Below are positions 1-8,805 of a DNA stretch of 8,805 nt, piece by piece; within the stretch, counting starts at the first letter, position 1, and the number at the start of each line of letters is the position of its first letter. The notes below the pieces were generated by a model. The model saw only the letters and a list, made by a program, of their open reading frames with translations, did no database searches and was not told the origin of the DNA. This DNA comes from a virus. Its lineage: Duplodnaviria > Heunggongvirae > Uroviricota > Caudoviricetes. The stretch lies in the IMG/VR virus record IMGVR_UViG_2671180809_000010; one strand, 5' to 3'. A program made the position numbers and the translations under genes.

Positions 1-558
1 CTAGATGGTGCTGCAACTGAGCATGACACGCTGTTACCACGATTCACCGATGATATAAGCCGTCAATCATGGGTTAGTGAAAAGGTCTTCTGTAACCTGC
101 CGTACAGCGATATTCCGTCGTTCCTCTTAAAAGCGTCTGAAGCGGATTTAGTAGCTTTCCTGATACCGCATAGAGCCAACACCAGCTACTGGCTTAGGCA
201 CATTTACAGCAATAACCACTGTCATGAAATCCGTATTCTTCATCGTGCAGTTAAATACCTTCCACCAGCAGGCCATAACGGGCTTACTATTCGTTCACCG
301 TTTCCTAGTGCAGTCGTTGTTTTTAAAAAAGAACCACGTAAGCACGAAATTACACAGACGGTTTGCTGTGGTGACACGCTATTACCGTTAACCATCATTA
401 ACAGAGGAGGCTTGAGAGGAAGACCCACCATTTACCCACCTGAGACGCTCGACAGCTTCATAAAACTATACAGGCAAGGAAAACCCATTAAGTGCATTGC
501 AGATGCTCTCAGAATGCCTCTGAGCACGTCATACAGGATTGCTCAAAGGTTGAGCTAA
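1..558 (+). CDS. DNA N6-adenine methyltransferase, phage Dam family, 5'-truncated by the window edge, with C-terminal helix-turn-helix extension
   Basis: Frame-1 translation is open from position 1 to TAA at 556-558: ...RFTDDISRQSWVSEKVFCNLPYS...HRANTSYWLRH...GLTIRSPFPSAVVVFKK...GRPTIYPPETLDSFIKLYRQGKPIKCIADALRMPLSTSYRIAQRLS. The (D/N)PPY-type motif position reads NLPY (94-105), and a PFPS-type motif follows, as in phage Dam-family methyltransferases (Pfam PF05869-like, by recall). The last ~45 residues look like a resolvase/Hin-type HTH. Confidence 0.7.
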   Translation, partial: LDGAATEHDTLLPRFTDDISRQSWVSEKVFCNLPYSDIPSFLLKASEADLVAFLIPHRANTSYWLRHIYSNNHCHEIRILHRAVKYLPPAGHNGLTIRSPFPSAVVVFKKEPRKHEITQTVCCGDTLLPLTIINRGGLRGRPTIYPPETLDSFIKLYRQGKPIKCIADALRMPLSTSYRIAQRLS

Positions 559-1116
559 AATTCTCATAAATATGGTCATTTAAATGATATAAGCCGTCAA
601 TCATGGGTTAGTGAAAAGGTCTTCTGTAACCCGCCGTACAGCGATATTCCGTCGTTCCTCTTAAAAGCGTCTGAAGCGGATTTAGTAGCTTTCCTGATAC
701 CGCATAGAGCCAACACCAGCTACTGGCTTAGGCACATTTACAGCAATAACCACTGTCATGAAATCCGTATTCTTCATCGTGCAGTTAAATACCTTCCACC
801 AGCAGGGCATAACAGGCTTACTATTAGGTCACCGTTTCCAAGTGCAGTCGTTGTTTTTAAAAAAGAACCACGTAAGCATGAAATTACACAGATGGTTTGC
901 TGTGCTGATACATTGCTACCGTTAACCATCATTAACCGTGGTGGACTAAGAGGAAGACCCACCATTTACCCACCTGAGACGCTCGACAGCTTCATAAAAC
1001 TATACAGGCAAGGAAAACCCATTAAGTACATTGCAGATGCTCTCAGAATGCCTCTGAGCACGTCATACAGGATTGCTCAAAGGTTGAGCTAAAATTCTCA
1101 TAAATATGGTCATTTA
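50..1116. repeat. Tandem direct duplication, two units of about 534 bp (50-583 and 584-1116)
   Basis: Second unit repeats the first with the same phase (534 = 178 codons). About twenty substitutions, clustered at 268-420 versus 802-954; the rest is near-identical. Confidence 0.9.
559..1092 (+). pseudogene. Duplicated 3' fragment of the methyltransferase gene, no start codon for the methyltransferase portion
   Basis: Frame is open from the TAA at 556-558 to TAA at 1090-1092 and encodes ...VFCNPPYS... (NPPY at 628-639) plus the same HTH tail. No ATG/GTG/TTG in frame before ATG 892. The ORF track calls only 892-1092 (66 aa, HTH portion), with no obvious SD. Confidence 0.5.
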
Positions 1117-1169
1117 CAAGACAGGTGATTCAGATGTTAAGAAGTATCCCTGTGAACAATAAATGACCA
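1107..1169. repeat. 10-bp perfect inverted repeat TGGTCATTTA / TAAATGACCA (1107-1116 and 1160-1169)
   Basis: Read directly. The left arm is the last 10 bp of the duplicated unit and also occurs at 573-582, at the junction of the two copies. Confidence 0.6.
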
Positions 1170-1180
1170 ATCAGTAATTA

Positions 1181-1210
1181 TTCTGTGAAATAATTGTTGC
1201 AATTTATAAT
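1181..1210 (+). promoter_or_regulatory. Candidate sigma70-type promoter upstream of the replication gene
   Basis: Perfect -10 TATAAT at 1205-1210 with a weak -35 TTCTGT at 1181-1186 (18-bp spacer). A second candidate is TTGACA at 1292-1297 with TATTCA at 1314-1319. Both are consensus matches only. Confidence 0.25.
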
Positions 1211-1474
1211 CACATCTGTTATAGTTTTTATATGGGGTGATAAAAGAACTCAGAACATTAAGAGGTTACAACGTTGGGAGGCGTCAGGGTATTGACAGAT
1301 TTTCACGGCCTCTTATTCAATCAAGGCTTTTCCTTTTGCTGTTAATACTCGCGTAATCGCTCAGGCTTCTGAGTTCCTTTATCAGTCCATCTTCTAATTA
1401 ATTCACTCCCTCTGGGGTTGGTCACTATACGTGGTCAGCCCTTTCTTTGTTTTATTTTTAAAAAGGAAAATATA

Positions 1475-2428
1475 ATGGAAAAATTCCACATGTTTGATGA
1501 CCGTATTTATCAGATGACTAATGGCGTTAAAGCTGCCGACCGTATTATTTACACTGTCATGTTGAATGAACAAAAGTTTTATCACGATAAGGGGCAATAT
1601 TATACCCCTTCATATGCTCATCTTGGTCAGTATGCTGGAATCACAAGAACATCCGTGATTGCATGTATGAAACAACTTGAGGCACATGGTTTAATCAAGA
1701 AAACTAACGTTGCAAGCAATCAGTGTGTTATTAAAGTTTATTCACTTGATGAAGTACCGGAGGTTTTAACAGAGCTTACAGCTAAGGAAGCCAGAAAGGC
1801 AAAGCTGGAGTCTAAAGTTACTCAGTCAGTCAAGAAAGATGACCCACTGAGTCAAAATTCTTTACCCACTGAGTCAAAATTTTTTACTCAGTCAGTCAAA
1901 ATCTTTGACACGTATAATAACAGTAATAACAAGAAAGAACTTATTAATAACAATAAAGAAGATGACTTTGAAGAAGAATATTTTAAGAAGGGAGCTTCGC
2001 TCTGTGATTCACATGAATGTGATTCTCTTGGTATTGAAGAGGCTATTAAAGAGACTGTTAAAACATCTGACTTAGATGACCTTGATAGTGAAGCTGCTAA
2101 AGAGGTCGTTAAAAAGGAAGATAAAATCTCTGATGTGATTGCTAGTAGTGACCATAAAAACACACAGTGCCCCGCCACTGATGATGAATTACCGGATGTT
2201 GACCTTGATGATGAAGAAGACCCTGAAAAGGAATTGAAACGTGAACAGCGTAAAGCAGAAATTAAAGAAAGATTCAGAAATGCGAAGCTAAAGAACAAGG
2301 TTAGTGACCTCGATGACTTTGATGATAGTGACGATGATTTTACTTTTACACCAAAAAAGAAAACTCACACCGAGCCAAAGAAAGAAAAAGTTAAAGTCAG
2401 ACGTGTTTATGGTGGAGGAATGTTTTAA
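1475..2428 (+). CDS. Replication initiator / replisome organiser-like protein (winged-helix N-terminus, acidic low-complexity C-terminus)
   Basis: ATG 1475 is preceded by AAGGA (1463-1467) at 7-nt spacing, preferred over the TTG at 1418 of the ORF track. N-terminal ~95 aa (...YAHLGQYAGITRTSVIACMKQLEAHGLIKK...) resemble HTH_36-type replication-protein DNA-binding domains. The C-terminal two-thirds are D/E/K-rich. Iteron-like repeats lie inside the gene. Confidence 0.6.
   Translation: MEKFHMFDDRIYQMTNGVKAADRIIYTVMLNEQKFYHDKGQYYTPSYAHLGQYAGITRTSVIACMKQLEAHGLIKKTNVASNQCVIKVYSLDEVPEVLTELTAKEARKAKLESKVTQSVKKDDPLSQNSLPTESKFFTQSVKIFDTYNNSNNKKELINNNKEDDFEEEYFKKGASLCDSHECDSLGIEEAIKETVKTSDLDDLDSEAAKEVVKKEDKISDVIASSDHKNTQCPATDDELPDVDLDDEEDPEKELKREQRKAEIKERFRNAKLKNKVSDLDDFDDSDDDFTFTPKKKTHTEPKKEKVKVRRVYGGGMF
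1818..1899. repeat. Iteron-like direct repeats (putative replication origin) inside the initiator gene
   Basis: Identical 16-mer TTACTCAGTCAGTCAA at 1818-1833 and 1884-1899. Identical 18-mer ACCCACTGAGTCAAAATT at 1842-1859 and 1864-1881. The 18-mer pair is offset by 22 bp, so it sits in different reading frames and is conserved at the DNA level, not the protein level. The two repeat types share ACTCAGT in opposite orientation. Confidence 0.55.
1900..1985. other. AT-rich tract next to the iterons (candidate DNA-unwinding element)
   Basis: Sequence AATCTTTGACACGTATAATAACAGTAATAACAAGAAAGAACTTATTAATAACAATAAAGAAG... is markedly more A+T-rich than the flanking coding sequence. Confidence 0.4.
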
Positions 2429-2724
2429 TGAAAACTTATAATGGCGAGAGAAAATACCGTGACTATTTACTCAGACGTTACAGCATTTCTCGTGAAGGTT
2501 ACTTGATGAAAGATACTCACGGGGAAGTTTACCGGATTCGACCGAAGAAAGAAGGGAGGGATTATTATTTCGTCGATGATGTGACAGATTTAAAGATTGA
2601 CGCTTTGAAGTTTGCGGTGCTGTATCATTACGATTTATGGGATTCAGTCCACCAGCTACGATTAAAAGACGGTGACCCCGGTAATCTGAGGGCCACCAAT
2701 ATTATCAAGGGAAAGTGCCGGTAA
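2428..2724 (+). CDS. Hypothetical protein, 98 aa; weak resemblance to HNH_3/AP2-type small nuclease-like proteins
   Basis: ATG 2428 overlaps the upstream stop (TAATG). GGAGG at 2414-2418. The C-terminal ...VHQLRLKDGDPGNLRATNI... loosely recalls the H-x-DG-x-N-x-NL motif region of HNH_3 proteins; this is a weak, unverified match. Confidence 0.5.
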   Translation: MKTYNGERKYRDYLLRRYSISREGYLMKDTHGEVYRIRPKKEGRDYYFVDDVTDLKIDALKFAVLYHYDLWDSVHQLRLKDGDPGNLRATNIIKGKCR

Positions 2725-2733
2725 GGCCACCAG

Positions 2734-2910
2734 CTATTTATTTACTGAAATCTCTATCTCAACACGAAGAAGTTTAAGTCGAATTGTAAGCTTTGTCTTT
2801 TTTGTAATGACTCGATTCATAACGCAAAACACCAATAGCACAATAAATACCGCAAAGCCCAACGAGCTAAAACGATGAGATTCAATAATTGCTGTGAAAA
2901 AATCATGCAT
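2734..2910 (-). CDS. Small predicted single-pass membrane protein, 58 aa
   Basis: Minus-strand ATG at 2910 with AAAGGAAAA upstream; the ORF track starts at a GTG at 2940. MHDFFTAIIESHRFSSLGFAVFIVLLVFCVMNRVITKKTKLTIRLKLLRVEIEISVNK has one hydrophobic helix followed by a basic tail. It is the only opposite-strand gene in the window. Confidence 0.4.
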   Translation of the reverse strand: MHDFFTAIIESHRFSSLGFAVFIVLLVFCVMNRVITKKTKLTIRLKLLRVEIEISVNK

Positions 2911-2914
2911 TAAT

Positions 2915-2934
2915 TTTCCTTTTGTGAAAGGAAA
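2915..2934. promoter_or_regulatory. Perfect 8-bp inverted repeat TTTCCTTT-TGTG-AAAGGAAA over the RBS of the minus-strand gene
   Basis: Read directly. It lies in the divergent region between the minus-strand gene (start 2910) and the + strand gene starting at 3048. No T-tract follows on either strand, so it is not a typical intrinsic terminator. Confidence 0.4.
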
Positions 2935-3047
2935 CAGCACCTGTATCAGCCCCTACAACCATAGTATCATGTAAATGAGGTACTGACAATATGTTAAATA
3001 GATGTTAAGATTGTAGTATGAGTAAGAGATTTAAGGAGATTTTTACA

Positions 3048-3338
3048 ATGACTCACACAGTTACGCGCCTTTTGCCAGAGGCATTTGAACGACTGGCAGC
3101 AATCAAAGCCAAATATCCCGATATGAAGCACACAGCGCTTGTTGGGGAGATTTTAAAAGAGTCGGTAAACCTTAGCCCTTTCGATAACGTTAAGGGCGTC
3201 GCAGAGGGTTCTAAGGCCATCAGAATCACAACGGGCCAACTGGAACTACTCAAAGCACAGTCCGCAGTAGCAGGTTGCTCAATGATTCAGGTGTTAAGCG
3301 CTAAGGTCCATCAACTGGCGGATAGATTGGAGGTTTAA
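3048..3338 (+). CDS. Hypothetical protein, 96 aa, possible ribbon-helix-helix DNA-binding protein
   Basis: ATG 3048 has AAGGAG at 3033-3038 (9-nt spacer), preferred over ATG 3018, which has no SD. N-terminal TVTRLLPEAFERLAAIKAK has a strand-then-helix pattern like Arc/CopG proteins. Weak. Confidence 0.5.
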   Translation: MTHTVTRLLPEAFERLAAIKAKYPDMKHTALVGEILKESVNLSPFDNVKGVAEGSKAIRITTGQLELLKAQSAVAGCSMIQVLSAKVHQLADRLEV

Positions 3339-3559
3339 TGTGTTATAGGTTCCAATATTCCACACTTGGCCGCCACCTAATCAGACAGAATTTAGCAGAT
3401 GCTGAATTTGAAGATGTGACCCTCAAAGCAAACAAACGATTAAAACCCTCTCAAATCCACCAGCTTAAACACGAATTAAAGCCACTGGTAATACTCGACT
3501 ATAACGACCCTGAACAGCTTGAGCAGGGAATTAAGCTTATTTCTGAATGGGGTGCTTGA
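3338..3559 (+). CDS. Hypothetical protein, 73 aa
   Basis: ATG overlaps the upstream stop (TAATG at 3336-3340). GGAGG at 3329-3333. Confidence 0.5.
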   Translation: MCYRFQYSTLGRHLIRQNLADAEFEDVTLKANKRLKPSQIHQLKHELKPLVILDYNDPEQLEQGIKLISEWGA

Positions 3560-3774
3560 TGAAAACTATCACAGTACAACTTCAGACTAATAAAGCATTT
3601 CGTTATTTTGAAAACTTGCTTGAGTTATACGAAGGATGGGGAAGTATCCACGGCAAAGATGATATCTATCTTCACTTGTCAGCCCCTAACTATTCTCTGA
3701 AGACTCCGGTTAAGCAAAGCTGGTTAAAAGACTACGGTCACCAGATGGGGCTATTAGTCTCAGACTTGAGCTAA
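3559..3774 (+). CDS. Hypothetical protein, 71 aa (alternative start ATG 3547)
   Basis: ATG 3559 overlaps the upstream TGA (TGATG). The ORF track starts at 3547, which lacks an SD. Start choice is uncertain. Confidence 0.45.
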   Translation: MKTITVQLQTNKAFRYFENLLELYEGWGSIHGKDDIYLHLSAPNYSLKTPVKQSWLKDYGHQMGLLVSDLS

Positions 3775-3920
3775 AAACAGCAAAACATATCTCTCAGGCT
3801 TTACCAGACGCACCAGAAACGTTTTTAAGCCCCTAATCAGGGTAACTTAGGGAATCGCCTTAAGTGGTCTAAAAAAGGGGTTAAAACGTCTTAGAATGCG
3901 ATACAGGAAGGATTTTAAAA

Positions 3921-4226
3921 ATGAATTACCCAATGCAAATTATGGTTGACCAAGAAACCATGAATTGGTTGATTGACCTGAACAGGTCGGGCTTTAATAT
4001 CTATTTCATGCATTGTTTTGAAGCGTCAACGTATATTGACAAGCATATAATCAACGAAATTAAACTTGGTGACTATGTTCACAAGCTGGAAGTAACAGAC
4101 CCATACAATAAGCGCTTTATCATTGAAGAGTGCAATCGACTTGATTTAAGCCCTGAGCAATTATTGAAGCTGAATGTATTCTTGACCTATCAGAATGAAT
4201 TAAACCCTTACAGCGAGGTGATGTAA
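3921..4226 (+). CDS. Hypothetical protein, 101 aa
   Basis: AGGAAGGA at 3905-3912, 8 nt before ATG 3921. Clean ORF. Confidence 0.6.
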   Translation: MNYPMQIMVDQETMNWLIDLNRSGFNIYFMHCFEASTYIDKHIINEIKLGDYVHKLEVTDPYNKRFIIEECNRLDLSPEQLLKLNVFLTYQNELNPYSEVM

Positions 4227-4303
4227 TGACACTCGTTATTCTCTGGATGACTTTAGGGTTATTTGTTGGTTGCTGGGTAGGTAATACGGTAAATAAGAAT
4301 TGA
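4226..4303 (+). CDS. Possible small hydrophobic peptide, 25 aa (MTLVILWMTLGLFVGCWVGNTVNKN)
   Basis: ATG overlaps the upstream TAA (TAATG at 4224-4228). GAGGTG sits 6 nt upstream. Below the ORF-track size cutoff; coding status is speculative. Confidence 0.25.
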   Translation: MTLVILWMTLGLFVGCWVGNTVNKN

Positions 4304-4327
4304 TGTTACCAATCTGTTAAAAAGCTG

Positions 4328-4356
4328 TTGACAAATAACCTTAAGCATGAGATGAT
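4328..4356 (+). promoter_or_regulatory. Candidate sigma70-type promoter in the long intergenic region
   Basis: Perfect -35 TTGACA at 4328-4333, 17-bp spacer, -10-like GATGAT at 4351-4356. Consensus match only. Confidence 0.3.
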
Positions 4357-4364
4357 GGTAATAG

Positions 4365-4381
4365 GGAAGAGCAACTCTTCC
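4365..4381. repeat. 7-bp perfect inverted repeat GGAAGAG-CAA-CTCTTCC
   Basis: Read directly, just downstream of the candidate promoter. No T-tract follows. Confidence 0.5.
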
Positions 4382-4448
4382 TGAATTAAACTATTAATCA
4401 TTCTACATCAATGATAGTTATTCTGAAAGGTGCAATGCTTTTCGCTAC

Positions 4449-4478
4449 ATGACCTTTCAGGTTAGTCTGAGAGGTCAT
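4449..4478. repeat. 12-bp inverted repeat ATGACCTTTCAG-GTTAGT-CTGAGAGGTCAT (one mismatch)
   Basis: Read directly. No T-tract follows on either strand, so a protein-binding palindrome or RNA hairpin is more likely than an intrinsic terminator. Confidence 0.55.
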
Positions 4479-4504
4479 CTCGAAAAGTACTCTTGTTCAT
4501 TCGT

Positions 4505-4526
4505 TTGAATCCTTTTTGAATCCTTT
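4505..4526. repeat. Adjacent tandem 11-bp repeat TTGAATCCTTT x2
   Basis: Read directly at 4505-4515 and 4516-4526. Confidence 0.6.
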
Positions 4527-4701
4527 AGATGTTTTAATTTCTTCACCTTATGAATGGCCCTTTATAAGAAATTATCTAGGGCTATTCAGCTTTTAAAAAG
4601 CATACTTGGCAAACCGCCTTTTAAGTCTCTTCTAAGTTTAGATAGGCTGTCAGGTGTGCTTTTTAAAAACTGAAACACTTCCGCTTAGAAGAGGAAAAGC
4701 A

Positions 4702-5412
4702 ATGACAAATGATATTTACATTAATGGCAAAGTGATTGATAGCTTCAGTGACTGGTCGCCACAGACTGAACATCCAGCTATCACTATTCAGCGTAAAGAG
4801 CATGACAAGCGTATTGAGCTTGAGCAATCGCTAAAGATGTCACCAAAAACAACCATCTTTGTGTCTCCTGAGCCTCAAGAGATGCCTGATATTTGCAAGA
4901 GTGAAGCATTACTTGAGCTTGAAAAGAAATATTACCAACTGCTGAAAGAACAGCGCCTTAGATTAGATGACGCTTACAGCAAAGTTACCTTGATGCAATC
5001 AGCTATTGAGCCGTCAGAATTTGAGATTCAGGATGAATTGTCACAGAAACCATTTGTCTATTACCAATACGAAGATAATGATGGTTTTGGTACTTTTCAA
5101 GAAAACGTCGCAGCCGTGATTAGTAGTCTTCCTGCTGGACATCGAATTGTGAAGATGGTTAAGGCATCAAGAGGTGCTGGTCAGTTTATTTACATGACTA
5201 ATAAGAGCGATGAAGAACTCGCTGAAATTGCTAGACAGAACATCTTGGCATCACGTAACAAGCAACTTGATAATGTTAAGTTGTATCTCTCAAGAGAGCT
5301 TCAGGCTATGAAAGAGCTTGTGAAAGAATATGAAGATGCTAAGAAGATTGCTATGCAGGCTGATATTGAGCAGCTTACGAAGATTTCTAGCAAATATGCA
5401 AAGGCTATTTAA
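4702..5412 (+). CDS. Hypothetical protein, 236 aa
   Basis: ATG 4702 has GAGGA at 4691-4695 (6-nt spacer), preferred over the GTG at 4654 of the ORF track. Long clean ORF with no recognised domain. Confidence 0.65.
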   Translation: MTNDIYINGKVIDSFSDWSPQTEHPAITIQRKEHDKRIELEQSLKMSPKTTIFVSPEPQEMPDICKSEALLELEKKYYQLLKEQRLRLDDAYSKVTLMQSAIEPSEFEIQDELSQKPFVYYQYEDNDGFGTFQENVAAVISSLPAGHRIVKMVKASRGAGQFIYMTNKSDEELAEIARQNILASRNKQLDNVKLYLSRELQAMKELVKEYEDAKKIAMQADIEQLTKISSKYAKAI

Positions 5413-5436
5413 TTAATAATTAAAAGGTGGTGGTGA

Positions 5437-5643
5437 ATGATTGATTTAACAGAACGCTATGAGCTTATTAAAGCAATTAGTGAACGATTGAAAGAACAAC
5501 CCAACAAACCAAAACGAATCAAATCATTCACCTCCTCTAAGCAAAAGAATAGAATCAGGAAAATAGCTAAGTGGTGTCTTGATAAATTACCAAGTGATTG
5601 TCAGATTGTTGGTGAAGATGGTAATTATTATCTGGTTAGGTAA
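5437..5643 (+). CDS. Hypothetical basic protein, 68 aa
   Basis: AAGGTGG at 5424-5430, 6 nt before ATG 5437. Lys/Arg-rich. Confidence 0.55.
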   Translation: MIDLTERYELIKAISERLKEQPNKPKRIKSFTSSKQKNRIRKIAKWCLDKLPSDCQIVGEDGNYYLVR

Positions 5644-5741
5644 CAAGATTGGTTGGGTGAAAATCTACGGGAGAGATTATCGAGTGATATCGGTAGTCTT
5701 TCCCTTTTTCGTATATGAACACTTAAAGAGGTGAAACATGA

Positions 5742-7922
5742 ATGAGCAAATTCACAGTTGATAGTTTTATCGTTGAACTTAGTTTCAGTGAAAACGTTAT
5801 TAAGGGCTTGCAAAGAGTTGAAAAGGCAGCTTTGCAGTCAGCACAAAGAATTGAACGCAATTTGAATAGAGCGTTTAAGGTCGATACCAAGCAACTTGAC
5901 AGCAATCTGACAAGTTCTTTAGGGCAGCTTGAAAGGAAGTTTAATAAGACCTTTGACAAGATTGAGCAGAGAGCAAGAAGCACAAAAGCATTTCAGTTTG
6001 CCACCAGATTTAATGACACTGTTAATCCTCCAAAACAATCAAGGCAACCACGAATTAGCGGAAACAGAGCAATCACAGCAGCGCATAGCGTGAATATGTC
6101 TAAGCTTGGTGATATTAATCCGCTGATGGCTAAAATGTTTAAAGCACAGTATTACAGCTTAAGCGGTAAGGCTGGTAATATTGGAAGTGAAAAGTTTAAC
6201 GCTGAACTTGCAAAATTAAATCAATCTCTTCGTGAAACGTTGAATAAACTCAGGTCACAGACAAAGACCGCCAGCATTAACAATACAAGCGACGCATTTA
6301 ATAATCTTGCAAGCAATGCGATTAAATTATCTGGTGCATTTTACTCTGTGATGGGTGCTCTTAACGCTTACAAGGCCATTATGAATGCAGGTCTTAAACG
6401 AGATTCCGCACAGAGAGCCGCTAAGTTTGTACTTGGTGATAAAGCATCTGAAGCTGAGGTATTTATTCGAAATTTAGCAGACAAGACAGGTCTTAATATC
6501 TCTGAAGGGCTATCAAGCTACGCTAAGTTTGCAGCAGGTGCTCAGGGTTCTATGTCACAGGAACAGACACAGGAGCTATTTGGTAATGCAACGGCTATGA
6601 GTCGCTTAATGGGGCTTTCTAACGATGAGCTAAACGGCATTTTGAGAGCATTTGAGCAGATGGCGAGCAAGGGCAAGATTCAGGCTGAGGAATTACGTGG
6701 GCAGTTAGGTGACCGTATGGCTGGTGCATTTAAGCTATTCGCTGAAGCATTGGGTATGACTGCTACAGAGCTTGATGCAGCCATGAAAAACGGGAAGGTA
6801 CTTTCCGCTGATACTCTCCCTAAAGTCGCTAAACAGATGGGCTTGATGATTGATAAAGCGGGTGGCTGGGCTGAAGTCACTAAGAGCACTCAGACAGCTT
6901 TAGGTAAGTTAGCAAACAATTGGGATGATACGATGGTGAAAATCTTCTCAGGTTCACAGGATGAGCTAAACGGCTTCTTATCCAGCCTGAGTAACCTGCT
7001 TAGTGAAATGGGGATGAGTTCTTCTATCGCTGGTGATGCTATCGGTGGACTTATCGACATGCTTAAAGCTGGTGTAGATGATATTCGCGTATTCAATAAC
7101 ACCATTGAAGGCTGGATTTTACAGACTAAGAAGTTCTATTACAGCCTTGATGACACTAAACGAAAACTACTTGATGAAGTCGGTGATGGTTTTATCAACT
7201 TCGTCAAAGGTCTTGCTATAGCGTTATCTGCAAAGACGCTATTCAGTGCTACTACAGGGGTTATGAACCTGACAAGAGCAATCACAACGTTAGGTACAAG
7301 AGCTAATCAGGTGGCTGGTCAGGTAGCTACTGGTAAAGGTGGTGGAAAACTGAAAGGTGTAGCTGGTGGTGTAGGTAGTGCTCTTGCAATTGGTTATGCT
7401 GATGACGGTTATGAAACAGCGTTAGCATTAGCTTCAATGATTCCACAAATCAGAGGCGTCACTCTTGGTTTATATGCATTGAAGAAAGCACTGGATTTTA
7501 TGAATCAGGAAGTAGTCAAAAACGCTAATATGCATCCGTCTGGGGTAGGTGTGGGTAGTGACTTTAATCCCGTGTATTCTGGTGACCCTAATAAACCGAA
7601 TATGATTAACGAAGGATGGAGTAGAATTTTTAGTTCAATGGGTGAATTGTTTAACAATGCCACAATGAATATTGCAAGATTCAATCATCCAGAGTTAAAC
7701 AACATTAAGCAAGATTCAGCATTAACGAGTGCAGATATTCAGGGTCTGAGGGATGAAATTAGTGCTTTGAGTAAGCGTATTCAGGAGCCAGTGAAAGTTT
7801 CACTTGGTGGTCAAGTTGTCGTTCGACCAGATGAACCATCTTTCTTTACTTTCAATCAATCAGCTAATGACCAGTTCACGCAGGATATGCTCTTAAGTTC
7901 AAGCTATCCAGAGGAAGAATGA
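5742..7922 (+). CDS. Phage tail tape measure protein, 726 aa
   Basis: AGAGGTGA at 5727-5734 before ATG 5742. The segment ...EQMASKGKIQAEELRGQLGDRMAGAFKLFAEALGMTATELDAAMKNGKVLSADTLPKVAKQM... (about 6610-6840) matches the conserved tape-measure domain (TIGR02675-type, by recall). There is a coiled-coil-like N-terminus and a Gly-rich hydrophobic stretch GKGGGKLKGVAGGVGSALAIGY... near the C-terminus. Confidence 0.75.
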   Translation: MSKFTVDSFIVELSFSENVIKGLQRVEKAALQSAQRIERNLNRAFKVDTKQLDSNLTSSLGQLERKFNKTFDKIEQRARSTKAFQFATRFNDTVNPPKQSRQPRISGNRAITAAHSVNMSKLGDINPLMAKMFKAQYYSLSGKAGNIGSEKFNAELAKLNQSLRETLNKLRSQTKTASINNTSDAFNNLASNAIKLSGAFYSVMGALNAYKAIMNAGLKRDSAQRAAKFVLGDKASEAEVFIRNLADKTGLNISEGLSSYAKFAAGAQGSMSQEQTQELFGNATAMSRLMGLSNDELNGILRAFEQMASKGKIQAEELRGQLGDRMAGAFKLFAEALGMTATELDAAMKNGKVLSADTLPKVAKQMGLMIDKAGGWAEVTKSTQTALGKLANNWDDTMVKIFSGSQDELNGFLSSLSNLLSEMGMSSSIAGDAIGGLIDMLKAGVDDIRVFNNTIEGWILQTKKFYYSLDDTKRKLLDEVGDGFINFVKGLAIALSAKTLFSATTGVMNLTRAITTLGTRANQVAGQVATGKGGGKLKGVAGGVGSALAIGYADDGYETALALASMIPQIRGVTLGLYALKKALDFMNQEVVKNANMHPSGVGVGSDFNPVYSGDPNKPNMINEGWSRIFSSMGELFNNATMNIARFNHPELNNIKQDSALTSADIQGLRDEISALSKRIQEPVKVSLGGQVVVRPDEPSFFTFNQSANDQFTQDMLLSSSYPEEE

Positions 7923-7934
7923 TTTAACGGTGTT

Positions 7935-7987
7935 CTACGTGAATAAAGCAAAGTTAATACCCACACCAAAAATTATTTTTCACGTAG
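7935..7987. repeat. 9-bp inverted repeat CTACGTGAA ... TTCACGTAG with 35-bp A+T-rich spacer
   Basis: Read directly, downstream of the tape measure stop. Confidence 0.5.
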
Positions 7988-8017
7988 CTCACGCTTAACA
8001 GAGAAAATACATATATA

Positions 8018-8805
<788 letters not shown>

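What the first reader, a model, noticed from the sequence alone, without database searches (positions are those of the whole stretch)
1818..1985. Putative replication origin embedded in the initiator gene (iterons plus AT-rich tract)
Four repeats in about 80 bp (16-mer pair 1818-1833 and 1884-1899; 18-mer pair 1842-1859 and 1864-1881) are followed directly by a strongly AT-rich tract. The 18-mer pair lies in different codon phases, so it is selected at the DNA level. In lambdoid phages the origin lies within the O gene as iterons plus an AT-rich region bound by the O N-terminal domain; this locus has the same layout. The iteron sequence appears distinct from lambda's.
Basis: partly seen in the sequence, partly recalled or inferred. 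Interest (0 to 1): 0.55.

Follow-up and report, generated by a model that had tools for sequence, protein, structure and literature searches.

The report
Replication origin inside its initiator gene
Four evenly spaced DNA repeats and an AT-rich stretch in the middle of a winged-helix gene look like a replication origin lying inside its own initiator gene; the design is classical, but here it sits in an undescribed E. coli/Shigella chromosomal island that carries tail genes of Felix O1-like phages.

Summary

- **Repeats:** the two "pairs" are one family of four dyad-symmetric repeats, exactly 22 bp apart (1818, 1840, 1862, 1884). About 60 bp of 20-23% GC follows.
- **Gene:** they lie in a 317-aa gene (1475-2428). 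Its N-terminal winged helix matches phage replication-initiator profiles and folds like RepA_N initiators.
- **Position:** gene nt 344-425, against 349-433 for the lambda iterons in gene O.
- **Covariation:** E. coli islands carry three alleles of the N-terminal domain. Each has its own four repeats 22-23 bp apart and an AT tract at the same place, while the C-terminal half is shared.
- **More distant homologues:** two (about 36-42% identity) have the same layout.
- **DNA-level constraint:** repeat cores stay fixed while spacers drift, and a 15-mer in the AT tract is conserved in two reading frames.
- **Context:** not a lambdoid phage. It is an ~11.5 kb island with a serine integrase and Felixounavirus-like tape-measure and baseplate genes.

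Verdict: a new member of a known kind of origin (lambda O, pSK41 RepA_N). The island may be a PLE-like phage satellite.

The parts
1197..1225 (+). Sigma-70-like promoter (TTGCAA, 17 nt spacer, TATAGT, with TG extension) upstream of the initiator gene
   Evidence: Consensus scan. The same site is found in type B and type C islands and lies in an invariant block of the three-type alignment. This is a consensus match only.
1414..1452 (+). Terminator-like hairpin (12 pairs) plus T-run, directly before the ribosome-binding site of the initiator gene; type A-specific leader
   Evidence: Types B and C have a different leader in which no terminator is called. A role in attenuation is inferred only.
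1475..2428 (+). Initiator gene, 317 aa
   Evidence: ORF. RefSeq homologues start at the same ATG. PHROG replication-initiation and O-like families match at E 1.9e-10 to 1e-5 over aa 9-168.
1475..1816 (+). N-terminal winged-helix DNA-binding domain (about aa 1-114)
   Evidence: AlphaFold2 model with mean pLDDT 80.7: helices 20-38, 47-54 and 58-70, wing strands 74-88, helix 103-119. Best PDB matches are 4pql, 4pt7, 4pta and 5kbj (staphylococcal RepA_N N-terminal domains, one with iteron DNA) and 4ro3 (PLE RepA N-terminal domain), E 4e-5 to 1.4e-3, TM 0.56-0.64. The viral structure library returns phage replication initiators and an O-like protein.
1818..1839 (.). Iteron 1 (TTACTCAGTCAGTCAA plus spacer)
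   Evidence: It is the most variable unit in the diverged type A allele L018 (11 of 14 core positions kept).
1840..1861 (.). Iteron 2 (TGACCCACTGAGTCAA plus spacer); the 15-bp core is palindromic at 12 of 15 positions
   Evidence: The core keeps 13 of 14 positions in L018 while its spacer keeps 4 of 8.
1862..1883 (.). Iteron 3 (TTACCCACTGAGTCAA plus spacer)
   Evidence: The core keeps 14 of 14 positions in L018; the spacer keeps 3 of 8.
1884..1905 (.). Iteron 4 (TTACTCAGTCAGTCAA plus spacer)
   Evidence: The core keeps 14 of 14 positions in L018; the spacer keeps 2 of 6.
1906..1965 (.). AT-rich, A-strand-biased tract; the inferred DNA-unwinding element. It opens with a TGAC half-site and a conserved 16-mer (1906-1921) and holds TAATAACA repeats at 1915, 1924 and 1945
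   Evidence: GC 0.233 over 1906-1965 and 0.196 over 1910-1960, tied for the lowest in the window. The 16-mer TGACACGTATAATAAC keeps 16 of 16 positions in L018. Equivalent tracts of 12-20% GC follow the repeats in types B and C; in L021 the minimum is 22.5% and in L023 30%. The homology break with type B islands lies at 1965.
1928..1942 (.). Conserved 15-mer AACAAGAAAGAACTT inside the AT tract
   Evidence: It is the top-ranked or second-ranked nucleotide match between this gene and the distant homologues L021 and L023. It is read in codon phase 0, 0 and 1 respectively, so it is conserved as DNA and not as peptide. It occurs once per locus.
1966..2428 (+). C-terminal acidic half of the initiator, shared by all three allele types; inferred to recruit the replisome
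   Evidence: Most E. coli homologues match only gene nt ~485-950. The protein alignment shows the invariant SDHKNTQCPATDDE and DDFDDSDDD blocks. It has no family hit.
2428..2724 (+). 98-aa ORF whose start overlaps the initiator stop codon (TAATG); a 96-98-aa ORF is annotated directly downstream in every intact island fetched. Function unknown
   Evidence: No hit in Pfam, PHROGs, NCBIfam or PADLOC.

Best explanation
Window 1818-1965 is most likely the vegetative replication origin of an ~11.5 kb E. coli/Shigella chromosomal island. It lies inside the gene of its own initiator.

Proposed mechanism:
1. Dimers of the N-terminal winged-helix domain (about aa 1-114) bind the four near-palindromic iterons. 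The iterons are 22 bp apart, about two helical turns, so all sit on one face of the DNA.
2. The bound proteins assemble into a nucleoprotein complex.
3. That complex strains and opens the adjoining AT-rich tract (1906-1965), which contains a conserved 15-mer.
4. The shared acidic C-terminal half recruits a helicase or primase that the island does not encode. The source would be the host or a helper phage.

The DNA that forms the origin also encodes the disordered linker between the two protein domains. The binding domain and its sites therefore travel as one exchangeable cassette of ~500-550 bp.

Shown here: the anatomy, the initiator-like fold, covariation of binding domain and repeats, and DNA-level conservation.

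Inferred: binding, unwinding, which replisome is recruited, and whether replication needs a helper phage.
For: 1. The repeats are real, exactly phased and far beyond chance, and occur only here in a whole related island.

2. The host protein is initiator-like. PHROG replication-initiation and O-like families match at E 1.9e-10 to 1e-5. The predicted N-terminal domain (pLDDT 80.7) is closest to RepA_N initiator domains, including the Rep-iteron DNA complex 5kbj and the PLE RepA domain 4ro3. It also matches phage replication initiators in the viral structure library.

3. Three alleles in E. coli (types A, B, C) have N-terminal domains 37-44% identical to one another. Each has its own set of four units at 22-23 bp spacing at gene nt ~345-435, and each array is followed by a 12-20% GC tract. 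In types B and C the leftmost unit is degenerate.

4. The C-terminal half and the flanks are shared. Between types B and C, homology breaks exactly at the start codon and resumes at gene nt ~545-560.

5. Two more distant homologues, also in island contexts, have 3-4 repeats of 22-24 nt followed by a tract of lower GC (minimum 22.5% in L021, 30% in L023) at the equivalent place.

6. Within type A, against an allele whose N-terminal coding DNA is 79.6% identical:
- iteron cores 2-4 keep 41 of 42 positions;
- the post-iteron 16-mer keeps 16 of 16;
- spacers keep only 15 of 30.

7. The units are read in codon phases 1, 2, 0, 1. The AT-tract 15-mer is conserved in two different frames. Selection therefore acts on the DNA.

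8. The position matches lambda (iterons at O gene nt 349-433). The layout matches pSK41 Rep, a 319-aa protein: the N-terminal 120 aa bind four Rep boxes located centrally in rep, the central domain is encoded by the ori, and the C-terminal domain is host-specific (PMC5703833).

9. The covariation of binding domain and origin with a conserved C-terminal domain is what was shown experimentally for PLE replicons (PMC8263062).
Against: - No experiment supports binding or origin activity.
- No helicase, primase or loader gene is recognisable in the island.
- The protein is not a sequence member of Phage_rep_O or RepA_N, even at E <= 10, and has no BLASTP similarity to lambda O.
- The A-tracts between iterons are not conserved in the diverged type A allele, so intrinsic bending is not a conserved feature.
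- Many copies are decaying: frameshifts and unit losses in L013, L014, L017 and L019. The window's island is itself damaged elsewhere, so present-day function of this particular copy is uncertain.
- The conservation segments were chosen after seeing the alignment.
Confidence: 0.8

Rival explanations
1. The repeats are binding sites for the protein's own N-terminal domain but serve regulation rather than initiation. Candidates are autorepression by roadblock, copy control or incompatibility by handcuffing, or a partition (centromere-like) site.
For: Covariation of binding domain and repeats shows only cognate binding, not origin firing. Iterons in plasmids commonly have regulatory roles alongside initiation (general knowledge).
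Against: The array is always followed by an AT-rich tract containing a DNA-level conserved 15-mer, which a pure operator or centromere does not need. The site lies 340 nt inside the coding sequence, not at the promoter. No second iteron cluster exists in the island. No partition ATPase is present. The fold and profile matches are to initiators.
Confidence: 0.08
2. The array is a packaging or recognition site (pac-like), or a decoy site used in conflict with a helper phage, bound by the winged-helix protein acting as a small-terminase-like or interference factor.
For: The island looks like a phage satellite: it has Felixounavirus-like tail genes and a serine integrase. A satellite needs a packaging signal, and none has been identified.
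Against: The protein has no terminase-like match. Its best profile and structure matches are replication initiators. The layout of iterons, AT tract and a conserved C-terminal domain is that of lambda O and pSK41 Rep. The iteron motifs are not found in phage records: tblastn and pattern scans return nothing relevant.
Confidence: 0.04
3. The repeats are a neutral tandem duplication in a tolerant, low-complexity linker, or a peptide repeat, with no function as DNA.
For: The linker tolerates indels: L004 has extra TAATAACAG units, and L017 and L019 have lost whole units.
Against: The period is 22-23 nt, so the units are read in three frames. Five lineages keep 3-4 units with different sequences at the same place. 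Cores are conserved while spacers diverge. Losing a unit breaks the frame and gives truncated pseudogenes.
Confidence: 0.02

Closest known systems
Bacteriophage lambda ori within gene O (lambdoid replication module)
   Same: Both have four dyad-symmetric iterons about 20-24 bp apart in the middle of the initiator gene: lambda O nt 349-433, here nt 344-425. In both, an A-strand-biased AT-rich tract follows directly. The type-specific N-terminal domain and its iterons contrast with a more conserved C-terminal part; for lambdoid phages this last point is from established knowledge.
   Different: There is no sequence membership: Phage_rep_O (PF04492) is not hit, while lambda O itself scores 5.7e-36, and BLASTP finds nothing. 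No P-like loader gene is recognisable downstream. The context is an ~11.5 kb island with a serine integrase, not a lambdoid prophage.
RepA_N theta replicons of Gram-positive plasmids (pSK41 Rep; pPR9 chimera)
   Same: The N-terminal domain fold is the closest solved match: 4pql, 4pt7, 4pta and 5kbj. Protein sizes are nearly equal (317 vs 319 aa). In pSK41 the N-terminal ~120 aa bind four boxes centrally within the gene, the linker is encoded by the ori, and the C-terminal domain is conserved and host-specific. pPR9 exchanged a ~500 bp block of N-terminal domain plus ori for a PF13730 HTH (PMC5703833). Here type C scores above the PF13730 threshold, and the same cassette exchange is seen.
   Different: Pfam RepA_N (PF06970) is not hit. 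The host is Gram-negative and the element is an integrated island; no plasmid match exists. The C-terminal domain is unrelated and its partner is unknown.
[quoted passage not shown]
   Same: Both are chromosomal islands with a large serine recombinase. Both have a RepA_N-like initiator whose DNA-binding domain covaries with semi-palindromic iterons while the C-terminal domain is conserved (PMC7145576, PMC8263062). The PLE RepA N-terminal domain (4ro3) is among the top structural matches. Both are associated with a virulent myovirus; here the link is tail genes up to about 97% identical to Felixounavirus over 180 aa.
   Different: The PLE ori is in a non-coding region, whereas here it is inside the initiator gene. 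There is no significant sequence similarity (4ro3 E = 0.19). Helper dependence, excision and transduction of this island are unknown.

Membership tests
Lambda-type ori-in-O module | Four dyad-symmetric iterons, about two helical turns apart, in the central part of the initiator gene | tested here: met
   Units at 1818, 1840, 1862 and 1884 (gene nt 344-425). Cores are palindromic at 10-12 of 15 positions. The lambda iterons lie at O nt 349-433.
Lambda-type ori-in-O module | AT-rich tract immediately downstream of the iterons | tested here: met
   GC 0.196 over 1910-1960, tied for the lowest in the window.
Lambda-type ori-in-O module | Initiator belongs to Phage_rep_O (PF04492) or is homologous to lambda O | tested here: not met
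   None of the three alleles hits PF04492 at E <= 10, while lambda O scores 5.7e-36. BLASTP against lambda O finds nothing. There are only remote PHROG 'O-like' hits, E 4e-7 to 1e-5.
Lambda-type ori-in-O module | P-type helicase-loader gene directly downstream; lambdoid prophage context | tested here: not met
   The downstream 98-aa ORF has no family hit. The locus is an ~11.5 kb island carrying a serine recombinase, a tape-measure gene and a baseplate gene.
Lambda-type ori-in-O module | Initiator N-terminal domain binds the iterons and the fragment fires as an origin | not testable with these tools
   Needs EMSA or footprinting and a replication assay.
RepA_N replicons (pSK41 type) | RepA_N N-terminal domain | tested here: inconclusive
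   By fold, the top PDB matches are RepA_N domains: E 4e-5 to 1.4e-3, TM 0.56-0.64. Pfam PF06970 is not hit. The PDB sequence profile gives 4ro3 at E = 0.19.
RepA_N replicons (pSK41 type) | Rep boxes centrally within rep; the central linker is encoded by the ori | tested here: met
   The comparison with pSK41 is from PMC5703833.
RepA_N replicons (pSK41 type) | C-terminal domain conserved within the host group while N-terminal domain plus ori vary or are exchanged | tested here: met
RepA_N replicons (pSK41 type) | Autonomous plasmid replicon | tested here: not met
   All 157 places in E. coli genomes are chromosomal. tblastn against plasmids finds nothing.
PLE-like phage satellite | Island with a large serine recombinase and an initiator whose DNA-binding domain covaries with the ori | tested here: met
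   A 547-aa recombinase sits at the island end in L026 and is IS21-disrupted in L001; this lies outside the window. Covariation is shown.
PLE-like phage satellite | Excision, replication and packaging triggered by a specific helper phage | not testable with these tools
   The evidence is circumstantial only. The baseplate-like protein is 75% identical to Felixounavirus garuso gp119, about 97% over the first 180 aa. The island is found at several chromosomal sites.
PLE-like phage satellite | Sequence homology to PLE genes | tested here: not met
   4ro3 scores E = 0.19. The exhaustive search found only 18 relatives, and all those examined are of the Escherichia island type.

The most novel reading that the evidence does not exclude
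The island is an undescribed family of PLE-like phage satellites of E. coli and Shigella that parasitise virulent Felix O1-like myoviruses. Its in-gene origin is a portable specificity cassette (binding domain, iterons and unwinding element in ~500-550 bp). This cassette has been swapped repeatedly (types A, B, C and more distant ones), possibly under pressure from helper counter-defences that target origins, as ICP1 Odn does to PLE. Replication would then be helper-dependent, through the conserved acidic C-terminal domain.
Probability: 0.35. Interest if true: 0.75.

Novelty: new member of a known kind. Interest (0 to 1): 0.48.

Why it matters
The origin itself is a textbook design, as in lambda O and pSK41 Rep, so it adds a new member rather than a new principle.

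Its value lies in two things.
- **Natural experiment:** three to five interchangeable cassettes, each a DNA-binding domain with its own iterons, sit on a common backbone. This is a clean case of initiator-origin co-evolution and gives direct, testable predictions of specificity.
- **Handle on an uncharacterised element:** related sequence occurs in about 10% of complete E. coli genomes (534 of 5426), and the initiator gene in 151. The island combines a serine integrase, a RepA_N-like initiator, a Dam-type methylase and near-identical copies of Felixounavirus tail genes.

If the island is a satellite of Felix O1-like phages, which are widely used in biocontrol and typing, its replicon is the first part one would need in order to detect induction and to build reporters.

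Tried and rejected
- **Lambdoid prophage context: rejected.** Megablast against phages matches only 5721-8538, to Felixounavirus tail genes.
- **Membership in the lambda O family: rejected**.
- **Relatives elsewhere:** tblastn of all three initiator alleles against phages and plasmids gave nothing except a weak Parageobacillus phage hit. So no Odn-like mimic of the binding domain was found in Felixounavirus.
- **Collection scans:** the genome-contig scan with the single protein found nothing. With the alignment it found one locus, a type C pseudogene. The IMG/VR protein scan found nothing. Iteron pattern scans of IMG/VR gave 0, 0 and 1 contig; that contig was not examined.
- **Rfam:** no hit in the window.
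- **Host-factor sites:** in 1200-2200 there are only 1-mismatch DnaA-box-like sites and no IHF consensus. This is no evidence for DnaA or IHF dependence.
- **Intrinsic bending by phased A-tracts:** considered, but the tracts are not conserved in L018.
- **Defence and naming libraries:** PADLOC and NCBIfam gave nothing for the other island proteins, apart from the expected tape-measure domain hit in NCBIfam.
- **Literature:** four full-text searches for a description of the island or a Felixounavirus satellite found none, and a fifth on the yciI-tonB site found none. This covers only the held library.

Full report
**1. The observation**

The region 1818-1905 holds four units at exactly 22-bp spacing:
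- TTACTCAGTCAGTCAA at 1818
- TGACCCACTGAGTCAA at 1840
- TTACCCACTGAGTCAA at 1862
- TTACTCAGTCAGTCAA at 1884

Tandem Repeats Finder reports period 22.

The array is far beyond chance:
- Lag-22 self-identity over 66 nt is 0.773 and peaks at 1818. In 200 dinucleotide-preserving shuffles the mean is 0.522, sd 0.024 and maximum 0.622.
- The degenerate motif gives 9 hits against 0.81 expected, eight of them in the array. The minus-strand hits reflect the dyad symmetry of each unit.
- The inner cores are palindromic at 12 of 15 positions.
- The units fall in codon phases 1, 2, 0, 1.

Downstream, 1906-1965 has 23% GC and 1910-1960 has 19.6%. This ties for the lowest-GC 50-mer in the 8.8 kb window.

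**2. The gene**

The array lies in ORF 1475-2428, which encodes 317 aa.

- Pfam gives only sub-threshold winged-helix hits: HTH_Crp_2 and DnaD_N.
- PHROGs matches replication-initiation families at 1.9e-10 and 2.7e-10, and 'O-like' families at 4e-7 to 1e-5, over residues 9-168.
- An AlphaFold2 model of residues 1-125 (pLDDT 80.7) is a winged helix followed by a long helix.
- Its best solved matches are the N-terminal domains of staphylococcal RepA_N initiators (4pql, 4pt7, 4pta, and the Rep-iteron DNA complex 5kbj) and 4ro3, at E 4e-5 to 1.4e-3.
- 4ro3 is the N-terminal domain of the RepA initiator of the Vibrio cholerae satellite PLE (PMC7145576).
- The viral structure library returns phage replication initiators and an O-like protein.

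The protein is not a sequence member of Phage_rep_O or RepA_N and shows nothing by BLASTP against lambda O.

**3. Context**

The window is not a lambdoid phage.

- Against phage records, only 5721-8538 matches, and it matches Felixounavirus tail genes.
- Against E. coli genomes, the window matches chromosomal islands. 534 of 5426 genomes have some part, and 151 have the initiator gene.
- An intact copy (L026) is about 11.5 kb. In order it carries a small recombinase, a DNA N6-adenine methyltransferase, the initiator, several small unknown genes, a tape-measure gene, a baseplate-like gene and a 547-aa serine recombinase.
- Copies sit at different chromosomal sites: yciI-tonB, ymdF-wrbA, near msyB in E. 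albertii, and a remnant next to dinB.
- No helicase, primase or loader is recognisable.

**4. The comparative test**

Most E. coli homologues match only gene nt ~485-950. I fetched 15 loci and found three alleles of the N-terminal domain, 37-44% identical to one another, joined to a shared C-terminal half.

Each allele has its own array at gene nt ~345-435 followed by a 12-20% GC tract:

| Type | Repeat | Period |
|---|---|---|
| A | as in the window | 22 |
| B | ACCCAACCAGAATTTGGTTACCT, containing AACCA-N5-TGGTT | 23 |
| C | AGTGACAAAATGTCA, containing TGACA-AAA-TGTCA | 22-23 |

In types B and C the leftmost unit is degenerate.

The homology breaks define the exchanged cassette:
- Type A against B: from ~1288/1320 to 1965.
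- Type A against C: to 2013-2077.
- Type B against C: exactly from the start codon to gene nt ~545-560.

The exchanged cassette is therefore the binding domain, the iterons and the AT tract.

An exhaustive search of 1.84 billion representative proteins found only 18 relatives. Two distant ones (36-42% identity) also sit in islands. One is next to a serine recombinase at a flavodoxin-family gene (wrbA-like), and the other is upstream of a tape-measure gene. Both have 3-4 repeats of 22-24 nt centrally in the gene, followed by a drop in GC to 22.5% and 30% respectively.

**5. DNA-level constraint**

Against a type A allele whose N-terminal coding DNA is 79.6% identical, with 42% of third positions changed:
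- iteron cores 2-4 keep 41 of 42 positions;
- the 16-mer after iteron 4 keeps 16 of 16;
- spacers keep 15 of 30.

I chose these segments after seeing the alignment.

The 15-mer AACAAGAAAGAACTT (1928-1942) in the AT tract is the top-ranked or second-ranked nucleotide match between the window gene and the two distant homologues. It is read in a different frame in one of them.

Loss of one unit is seen in L017 and L019, and frameshifts in L013 and L014. These give truncated proteins, which explains the many 139-196-aa database entries.

**6. Comparison with known systems**

- **Lambda:** four iterons at O nt 349-433, then an A-rich tract. This is the same position and order as here.
- **pSK41 Rep (319 aa):** the N-terminal 120 aa bind four Rep boxes centrally within rep. 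The central domain is encoded by the ori and is dispensable. The C-terminal domain is host-specific and binds DnaG. The plasmid pPR9 exchanged ~500 bp of N-terminal domain plus ori for a PF13730 HTH (PMC5703833). Type C scores above the PF13730 threshold here.
- **PLE:** the RepA_N domain covaries with the ori, the C-terminal domain is conserved, and modules were exchanged at least twice (PMC8263062). In PLE the ori is non-coding.

This locus works like all three. It fails sequence membership in the first two and has no homology to PLE.

**7. Mechanism and verdict**

The best-supported reading (confidence about 0.8) has four steps:
1. Winged-helix dimers bind the four phased iterons.
2. They form a higher-order complex.
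3. The complex opens the adjacent AT tract.
4. The conserved acidic C-terminal half recruits a replisome from the host or a helper phage.

Only the anatomy, fold, covariation and conservation are shown. Binding, opening and recruitment are inferred.

The rivals are a regulatory-only binding site, a packaging site, and neutral repeats. All are disfavoured by the constant AT tract with its frame-independent conserved 15-mer, by the initiator-like fold, and by the frame-breaking period.

The origin is a new member of a known kind. The more novel possibility is that the island is a PLE-like satellite of Felix O1-like phages. I found no description of it in the searchable literature.

Noticed in passing
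window 5742-7922 and 8058-8770; L001 17358-20483; L026 10217-13339: The island carries a tape-measure gene and the gene that follows it in Felixounavirus genomes, in the same order. The tape-measure protein is 33% identical to that of phage garuso. The baseplate-like protein is 75% identical overall and about 97% over its first 180 aa. Together with the serine integrase and the initiator, this suggests a satellite of, or defence island against, virulent Felix O1-like phages. No paper describing it was found.
   Followed up: partly
whole window (single GATC at 8793): GATC occurs once in 8805 bases, against 27 +/- 5 expected from shuffles. The one site lies at the extreme right end, in the IS-like terminal stretch. 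Yet the island encodes a DNA N6-adenine methyltransferase just upstream of the initiator. This strong GATC avoidance is unexplained.
   Followed up: partly
window 1-582 and 584-1130: A tandem duplication with a period of about 534 nt. It covers the 3' part of the methyltransferase gene and its HTH_7-like C-terminus; related islands have a single copy.
   Followed up: partly
window 1197-1225 and 1414-1452: A promoter-like site is conserved in all three allele types. In type A, a strong terminator-like hairpin lies directly before the initiator's ribosome-binding site, implying a leader of roughly 250 nt (estimated from the promoter-like site to the start codon) and possible attenuation control. 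pSK41 rep is controlled by antisense-RNA-driven attenuation (PMC5703833).
   Followed up: partly
L017 9320-9385; L019 4387-4944; L013, L014: The iteron array is an indel hotspot. Whole 22-23-nt units are lost, which shifts the frame and truncates the initiator. Many database homologues end at 139-196 aa. In-frame expansion of the TAATAACAG unit in the AT tract occurs in L004.
   Followed up: partly
window 8058-8231 and 8765-8805: The baseplate-like gene of this copy is broken. Only a 57-aa ORF remains intact, apparently after an internal deletion near 8228. The last ~40 bases match sequence found on Shigella sonnei and E. coli plasmids, probably the end of an insertion sequence. This copy of the island is therefore partly decayed.
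   Followed up: partly
window 2428-2724: A 98-aa ORF overlaps the initiator stop codon (TAATG), and a 96-98-aa ORF is annotated directly downstream in every intact island fetched. It has no hit in any profile library. It could be the initiator's partner.
   Followed up: no
window 2300-2345 (aa ~276-290 of the initiator): The conserved acidic block DLDDFDDSDDDF resembles, from memory, the acidic C-terminal tip of E. coli SSB (DFDDDIPF), which docks many replication proteins. Distant homologues also end in acidic-aromatic tails. This is a lead only and was not tested.
   Followed up: no
L021 8933-9184 (and L022 1165-1416): In one distant island the gene next to the initiator homologue encodes a small T5orf172 (GIY-YIG-like) domain protein. 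This is the nuclease domain type that ICP1 fuses to a RepA-like domain in its origin-directed nuclease Odn (PMC8263062).
   Followed up: no
window 2205-2226: A 22-nt stretch, TTGATGATGAAGAAGACCCTGA, in the C-terminal half is identical to one in the otherwise highly diverged homologue L023. This suggests mosaic exchange within the C-terminal domain.
   Followed up: no

What the first reader, a model, noticed from the sequence alone, without database searches (positions are those of the whole stretch)
3048..4303. Cassette of five small, translationally coupled ORFs of unknown function
Five small ORFs (96, 73, 71, 101 and about 25 aa) sit between the replication module and the late region; three are joined by overlapping stop/start codons (TAATG or TGATG). 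I recognise none of them, apart from a weak ribbon-helix-helix-like N-terminus on the first. Blocks of this kind in phage early regions often encode host-takeover or anti-defence proteins.
Basis: inference. Interest (0 to 1): 0.4.

Follow-up and report, generated by a model that had tools for sequence, protein, structure and literature searches.

The report
Small-gene operon of a phage satellite
The five small genes are real and conserved, but they lie in a decayed 11-kb chromosomal island of Shigella sonnei that looks like a parasite (satellite) of Felix O1-type phages, not in a phage, and they most likely form its regulatory operon, headed by a double ribbon-helix-helix DNA-binding protein.

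Summary
Observation confirmed. All five ORFs, their sizes and the three overlapping stop/start junctions are as described. All five evolve under purifying selection across 12 related loci. This includes the 25-codon ORF5, which is open in 12/12 loci.

The window is the IS-decayed Shigella sonnei copy of an ~11-kb integrative island. Its gene order is small and large serine recombinases, Dam, Rep, this cassette, tape-measure protein and baseplate protein. About 10% of complete E. coli genomes carry it, at three or more insertion sites. It has no capsid or terminase genes. Its tail genes are related to Felixounavirus, so it resembles the Vibrio PLE satellites.

- ORF1 is predicted to be a single-chain tandem ribbon-helix-helix protein. 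The best fold hits are F-plasmid TraY and archaeal-virus RHH proteins.
- The gene after ORF1 always starts on ORF1's stop codon and is exchangeable.
- ORF4 has two allelic forms and is always coupled to ORF5, a 21-25-aa membrane peptide.
- 11-bp-phased TGTTA repeats occur in the window only at the cassette's own promoter and at the near-invariant promoter right after ORF5. The same repeats are densely clustered in the terminal repeat of Ounavirinae phages.

Best reading: a satellite regulatory operon wired to helper arrival (confidence about 0.45). No evidence supports an anti-defence role.

The parts
2983..3011 (+). Promoter of the cassette (CTGACA-17-TAAGAT). The -35 is TTGACA in all relatives. 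It lies back-to-back with a minus-strand promoter (TTGTCA at 2989, TACTAT at 2961).
   Evidence: Consensus scan; alignment of 9 loci shows the block is conserved.
2992..3007 (+). Two TGTTA repeats 11 bp apart inside the promoter spacer; candidate operator.
   Evidence: TGTTA-N6-TGTTR occurs 3 times in the window, all at the two promoters. Expected 0.07; 0/200 shuffles reach 3. Same position in the 8 related loci whose fetched DNA includes this promoter (L001-L007, L011); in L014 the pair sits upstream of the -35 of its early promoter.
3048..3338 (+). ORF1, 96 aa: predicted single-chain tandem ribbon-helix-helix DNA-binding protein. Core gene of the island family.
   Evidence: AF2 topology b-a-a / linker / b-a-a, pLDDT 59.6. 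Foldseek best hits are TraY (prob 0.9, E 0.06) and viral RHH proteins (prob up to 1.0, E 1e-3). dN/dS 0.22. A 36%-identical homologue in L014 keeps HT.TR and IRIT in the two strands.
3338..3559 (+). ORF2, 73 aa: orphan protein whose start overlaps the ORF1 stop. First half of the exchangeable slot.
   Evidence: Open and 55% identical in L001/L009. Only 4 clusters among 1.84 billion representatives. Weak collinear similarity to the N-part of the 128/141-aa slot proteins (E 1e-3).
3559..3774 (+). ORF3, 71 aa: orphan protein coupled to ORF2. In the distant subfamily L014 its homologue is coupled directly to the ORF1 homologue.
   Evidence: 47% identity in L001/L009. 34% identity, E 4e-14, to L014:7965-8177, which starts on the stop of the ORF1-like gene.
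3775..3920 (.). Spacer between ORF3 and ORF4. No promoter or terminator was predicted. Its sequence co-varies with the slot allele, so it holds the recombination boundary.
3921..4226 (+). ORF4, 101 aa: core small protein with two allelic forms (A 101 aa, B 107 aa, 28-32% identical). The fold is uncertain.
   Evidence: AF2 pLDDT 59.8. Foldseek not significant. dN/dS 0.17-0.28.
4226..4303 (+). ORF5, 25 aa: single-pass hydrophobic micro-protein, translationally coupled to ORF4 in every locus.
   Evidence: 25 codons in 12/12 loci. TAATG overlap is kept with both ORF4 alleles. Frame control. A 21-aa hydrophobic peptide sits in the same place in L014. Mean Kyte-Doolittle hydropathy 1.9-2.4.
4304..4330 (+). 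Three 11-bp-phased TGTT(A/G) repeats abutting and overlapping the -35 of the next promoter.
   Evidence: The block is near-invariant in 12 loci and is the most widely conserved piece of the region in E. coli genomes.
4328..4356 (+). Promoter of the downstream tail-gene operon (TTGACA-17-GATGAT; CATAAT in most relatives). It marks the right-hand boundary of the cassette.
4362..4698 (+). Structured 5' leader of the tail-gene operon. Not part of the cassette but directly adjacent to it.
   Evidence: MFE -109.9 against -72 +/- 5 for shuffles, z -7.2. Conserved hairpins with some covariation.
2734..2940 (-). Divergent small ORF (58-68 aa, one hydrophobic helix) read from the back-to-back promoter.
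   Evidence: A 61-aa minus-strand CDS is annotated at the same place in L004 and L005.

Best explanation
The five ORFs form one rightward operon: promoter 2983-3011, ORF1-ORF2-ORF3, a 146-nt spacer, then ORF4-ORF5. It sits in the middle of an ~11-kb integrative, satellite-like island. The island's gene order is small serine recombinase, Dam, Rep, a 98-aa protein, this cassette, a 236-aa protein, a 68-aa protein, tape-measure protein, baseplate protein and large serine recombinase.

The island carries no capsid or packaging genes. Its tail genes are related to those of Felix O1-type (Ounavirinae) myoviruses. The copy in the window is the IS-decayed one fixed in Shigella sonnei.

The proposed mechanism is inference, as follows.
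- ORF1 is a single-chain double ribbon-helix-helix protein. It binds the 11-bp-phased TGTTA repeats. These lie in the spacer of its own promoter and abut the -35 of the near-invariant promoter just after ORF5, which drives the tail-gene operon. The cassette would therefore be the island's control module.
- The gene coupled to ORF1 is an exchangeable partner. It is either ORF2+ORF3 or a single 128/141-aa protein with a weak C-terminal HTH.
- ORF4 is a second conserved small protein. It is always coupled to ORF5, a 21-25-aa membrane peptide.
- The same phased TGTTA repeats are packed into the terminal repeat of the presumed helper phages. The switch is therefore probably tied to helper arrival. 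Either a helper TGTTA-binding protein acts on the island promoters, or helper DNA titrates the island's own binder.

Shown here: the genes are real and conserved; the operon anatomy; the island context; the predicted RHH fold; the statistics and positions of the repeats.

Inferred: DNA binding by ORF1; which protein reads TGTTA; the direction of regulation; helper dependence.
For: - Genes are real and conserved.
- Island context. It has the same gene order at yciI/tonB, ymdF/wrbA and inside yecE, and 534 of 5426 complete E. coli genomes match.
- Tail-gene link to Felixounavirus: window 8103-8538 is about 92% identical in DNA to many Felixounavirus genomes, and the TMP is 33% identical in protein. 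The host range of the cassette proteins is Escherichia, Shigella, Citrobacter, Kluyvera and Salmonella. This matches Ounavirinae hosts.
- ORF1 fold. The two predicted strands carry the invariant residues (HTVTR, AIRIT), and these persist in a 36%-identical homologue.
- Repeats: TGTTA-N6-TGTTR occurs 3 times in the window, only at the two promoters (expected 0.07). The promoter pair after ORF5 is at the same place in all 12 related loci; the pair in the cassette promoter is seen in the 8 loci whose fetched DNA includes it, and L014 has one upstream of its early promoter instead. There are only two other hits, one in flanking chromosome (L002) and one on the minus strand near the L014 early promoter, in about 220 kb.
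- Helper side: there are 16 hits in phage garuso (expected 1.06), 13 of them within about 750 bp. That region is conserved in 255 Ounavirinae records and coincides with an annotated terminal repeat.
- Background knowledge: RHH repressors such as Arc and Mnt bind subsites about one helical turn apart. F TraY is a single-chain double RHH.
- Precedent: PLE satellites with a serine integrase, RepA and their own TAC/TMP/BhuB (PMC12987554).
Against: - Both AF2 models are low confidence (pLDDT about 60).
- No RHH Pfam model matches ORF1. No sequence similarity to TraY was found. No internal repeat is detectable.
- The TGTTA pattern was defined after looking at the sequence, and its core is only 5 nt.
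- The repeats stay invariant while ORF1 diverges to 36% identity.
- ORF4, or the HTH-bearing slot proteins, could equally be the binder.
- The repeats in the phage terminal repeat could be packaging or replication signals, so the island copies might be cis sites for packaging rather than operators.
- No experimental evidence shows that the island is induced, replicated or packaged by any phage.
- In the window the -35 of the cassette promoter is mutated (CTGACA) and the island is decayed.
Confidence: 0.45

Rival explanations
1. Helper-interference or hijacking effectors. Most of the cassette proteins act on helper proteins rather than on DNA. Examples would be blocking the helper's own tape-measure or tail assembly (like PLE Rta), redirecting assembly, or changing lysis timing (ORF5 as a LidI-like membrane peptide). 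ORF1 would only be their regulator.
For: - The position between Rep and the tail genes of a satellite-like island.
- The families are orphans, restricted to these islands.
- Whole-gene allele swapping at the slot and at ORF4.
- The ORF2/ORF3-type slot mostly travels with window-like TMP alleles.
- A conserved membrane micro-peptide.
- Precedent in PLE11 for Rta together with the satellite's own TMP.
Against: - Within alleles, selection is purifying (dN/dS about 0.2), not diversifying.
- No similarity to any phage or defence protein.
- The association with TMP type is imperfect: L003 has the ORF2/3 slot with a 51%-identical TMP. It could simply reflect linkage.
- Nothing here shows any protein-protein interaction.
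Confidence: 0.25
2. A toxin-antitoxin or abortive-infection module. ORF1 would be an RHH antitoxin and autorepressor, with a coupled downstream toxin (ORF3 or the slot protein). ORF4/ORF5 would be a second pair whose membrane peptide kills the cell on infection.
For: - An RHH-first gene with an overlapping downstream small gene, and repeats in its own promoter, is the classic type II layout.
- ORF5 has the size and hydrophobicity of small membrane toxins.
- The ORF1-ORF3 coupling is ancient.
Against: - No toxin, antitoxin or defence HMM matches any of the five proteins.
- ORF1 is a double RHH filling nearly the whole protein. It has no obvious toxin-binding tail.
- In many islands the partner is replaced by an HTH-bearing protein.
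- The cassette is intact in a decayed island, which is neutral evidence.
Confidence: 0.1
3. One reading: early-region host take-over or anti-defence genes of a phage.
For: The genes are small, coupled and unknown, and lie next to a replication module.
Against: - The element is an 11-kb island without capsid, terminase or lysis genes.
- None of 50,697 phage genomes holds a homologue.
- A resident island has no obvious need to overcome the defences of its own host.
Confidence: 0.05
4. In this particular genome the cassette is an inert relic. The genes are intact only because the island decayed recently in clonal Shigella sonnei.
For: - The large serine recombinase is split by an IS.
- The baseplate gene is cut by an IS and frameshifted.
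- Part of the Dam gene is duplicated.
- The cassette promoter -35 is mutated.
- Identical proteins occur on 1000 or more S. sonnei contigs, as expected from clonality.
Against: All five reading frames are intact. The family-wide purifying selection shows that the genes function in intact islands. This rival concerns the window copy only and is compatible with any of the others.
Confidence: 0.15

Closest known systems
[quoted passage not shown]
   Same: - Small chromosomal island with a large serine recombinase at one end and its own replication initiator.
- A block of small unknown genes.
- A partial tail module (tape-measure protein plus the baseplate protein encoded next to it) related to that of a virulent myovirus.
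- No capsid or terminase genes.
- A highly conserved non-coding RNA-like region (PLE has SviR). (PMC12987554; island anatomy.)
   Different: - Different host family and a different presumed helper (Ounavirinae).
- No sequence relationship to PLE proteins was tested or seen.
- No tail-assembly chaperone, TcaP, NixI or LidI equivalents were identified.
- There is an extra small serine recombinase and a Dam methylase.
- No experimental evidence exists for induction or transfer.
F-plasmid TraY and archaeal-virus tandem RHH regulators (e.g. AvtR): single polypeptides with two ribbon-helix-helix units
   Same: ORF1 is predicted to have the same b-a-a + b-a-a topology at a similar size. These proteins are its best fold matches.
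   Different: - No detectable sequence similarity.
- The ORF1 model is low confidence.
- ORF1 sits at the head of an operon in an integrative island, not at an oriT.
Arc/Mnt/CopG-type RHH repressors that autoregulate by binding repeats about one helical turn apart in their own promoter
   Same: The proposed logic matches: first gene of the operon, with phased repeats inside its own promoter.
   Different: - Those proteins are single RHH units that dimerise. ORF1 would be a covalent pseudo-dimer.
- Binding was not tested.
- The same repeats also occur at a second promoter and in the helper phage's terminal repeat.
Type II toxin-antitoxin operons with an RHH antitoxin
   Same: An RHH gene followed by a small gene with an overlapping start, and repeats in the promoter.
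   Different: No toxin family is recognised. The partner gene is exchangeable, in some islands for an HTH-bearing protein. ORF1 lacks a separate toxin-binding tail.

Membership tests
Ribbon-helix-helix (RHH/MetJ-Arc) superfamily, for ORF1 | Strand-helix-helix unit(s) in which paired strands form the DNA-reading ribbon | tested here: met
   The AF2 model has E3-7 H10-22 H28-36, a linker, then E57-61 H62-75 H79-93. Mean pLDDT is only 59.6.
Ribbon-helix-helix (RHH/MetJ-Arc) superfamily, for ORF1 | Structural similarity to solved or annotated RHH proteins | tested here: met
   PDB: TraY chains rank top (prob 0.9, E 0.06, TM about 0.5), along with DndE and single-chain Arc. BFVD: top hits have prob 0.97-1.0 and E 1e-3 to 4e-2; the named ones are RHH/CopG-domain proteins. 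None reaches E <= 0.001.
Ribbon-helix-helix (RHH/MetJ-Arc) superfamily, for ORF1 | Match to a curated RHH sequence model | tested here: not met
   No Pfam, NCBIfam or PHROG hit at E <= 0.1-1. hhalign against TraY gave prob 0.8%. No internal repeat was found.
Ribbon-helix-helix (RHH/MetJ-Arc) superfamily, for ORF1 | Sequence-specific DNA binding through the ribbon | not testable with these tools
   Indirect evidence only. The strand residues are invariant and are kept in a 36%-identical homologue. Phased repeats lie in the flanking promoters.
PLE-like phage satellites | Integrative island with a large serine recombinase and its own replication initiator | tested here: met
   Relatives have a 506-547-aa recombinase at the right end and an HTH Rep. 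Rep hits PHROG replication-initiation families. In S. sonnei the recombinase is split by an IS.
PLE-like phage satellites | No capsid or packaging genes, but a partial tail module (TMP, baseplate hub, chaperone) related to the helper's | tested here: inconclusive
   The TMP matches PF20155 and PHROG TMP families. The protein after the TMP is homologous to the gene after the TMP in Felixounavirus. No chaperone homologue was found. There are no capsid or terminase genes within the 11 kb.
PLE-like phage satellites | Induction, replication and transduction that depend on a helper phage, with interference against it | not testable with these tools
   Indirect links to Ounavirinae only.
PLE-like phage satellites | Sequence homology to V. 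cholerae PLE proteins | not tested
Type II toxin-antitoxin module | A recognisable toxin family downstream of the antitoxin | tested here: not met
   No Pfam, NCBIfam or PADLOC hit for ORF2, ORF3, ORF4 or ORF5.
   The window is a chromosomal island. tblastn of the five proteins against 50,697 phage records found no match.
Small single-pass membrane peptides (holin-modulating or type I toxin-like), for ORF5 | A conserved short ORF encoding one hydrophobic helix | tested here: met
   25 codons in 12/12 loci, and a 21-aa analogue in L014. Hydropathy is 1.9-2.4. pN/pS is 0.35 against 1.1-1.2 in the other frames. Activity on the membrane could not be tested.

The most novel reading that the evidence does not exclude
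The cassette and its two flanking promoters form a switch that senses helper DNA, within the first enterobacterial PLE-like satellite. ORF1, a single-chain double RHH repressor, holds its own operon and the tail-gene operon silent by binding the phased TGTTA repeats. An infecting Felix O1-type genome carries dozens of the same repeats in its terminal repeat and replicates to high copy number. It titrates ORF1 away from the island promoters. This switches on the island's own tape-measure and baseplate proteins, which then build chimeric tails on helper parts. The satellite would be induced by helper DNA rather than by a helper protein.
Probability: 0.1. Interest if true: 0.85.

Novelty: new variant of a known kind. 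Interest (0 to 1): 0.58.

Why it matters
If the island is a satellite of Felix O1-type phages, it would be a PLE-like system in E. coli, Shigella, Salmonella and Citrobacter. I found no paper describing one in the held library. The 2026 PLE paper states that no other satellites had been reported to encode a tape-measure protein.

Felixounavirus phages are widely used for Salmonella and E. coli typing, biocontrol and therapy. About one in ten complete E. coli genomes carries such an island. A resident element that interferes with or exploits these phages would therefore affect host-range and efficacy predictions.

The cassette is the likely control point of the element. It offers a compact, testable system: one predicted double-RHH protein, two promoters with the same phased repeats, and the same repeats in the helper's terminal repeat. 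That system could show how a satellite of a virulent phage is switched on, which is still unclear even for PLE.

The work also shows that two conserved genes are missing from RefSeq annotation: ORF2 and the 25-codon ORF5.

Tried and rejected
Searches that gave nothing informative:
- Family searches of all five proteins in Pfam, PHROGs, NCBIfam and PADLOC found nothing.
- PDB sequence searches with profiles of ORF1, ORF4 and ORF2, and with ORF3 alone, gave only chance-level hits.
- Rfam over the whole window gave only sub-threshold noise.
- The concatenated ORF2+ORF3 query in the indexed protein search returned a single hit and was uninformative. Exact look-up then showed that both proteins are common in the collection.
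- A full HMMER search with ORF2 showed a tiny family and no informative fusion.
- The genome-contig scan with the ORF1 profile found only one locus.
- The leader and promoter block after ORF5 has no DNA match in phage genomes.
- Literature searches for an E. coli or Shigella satellite of Felixounavirus found none. The Felix O1 genome paper does not describe the TGTTA arrays.

Ideas tested and not supported:
- ORF1 is related in sequence to TraY: no.
- ORF1 has a detectable internal duplication: no.
- ORF1 and ORF4 are related: no.
- ORF4 is also RHH-like: the model has a suggestive b-a-a ... b-a-a layout, but Foldseek gave E >= 1.7 and prob 0.06. I do not claim it.
- A cassette protein is the recombination directionality factor of the large serine recombinase. 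I looked for co-variation between cassette alleles and insertion site or recombinase type across L001-L006 and L014. There was none, so this is not favoured.
- The tail-adjacent 68-aa and 236/252-aa proteins are homologues of the Felixounavirus tape-measure chaperones: no similarity.
Full report
**1. The observation**

- ORF1 3048-3338 (96 aa)
- ORF2 3338-3559 (73 aa)
- ORF3 3559-3774 (71 aa)
- ORF4 3921-4226 (101 aa)
- ORF5 4226-4303 (25 aa)

The stop/start overlaps are TAATG, TGATG and TAATG. Each start has a Shine-Dalgarno-like motif. The upstream alternative ATGs at 3018 and 3547 are not conserved in relatives.

**2. The ORFs are genes, not chance**

I fetched 11 related loci from E. coli chromosomes and IMG/VR prophage calls and compared them.
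- ORF1 is 96 codons everywhere, at 71-98% identity, with median dN/dS 0.22.
- ORF4 has two allelic forms: A (101 aa) and B (107 aa). They are 28-32% identical to each other. dN/dS within each form is 0.17-0.28.
- ORF2 and ORF3 exist as a second allele pair at 55% and 47% identity. Both frames stay open and dS is saturated.
- ORF5 is 25 codons in 12/12 sequences, and its ATG always overlaps the stop of whichever ORF4 allele precedes it. dS reaches above 1 while dN stays at 0.02-0.44.
- In a frame control for ORF5, only the ORF5 frame is open (12/12), with pN/pS 0.35. The other two frames give 1.1-1.2.

A more distant subfamily (L014) has the following:
- an ORF1 homologue (36% identity, E 3e-10);
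- an ORF3 homologue that starts on the ORF1-like stop (34% identity, E 4e-14);
- ORF4 form B;
- in ORF5's place, a different 21-aa hydrophobic peptide, again overlapping the upstream stop.

RefSeq annotation omits ORF2 and ORF5.

**3. What surrounds them**

The window is not a phage. Megablast against complete E. coli genomes finds the region in 534 of 5426 genomes, almost always on the chromosome. The annotated neighbourhoods show an ~11-kb island with a fixed gene order:
1. small serine recombinase
2. Dam methylase
3. HTH replication initiator
4. a 96-98-aa protein
5. the cassette
6. a ~236-aa protein (mis-named 'transposase')
7. a ~68-aa protein
8. tape-measure protein
9. 'phage baseplate protein'
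10. large serine recombinase

The island is inserted between yciI and tonB, between ymdF and wrbA, or inside yecE. It has no capsid, terminase or lysis genes.

Exact look-ups show that the window's own proteins are those of Shigella sonnei, found on 1000 or more contigs. In S. sonnei chromosomes the island sits at ymdF/wrbA and is decayed:
- the large recombinase is split by an IS3-family IS;
- the baseplate gene is cut by IS21 and IS1 insertions and frameshifted;
- the window also carries a 534-bp tandem duplication inside Dam;
- the cassette promoter has a mutated -35.

**4. Link to a helper phage**

- Window 8103-8538 (baseplate gene) is about 92% identical in DNA to some 200 Felixounavirus genomes. 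Pieces of the TMP gene also match.
- The TMP is 33% identical in protein to that of phage garuso. The 'baseplate protein' corresponds to the gene immediately after the TMP in that phage.
- The cassette proteins occur in Escherichia, Shigella, E. albertii, Citrobacter, Kluyvera and Salmonella. These are the hosts of Ounavirinae.
- The closest described parallel is the PLE satellites of Vibrio cholerae. They combine a large serine integrase and RepA with their own chaperone, TMP and baseplate hub, and build chimeric tails on the virulent myovirus ICP1 (PMC12987554).
- I found no paper describing an enterobacterial counterpart.

**5. The proteins**

None of the five matches Pfam, PHROGs, NCBIfam, PADLOC or PDB sequences. 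None has a homologue in 50,697 phage genomes.

*ORF1.*
- An AlphaFold2 model from 36 homologues has low confidence (pLDDT 59.6). Its topology is clear: strand-helix-helix, a disordered linker (residues 38-55), then strand-helix-helix.
- Foldseek against the PDB ranks F-plasmid TraY first (prob 0.9, E 0.06, TM about 0.5). I confirmed that these chains are TraY. TraY is a known single-chain double RHH. DndE and single-chain Arc follow.
- Against BFVD the top hits have prob 0.97-1.0 and E 1e-3 to 4e-2. The named ones are archaeal-virus RHH/CopG-domain proteins of 90-120 aa.
- The invariant residues concentrate in the two predicted strands (HTVTR, AIRIT) and in a G-C-S turn before the last helix. 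The strand residues survive in the 36%-identical homologue.
- Sequence-level tests were negative: hhalign against TraY and the two halves against each other.

*The slot after ORF1*. It always begins on ORF1's stop codon and takes one of three forms:
- ORF2+ORF3, in two divergent alleles;
- a single 128-aa protein;
- a single 139-141-aa protein.

The N-part of the long forms aligns weakly but collinearly with ORF2 (blastp E 1e-3; hhalign E 1.4e-3, prob 17%). Their C-part gives weak HTH_28/HTH_7 hits. ORF2's family has only 4 clusters among 1.84 billion representatives.

*ORF4.* The model (pLDDT 59.8) again shows b-a-a ... b-a-a. Its fold matches are not significant, and it is unrelated in sequence to ORF1.

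*ORF5.* It is a single hydrophobic helix (mean hydropathy about 2).

**6. The flanks**

*Upstream of ORF1.* A promoter (TTGACA in relatives, 17-nt spacer, TAAGAT) lies back-to-back with a minus-strand promoter. The minus-strand promoter reads a small hydrophobic ORF at 2734-2940.

*Downstream of ORF5.* Immediately after its stop comes the most conserved DNA of the region. It is the part found in the largest number of E. coli genomes and is nearly invariant in 12 loci. It contains TTGACA-17-(G/C)AT(G/A)AT at 4328-4356.

A 340-nt leader follows, up to the 236-aa gene. It folds far better than shuffles (z -7.2) and has conserved hairpins with some covariation. No promoter or terminator is predicted between ORF3 and ORF4. 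That spacer co-varies with the slot allele. The five ORFs are therefore most simply one operon, bounded by two promoters.

**7. A shared repeat**

- Both promoters carry TGTTA pentamers spaced 11 bp apart. One pair is at 2992-3007, inside the spacer of the cassette promoter. The others are at 4304-4330, abutting and overlapping the -35 of the downstream promoter.
- TGTTA-N6-TGTTR occurs three times in the window, only there. The expectation is 0.07, and 0 of 200 shuffles reach 3. Single TGTTA pentamers are not enriched.
- In the related loci, the pair at the promoter after ORF5 is at the same place in all 12. The pair in the cassette promoter is seen in the 8 loci whose fetched DNA includes that promoter, and L014 has a pair upstream of the -35 of its early promoter. 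There are only two other hits, one in flanking chromosome (L002) and one on the minus strand near the L014 early promoter, in about 220 kb.
- The pattern was defined after inspecting the sequence, so the statistics are indicative only.
- In the 85.8-kb genome of Felixounavirus garuso the same pattern occurs 16 times (expected about 1). Thirteen of these lie within about 750 bp of a 1.6-kb non-coding stretch, as (C/T)TGTTA(A/G) arrays in 11-bp register.
- That stretch is conserved in 255 Ounavirinae records, including Felix O1. In records that start at the physical end, it lies at position 1. In Citrobacter phage vB_CbrM_HP1 it coincides with an annotated 570-bp terminal repeat_region and holds 12-13 phased pairs.

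**8. Interpretation**

The best-supported reading is that the cassette is the control operon of a satellite-like island, and that ORF1 is its DNA-binding regulator. Arc- and Mnt-type RHH repressors bind subsites about one helical turn apart in their own promoters (established knowledge). ORF1 as a covalent double RHH reading phased TGTTA sites fits that pattern.

The presence of the same repeats in the helper's terminal repeat suggests that the switch is coupled to helper arrival. Two versions fit the data:
- a helper TGTTA-binding factor acts on the island promoters; this is favoured by the repeats staying invariant while every island protein diverges;
- the island's own binder is titrated by helper DNA; this is favoured by the conserved ORF1 strand residues.

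A third possibility is that the island repeats are cis sites for packaging or replication. These steps are inference.

Rivals are that most of the proteins are helper-interference effectors, a toxin-antitoxin-like module, or, for this decayed S. sonnei copy, an inert relic. I tested the idea that a cassette protein is the recombinase's directionality factor by looking for co-variation with insertion site. None was found (with 8, 12, 14-17).

**9. Verdict**

The 'phage early region, host take-over or anti-defence' framing is not supported.

The cassette itself is a moderately interesting set of orphan genes. Its setting is the more notable result. It appears to be an undescribed, widespread PLE-like island tied to Felix O1-type phages, with a compact and testable regulatory architecture.

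Noticed in passing
whole window; L001-L006, L014, L018-L021: The window is part of an ~11-kb integrative island: small and large serine recombinases, Dam, Rep, tape-measure and baseplate proteins, and no capsid or terminase genes. It matches 534 of 5426 complete E. coli genomes and is inserted at yciI/tonB, ymdF/wrbA or inside yecE. It looks like an undescribed PLE-like satellite of Felix O1-type phages.
   Followed up: partly
L015/L016 (phage garuso 49419-50172); L017 1-740 (Citrobacter phage vB_CbrM_HP1): Ounavirinae genomes carry dense arrays of 11-bp-phased TGTTA repeats in a non-coding stretch. The stretch coincides with an annotated terminal repeat and is conserved in 255 phage records. 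The Felix O1 genome paper does not mention them. Their function (packaging, replication or regulation) is unknown.
   Followed up: partly
window 4362-4698: The leader of the tail-gene operon is about 340 nt and strongly structured (z -7.2). It has a 5' hairpin (4368-4384) with AU/GC covariation and a conserved 12-bp hairpin (4449-4478). A long hairpin (4585-4674) is replaced by a different-sequence hairpin in L003 and L014. Its loop (CTCTTCTAAG, 4627-4636) is complementary to CTTAGAAGAG (4684-4693), next to the ribosome-binding site of the 236-aa gene. This suggests possible translational control or a regulatory RNA.
   Followed up: partly
window 2734-2940 (-), promoter 2989-2961: A small minus-strand ORF (58-68 aa, one hydrophobic helix) is read from a promoter whose -35 overlaps the -35 of the cassette promoter back-to-back. 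This layout is typical of a genetic switch. Two allelic versions exist among relatives.
   Followed up: no
window 50-349 and 584-883: A 534-bp tandem duplication (98% identical) lies inside the Dam methylase gene. It is absent from the S. sonnei chromosomes L018-L021 and from E. coli relatives. The C-terminus of the Dam protein carries a resolvase-type HTH_7 motif (window 412-558).
   Followed up: partly
window 8058-8805: The baseplate-protein gene is frameshifted after 57 codons. From about 8773 the sequence is the end of an IS that also matches S. sonnei plasmids. In S. sonnei chromosomes IS21 and IS1 follow, and the large serine recombinase is split by an IS3-family element, so this copy of the island is immobile.
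   Followed up: partly
window 2428-2724: The 98-aa protein after Rep is the most conserved protein of the island (84-89% identity in all loci, while Rep and the TMP vary from 37% to 95%). It has no family match. In L014 an HNH endonuclease of similar size sits further downstream instead.
   Followed up: no
L001-L006, left ends: The small serine recombinase lies on the minus strand in L001-L003 and on the plus strand in L004 and L006, with different protein accessions. This could be an invertible segment or simply different genes.
   Followed up: no
window 4654-5412: The gene that RefSeq calls 'transposase' (236 aa from ATG 4699) has no transposase domain or any other family hit. The name looks like an annotation error.
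   Followed up: partly

What the first reader, a model, noticed from the sequence alone, without database searches (positions are those of the whole stretch)
4304..4701. About 400 bp of non-coding DNA packed with regulatory-looking elements
This densely coded genome leaves a long gap that holds a perfect -35 TTGACA (4328-4333) with a plausible -10, a 7-bp hairpin (4365-4381), a 12-bp-arm palindrome (4449-4478) and an adjacent tandem 11-bp repeat TTGAATCCTTT x2 (4505-4526). None of the hairpins has a T-tract, so they look like protein-binding sites or RNA structure, not terminators. The region may be the early-to-late regulatory switch, a small RNA locus, or a cis site such as a packaging site.
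Basis: seen in the sequence. Interest (0 to 1): 0.45.

Follow-up and report, generated by a model that had tools for sequence, protein, structure and literature searches.

The report
Structured RNA leader gating a tail-gene operon
The 400-bp gap is a conserved promoter plus a long folded RNA leader whose big hairpin carries a loop complementary to the ribosome-binding site of the next gene, in an uncharacterised phage-satellite-like island found in about one in ten E. coli genomes.

Summary
The window is not a phage. It is a ~10-11 kb integrative island of E. coli/Shigella: serine recombinases, Dam, a lambda-O-like Rep, small ORFs, then a 236-aa gene, a tape measure and a baseplate-like gene 88-93% identical in DNA to Felix-O1-like phages.

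The gap separates the replication half from the tail-gene half and recurs in 478 of 5426 E. coli genomes and more than 110 metagenome or virome contigs. No transcript data were available, so every functional claim here is inference from sequence.

Conserved parts:
- a near-consensus sigma-70 promoter
- a hairpin at the predicted transcript 5' end
- a GCCCT/AGGGC hairpin

This hairpin exists in five sequence types. 18 of 27 stem pairs show compensatory changes, and each loop matches its own SD. G.U pairs favour the + strand.

The 11-bp tandem repeat is a window-only duplication. No Rfam family matches.

Best reading: a cis-regulatory 5' leader that gates translation, and in most relatives also transcription elongation, of the tail-gene operon. 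The trigger is unknown.

The parts
4226..4303 (+). Conserved 25-aa hydrophobic ORF (MTLVILWMTLGLFVGCWVGNTVNKN) that forms the upstream edge of the gap. Its start overlaps the stop of the 101-aa ORF.
   Evidence: It is present, with a conserved C-terminus, in most related loci.
4297..4327 (.). Nearly invariant block upstream of the -35. It holds three TGTTR motifs at 4305, 4315 and 4326, spaced 10-11 bp, and an A-tract at -44 to -39. Possibly an operator or UP element.
   Evidence: Conservation string (at least 97% identity at most positions). The motifs were read by eye. Function was not tested.
4328..4356 (+). Sigma-70 promoter: TTGACA, 17 nt, GATGAT, with an extended -10 TG at 4348-4349.
   Evidence: top hit of the window; the same site in L001 and L002, 11 of 12 plus TG in L002, where it is the best site of the whole island. 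TTGACA-17-CATAAT in 86 loci and GATGAT in 17 of 113 loci.
4364..4382 (+). H1, a hairpin at the predicted 5' end of the transcript. The start is inferred at about 4362-4364.
   Evidence: Variant stems GGAAGAG/CUCUUCC, GGGAGAG/CUCUCUU, AGGAGAG/CUCUCCU and GGAAGAG/UUUUUCC keep pairing, some only through G.U on the + strand.
4383..4423 (+). Variable segment with a weak hairpin in this window. It is not conserved, and relatives carry indels of up to 28 nt.
4425..4444 (+). Invariant 20-mer GAAAGGTGCAATGCTTTTCG. Its 5' half is single-stranded and SD-like (AAGGUG) and is followed by an AUG. Its 3' half forms the base of H3.
   Evidence: Identical in 5 E. coli/Escherichia loci found independently of it. 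Unique in the window even with 3 mismatches allowed. Used to fetch 112 further loci, so its invariance among those is by construction.
4436..4489 (+). H3, a two-tier hairpin. The outer helix is 4436-4444 / 4481-4489.
   Evidence: All 42 distinct versions fold with at least 17 bp, median dG -22.6, median z -5.9. The inner stem has at least 4 sequence versions with compensatory changes.
4504..4525 (.). Tandem duplication of the 11-mer TTTGAATCCTT. A recent window-specific event, not a conserved element.
   Evidence: It occurs in 1 of 113 loci. Relatives have one copy.
4551..4588 (+). T2-like hairpin: a GCCCU/AGGGC core plus an AUAA-GAAA-UUAU tip. In this window the usual U-tract is replaced by UAUUC, which extends the stem.
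   Evidence: In 97 of 113 loci the AGGGC arm is followed by at least 4 T. Sixteen loci, including the window, lack this.
4585..4674 (+). H5, a 27-bp hairpin (arms 4585-4611 and 4648-4674) with a 36-nt apical loop. The stem has 3 G.U pairs and 1 C.A mismatch.
   Evidence: Five sequence types exist. 18 of 27 pairs change on both sides. 92.6% of cells are paired against 81.0% in shuffles (0 of 500).
4627..4636 (+). Anti-SD CUCUUCUAAG in the apical loop of H5.
   Evidence: inverted repeat I11, 10 nt, 100% complementary to 4684-4693; loop and SD covary by type.
4684..4704 (+). SD region CUUAGAAGAG, the GAGG core at 4691-4694, a 7-nt spacer, and the AUG of the 236-aa gene at 4702.
4702..5412 (+). 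The 236-aa gene that the leader precedes. Its function is unknown and the RefSeq 'transposase' label is unsupported.
   Evidence: A 26%-identical 234-aa homologue replaces it in about a third of loci behind the same leader.

Best explanation
The gap is the promoter and the roughly 340-nt structured 5' leader of the island's tail-gene operon (236-aa gene, 68-aa gene, tape measure, baseplate-like gene).

Proposed sequence of events:
1. A near-consensus sigma-70 promoter (4328-4356) starts a + strand transcript near 4363.
2. The RNA folds into a 5'-terminal hairpin (H1), a stable two-tier hairpin seated on an invariant 20-mer (H3), a GCCCU/AGGGC hairpin (T2), and a 27-bp hairpin (H5).
3. The 36-nt loop of H5 displays a 10-nt anti-Shine-Dalgarno sequence.
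4. Pairing of that loop with the SD region 50 nt downstream blocks ribosome binding to the first gene. The operon stays silent although the promoter looks constitutive.
5. In most relatives, one or two intrinsic terminators (T1, T2) in the leader add a transcriptional gate. This window has lost both T-tracts.
6. Release presumably needs a trigger linked to infection by a helper phage. Candidates are RNase III cleavage of the 27-bp stem, which would cut the anti-SD away from the mRNA, or an RNA-binding or antitermination factor.

Shown: the sequence elements, their conservation, stem covariation, loop/SD co-variation and strand asymmetry.

Inferred: transcription from this promoter, translational repression, and the trigger.
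For: **Context**
- The gap lies between a Rep/small-ORF module and a tail-gene module of a ~10-11 kb island bounded by serine recombinase genes.

**Conservation**
- It recurs in 478 of 5426 E. coli genomes and in 13 virome plus 99 metagenome contigs.

**Promoter**
- It is the best sigma-70 match of the window and of a complete island.
- TTGACA-17-CATAAT or GATGAT occurs in 103 of 113 loci.

**RNA fold**
- The + strand leader has z = -6.8.
- The H5 region has z = -5.0 on the + strand against -3.0 on the - strand.

**H5 covariation**
- A covariance model built from type A alone finds types B to E.
- 92.6% of cells are paired against 81.0% in shuffles, and the covariation score is 0.422 against 0.224. 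Both are reached by 0 of 500 shuffles. Slid controls give 34-47%.
- 18 of 27 pairs carry changes on both sides.
- Sense rows are 95.1% paired with 11% G.U. Antisense rows are 88.8% paired.

**Loop and SD**
- Cognate duplexes score -14 to -18 kcal/mol. Pairs from the other SD class score -6 to -10. Shuffled loops reach the observed value in 0-8 of 500 trials.
- Loop class matches SD class in all classified loci.
- Type A leaders precede both divergent versions of the downstream gene, and type C and type A both precede the 234-aa version.

**Other hairpins**
- H3 folds in all 42 versions.
- H1 shows compensatory and G.U variants.
Against: - There are no transcript data. The start site, the termination and the repression are all untested.
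- The stem covariation was counted on an alignment fitted by the covariance model, which leans towards the structure. That alignment also contains antisense rows.
- The loop and the SD are only about 50 nt apart, so linkage alone could keep them matched. The case rests on five discrete types rather than many independent events.
- With H5 fully formed, the linker to the SD strand is only 0-10 nt in types A and B. A cis pseudoknot would therefore be strained.
- The nested alternative, loop:SD pairing without H5, is 12-14 kcal/mol less stable than the H5 fold.
- Any anti-SD must contain a CCUC-like core, so part of the complementarity is trivial.
- This window lacks the terminators of most relatives. 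Its island looks degraded (frameshifted baseplate-like gene, IS at the end), so this copy may not be functional.
Confidence: 0.6

Rival explanations
1. H5 is the precursor of a trans-acting antisense RNA, as in the c4 RNA of phages P1 and P7. It would be transcribed with its target from a constitutive promoter and cut out of the leader. Its loop would then pair with the SD of the same operon on any transcript in the cell. That would give type-specific repression, or 'immunity', among islands.
For: - There are discrete loop/SD specificity classes.
- The linker is too short for an easy cis pseudoknot in types A and B.
- A stable stem presents a large open loop.
- The promoter looks strong and constitutive.
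- The c4 precedent in P1 immI is cited in PMC8201110. Co-transcription with the target and P1/P7 specificity are from my own knowledge (Citron and Schuster 1990).
Against: - There is no Rfam C4 match.
- No processing signals could be tested.
- In 77 of 113 loci, terminators lie between the promoter and H5. The hairpin would then not be made constitutively.
- Two type-A islands sit on one contig (L079 and L115), so there is no sign of exclusion.
Confidence: 0.15
2. The long hairpin is mainly an RNase III processing or stability site. It would separate an abundant leader RNA from the operon mRNA and set that mRNA's 5' end. On this reading the loop/SD complementarity has little regulatory role.
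For: - The near-perfect duplex is 22-30 bp in all five types. That is the size RNase III cleaves, which is established knowledge from the lambda N leader, the T7 early sites and the pnp and rnc leaders.
- The stem is far more stable than any alternative fold.
Against: - It does not explain why the loop carries 8-12 nt matching the SD in every type.
- It does not explain why loop and SD change together.
- Cleavage cannot be tested here.
Confidence: 0.1
3. The promoter makes a free-standing small RNA, from the start near 4363 to T1 or T2, about 190-330 nt long. It would act on host or helper-phage targets. The downstream operon would be expressed from elsewhere.
For: - The promoter is strong.
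- A canonical terminator, T1, is present in 77 of 113 loci. T2 followed by a T-run is present in 97 of 113.
- H1, the 20-mer and H3 are conserved.
Against: - This window and 15 other loci lack a usable terminator.
- No second promoter is evident between T2 and the 236-aa gene.
- No target complementarity was found. The 20-mer is unique in the window.
- This reading is compatible with the main explanation rather than exclusive of it.
Confidence: 0.1
4. The inverted repeats are DNA-level sites: operators for island or helper proteins, a packaging site, or an origin.
For: - The 60-bp block around the promoter, spacer included, is nearly invariant and holds phased TGTTR repeats (read by eye). Protein binding at the promoter is therefore likely.
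- A hairpin-forming repeat also scores on the opposite strand.
Against: - Stem mismatches are mostly G.U on the + strand: 69 G.U cells against about 25 A.C cells.
- Complementarity to the SD has meaning only for RNA.
- Stem sequences change while pairing is kept, which is the opposite of a sequence-specific protein site.
- Iterons, the likely origin, lie inside the Rep gene at 1818-1899.
- The gap has no similarity to any phage DNA.
Confidence: 0.05

Closest known systems
P1/P7 immI: c4 antisense RNA controlling icd-ant
   Same: - A structured RNA is encoded upstream of, and co-transcribed with, the genes it controls, from a constitutive promoter.
- Loop sequences are complementary to the ribosome-binding region of the first downstream gene.
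- Different elements carry different matched loop/target pairs.
   Different: - No Rfam C4 match.
- A single 22-30-bp stem with one 30-37-nt loop, instead of the c4 fold with two short recognition loops.
- Processing and trans action are unknown.
- The regulated genes are tail-related, not an antirepressor.
SD-sequestering 5' UTR hairpins and pseudoknot translational operators (IS200 tnpA leader, phage Mu mom/Com, E. coli rpsO and alpha-operon pseudoknots)
   Same: - A cis-encoded sequence pairs with the SD or start region to block initiation.
- In rpsO and the alpha operon, a hairpin loop pairs with downstream sequence.
   Different: - Here the anti-SD is not the opposite arm of a simple hairpin.
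- It sits in the apical loop of a very long, independently stable stem.
- The linker is short, which makes a classical H-type pseudoknot awkward.
- No partner protein is known.
Lambda late leader: PR', 6S RNA, tR' and Q antitermination
   Same: - A strong constitutive promoter is followed by a short terminated leader RNA ahead of structural genes.
- Terminators lie in the leader in most relatives.
- The promoter spacer is invariant.
   Different: - No Q-like protein was detected in the island.
- No qut-like element has been shown.
- This window lacks the terminators.
- There is an extra translational layer, H5 with its anti-SD.
RNase III-processed phage and host leaders (lambda N leader, T7 R1.1, pnp, adhE)
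   Same: - A long, nearly perfect duplex sits in a 5' leader just upstream of the ribosome-binding site.
- Cleavage would change access to that site.
   Different: - Cleavage is untested.
- Those leaders do not carry a loop complementary to the SD that covaries with it.
Satellite P4 immunity (CI RNA with seqA/seqC)
   Same: - A phage-satellite-type element.
- A constitutive promoter.
- Regulation within the leader RNA of the controlled operon.
- Premature termination.
   Different: - No repeated target sequences complementary to a leader RNA were found.
- The complementarity found here targets the SD, not sites that promote termination.

Membership tests
Any described RNA family (Rfam 15), including C4 antisense RNA and riboswitches | A match to the family covariance model at or near the gathering score. 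| tested here: not met
   (window, E up to 1): only sub-threshold eukaryotic miRNA and snoRNA noise over 4585-4744. (loci carrying types B to E): nothing in the leader.
Sigma-70 promoter | -35 and -10 hexamers with 16-18 nt spacing. | tested here: met
   TTGACA-17-GATGAT plus TG. TTGACA-17-CATAAT plus TG in 86 of 113 relatives.
Sigma-70 promoter | Transcription initiates there. | not testable with these tools
   No RNA data are available.
Intrinsic terminator | A G+C-rich hairpin followed by a U-tract. | tested here: not met
   None is called in window 4304-4701. The window's T2 hairpin is followed by UAUUCAG. Relatives do meet the feature: T1 is called in L001, T1 is present in 77 of 113 loci, and T2 with a T-run in 97 of 113.
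SD-sequestering translational control element | Complementarity between a cis element and the SD of the downstream gene, on the mRNA strand. | tested here: met
   4627-4636 against 4684-4693: 10 of 10. Duplex energy -18 kcal/mol, reached by 1 of 500 shuffled loops.
SD-sequestering translational control element | The complementarity is maintained through sequence change. | tested here: met
   Five types fall into two SD classes. Cognate pairs are more stable than cross-class pairs. Concordance holds in all classified loci. Caveat: the two sites are closely linked.
SD-sequestering translational control element | The pairing can form in the folded RNA and lowers translation. | tested here: inconclusive
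   The pairing crosses H5. The linker is 0-10 nt in types A and B. The nested alternative is 12-14 kcal/mol worse. The effect on translation is not testable here.
RNase III substrate | About 20 bp or more of nearly continuous dsRNA. | tested here: met
   27 bp in the window, 21-31 bp across the types.
RNase III substrate | Cleavage by RNase III. | not testable with these tools
   It needs an rnc mutant or an in vitro assay.
Phage packaging (pac/cos) site or origin | Similarity to the helper's cis site, or iterons and AT-rich origin features. | tested here: not met
   The gap has no blastn match in 50,697 phage records. Iterons lie elsewhere, at 1818-1899 inside the Rep gene.
Dispersed repeat (REP or MITE) | Many copies per genome outside one context. 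| tested here: not met
   1-3 places per genome, always in this island.

The most novel reading that the evidence does not exclude
The island would be a member of an undescribed family of E. coli/Shigella satellites that parasitise virulent Felix-O1-like phages, analogous to the PLE satellites of phage ICP1. The leader would be its master switch. H5 would be excised as an antisense RNA whose loop defines interchangeable 'immunity types' (A/B/E against C/D). These would keep the stolen tail genes silent until a helper phage infects, through a change in RNase III activity or a phage-encoded factor.
Probability: 0.15. Interest if true: 0.8.

Novelty: new variant of a known kind. Interest (0 to 1): 0.55.

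Why it matters
**RNA biology.** This would be a new, widespread cis-regulatory RNA motif, present in about 9% of complete E. coli genomes and never annotated. Its architecture is unusual: an anti-SD displayed in the loop of a 27-bp stem. It comes in several matched specificity types, so it is directly testable with compensatory mutations.

**Phage biology.** The leader marks the control point of tail genes carried by a small integrative island. Those genes share 88-93% DNA identity with Felix-O1-like virulent phages, which are used in Salmonella and E. coli typing and biocontrol. Knowing what opens this gate would show whether and how the island senses and exploits, or blocks, those phages.

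**If the signals are evolutionary leftovers.** The result would still correct the annotation: this is not a phage genome, the 'transposase' label is unsupported, and the tandem repeat has no conserved function.

Tried and rejected
**Searches that found nothing**
- tRNA and tmRNA scan: none.
- Rfam at a permissive threshold, on the window and on loci with the other hairpin types: nothing.
- DNA similarity of the gap to phages: none.
- tblastn of the 236-aa protein against phages: none.
- Pfam, PHROGs, NCBIfam, PADLOC and PDB sequence searches for the 236-aa protein and the small ORFs: none.
- AlphaFold model of the 236-aa protein: pLDDT 75, a coiled coil plus a small alpha/beta domain. Foldseek against PDB and BFVD gave no match with E at or below 0.001. 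What the leader controls remains unknown.
- GTDB genome scan with the 236-aa protein: only 2 loci.
- Literature searches for a described satellite or island of this kind: nothing.

**Ideas tested and dropped**
- A leader peptide starting at the AUG inside the 20-mer. The ORF is 5-58 aa long and only MLF(V/A) is shared, so it is not a conserved peptide.
- Alternative pairing 4423-4431 with 4452-4460, an attenuator-like switch. It is not kept in H3 versions with different stems.
- Long-range pairing 4433-4443 with 4694-4704. It is not conserved, because the start region varies while the 20-mer does not.
- Sakai SpLE2 as the identity of the island. It is a CP4-44-like element and unrelated.
- A conserved terminator between the 68-aa gene and the tape measure gene. 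It is present in the window at 5669-5704 but is not called in L002.

**Method notes**
- A plain MAFFT alignment (A1) mis-registers the 3' arm across hairpin types. It was not used for pair counts.
- Circularity of ~11-kb metagenome contigs: only 1 of 29 shows a terminal overlap.
Full report
**Observation**

- TTGACA lies at 4328-4333, followed by a 17-nt spacer and GATGAT at 4351-4356, with an extended -10 TG.
- A 7-bp hairpin spans 4365-4381.
- A palindrome with 12-nt arms spans 4449-4478, and an exact tandem 11-mer spans 4504-4525.
- No terminator-like site is called inside the gap.

The gap is bounded by a conserved 25-aa hydrophobic ORF that ends at 4303 and by a 236-aa ORF that starts at ATG 4702, behind a GAGG core.

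Promoter-like matches are not enriched in the window overall: 15 found against 21 +/- 4.6 expected. This one is nevertheless the best of them.

As RNA, the + strand 4362-4715 folds at -112.9 kcal/mol with z = -6.8.

It is a 27-nt inverted repeat at 4585-4611 / 4648-4674, together with a 10-nt perfect complementarity between its loop (4627-4636) and the SD region (4684-4693).

**What the window is**

The window is not a phage genome.
- Only the right-hand tail genes match phages. Pieces of the tape measure gene match at 88% and 8103-8538 matches at about 92%. All of these hits are to Felixounavirus.
- The whole window matches E. coli chromosomes, with hits in 534 of 5426 genomes.
- In complete genomes it is a ~10-11 kb island flanked by the two halves of its target. 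The targets seen are yciI-tonB, yecE, or a site next to the rut operon.
- The gene order is constant: small serine recombinase, Dam methylase, an HTH/lambda-O-like replication initiator, four to six small ORFs, the gap, the 236-aa gene, a 68-aa gene, a tape measure gene, a 'baseplate' gene, and a large serine recombinase.
- In Felix-O1-like phage garuso, the tape measure gene and the next gene are the counterparts of the island's two tail genes.
- One 11.2-kb metagenome contig has a 55-nt terminal overlap, a signature of a circular molecule.

I found no description of this island in the held literature. It is not Sakai SpLE2. The architecture resembles a phage satellite, but I did not test that.

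**Conservation of the gap**

The gap plus its flanks matches 478 of 5426 E. coli genomes at 72-88% identity.

A 20-mer from the gap, GAAAGGTGCAATGCTTTTCG, is invariant in five loci that were found independently of it. I used it to fetch 13 virome and 99 metagenome contigs. Its invariance among those contigs is therefore by construction.

Across about 110 loci the pattern is as follows.
- The block 4297-4356 is nearly invariant. It covers the region upstream of the -35, the promoter and the spacer.
- The promoter reads TTGACA-17-CATAAT in 86 loci and GATGAT in 17.
- The segment 4383-4423 is variable.
- The 20-mer and the hairpin seated on it are conserved.
- The middle part is modular. The short form, as in this window, is about 95-105 nt.
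- The long form, about 150-200 nt, contains a canonical terminator T1 (TGCCCTAATCATGAGTTAGGGCG followed by TTTCTTT). T1 is called in L001 and is present in 77 of 113 loci.
- A GCCCT/AGGGC hairpin, T2, is universal. It is followed by at least 4 T in 97 of 113 loci, but not in this window.
- The tandem 11-mer occurs only in this window.

About a third of the loci carry a 234-aa gene instead of the 236-aa gene. It is a 26%-identical homologue (E about 1e-21), so the leader always precedes this protein family.

**RNA-level evidence for the long hairpin, H5**

H5 exists in five sequence types among 113 loci: A in 57, B in 37, C in 15, D in 1 and E in 1. Each type folds into a 21-31-bp stem with a 22-37-nt loop.

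A covariance model built from type A hairpins alone recovers types B and C at E of 1e-6 to 1e-4. It recovers types D and E at E of about 0.07.

On the resulting alignment:
- 92.6% of cells are paired, against 81.0% in shuffles (0 of 500 reach the observed value);
- the covariation score is 0.422 against 0.224 (0 of 500);
- slid controls give 34-47% paired;
- 18 of 27 pairs show changes on both sides.

Restricting the count to sense rows gives 95.1% paired with 11% G.U. Antisense rows give 88.8%. The window's own three stem 'mismatches' are G.U only on the + strand. The + strand folds with z = -5.0 and the - strand with z = -3.0.

Caveats: the alignment was fitted by the model, it includes rows from both strands, and the types are few.

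**Loop and SD**

In every type the apical loop contains 8-12 nt complementary to the SD region of the downstream gene.
- Types A, B and E: loop UCUUCUAAG(UGU) pairs with (ACA)CUUAGA(A)GAGG.
- Types C and D: loop UUCACCUC(U) pairs with (A)GAGGUGAA.

Cognate duplexes score -14 to -18 kcal/mol, and pairs from the other class score -6 to -10. Shuffled loops reach the observed energy in 0-8 of 500 trials. Loop class and SD class agree in all classified loci. Type A leaders precede both divergent versions of the downstream gene, and type C and type A both precede the 234-aa version.

Part of the match is the trivial CCUC/GAGG core. The informative part is the flank, which changes together.

**Other leader elements**

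- H1 (4364-4382) sits at the predicted 5' end. Its variant stems are kept by compensatory or G.U changes. In some relatives it is followed by a T-rich run and is called terminator-like.
- H3 (4436-4489) is a two-tier hairpin. All 42 distinct versions fold with at least 17 bp, with median dG -22.6 and median z -5.9. At least four inner-stem versions differ by compensatory changes.
- The 5' half of the invariant 20-mer is single-stranded and SD-like, and is followed by an AUG. The ORF that starts there is 5-58 aa long and is not conserved, so a leader peptide is unlikely.

**Mechanism**

The best-supported reading is a cis-regulatory 5' leader. A strong, apparently constitutive promoter feeds a structured RNA. 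That RNA keeps the first gene of the tail operon untranslated through anti-SD:SD pairing. In most relatives it also terminates most transcripts at T1 and T2.

How the pairing forms is open.
- It crosses H5.
- The linker from H5 to the SD strand is only 0-10 nt in types A and B, and 13-21 nt in type C.
- A fold with loop:SD pairing but without H5 is 12-14 kcal/mol less stable than the H5 fold.

Three routes remain possible: a strained pseudoknot with the A/U-rich lower stem opened; pairing after RNase III cleavage of the stem; or pairing in trans, as for the c4 antisense RNA of P1/P7 (for c4, details from my own knowledge).

The trigger for release is inferred, not shown.

DNA-level explanations (operator, packaging site, origin) are unlikely for the hairpins. 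The stem sequence changes while pairing is kept. The mismatches are strand-asymmetric. SD complementarity has meaning only for RNA. The gap has no similarity to phage DNA. Likely iterons lie inside the Rep gene.

Protein binding at the invariant promoter block is plausible but untested.

**Comparison with known systems**

- No Rfam family matches.
- In function, the leader resembles SD-sequestering leaders and loop-to-start-region pseudoknot operators, the c4 RNA of P1/P7, and, for the promoter-terminator part, the lambda PR'-6S-tR' late leader and the P4 leader.
- It differs in placing the anti-SD in the loop of a very long, independently stable stem.
- It also differs in coming as several matched types.

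I rate it a new variant of a known kind.

**This copy**

The window comes from a Shigella sonnei-type island: the 236-aa protein is 100% identical to a S. sonnei entry. The copy looks partly degraded.
- The baseplate-like gene is frameshifted.
- An IS-like end lies at 8765-8805.
- A 534-bp tandem duplication lies in the Dam region.
- Its leader lacks both terminators and carries the private 11-bp duplication.

The family-level inference is therefore stronger than any claim about function in this particular copy.

**Verdict**

Interest is moderate (0.55). It is a well-supported, unannotated RNA regulatory region with an unusual design, in an uncharacterised and common island linked to Felix-O1-like phages. 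There are no expression data, and the trigger is unknown.

Noticed in passing
window 1-8805; L001 10833-24624; L002 1288-11983: The window is part of a ~10-11 kb integrative island: small and large serine recombinases, Dam, a lambda-O-like Rep, and tail genes. It has hits in 534 of 5426 complete E. coli genomes. It is inserted at yciI-tonB, in yecE, or next to the rut operon. The architecture recalls phage satellites such as PLE. I found no published description.
   Followed up: partly
window 5742-7922 and 8103-8538: The tape measure gene and the next ('baseplate') gene share 88-93% DNA identity with Felixounavirus phages, where they are also adjacent (garuso genes 118 and 119). The rest of the island has no phage DNA match. 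This suggests recent exchange with, and possibly dependence on, Felix-O1-like virulent phages.
   Followed up: partly
L058 (whole contig, 11,233 bp): This metagenome contig carrying the island has a 55-nt terminal overlap, an assembler signature of a circular molecule. Only 1 of 29 contigs checked shows this.
   Followed up: partly
window 1818-1899: Three copies of the 16-mer TTACTCAGTCAGTCAA lie inside the Rep gene, two exact and one at 81%, spaced 44 and 22 bp. They look like iterons of a lambda-O-type origin inside the initiator gene.
   Followed up: no
window 50-883: A 534-bp tandem duplication, of which at least 300 nt is 98% identical. It covers the C-terminal part of the Dam methylase gene and a small HTH-like ORF. 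An S. sonnei contig with the same 236-aa protein (L119) has a single intact 220-aa Dam gene.
   Followed up: partly
window 4226-4303: A conserved 25-aa ORF with a lipobox-like LFVG|C. If processed, it would leave a 10-residue lipopeptide, CWVGNTVNKN. An alternative, unrelated small hydrophobic ORF occupies this place in some loci, for example L032.
   Followed up: no
window 4702-5412: RefSeq calls this 236-aa protein a 'transposase' in many genomes. No Pfam, NCBIfam, PHROG, PADLOC, PDB or fold search supports that or any other function. The model is a long coiled coil plus a small alpha/beta domain. A 26%-identical 234-aa version replaces it in about a third of islands.
   Followed up: yes
window 5669-5704: The strongest terminator-like site of the window (15 pairs followed by TTTTT) lies between the 68-aa gene and the tape measure gene, inside the presumed operon. 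It was not called at the equivalent place in L002.
   Followed up: partly
window ~8060-8805: The baseplate-like gene is split across two reading frames in this window, with a frameshift around 8280. The last 41 bases (8765-8805) match Shigella sonnei and E. coli plasmids at 95%, probably the end of an insertion sequence. This copy of the island appears degraded.
   Followed up: partly
window 4305-4331: Three TGTTR motifs at 4305, 4315 and 4326 are spaced one helical turn apart and run into the -35, inside a nearly invariant block. The promoter spacer is also invariant. This may be an operator or an antiterminator-loading site.
   Followed up: no
window 1232-1390 and 1414-1442: A 38-nt imperfect inverted repeat (76% complementary, 83 nt apart) lies just upstream of the Rep gene, and a terminator-like hairpin overlaps the listed Rep ORF start at 1418.
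   Followed up: no
L092 (around the 20-mer): An unrelated metagenome contig contains the same 20-mer. There it is the core of a canonical terminator hairpin, CTCCCGAAAG-GTGCAATG-CTTTTCGGGAG followed by TTTTTT. This shows the 20-mer can itself fold as a small hairpin.
   Followed up: no
L018, L025, L027, L039, L050, L063, L066, L068, L069, L103 (between the -10 and H1): A subset of leaders carries a 29-nt insertion (TATGAGGATAGTCTTCTATCCGAAGTC) that contains its own small hairpin. It lies right after the -10, which moves H1 away from the predicted transcript start.
   Followed up: no

What the first reader, a model, noticed from the sequence alone, without database searches (positions are those of the whole stretch)
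4702..7922. Tape measure gene follows the early genes with no recognisable head, major tail or frameshifted chaperone genes between them
In typical siphophage tail modules the tape measure gene is preceded by a major tail protein gene and a chaperone pair expressed through a -1 frameshift. Here the tape measure gene (5742-7922) is preceded only by a 236-aa and a 68-aa ORF, separated with their own SD sites and with no overlapping frame. About 4 kb upstream lies the replication module. Either the two ORFs are unconventional chaperone analogues or the genome order is unusual.
Basis: partly seen in the sequence, partly recalled or inferred. Interest (0 to 1): 0.4.

Follow-up and report, generated by a model that had tools for sequence, protein, structure and literature searches.

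The report
Satellite-like island with borrowed tail genes
The window is not a phage genome but a decayed Shigella sonnei copy of a mobile ~11.6-kb chromosomal island that carries only two tail genes (tape measure and tube initiator) related to virulent Felix O1-like phages, which suggests a previously undescribed phage parasite that builds or sabotages hybrid tails.

Summary
A real tape measure gene (5742-7922) is preceded only by a 236-aa and a 68-aa gene. There are no head, sheath, tube or frameshifted chaperone genes, and a replication module lies upstream.

The siphophage frame is wrong. The window is 100% identical from base 1137 onward to the Shigella sonnei chromosome. It is part of an ~11.6-kb island inserted in wrbA and bounded by a small and a large serine recombinase.

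The island has its own initiator and iteron origin. Its only virion genes are homologues of Bas63 (Felixounavirus, a virulent myovirus) gp17 tape measure and gp18 tube initiator. Phage-like sequence survives only in limited parts of each: the two ends and TMP_3 core of the tape measure, and the tube-like domain of the initiator.

The family occurs in 8.7% of complete E. coli genomes. It is mosaic, under purifying selection, and exchanges tube-initiator alleles with Ounavirinae. A predicted attP junction occurs in three metagenome contigs, one a closed 11,178-bp circle.

The best reading is a satellite-type parasite of Felix O1-like phages that works like Vibrio PLEs (chimeric tails), without being a PLE. 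The 236-aa and 68-aa proteins are island-private and show no chaperone similarity. The S. sonnei copy is crippled by IS elements and a deletion.

The parts
1..558 (+). 3' part (185 codons) of the island's Dam-domain/HTH_7 fusion gene; the ORF runs off the left edge of the window
   Evidence: In frame with the 220-aa gene of S. sonnei loci. The complete protein hits PF05869 Dam (E=1e-14, N-terminal half of the model only) and PF02796 HTH_7.
584..1092 (+). Second, diverged partial copy of the same gene (534-bp tandem duplication, 50-582 / 584-1116)
   Evidence: Absent from four S. sonnei chromosomes. 20 of the 23 mismatches to S. sonnei fall inside this copy and 3 more lie just after it.
1475..2428 (+). 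Replication initiator (317 aa): winged-helix N-terminal domain and acidic C-terminal half
   Evidence: PHROG 8102/428 'replication initiation protein' at E~1e-10, plus lambda O-like families; weak DnaD_N / HTH hits; no RepA_N hit. Called as 317 aa in S. sonnei. No phage or PDB relative.
1820..1950 (.). Putative origin inside the rep gene: four iterons (ACTCAGTCAGTCAA / CCCACTGAGTCAAAA) at 1820-1901, then an A+T-rich stretch at 1905-1950
   Evidence: Read directly (family D7). The arrangement is that of lambda O-type origins (established knowledge); function is inferred.
2428..4226 (+). Five small island-private genes (98 aa 2428-2724; 106 aa 3018-3338; 73 aa 3338-3559; 75 aa 3547-3774; 101 aa 3921-4226), presumably regulatory or interference functions
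   Evidence: ORFs. No family hits. Homologues occupy the same positions in other island variants, with mosaic identity of 25-99%.
4226..4303 (+). Tiny conserved ORF, MTLVILWMTLGLFVGCWVGNTVNKN (25 aa, hydrophobic)
   Evidence: Read; conserved across 11 variants (columns 1-78). Coding status is not proven.
4328..4356 (+). Near-invariant extended -10 sigma-70 promoter (TTGACA-17-TG-GATGAT)
   Evidence: Best-scoring site in the promoter scan. The block is invariant in all 11 variants.
4357..4701 (+). Conserved structured ~340-nt leader upstream of the 236-aa gene: hairpin 4366-4381, stem 4430-4484, terminator-like GCCC..GGGC 4557-4582, long hairpin 4585-4674
   Evidence: I4; one stem with compensatory changes. 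No Rfam family. Its function as a riboregulator or sRNA is inferred.
4702..5412 (+). 236-aa island-private protein: disordered N-terminus, long helix, small alpha/beta core, ~65-residue C-terminal helix
   Evidence: AlphaFold2 pLDDT 72.8, with residues 68-220 at 80-91. No structural or profile match. Family restricted to these islands: 23 hits among 1.8 billion representatives. No phage homologue. dN/dS 0.22-0.42. The 'transposase' label in RefSeq has no support from any library.
5437..5643 (+). 68-aa island-private basic protein (helix plus a small beta unit)
   Evidence: No structural or profile match. dN/dS 0.07-0.20 where measurable.
5669..5714 (+). Intrinsic terminator-like hairpin plus T-run between the 68-aa gene and the tape measure gene
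   Evidence: Top terminator-scan hit (15-bp stem). Conserved in all island variants, with compensatory differences.
5742..7922 (+). Tape measure protein (726 aa), homologue of Felixounavirus Bas63 gp17
   Evidence: 33% identical overall to garuso TMP. Phage-like only at residues 1-50 (60-80%), 301-375 (48-88%) and the last ~12 residues, where LLSSSYPEEE is identical. dN/dS 0.20-0.35.
7935..7998 (+). Island-specific cassette: inverted repeat CTACGTGAA..TTCACGTAG followed by CTCACGCTTAA, placed in front of the tube-initiator gene
   Evidence: I10. Found upstream of the tube-initiator gene in nearly all variants and also upstream of the TMP in five variants. Absent from phages.
8079..8779 (+). 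Tube-initiator (Dit-like; Bas63 gp18 homologue) pseudogene: a 74-nt internal deletion after 8226 shifts the frame, and the 3' end is lost after ~8779
   Evidence: Intact 261-aa homologue: PF21821 E=7e-19 and PDB 9NDY_A 'Tube initiator protein (gp018)' E=9e-110. 87-95% nt identity to Felixounavirus genes at 8103-8538.
8780..8805 (.). Sequence that departs from intact island copies; IS21-family genes follow in S. sonnei chromosomes
   Evidence: divergence after ...AAGTACTCAGTG. (IS21 istA/istB and IS1 genes downstream). (positions 8765-8805 match non-annotated stretches of Shigella and E. coli plasmids).

Best explanation
The window is a decayed Shigella sonnei copy of an ~11.6-kb integrative element. 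Its family behaves like a phage satellite of virulent Felix O1-like myoviruses (Ounavirinae). The proposed mechanism has six steps, each marked as shown or inferred. (1) Integration and excision: a large serine recombinase integrates the element into specific chromosomal sites, here the 5' end of wrbA, whose start codon the element replaces. It also excises the element to a circle. Integration sites, junctions and an attP-containing circular contig are shown; the enzyme's role is inferred from its domains. (2) Replication: the element replicates from an iteron origin inside its own lambda O-like initiator gene. The anatomy is shown; activity is inferred. (3) Early expression: a conserved promoter and structured leader drive the 236-aa and 68-aa genes up to a conserved terminator. 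Sequence features are shown; regulation is inferred. (4) Tail gene expression: behind that terminator and an island-specific cassette lie the only two virion genes, a tape measure protein and a tube initiator. (5) Assembly: these two proteins keep the parts that resemble their helper counterparts. For the TMP these are the N-terminal ~50 residues, the TMP_3 core and the C-terminal tip that contacts hub and spike in Bas63. For the tube initiator it is the tube-like domain. The rest is island-specific. During infection they would therefore be built, together with helper hub, spike, tube, sheath and fibres, into chimeric tails for the element's own transfer. At the same time they would divert or poison helper tail assembly. 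This is inferred by analogy with the experimentally shown PLE/ICP1 system. (6) The upstream proteins: the 236-aa and 68-aa proteins are most likely accessory factors of this take-over, acting as a private substitute for the chaperone or as an Rta-like inhibitor of the helper's tape measure protein. This is inferred and weakly supported. The S. sonnei copy can no longer move. Its recombinase is split by an IS element and its tube initiator is a pseudogene, while rep, the 236-aa and 68-aa genes and the TMP remain intact.
For: Not a phage genome: the window is 99.7% identical to S. sonnei chromosomes and 100% identical from base 1137 onward. About 90% identical islands lie in E. coli chromosomes at ymdF/wrbA and at yciI/tonB. 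Discrete element: comparison with an empty site gives exact junctions, a size of 11,579 bp and a shared core CT(G/A)GTGCTTT; the right end supplies a new wrbA start. Integrase: Resolvase + Recombinase + Zn_ribbon domains. Mobility: the predicted attP junction occurs in 3 metagenome contigs. One is 11,233 bp with a 55-nt terminal overlap, giving a circle of 11,178 bp that encodes a complete island with no chromosomal flanks. Own replicon. Only two virion genes, both Ounavirinae-type: TMP matches Bas63 gp17 at 3e-74 and the tube initiator matches Bas63 gp18 at 9e-110. The nearest phage TMPs are all Felixounavirus. The tube-initiator N-domain matches 258 Ounavirinae phages, with the match ending at nt ~542 in nearly all listed records. 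Interface-restricted conservation: and the Bas63 structure paper PMC12609058 for the TMP C-terminus contacting hub and puncture apparatus. Ongoing exchange with the phages: island tube-initiator alleles are paraphyletic to phage alleles (88-92% nt to phages versus 69-84% to other island alleles), and the C-terminal extension reassorts independently. Functional, maintained genes: dN/dS 0.07-0.42; synteny is conserved across variants with TMP identity from 37 to 90%. Prevalence: 474 of 5,426 complete E. coli genomes, all chromosomal. No conjugation genes and no capsid genes, so transfer must rely on something external. Precedent for the mechanism: PLEs encode TAC-TMP-baseplate hub, build chimeric tails with ICP1 parts, and PLE11 adds an 80-aa inhibitor of the phage TMP (PMC12987554).
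Against: No experiment or dataset here shows induction by, or packaging into, a Felix O1-like virion. The attP junction was not found in the viral-contig collection, and the sample types of the three metagenome contigs are unknown. No pac or cos site, terminase small subunit or capsid-size factor was recognised, so how an 11.6-kb DNA would be packaged by an 86-kb headful phage is open. No phage carries a relative of the island's Rep, meaning no Odn-like counter-defence was seen. The left 5.7 kb has no phage DNA match. The island TMP is only ~30-33% identical to any sequenced phage TMP, so compatibility with helper parts is inferred from short conserved segments. The roles of the 236-aa and 68-aa proteins are unsupported by any homology. 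Circular or attP-containing contigs prove excision or tandem arrays, not transduction.
Confidence: 0.62

Rival explanations
1. Pure defence island. The element is a mobile defence locus whose diverged tape measure and tube-initiator proteins act only as dominant-negative decoys that poison tail assembly of infecting Felix O1-like phages. The element itself is not packaged or transferred by them.
For: Interface-only conservation is also what a poison subunit needs. Tail-assembly interference is a documented defence strategy; titles and abstracts of PMC11364771 and PMC10884400 appear, and Rta is described in PMC12987554. In S. sonnei the TMP, 236-aa and 68-aa genes stay intact while the integrase and tube initiator are dead. 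No packaging signal or capsid factor was found.
Against: The element has its own replicon and an excision system and appears as a free circle, which a static defence locus does not need. It is spread over several genera and at least two chromosomal sites without any conjugative functions. Known satellites combine both roles, so this is more a subset than a true alternative. S. sonnei is clonal, so retention there says little.
Confidence: 0.2
2. The 236-aa and 68-aa proteins are unconventional tail assembly chaperones for the island's tape measure protein. They replace the helper's frameshifted chaperone pair.
For: Their position directly upstream of the TMP mirrors the chaperone position in the phages. 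PLEs do carry their own chaperone next to their TMP. The 236-aa model is dominated by long helices that could coat a helical TMP. Both genes are under purifying selection.
Against: No similarity to the phage chaperones or to PF21822. No TAC-like fold or any fold match. No frameshift architecture. A conserved terminator separates them from the TMP gene. Their variant types do not co-vary with TMP types: L011 has a 94%-identical 68-aa protein with a 42%-identical TMP, while L002 has a 95%-identical TMP with a 48%-identical 68-aa protein.
Confidence: 0.25
3. Degraded prophage: the island is the remnant of a temperate Felix O1-like phage that has lost most of its genes.
For: It carries phage-derived structural genes and an integrase. 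Some tools and records call such regions prophage (IMG/VR entries).
Against: All variants, down to 37% TMP identity, share the same minimal gene set and ~11-kb size with exact att boundaries. The genes are under purifying selection. No variant holds any further structural gene. All Ounavirinae records matched are ~81-90-kb phage genomes, apart from one 109-kb unannotated record, and none is an integrated copy. The rest of the island has no phage match at all.
Confidence: 0.04
4. A siphophage (or other complete phage) genome with an unusual module order, the window spanning early genes and the tail module.
For: Only the local appearance: replication gene, small ORFs, then a tape measure gene.
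Against: The chromosomal context on both sides is bacterial (rutG/ymdF and wrbA/yccJ), with the element's ends 1.5 kb left and ~6-7 kb right of the window, the right-hand stretch being mostly IS insertions. The TMP and its neighbour are of myovirus type. No head or packaging genes exist in the element.
Confidence: 0.01

Closest known systems
[quoted passage not shown]
   Same: A chromosomal island integrated by a large serine recombinase. It has its own replication initiator and origin. Its relation is to a strictly virulent contractile-tail phage. It carries a partial tail module centred on its own tape measure protein plus one baseplate-proximal protein, next to small proteins of unknown fold. 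The PLE proteins are likewise diverged from the helper's (20-41% identity). The experimentally shown outcome in PLEs, chimeric tails plus restriction of helper tail assembly, is the mechanism proposed here.
   Different: No detectable sequence relationship. The initiator is not RepA_N. No recognisable chaperone. The second tail gene is the tube initiator (Bas63 gp18 type) and not the baseplate hub. Size is ~11.6 kb, against ~18 kb for PLEs (my own recollection, not checked here). No capsid-remodelling gene was recognised. The host and helper lineages differ (Enterobacteriaceae / Ounavirinae). Nothing has been shown experimentally.
Putative E. coli satellites of Justusliebigvirus-type phages (Inny, Muut, Mt1B1_P17) described by Barth et al. 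2023 (PMC10055350, section 24)
   Same: [quoted passage not shown] They have a modular replication initiator, and a subset uses a serine recombinase.
   Different: Those elements also carry major capsid and decoration genes and a RepA_N initiator mirrored by phage nucleases. They mostly use tyrosine integrases next to tRNA genes. Their cognate phages are ~150-kb Stephanstirmvirinae. The island here has no capsid genes, a lambda O-like initiator with no phage counterpart, and tail genes of Ounavirinae type. Whether Table S6 of that paper contains any member of this family could not be checked.
Felixounavirus tail module (Bas63 gp13-gp25; cryo-EM structure PDB 9NDY, PMC12609058)
   Same: The island TMP and tube initiator are true homologues of gp17 and gp18 (E=3e-74 and 9e-110). 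They lie in the same order, and the tube-like domain shows up to 92% nucleotide identity.
   Different: The phages have the full conventional series sheath - tube - frameshifted chaperones - TMP - tube initiator - spacer - hub - spike - wedges, with overlapping genes. The island has only two of these, separated by private non-coding cassettes. Its TMP middle and C-terminal half and its tube-initiator C-terminal extension are private.
PICMIs, minimalist satellites of virulent vibriophages (PMC10803314)
   Same: A small island of a virulent helper with no capsid-remodelling genes. PICMIs are packaged as concatemers in full-size capsids (abstract). That would solve the size problem here, since 86 kb / 11.6 kb is about 7.4 copies.
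   Different: PICMIs carry no structural genes at all. No sequence relationship was tested or seen.

Membership tests
Conventional siphophage tail module (major tail protein - G/GT frameshifted chaperones - TMP) | Major tail (tube) protein gene upstream of the chaperones | tested here: not met
   No tube, major tail or sheath family hit for any ORF of the window or of complete islands.
Conventional siphophage tail module (major tail protein - G/GT frameshifted chaperones - TMP) | Chaperone pair expressed through a programmed frameshift immediately upstream of the TMP | tested here: not met
   No conserved shifted-frame extension and no slippery heptamer in 11 variants. No TAC family hit.
Conventional siphophage tail module (major tail protein - G/GT frameshifted chaperones - TMP) | Tape measure protein | tested here: met
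   PF20155, TIGR02675, PHROG 4036 and PDB 9NDY_F. The relatives are myovirus proteins.
Felixounavirus gp17 / gp18 protein families | Full-length homology to Bas63 tape measure protein gp17 and tube initiator gp18 | tested here: met
   E=3e-74 (matched stretches 1-81, 151-553 and 707-726) and E=9e-110 (residues 5-260).
Tail assembly chaperones (e.g. PF21822 Phage_TAC_15, as in Felixounavirus gp15/gp16) | Sequence or fold similarity of the 236-aa or 68-aa protein to a TAC | tested here: not met
   BLASTP gives no alignment. No Pfam or PHROG hit. Foldseek best E=0.02-2.7, none a TAC. A profile search against PDB sequences, which I expected to include the PLE1 chaperone entry 5IR0 cited in PMC12987554, gives nothing. 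Model confidence is moderate (pLDDT ~73).
PLE (Vibrio cholerae satellites of ICP1) | Large serine recombinase integrase | tested here: met
   PF00239 + PF07508 + PF13408 in the 547-aa protein of intact copies. It is split by an IS element in S. sonnei.
PLE (Vibrio cholerae satellites of ICP1) | RepA_N-type replication initiator | tested here: not met
   No PF06970 hit at E<=0.1. The hits are to lambda O-like and other initiator PHROGs, with weak DnaD_N.
PLE (Vibrio cholerae satellites of ICP1) | Own TAC-TMP(-baseplate hub) module incorporated into chimeric tails | tested here: inconclusive
   A TMP is present. The second gene is a tube initiator and not a hub. No TAC is recognisable. Incorporation into tails cannot be tested with these tools.
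PLE (Vibrio cholerae satellites of ICP1) | Excision, replication and transduction triggered by the virulent helper; restriction of the helper | not testable with these tools
   Only an attP junction and a circular form were shown. The trigger and packaging are unknown.
Barth et al. 2023 putative E. coli satellites | Major capsid and decoration protein genes together with TMP and a baseplate component | tested here: not met
   TMP and baseplate-proximal gene are present. No capsid or decoration gene occurs in any variant.
Barth et al. 2023 putative E. coli satellites | RepA_N initiator whose DNA-binding domain is mirrored in a nuclease of the cognate phage | tested here: not met
   No RepA_N hit. 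tblastn of Rep against 50,697 phage records gives no match.
P4-like / PICI / cf-PICI satellites | Signature genes (from my own knowledge, not checked here): AlpA, Pri-Rep primase, terS or capsid-size genes, Psu/Sid/Delta, or a full capsid module | tested here: not met
   None of these families is hit by any island protein in Pfam, PHROGs or NCBIfam.
Integrative element (generic) | Defined att junctions, occupied and empty sites, and a detectable attP (excised) form | tested here: met
   attL, attR, attB; attP in 3 contigs, one a closed circle of 11,178 bp.

The most novel reading that the evidence does not exclude
These islands are a previously undescribed family of satellites of virulent Felix O1-like phages in Escherichia, Shigella and Salmonella. 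They have converged on the PLE strategy. They replace just the tape measure protein and the tube initiator in the helper's tail, using private chaperone or inhibitor proteins (236 aa, 68 aa) and private regulatory cassettes. They are packaged as concatemers without any capsid gene of their own. They would then be both a widespread natural resistance factor against a phage genus widely used for typing, biocontrol and therapy, and a vehicle of gene transfer driven by strictly lytic coliphages.
Probability: 0.45. Interest if true: 0.8.

Novelty: new variant of a known kind. Interest (0 to 1): 0.62.

Why it matters
Felix O1-like phages are classical Salmonella typing phages and common candidates for biocontrol and therapy against Salmonella, E. 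coli and Shigella. An element in ~9% of complete E. coli genomes, and fixed in decayed form in S. sonnei, that carries look-alike versions of two central tail proteins of exactly these phages could have two effects. It could be a frequent, strain-specific cause of phage failure, and it could be a route by which a strictly lytic phage moves DNA between strains.

Mechanistically it offers a second, independent and much smaller system besides Vibrio PLEs in which to ask how a parasite forces its own tape measure protein into someone else's tail. The host and helper (Bas63) are genetically tractable, and the helper virion structure is solved.

It also shows that annotation pipelines currently label the family as 'tape measure protein / phage baseplate protein / transposase', and prophage predictors list it as viral. 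This hides what the family is.

Tried and rejected
- **Plasmid origin:** only a 41-47-nt match at the window's right edge, which is IS-related.
- **Phage relatives for the left 5.7 kb, the 236-aa protein and Rep:** none found with blastn (11-nt words) or tblastn.
- **Defence-system libraries:** no PADLOC hit for any of 10 proteins.
- **'Transposase' label of the 236-aa protein in RefSeq:** no transposase family in Pfam or NCBIfam supports it. I treat it as an annotation artefact.
- **Hidden programmed frameshift downstream of the 68-aa gene (ORF 5579-5734):** not conserved.
- **Fold assignment of the 236-aa and 68-aa proteins:** models of moderate confidence, with only chance-level coiled-coil matches such as IpaD, V-ATPase subunit D and prefoldin.
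- **Rfam families for the conserved leader and cassettes:** nothing near gathering scores. RNAalifold gives a stable consensus but almost no covariation, because the sequences are too similar.
- **Felix O1-derived regulatory DNA in the island spacers:** no phage match.
- **Taxonomic scan with one genome per species:** only two Escherichia representatives, so it was uninformative beyond confirming a narrow range.
- **Table S6 of Barth et al.:** not held, so overlap with their 224 elements is unchecked.
- **attP junction in IMG/VR viral contigs:** none found. The IMG/VR loci that carry the island are prophage-style predictions from isolate genomes, not virome evidence.
- **Literature:** five full-text searches found no paper linking Ounavirinae or Felix O1 with satellites. 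The library lacks most subscription-journal papers.

Full report
**1. The observation**

The 726-aa protein is a tape measure protein by every test:
- Pfam TMP_3, E=2e-21, above the curated cut-off.
- PHROG 4036, E=4e-93.
- TIGR02675.
- The solved chain 9NDY_F, 'Tape measure protein (gp017)', E=3e-74.

The two upstream proteins hit nothing in Pfam, PHROGs, NCBIfam or PADLOC. No conserved shifted reading frame or slippery heptamer links them or follows them, in the window or in ten related loci. The upstream replication gene is real: it matches PHROG initiator families at E~1e-10, and four iterons plus an A+T-rich stretch lie inside the gene at 1820-1950.

**2. What the window is**

DNA searches changed the frame completely. 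Only 5721-8538 matches phages, and those phages are Felix O1-like myoviruses of ~86 kb, not siphophages. The whole window matches E. coli chromosomes at ~90% identity.

In two annotated genomes the region is a compact island. Its gene order is: small serine recombinase, Dam/HTH gene, rep, small ORFs, the 236-aa and ~69-aa genes, tape measure, 'phage baseplate protein', and a large serine recombinase. One copy sits between ymdF and wrbA, the other between yciI and tonB.

Comparison with an empty site gives exact junctions:
- The element is 11,579 bp.
- It shares a core CT(G/A)GTGCTTT with the target.
- It inserts into the first codons of wrbA.
- Its right end supplies a replacement start (MSVKARILVLYYS...).

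The window itself comes from Shigella sonnei. The exact 236-aa protein is on record from that species. Four S. sonnei chromosomes match the window at 99.7%, and at 100% from base 1137 onward. In S. sonnei the element sits at the same wrbA site but is crippled:
- The gene after the tape measure has a 74-nt deletion and a lost 3' end.
- IS1 and IS21 elements follow it.
- The large recombinase is split by an IS3-family element.

**3. The two tail genes**

Intact copies of the gene downstream of the tape measure encode a 261-aa Dit-like protein, PF21821. It matches the solved 'Tube initiator protein (gp018)' of Bas63 at E=9e-110. In Bas63 the gene order is TMP gp17, tube initiator gp18, spacer gp19, hub gp20, spike gp21. 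The modelled C-terminal 25 residues of the TMP contact hub and spike. The tube initiator has a tube-like domain plus a ~100-residue C-terminal extension that runs through the baseplate (PMC12609058).

The phages have the conventional series sheath - tube - chaperone pair - TMP - tube initiator and so on. The chaperone pair is annotated as a frameshift-joined CDS in Moogle. The island holds only two genes of that series.

*Tape measure protein.* It is 33% identical overall to a Felixounavirus TMP. The similarity is concentrated in three places:
- residues 1-50, at 60-80% identity;
- the TMP_3 core, residues 301-375, at up to 88%;
- the last ~12 residues, where LLSSSYPEEE is identical.

*Tube initiator.* It is phage-like through residue ~180 and island-specific at 181-240. 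Across 258 Ounavirinae phages the nucleotide match ends at position ~542 in nearly all listed records.

*Allele relationships.* Island alleles of the tube-like domain are paraphyletic to phage alleles: some are 88-92% identical to phage genes but only 69-84% identical to other island alleles. The C-terminal extensions reassort independently and are never phage-like. This points to repeated recombination between islands and Ounavirinae over the shared domain, together with retention of a private module.

**4. The family**

Nine further loci show the same order: 101 aa - 236 aa - 68 aa - TMP - tube initiator - large serine recombinase. Divergence is mosaic:

| Gene | Identity to the window or island copy |
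|---|---|
| TMP | 37-90% |
| 236-aa protein | 26-89% |
| 68-aa protein | 45-94% |
| Tube initiator | 65-90% |
| Large serine recombinase | two types, ~34% identical |

Other properties of the family:
- All four genes of the tail region are under purifying selection, dN/dS 0.07-0.42.
- The tube-initiator N-domain occurs in 474 of 5,426 complete E. coli genomes, always chromosomal, with up to three copies.
- The 236-aa and 68-aa families are confined to Escherichia, Shigella, Salmonella and Citrobacter records.
- No phage encodes relatives of the 236-aa protein or of Rep, and the left 5.7 kb has no phage DNA match.

**5. Mobility**

From attL and attR I predicted the attP junction. It is absent from the viral-contig collection but present in three metagenome contigs.

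- One contig is 11,233 bp with a 55-nt terminal overlap. That gives a circular path of 11,178 bp with no chromosomal flanks. It encodes a complete island variant whose recombinase is 98.9% identical to that of E. coli MSB1_9I.
- A second junction lies in a 23,009-bp contig, about twice the island length. Only 6 kb of that contig is held.

The element therefore exists in nature as a circle or a head-to-tail array. Whether these forms were in cells or in particles is unknown.

**6. The 236-aa and 68-aa proteins**

AlphaFold2 models have moderate confidence, pLDDT ~73. The 236-aa model is good for residues 68-220: a long helix, a small alpha/beta core and a ~65-residue terminal helix. Neither model has a structural neighbour better than E=0.02 in the PDB or BFVD. 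Profile searches against PDB sequences find nothing.

Three further points argue against a chaperone role:
- They are unrelated to the phage chaperones.
- A conserved intrinsic terminator separates them from the TMP gene.
- Their variant types do not track TMP types.

The chaperone-analogue idea is therefore unsupported, though not excluded. An Rta-like role, as an inhibitor of the helper's TMP as in PLE11, is equally possible. Both remain inference.

**7. Regulation (seen in passing)**

A near-invariant extended -10 promoter (4328-4356) and a ~340-nt conserved, structured leader precede the 236-aa gene. No Rfam family matches it.

An island-specific cassette, the inverted repeat CTACGTGAA..TTCACGTAG followed by CTCACGCTTAA, precedes the tube-initiator gene in nearly all variants and also the TMP gene in five variants. 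It is absent from phages.

**8. Comparison with what is known**

The closest system by mode of action is the Vibrio PLE. It has a large serine recombinase, its own replicon and a virulent myovirus helper. It encodes its own TAC-TMP-baseplate hub, builds chimeric tails, and PLE11 adds an 80-aa inhibitor of the phage TMP (PMC12987554). That paper notes predicted tmp genes in other putative satellites.

Barth et al. (PMC10055350) described putative E. coli satellites with a TMP and a baseplate component. Those also carry capsid and decoration genes and RepA_N initiators, mostly use tyrosine integrases, and relate to Justusliebigvirus-type phages.

The island here fails defining features of both families: no RepA_N, no capsid genes, no recognisable chaperone, a tube initiator in place of a hub, and Ounavirinae-type tail genes. 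I therefore file it as working like a PLE without being a PLE. Five full-text searches found no paper linking Ounavirinae or Felix O1 with satellites. The library is incomplete, so prior description cannot be ruled out.

**9. Verdict**

Shown here: - an integrative, excising, self-replicating ~11.6-kb element family;
- exactly two Ounavirinae-type tail genes with interface-restricted conservation;
- ongoing allele exchange with those phages;
- a crippled copy of the element in S. sonnei.

Inferred: helper-dependent induction, packaging (possibly as ~7-mer concatemers, by analogy with PICMIs), chimeric tail assembly and/or tail poisoning, and the roles of the 236-aa and 68-aa proteins. I put 0.62 on the satellite-type explanation. 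The defence-only reading is the main rival at 0.2.

Noticed in passing
window 50-582 and 584-1116: A 534-bp tandem duplication of the 3' part of the Dam/HTH_7 gene. It is absent from four S. sonnei chromosomes that are otherwise identical to the window. The second copy and its immediate 3' flank carry all 23 substitutions of that alignment, 20 of them at 632-1028, while the rest of the window (1137-8805) is 100% identical. The origin (real polymorphism, assembly artefact or other) is unexplained.
   Followed up: partly
window 4226-4303: A tiny ORF encoding a 25-aa hydrophobic peptide (MTLVILWMTLGLFVGCWVGNTVNKN). It overlaps the stop of the 101-aa gene by one base (TAATG) and is conserved across island variants. 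It could be a small membrane peptide or toxin.
   Followed up: no
window 4328-4701: A near-invariant extended -10 promoter followed by a ~340-nt conserved leader with several hairpins, one showing compensatory changes, plus a terminator-like stem and a hairpin with 27-nt arms. No Rfam family matches. It could be an sRNA or an antitermination-controlled leader, by analogy with P4 CI RNA (from my own knowledge) or PLE SviR (PMC12987554).
   Followed up: partly
window 5669-5714: A strong intrinsic-terminator-like hairpin between the 68-aa gene and the tape measure gene, conserved in all variants with compensatory differences. It implies that tape measure expression needs read-through or a separate signal.
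   Followed up: partly
window 7935-7998; also L004 9918-9981, L005 2734-2797, L007 2565-2628, L009 2503-2566, L011 2830-2893: An island-specific ~64-nt cassette (CTACGTGAA...ACGTAGCTCACGCTTAA) placed upstream of the tube-initiator gene and, in some variants, duplicated upstream of the tape measure gene. It is absent from phage genomes. In the phages these genes overlap with no spacer.
   Followed up: partly
L003 22031-22070 (attR) versus L013 2244-2293 (attB): The island inserts into codons 5-8 of wrbA, and its right end supplies a new start and N-terminus (MSVKARILVLYYS against MAKVLVLYYS), keeping wrbA open. wrbA is also a known insertion site of Stx prophages (my own knowledge, not checked here).
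   Followed up: partly
L027 (from contig OOBX01000469.1, 23,009 bp): An attP junction inside a contig about twice the island's length. This could be a head-to-tail dimer, meaning a concatemer. Only 6 kb of the contig is held, so it could not be verified.
   Followed up: no
L003 11896-12558 / window 1-558: The island's 'DNA N-6-adenine-methyltransferase' matches only the N-terminal half of the Dam model (positions 9-83 of 169) and is fused to a resolvase-type HTH_7 domain. It may be a DNA-binding regulator and not an active methylase.
   Followed up: no
L014 and L017 13991-14688; L015-L017 14303-16610 and 16734-19713: S. sonnei strains differ in the IS load of the dead island: an IS1 copy is present in two of the four loci, and the recombinase is split by an IS3-family element in all four. 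This shows ongoing decay within the species.
   Followed up: no
RefSeq annotation of the 236-aa protein (e.g. WP_201524571.1; P0001-P0120): The protein is widely named 'transposase' in NCBI records, although no transposase family in Pfam or NCBIfam matches it. This is probably a propagated misannotation.
   Followed up: yes
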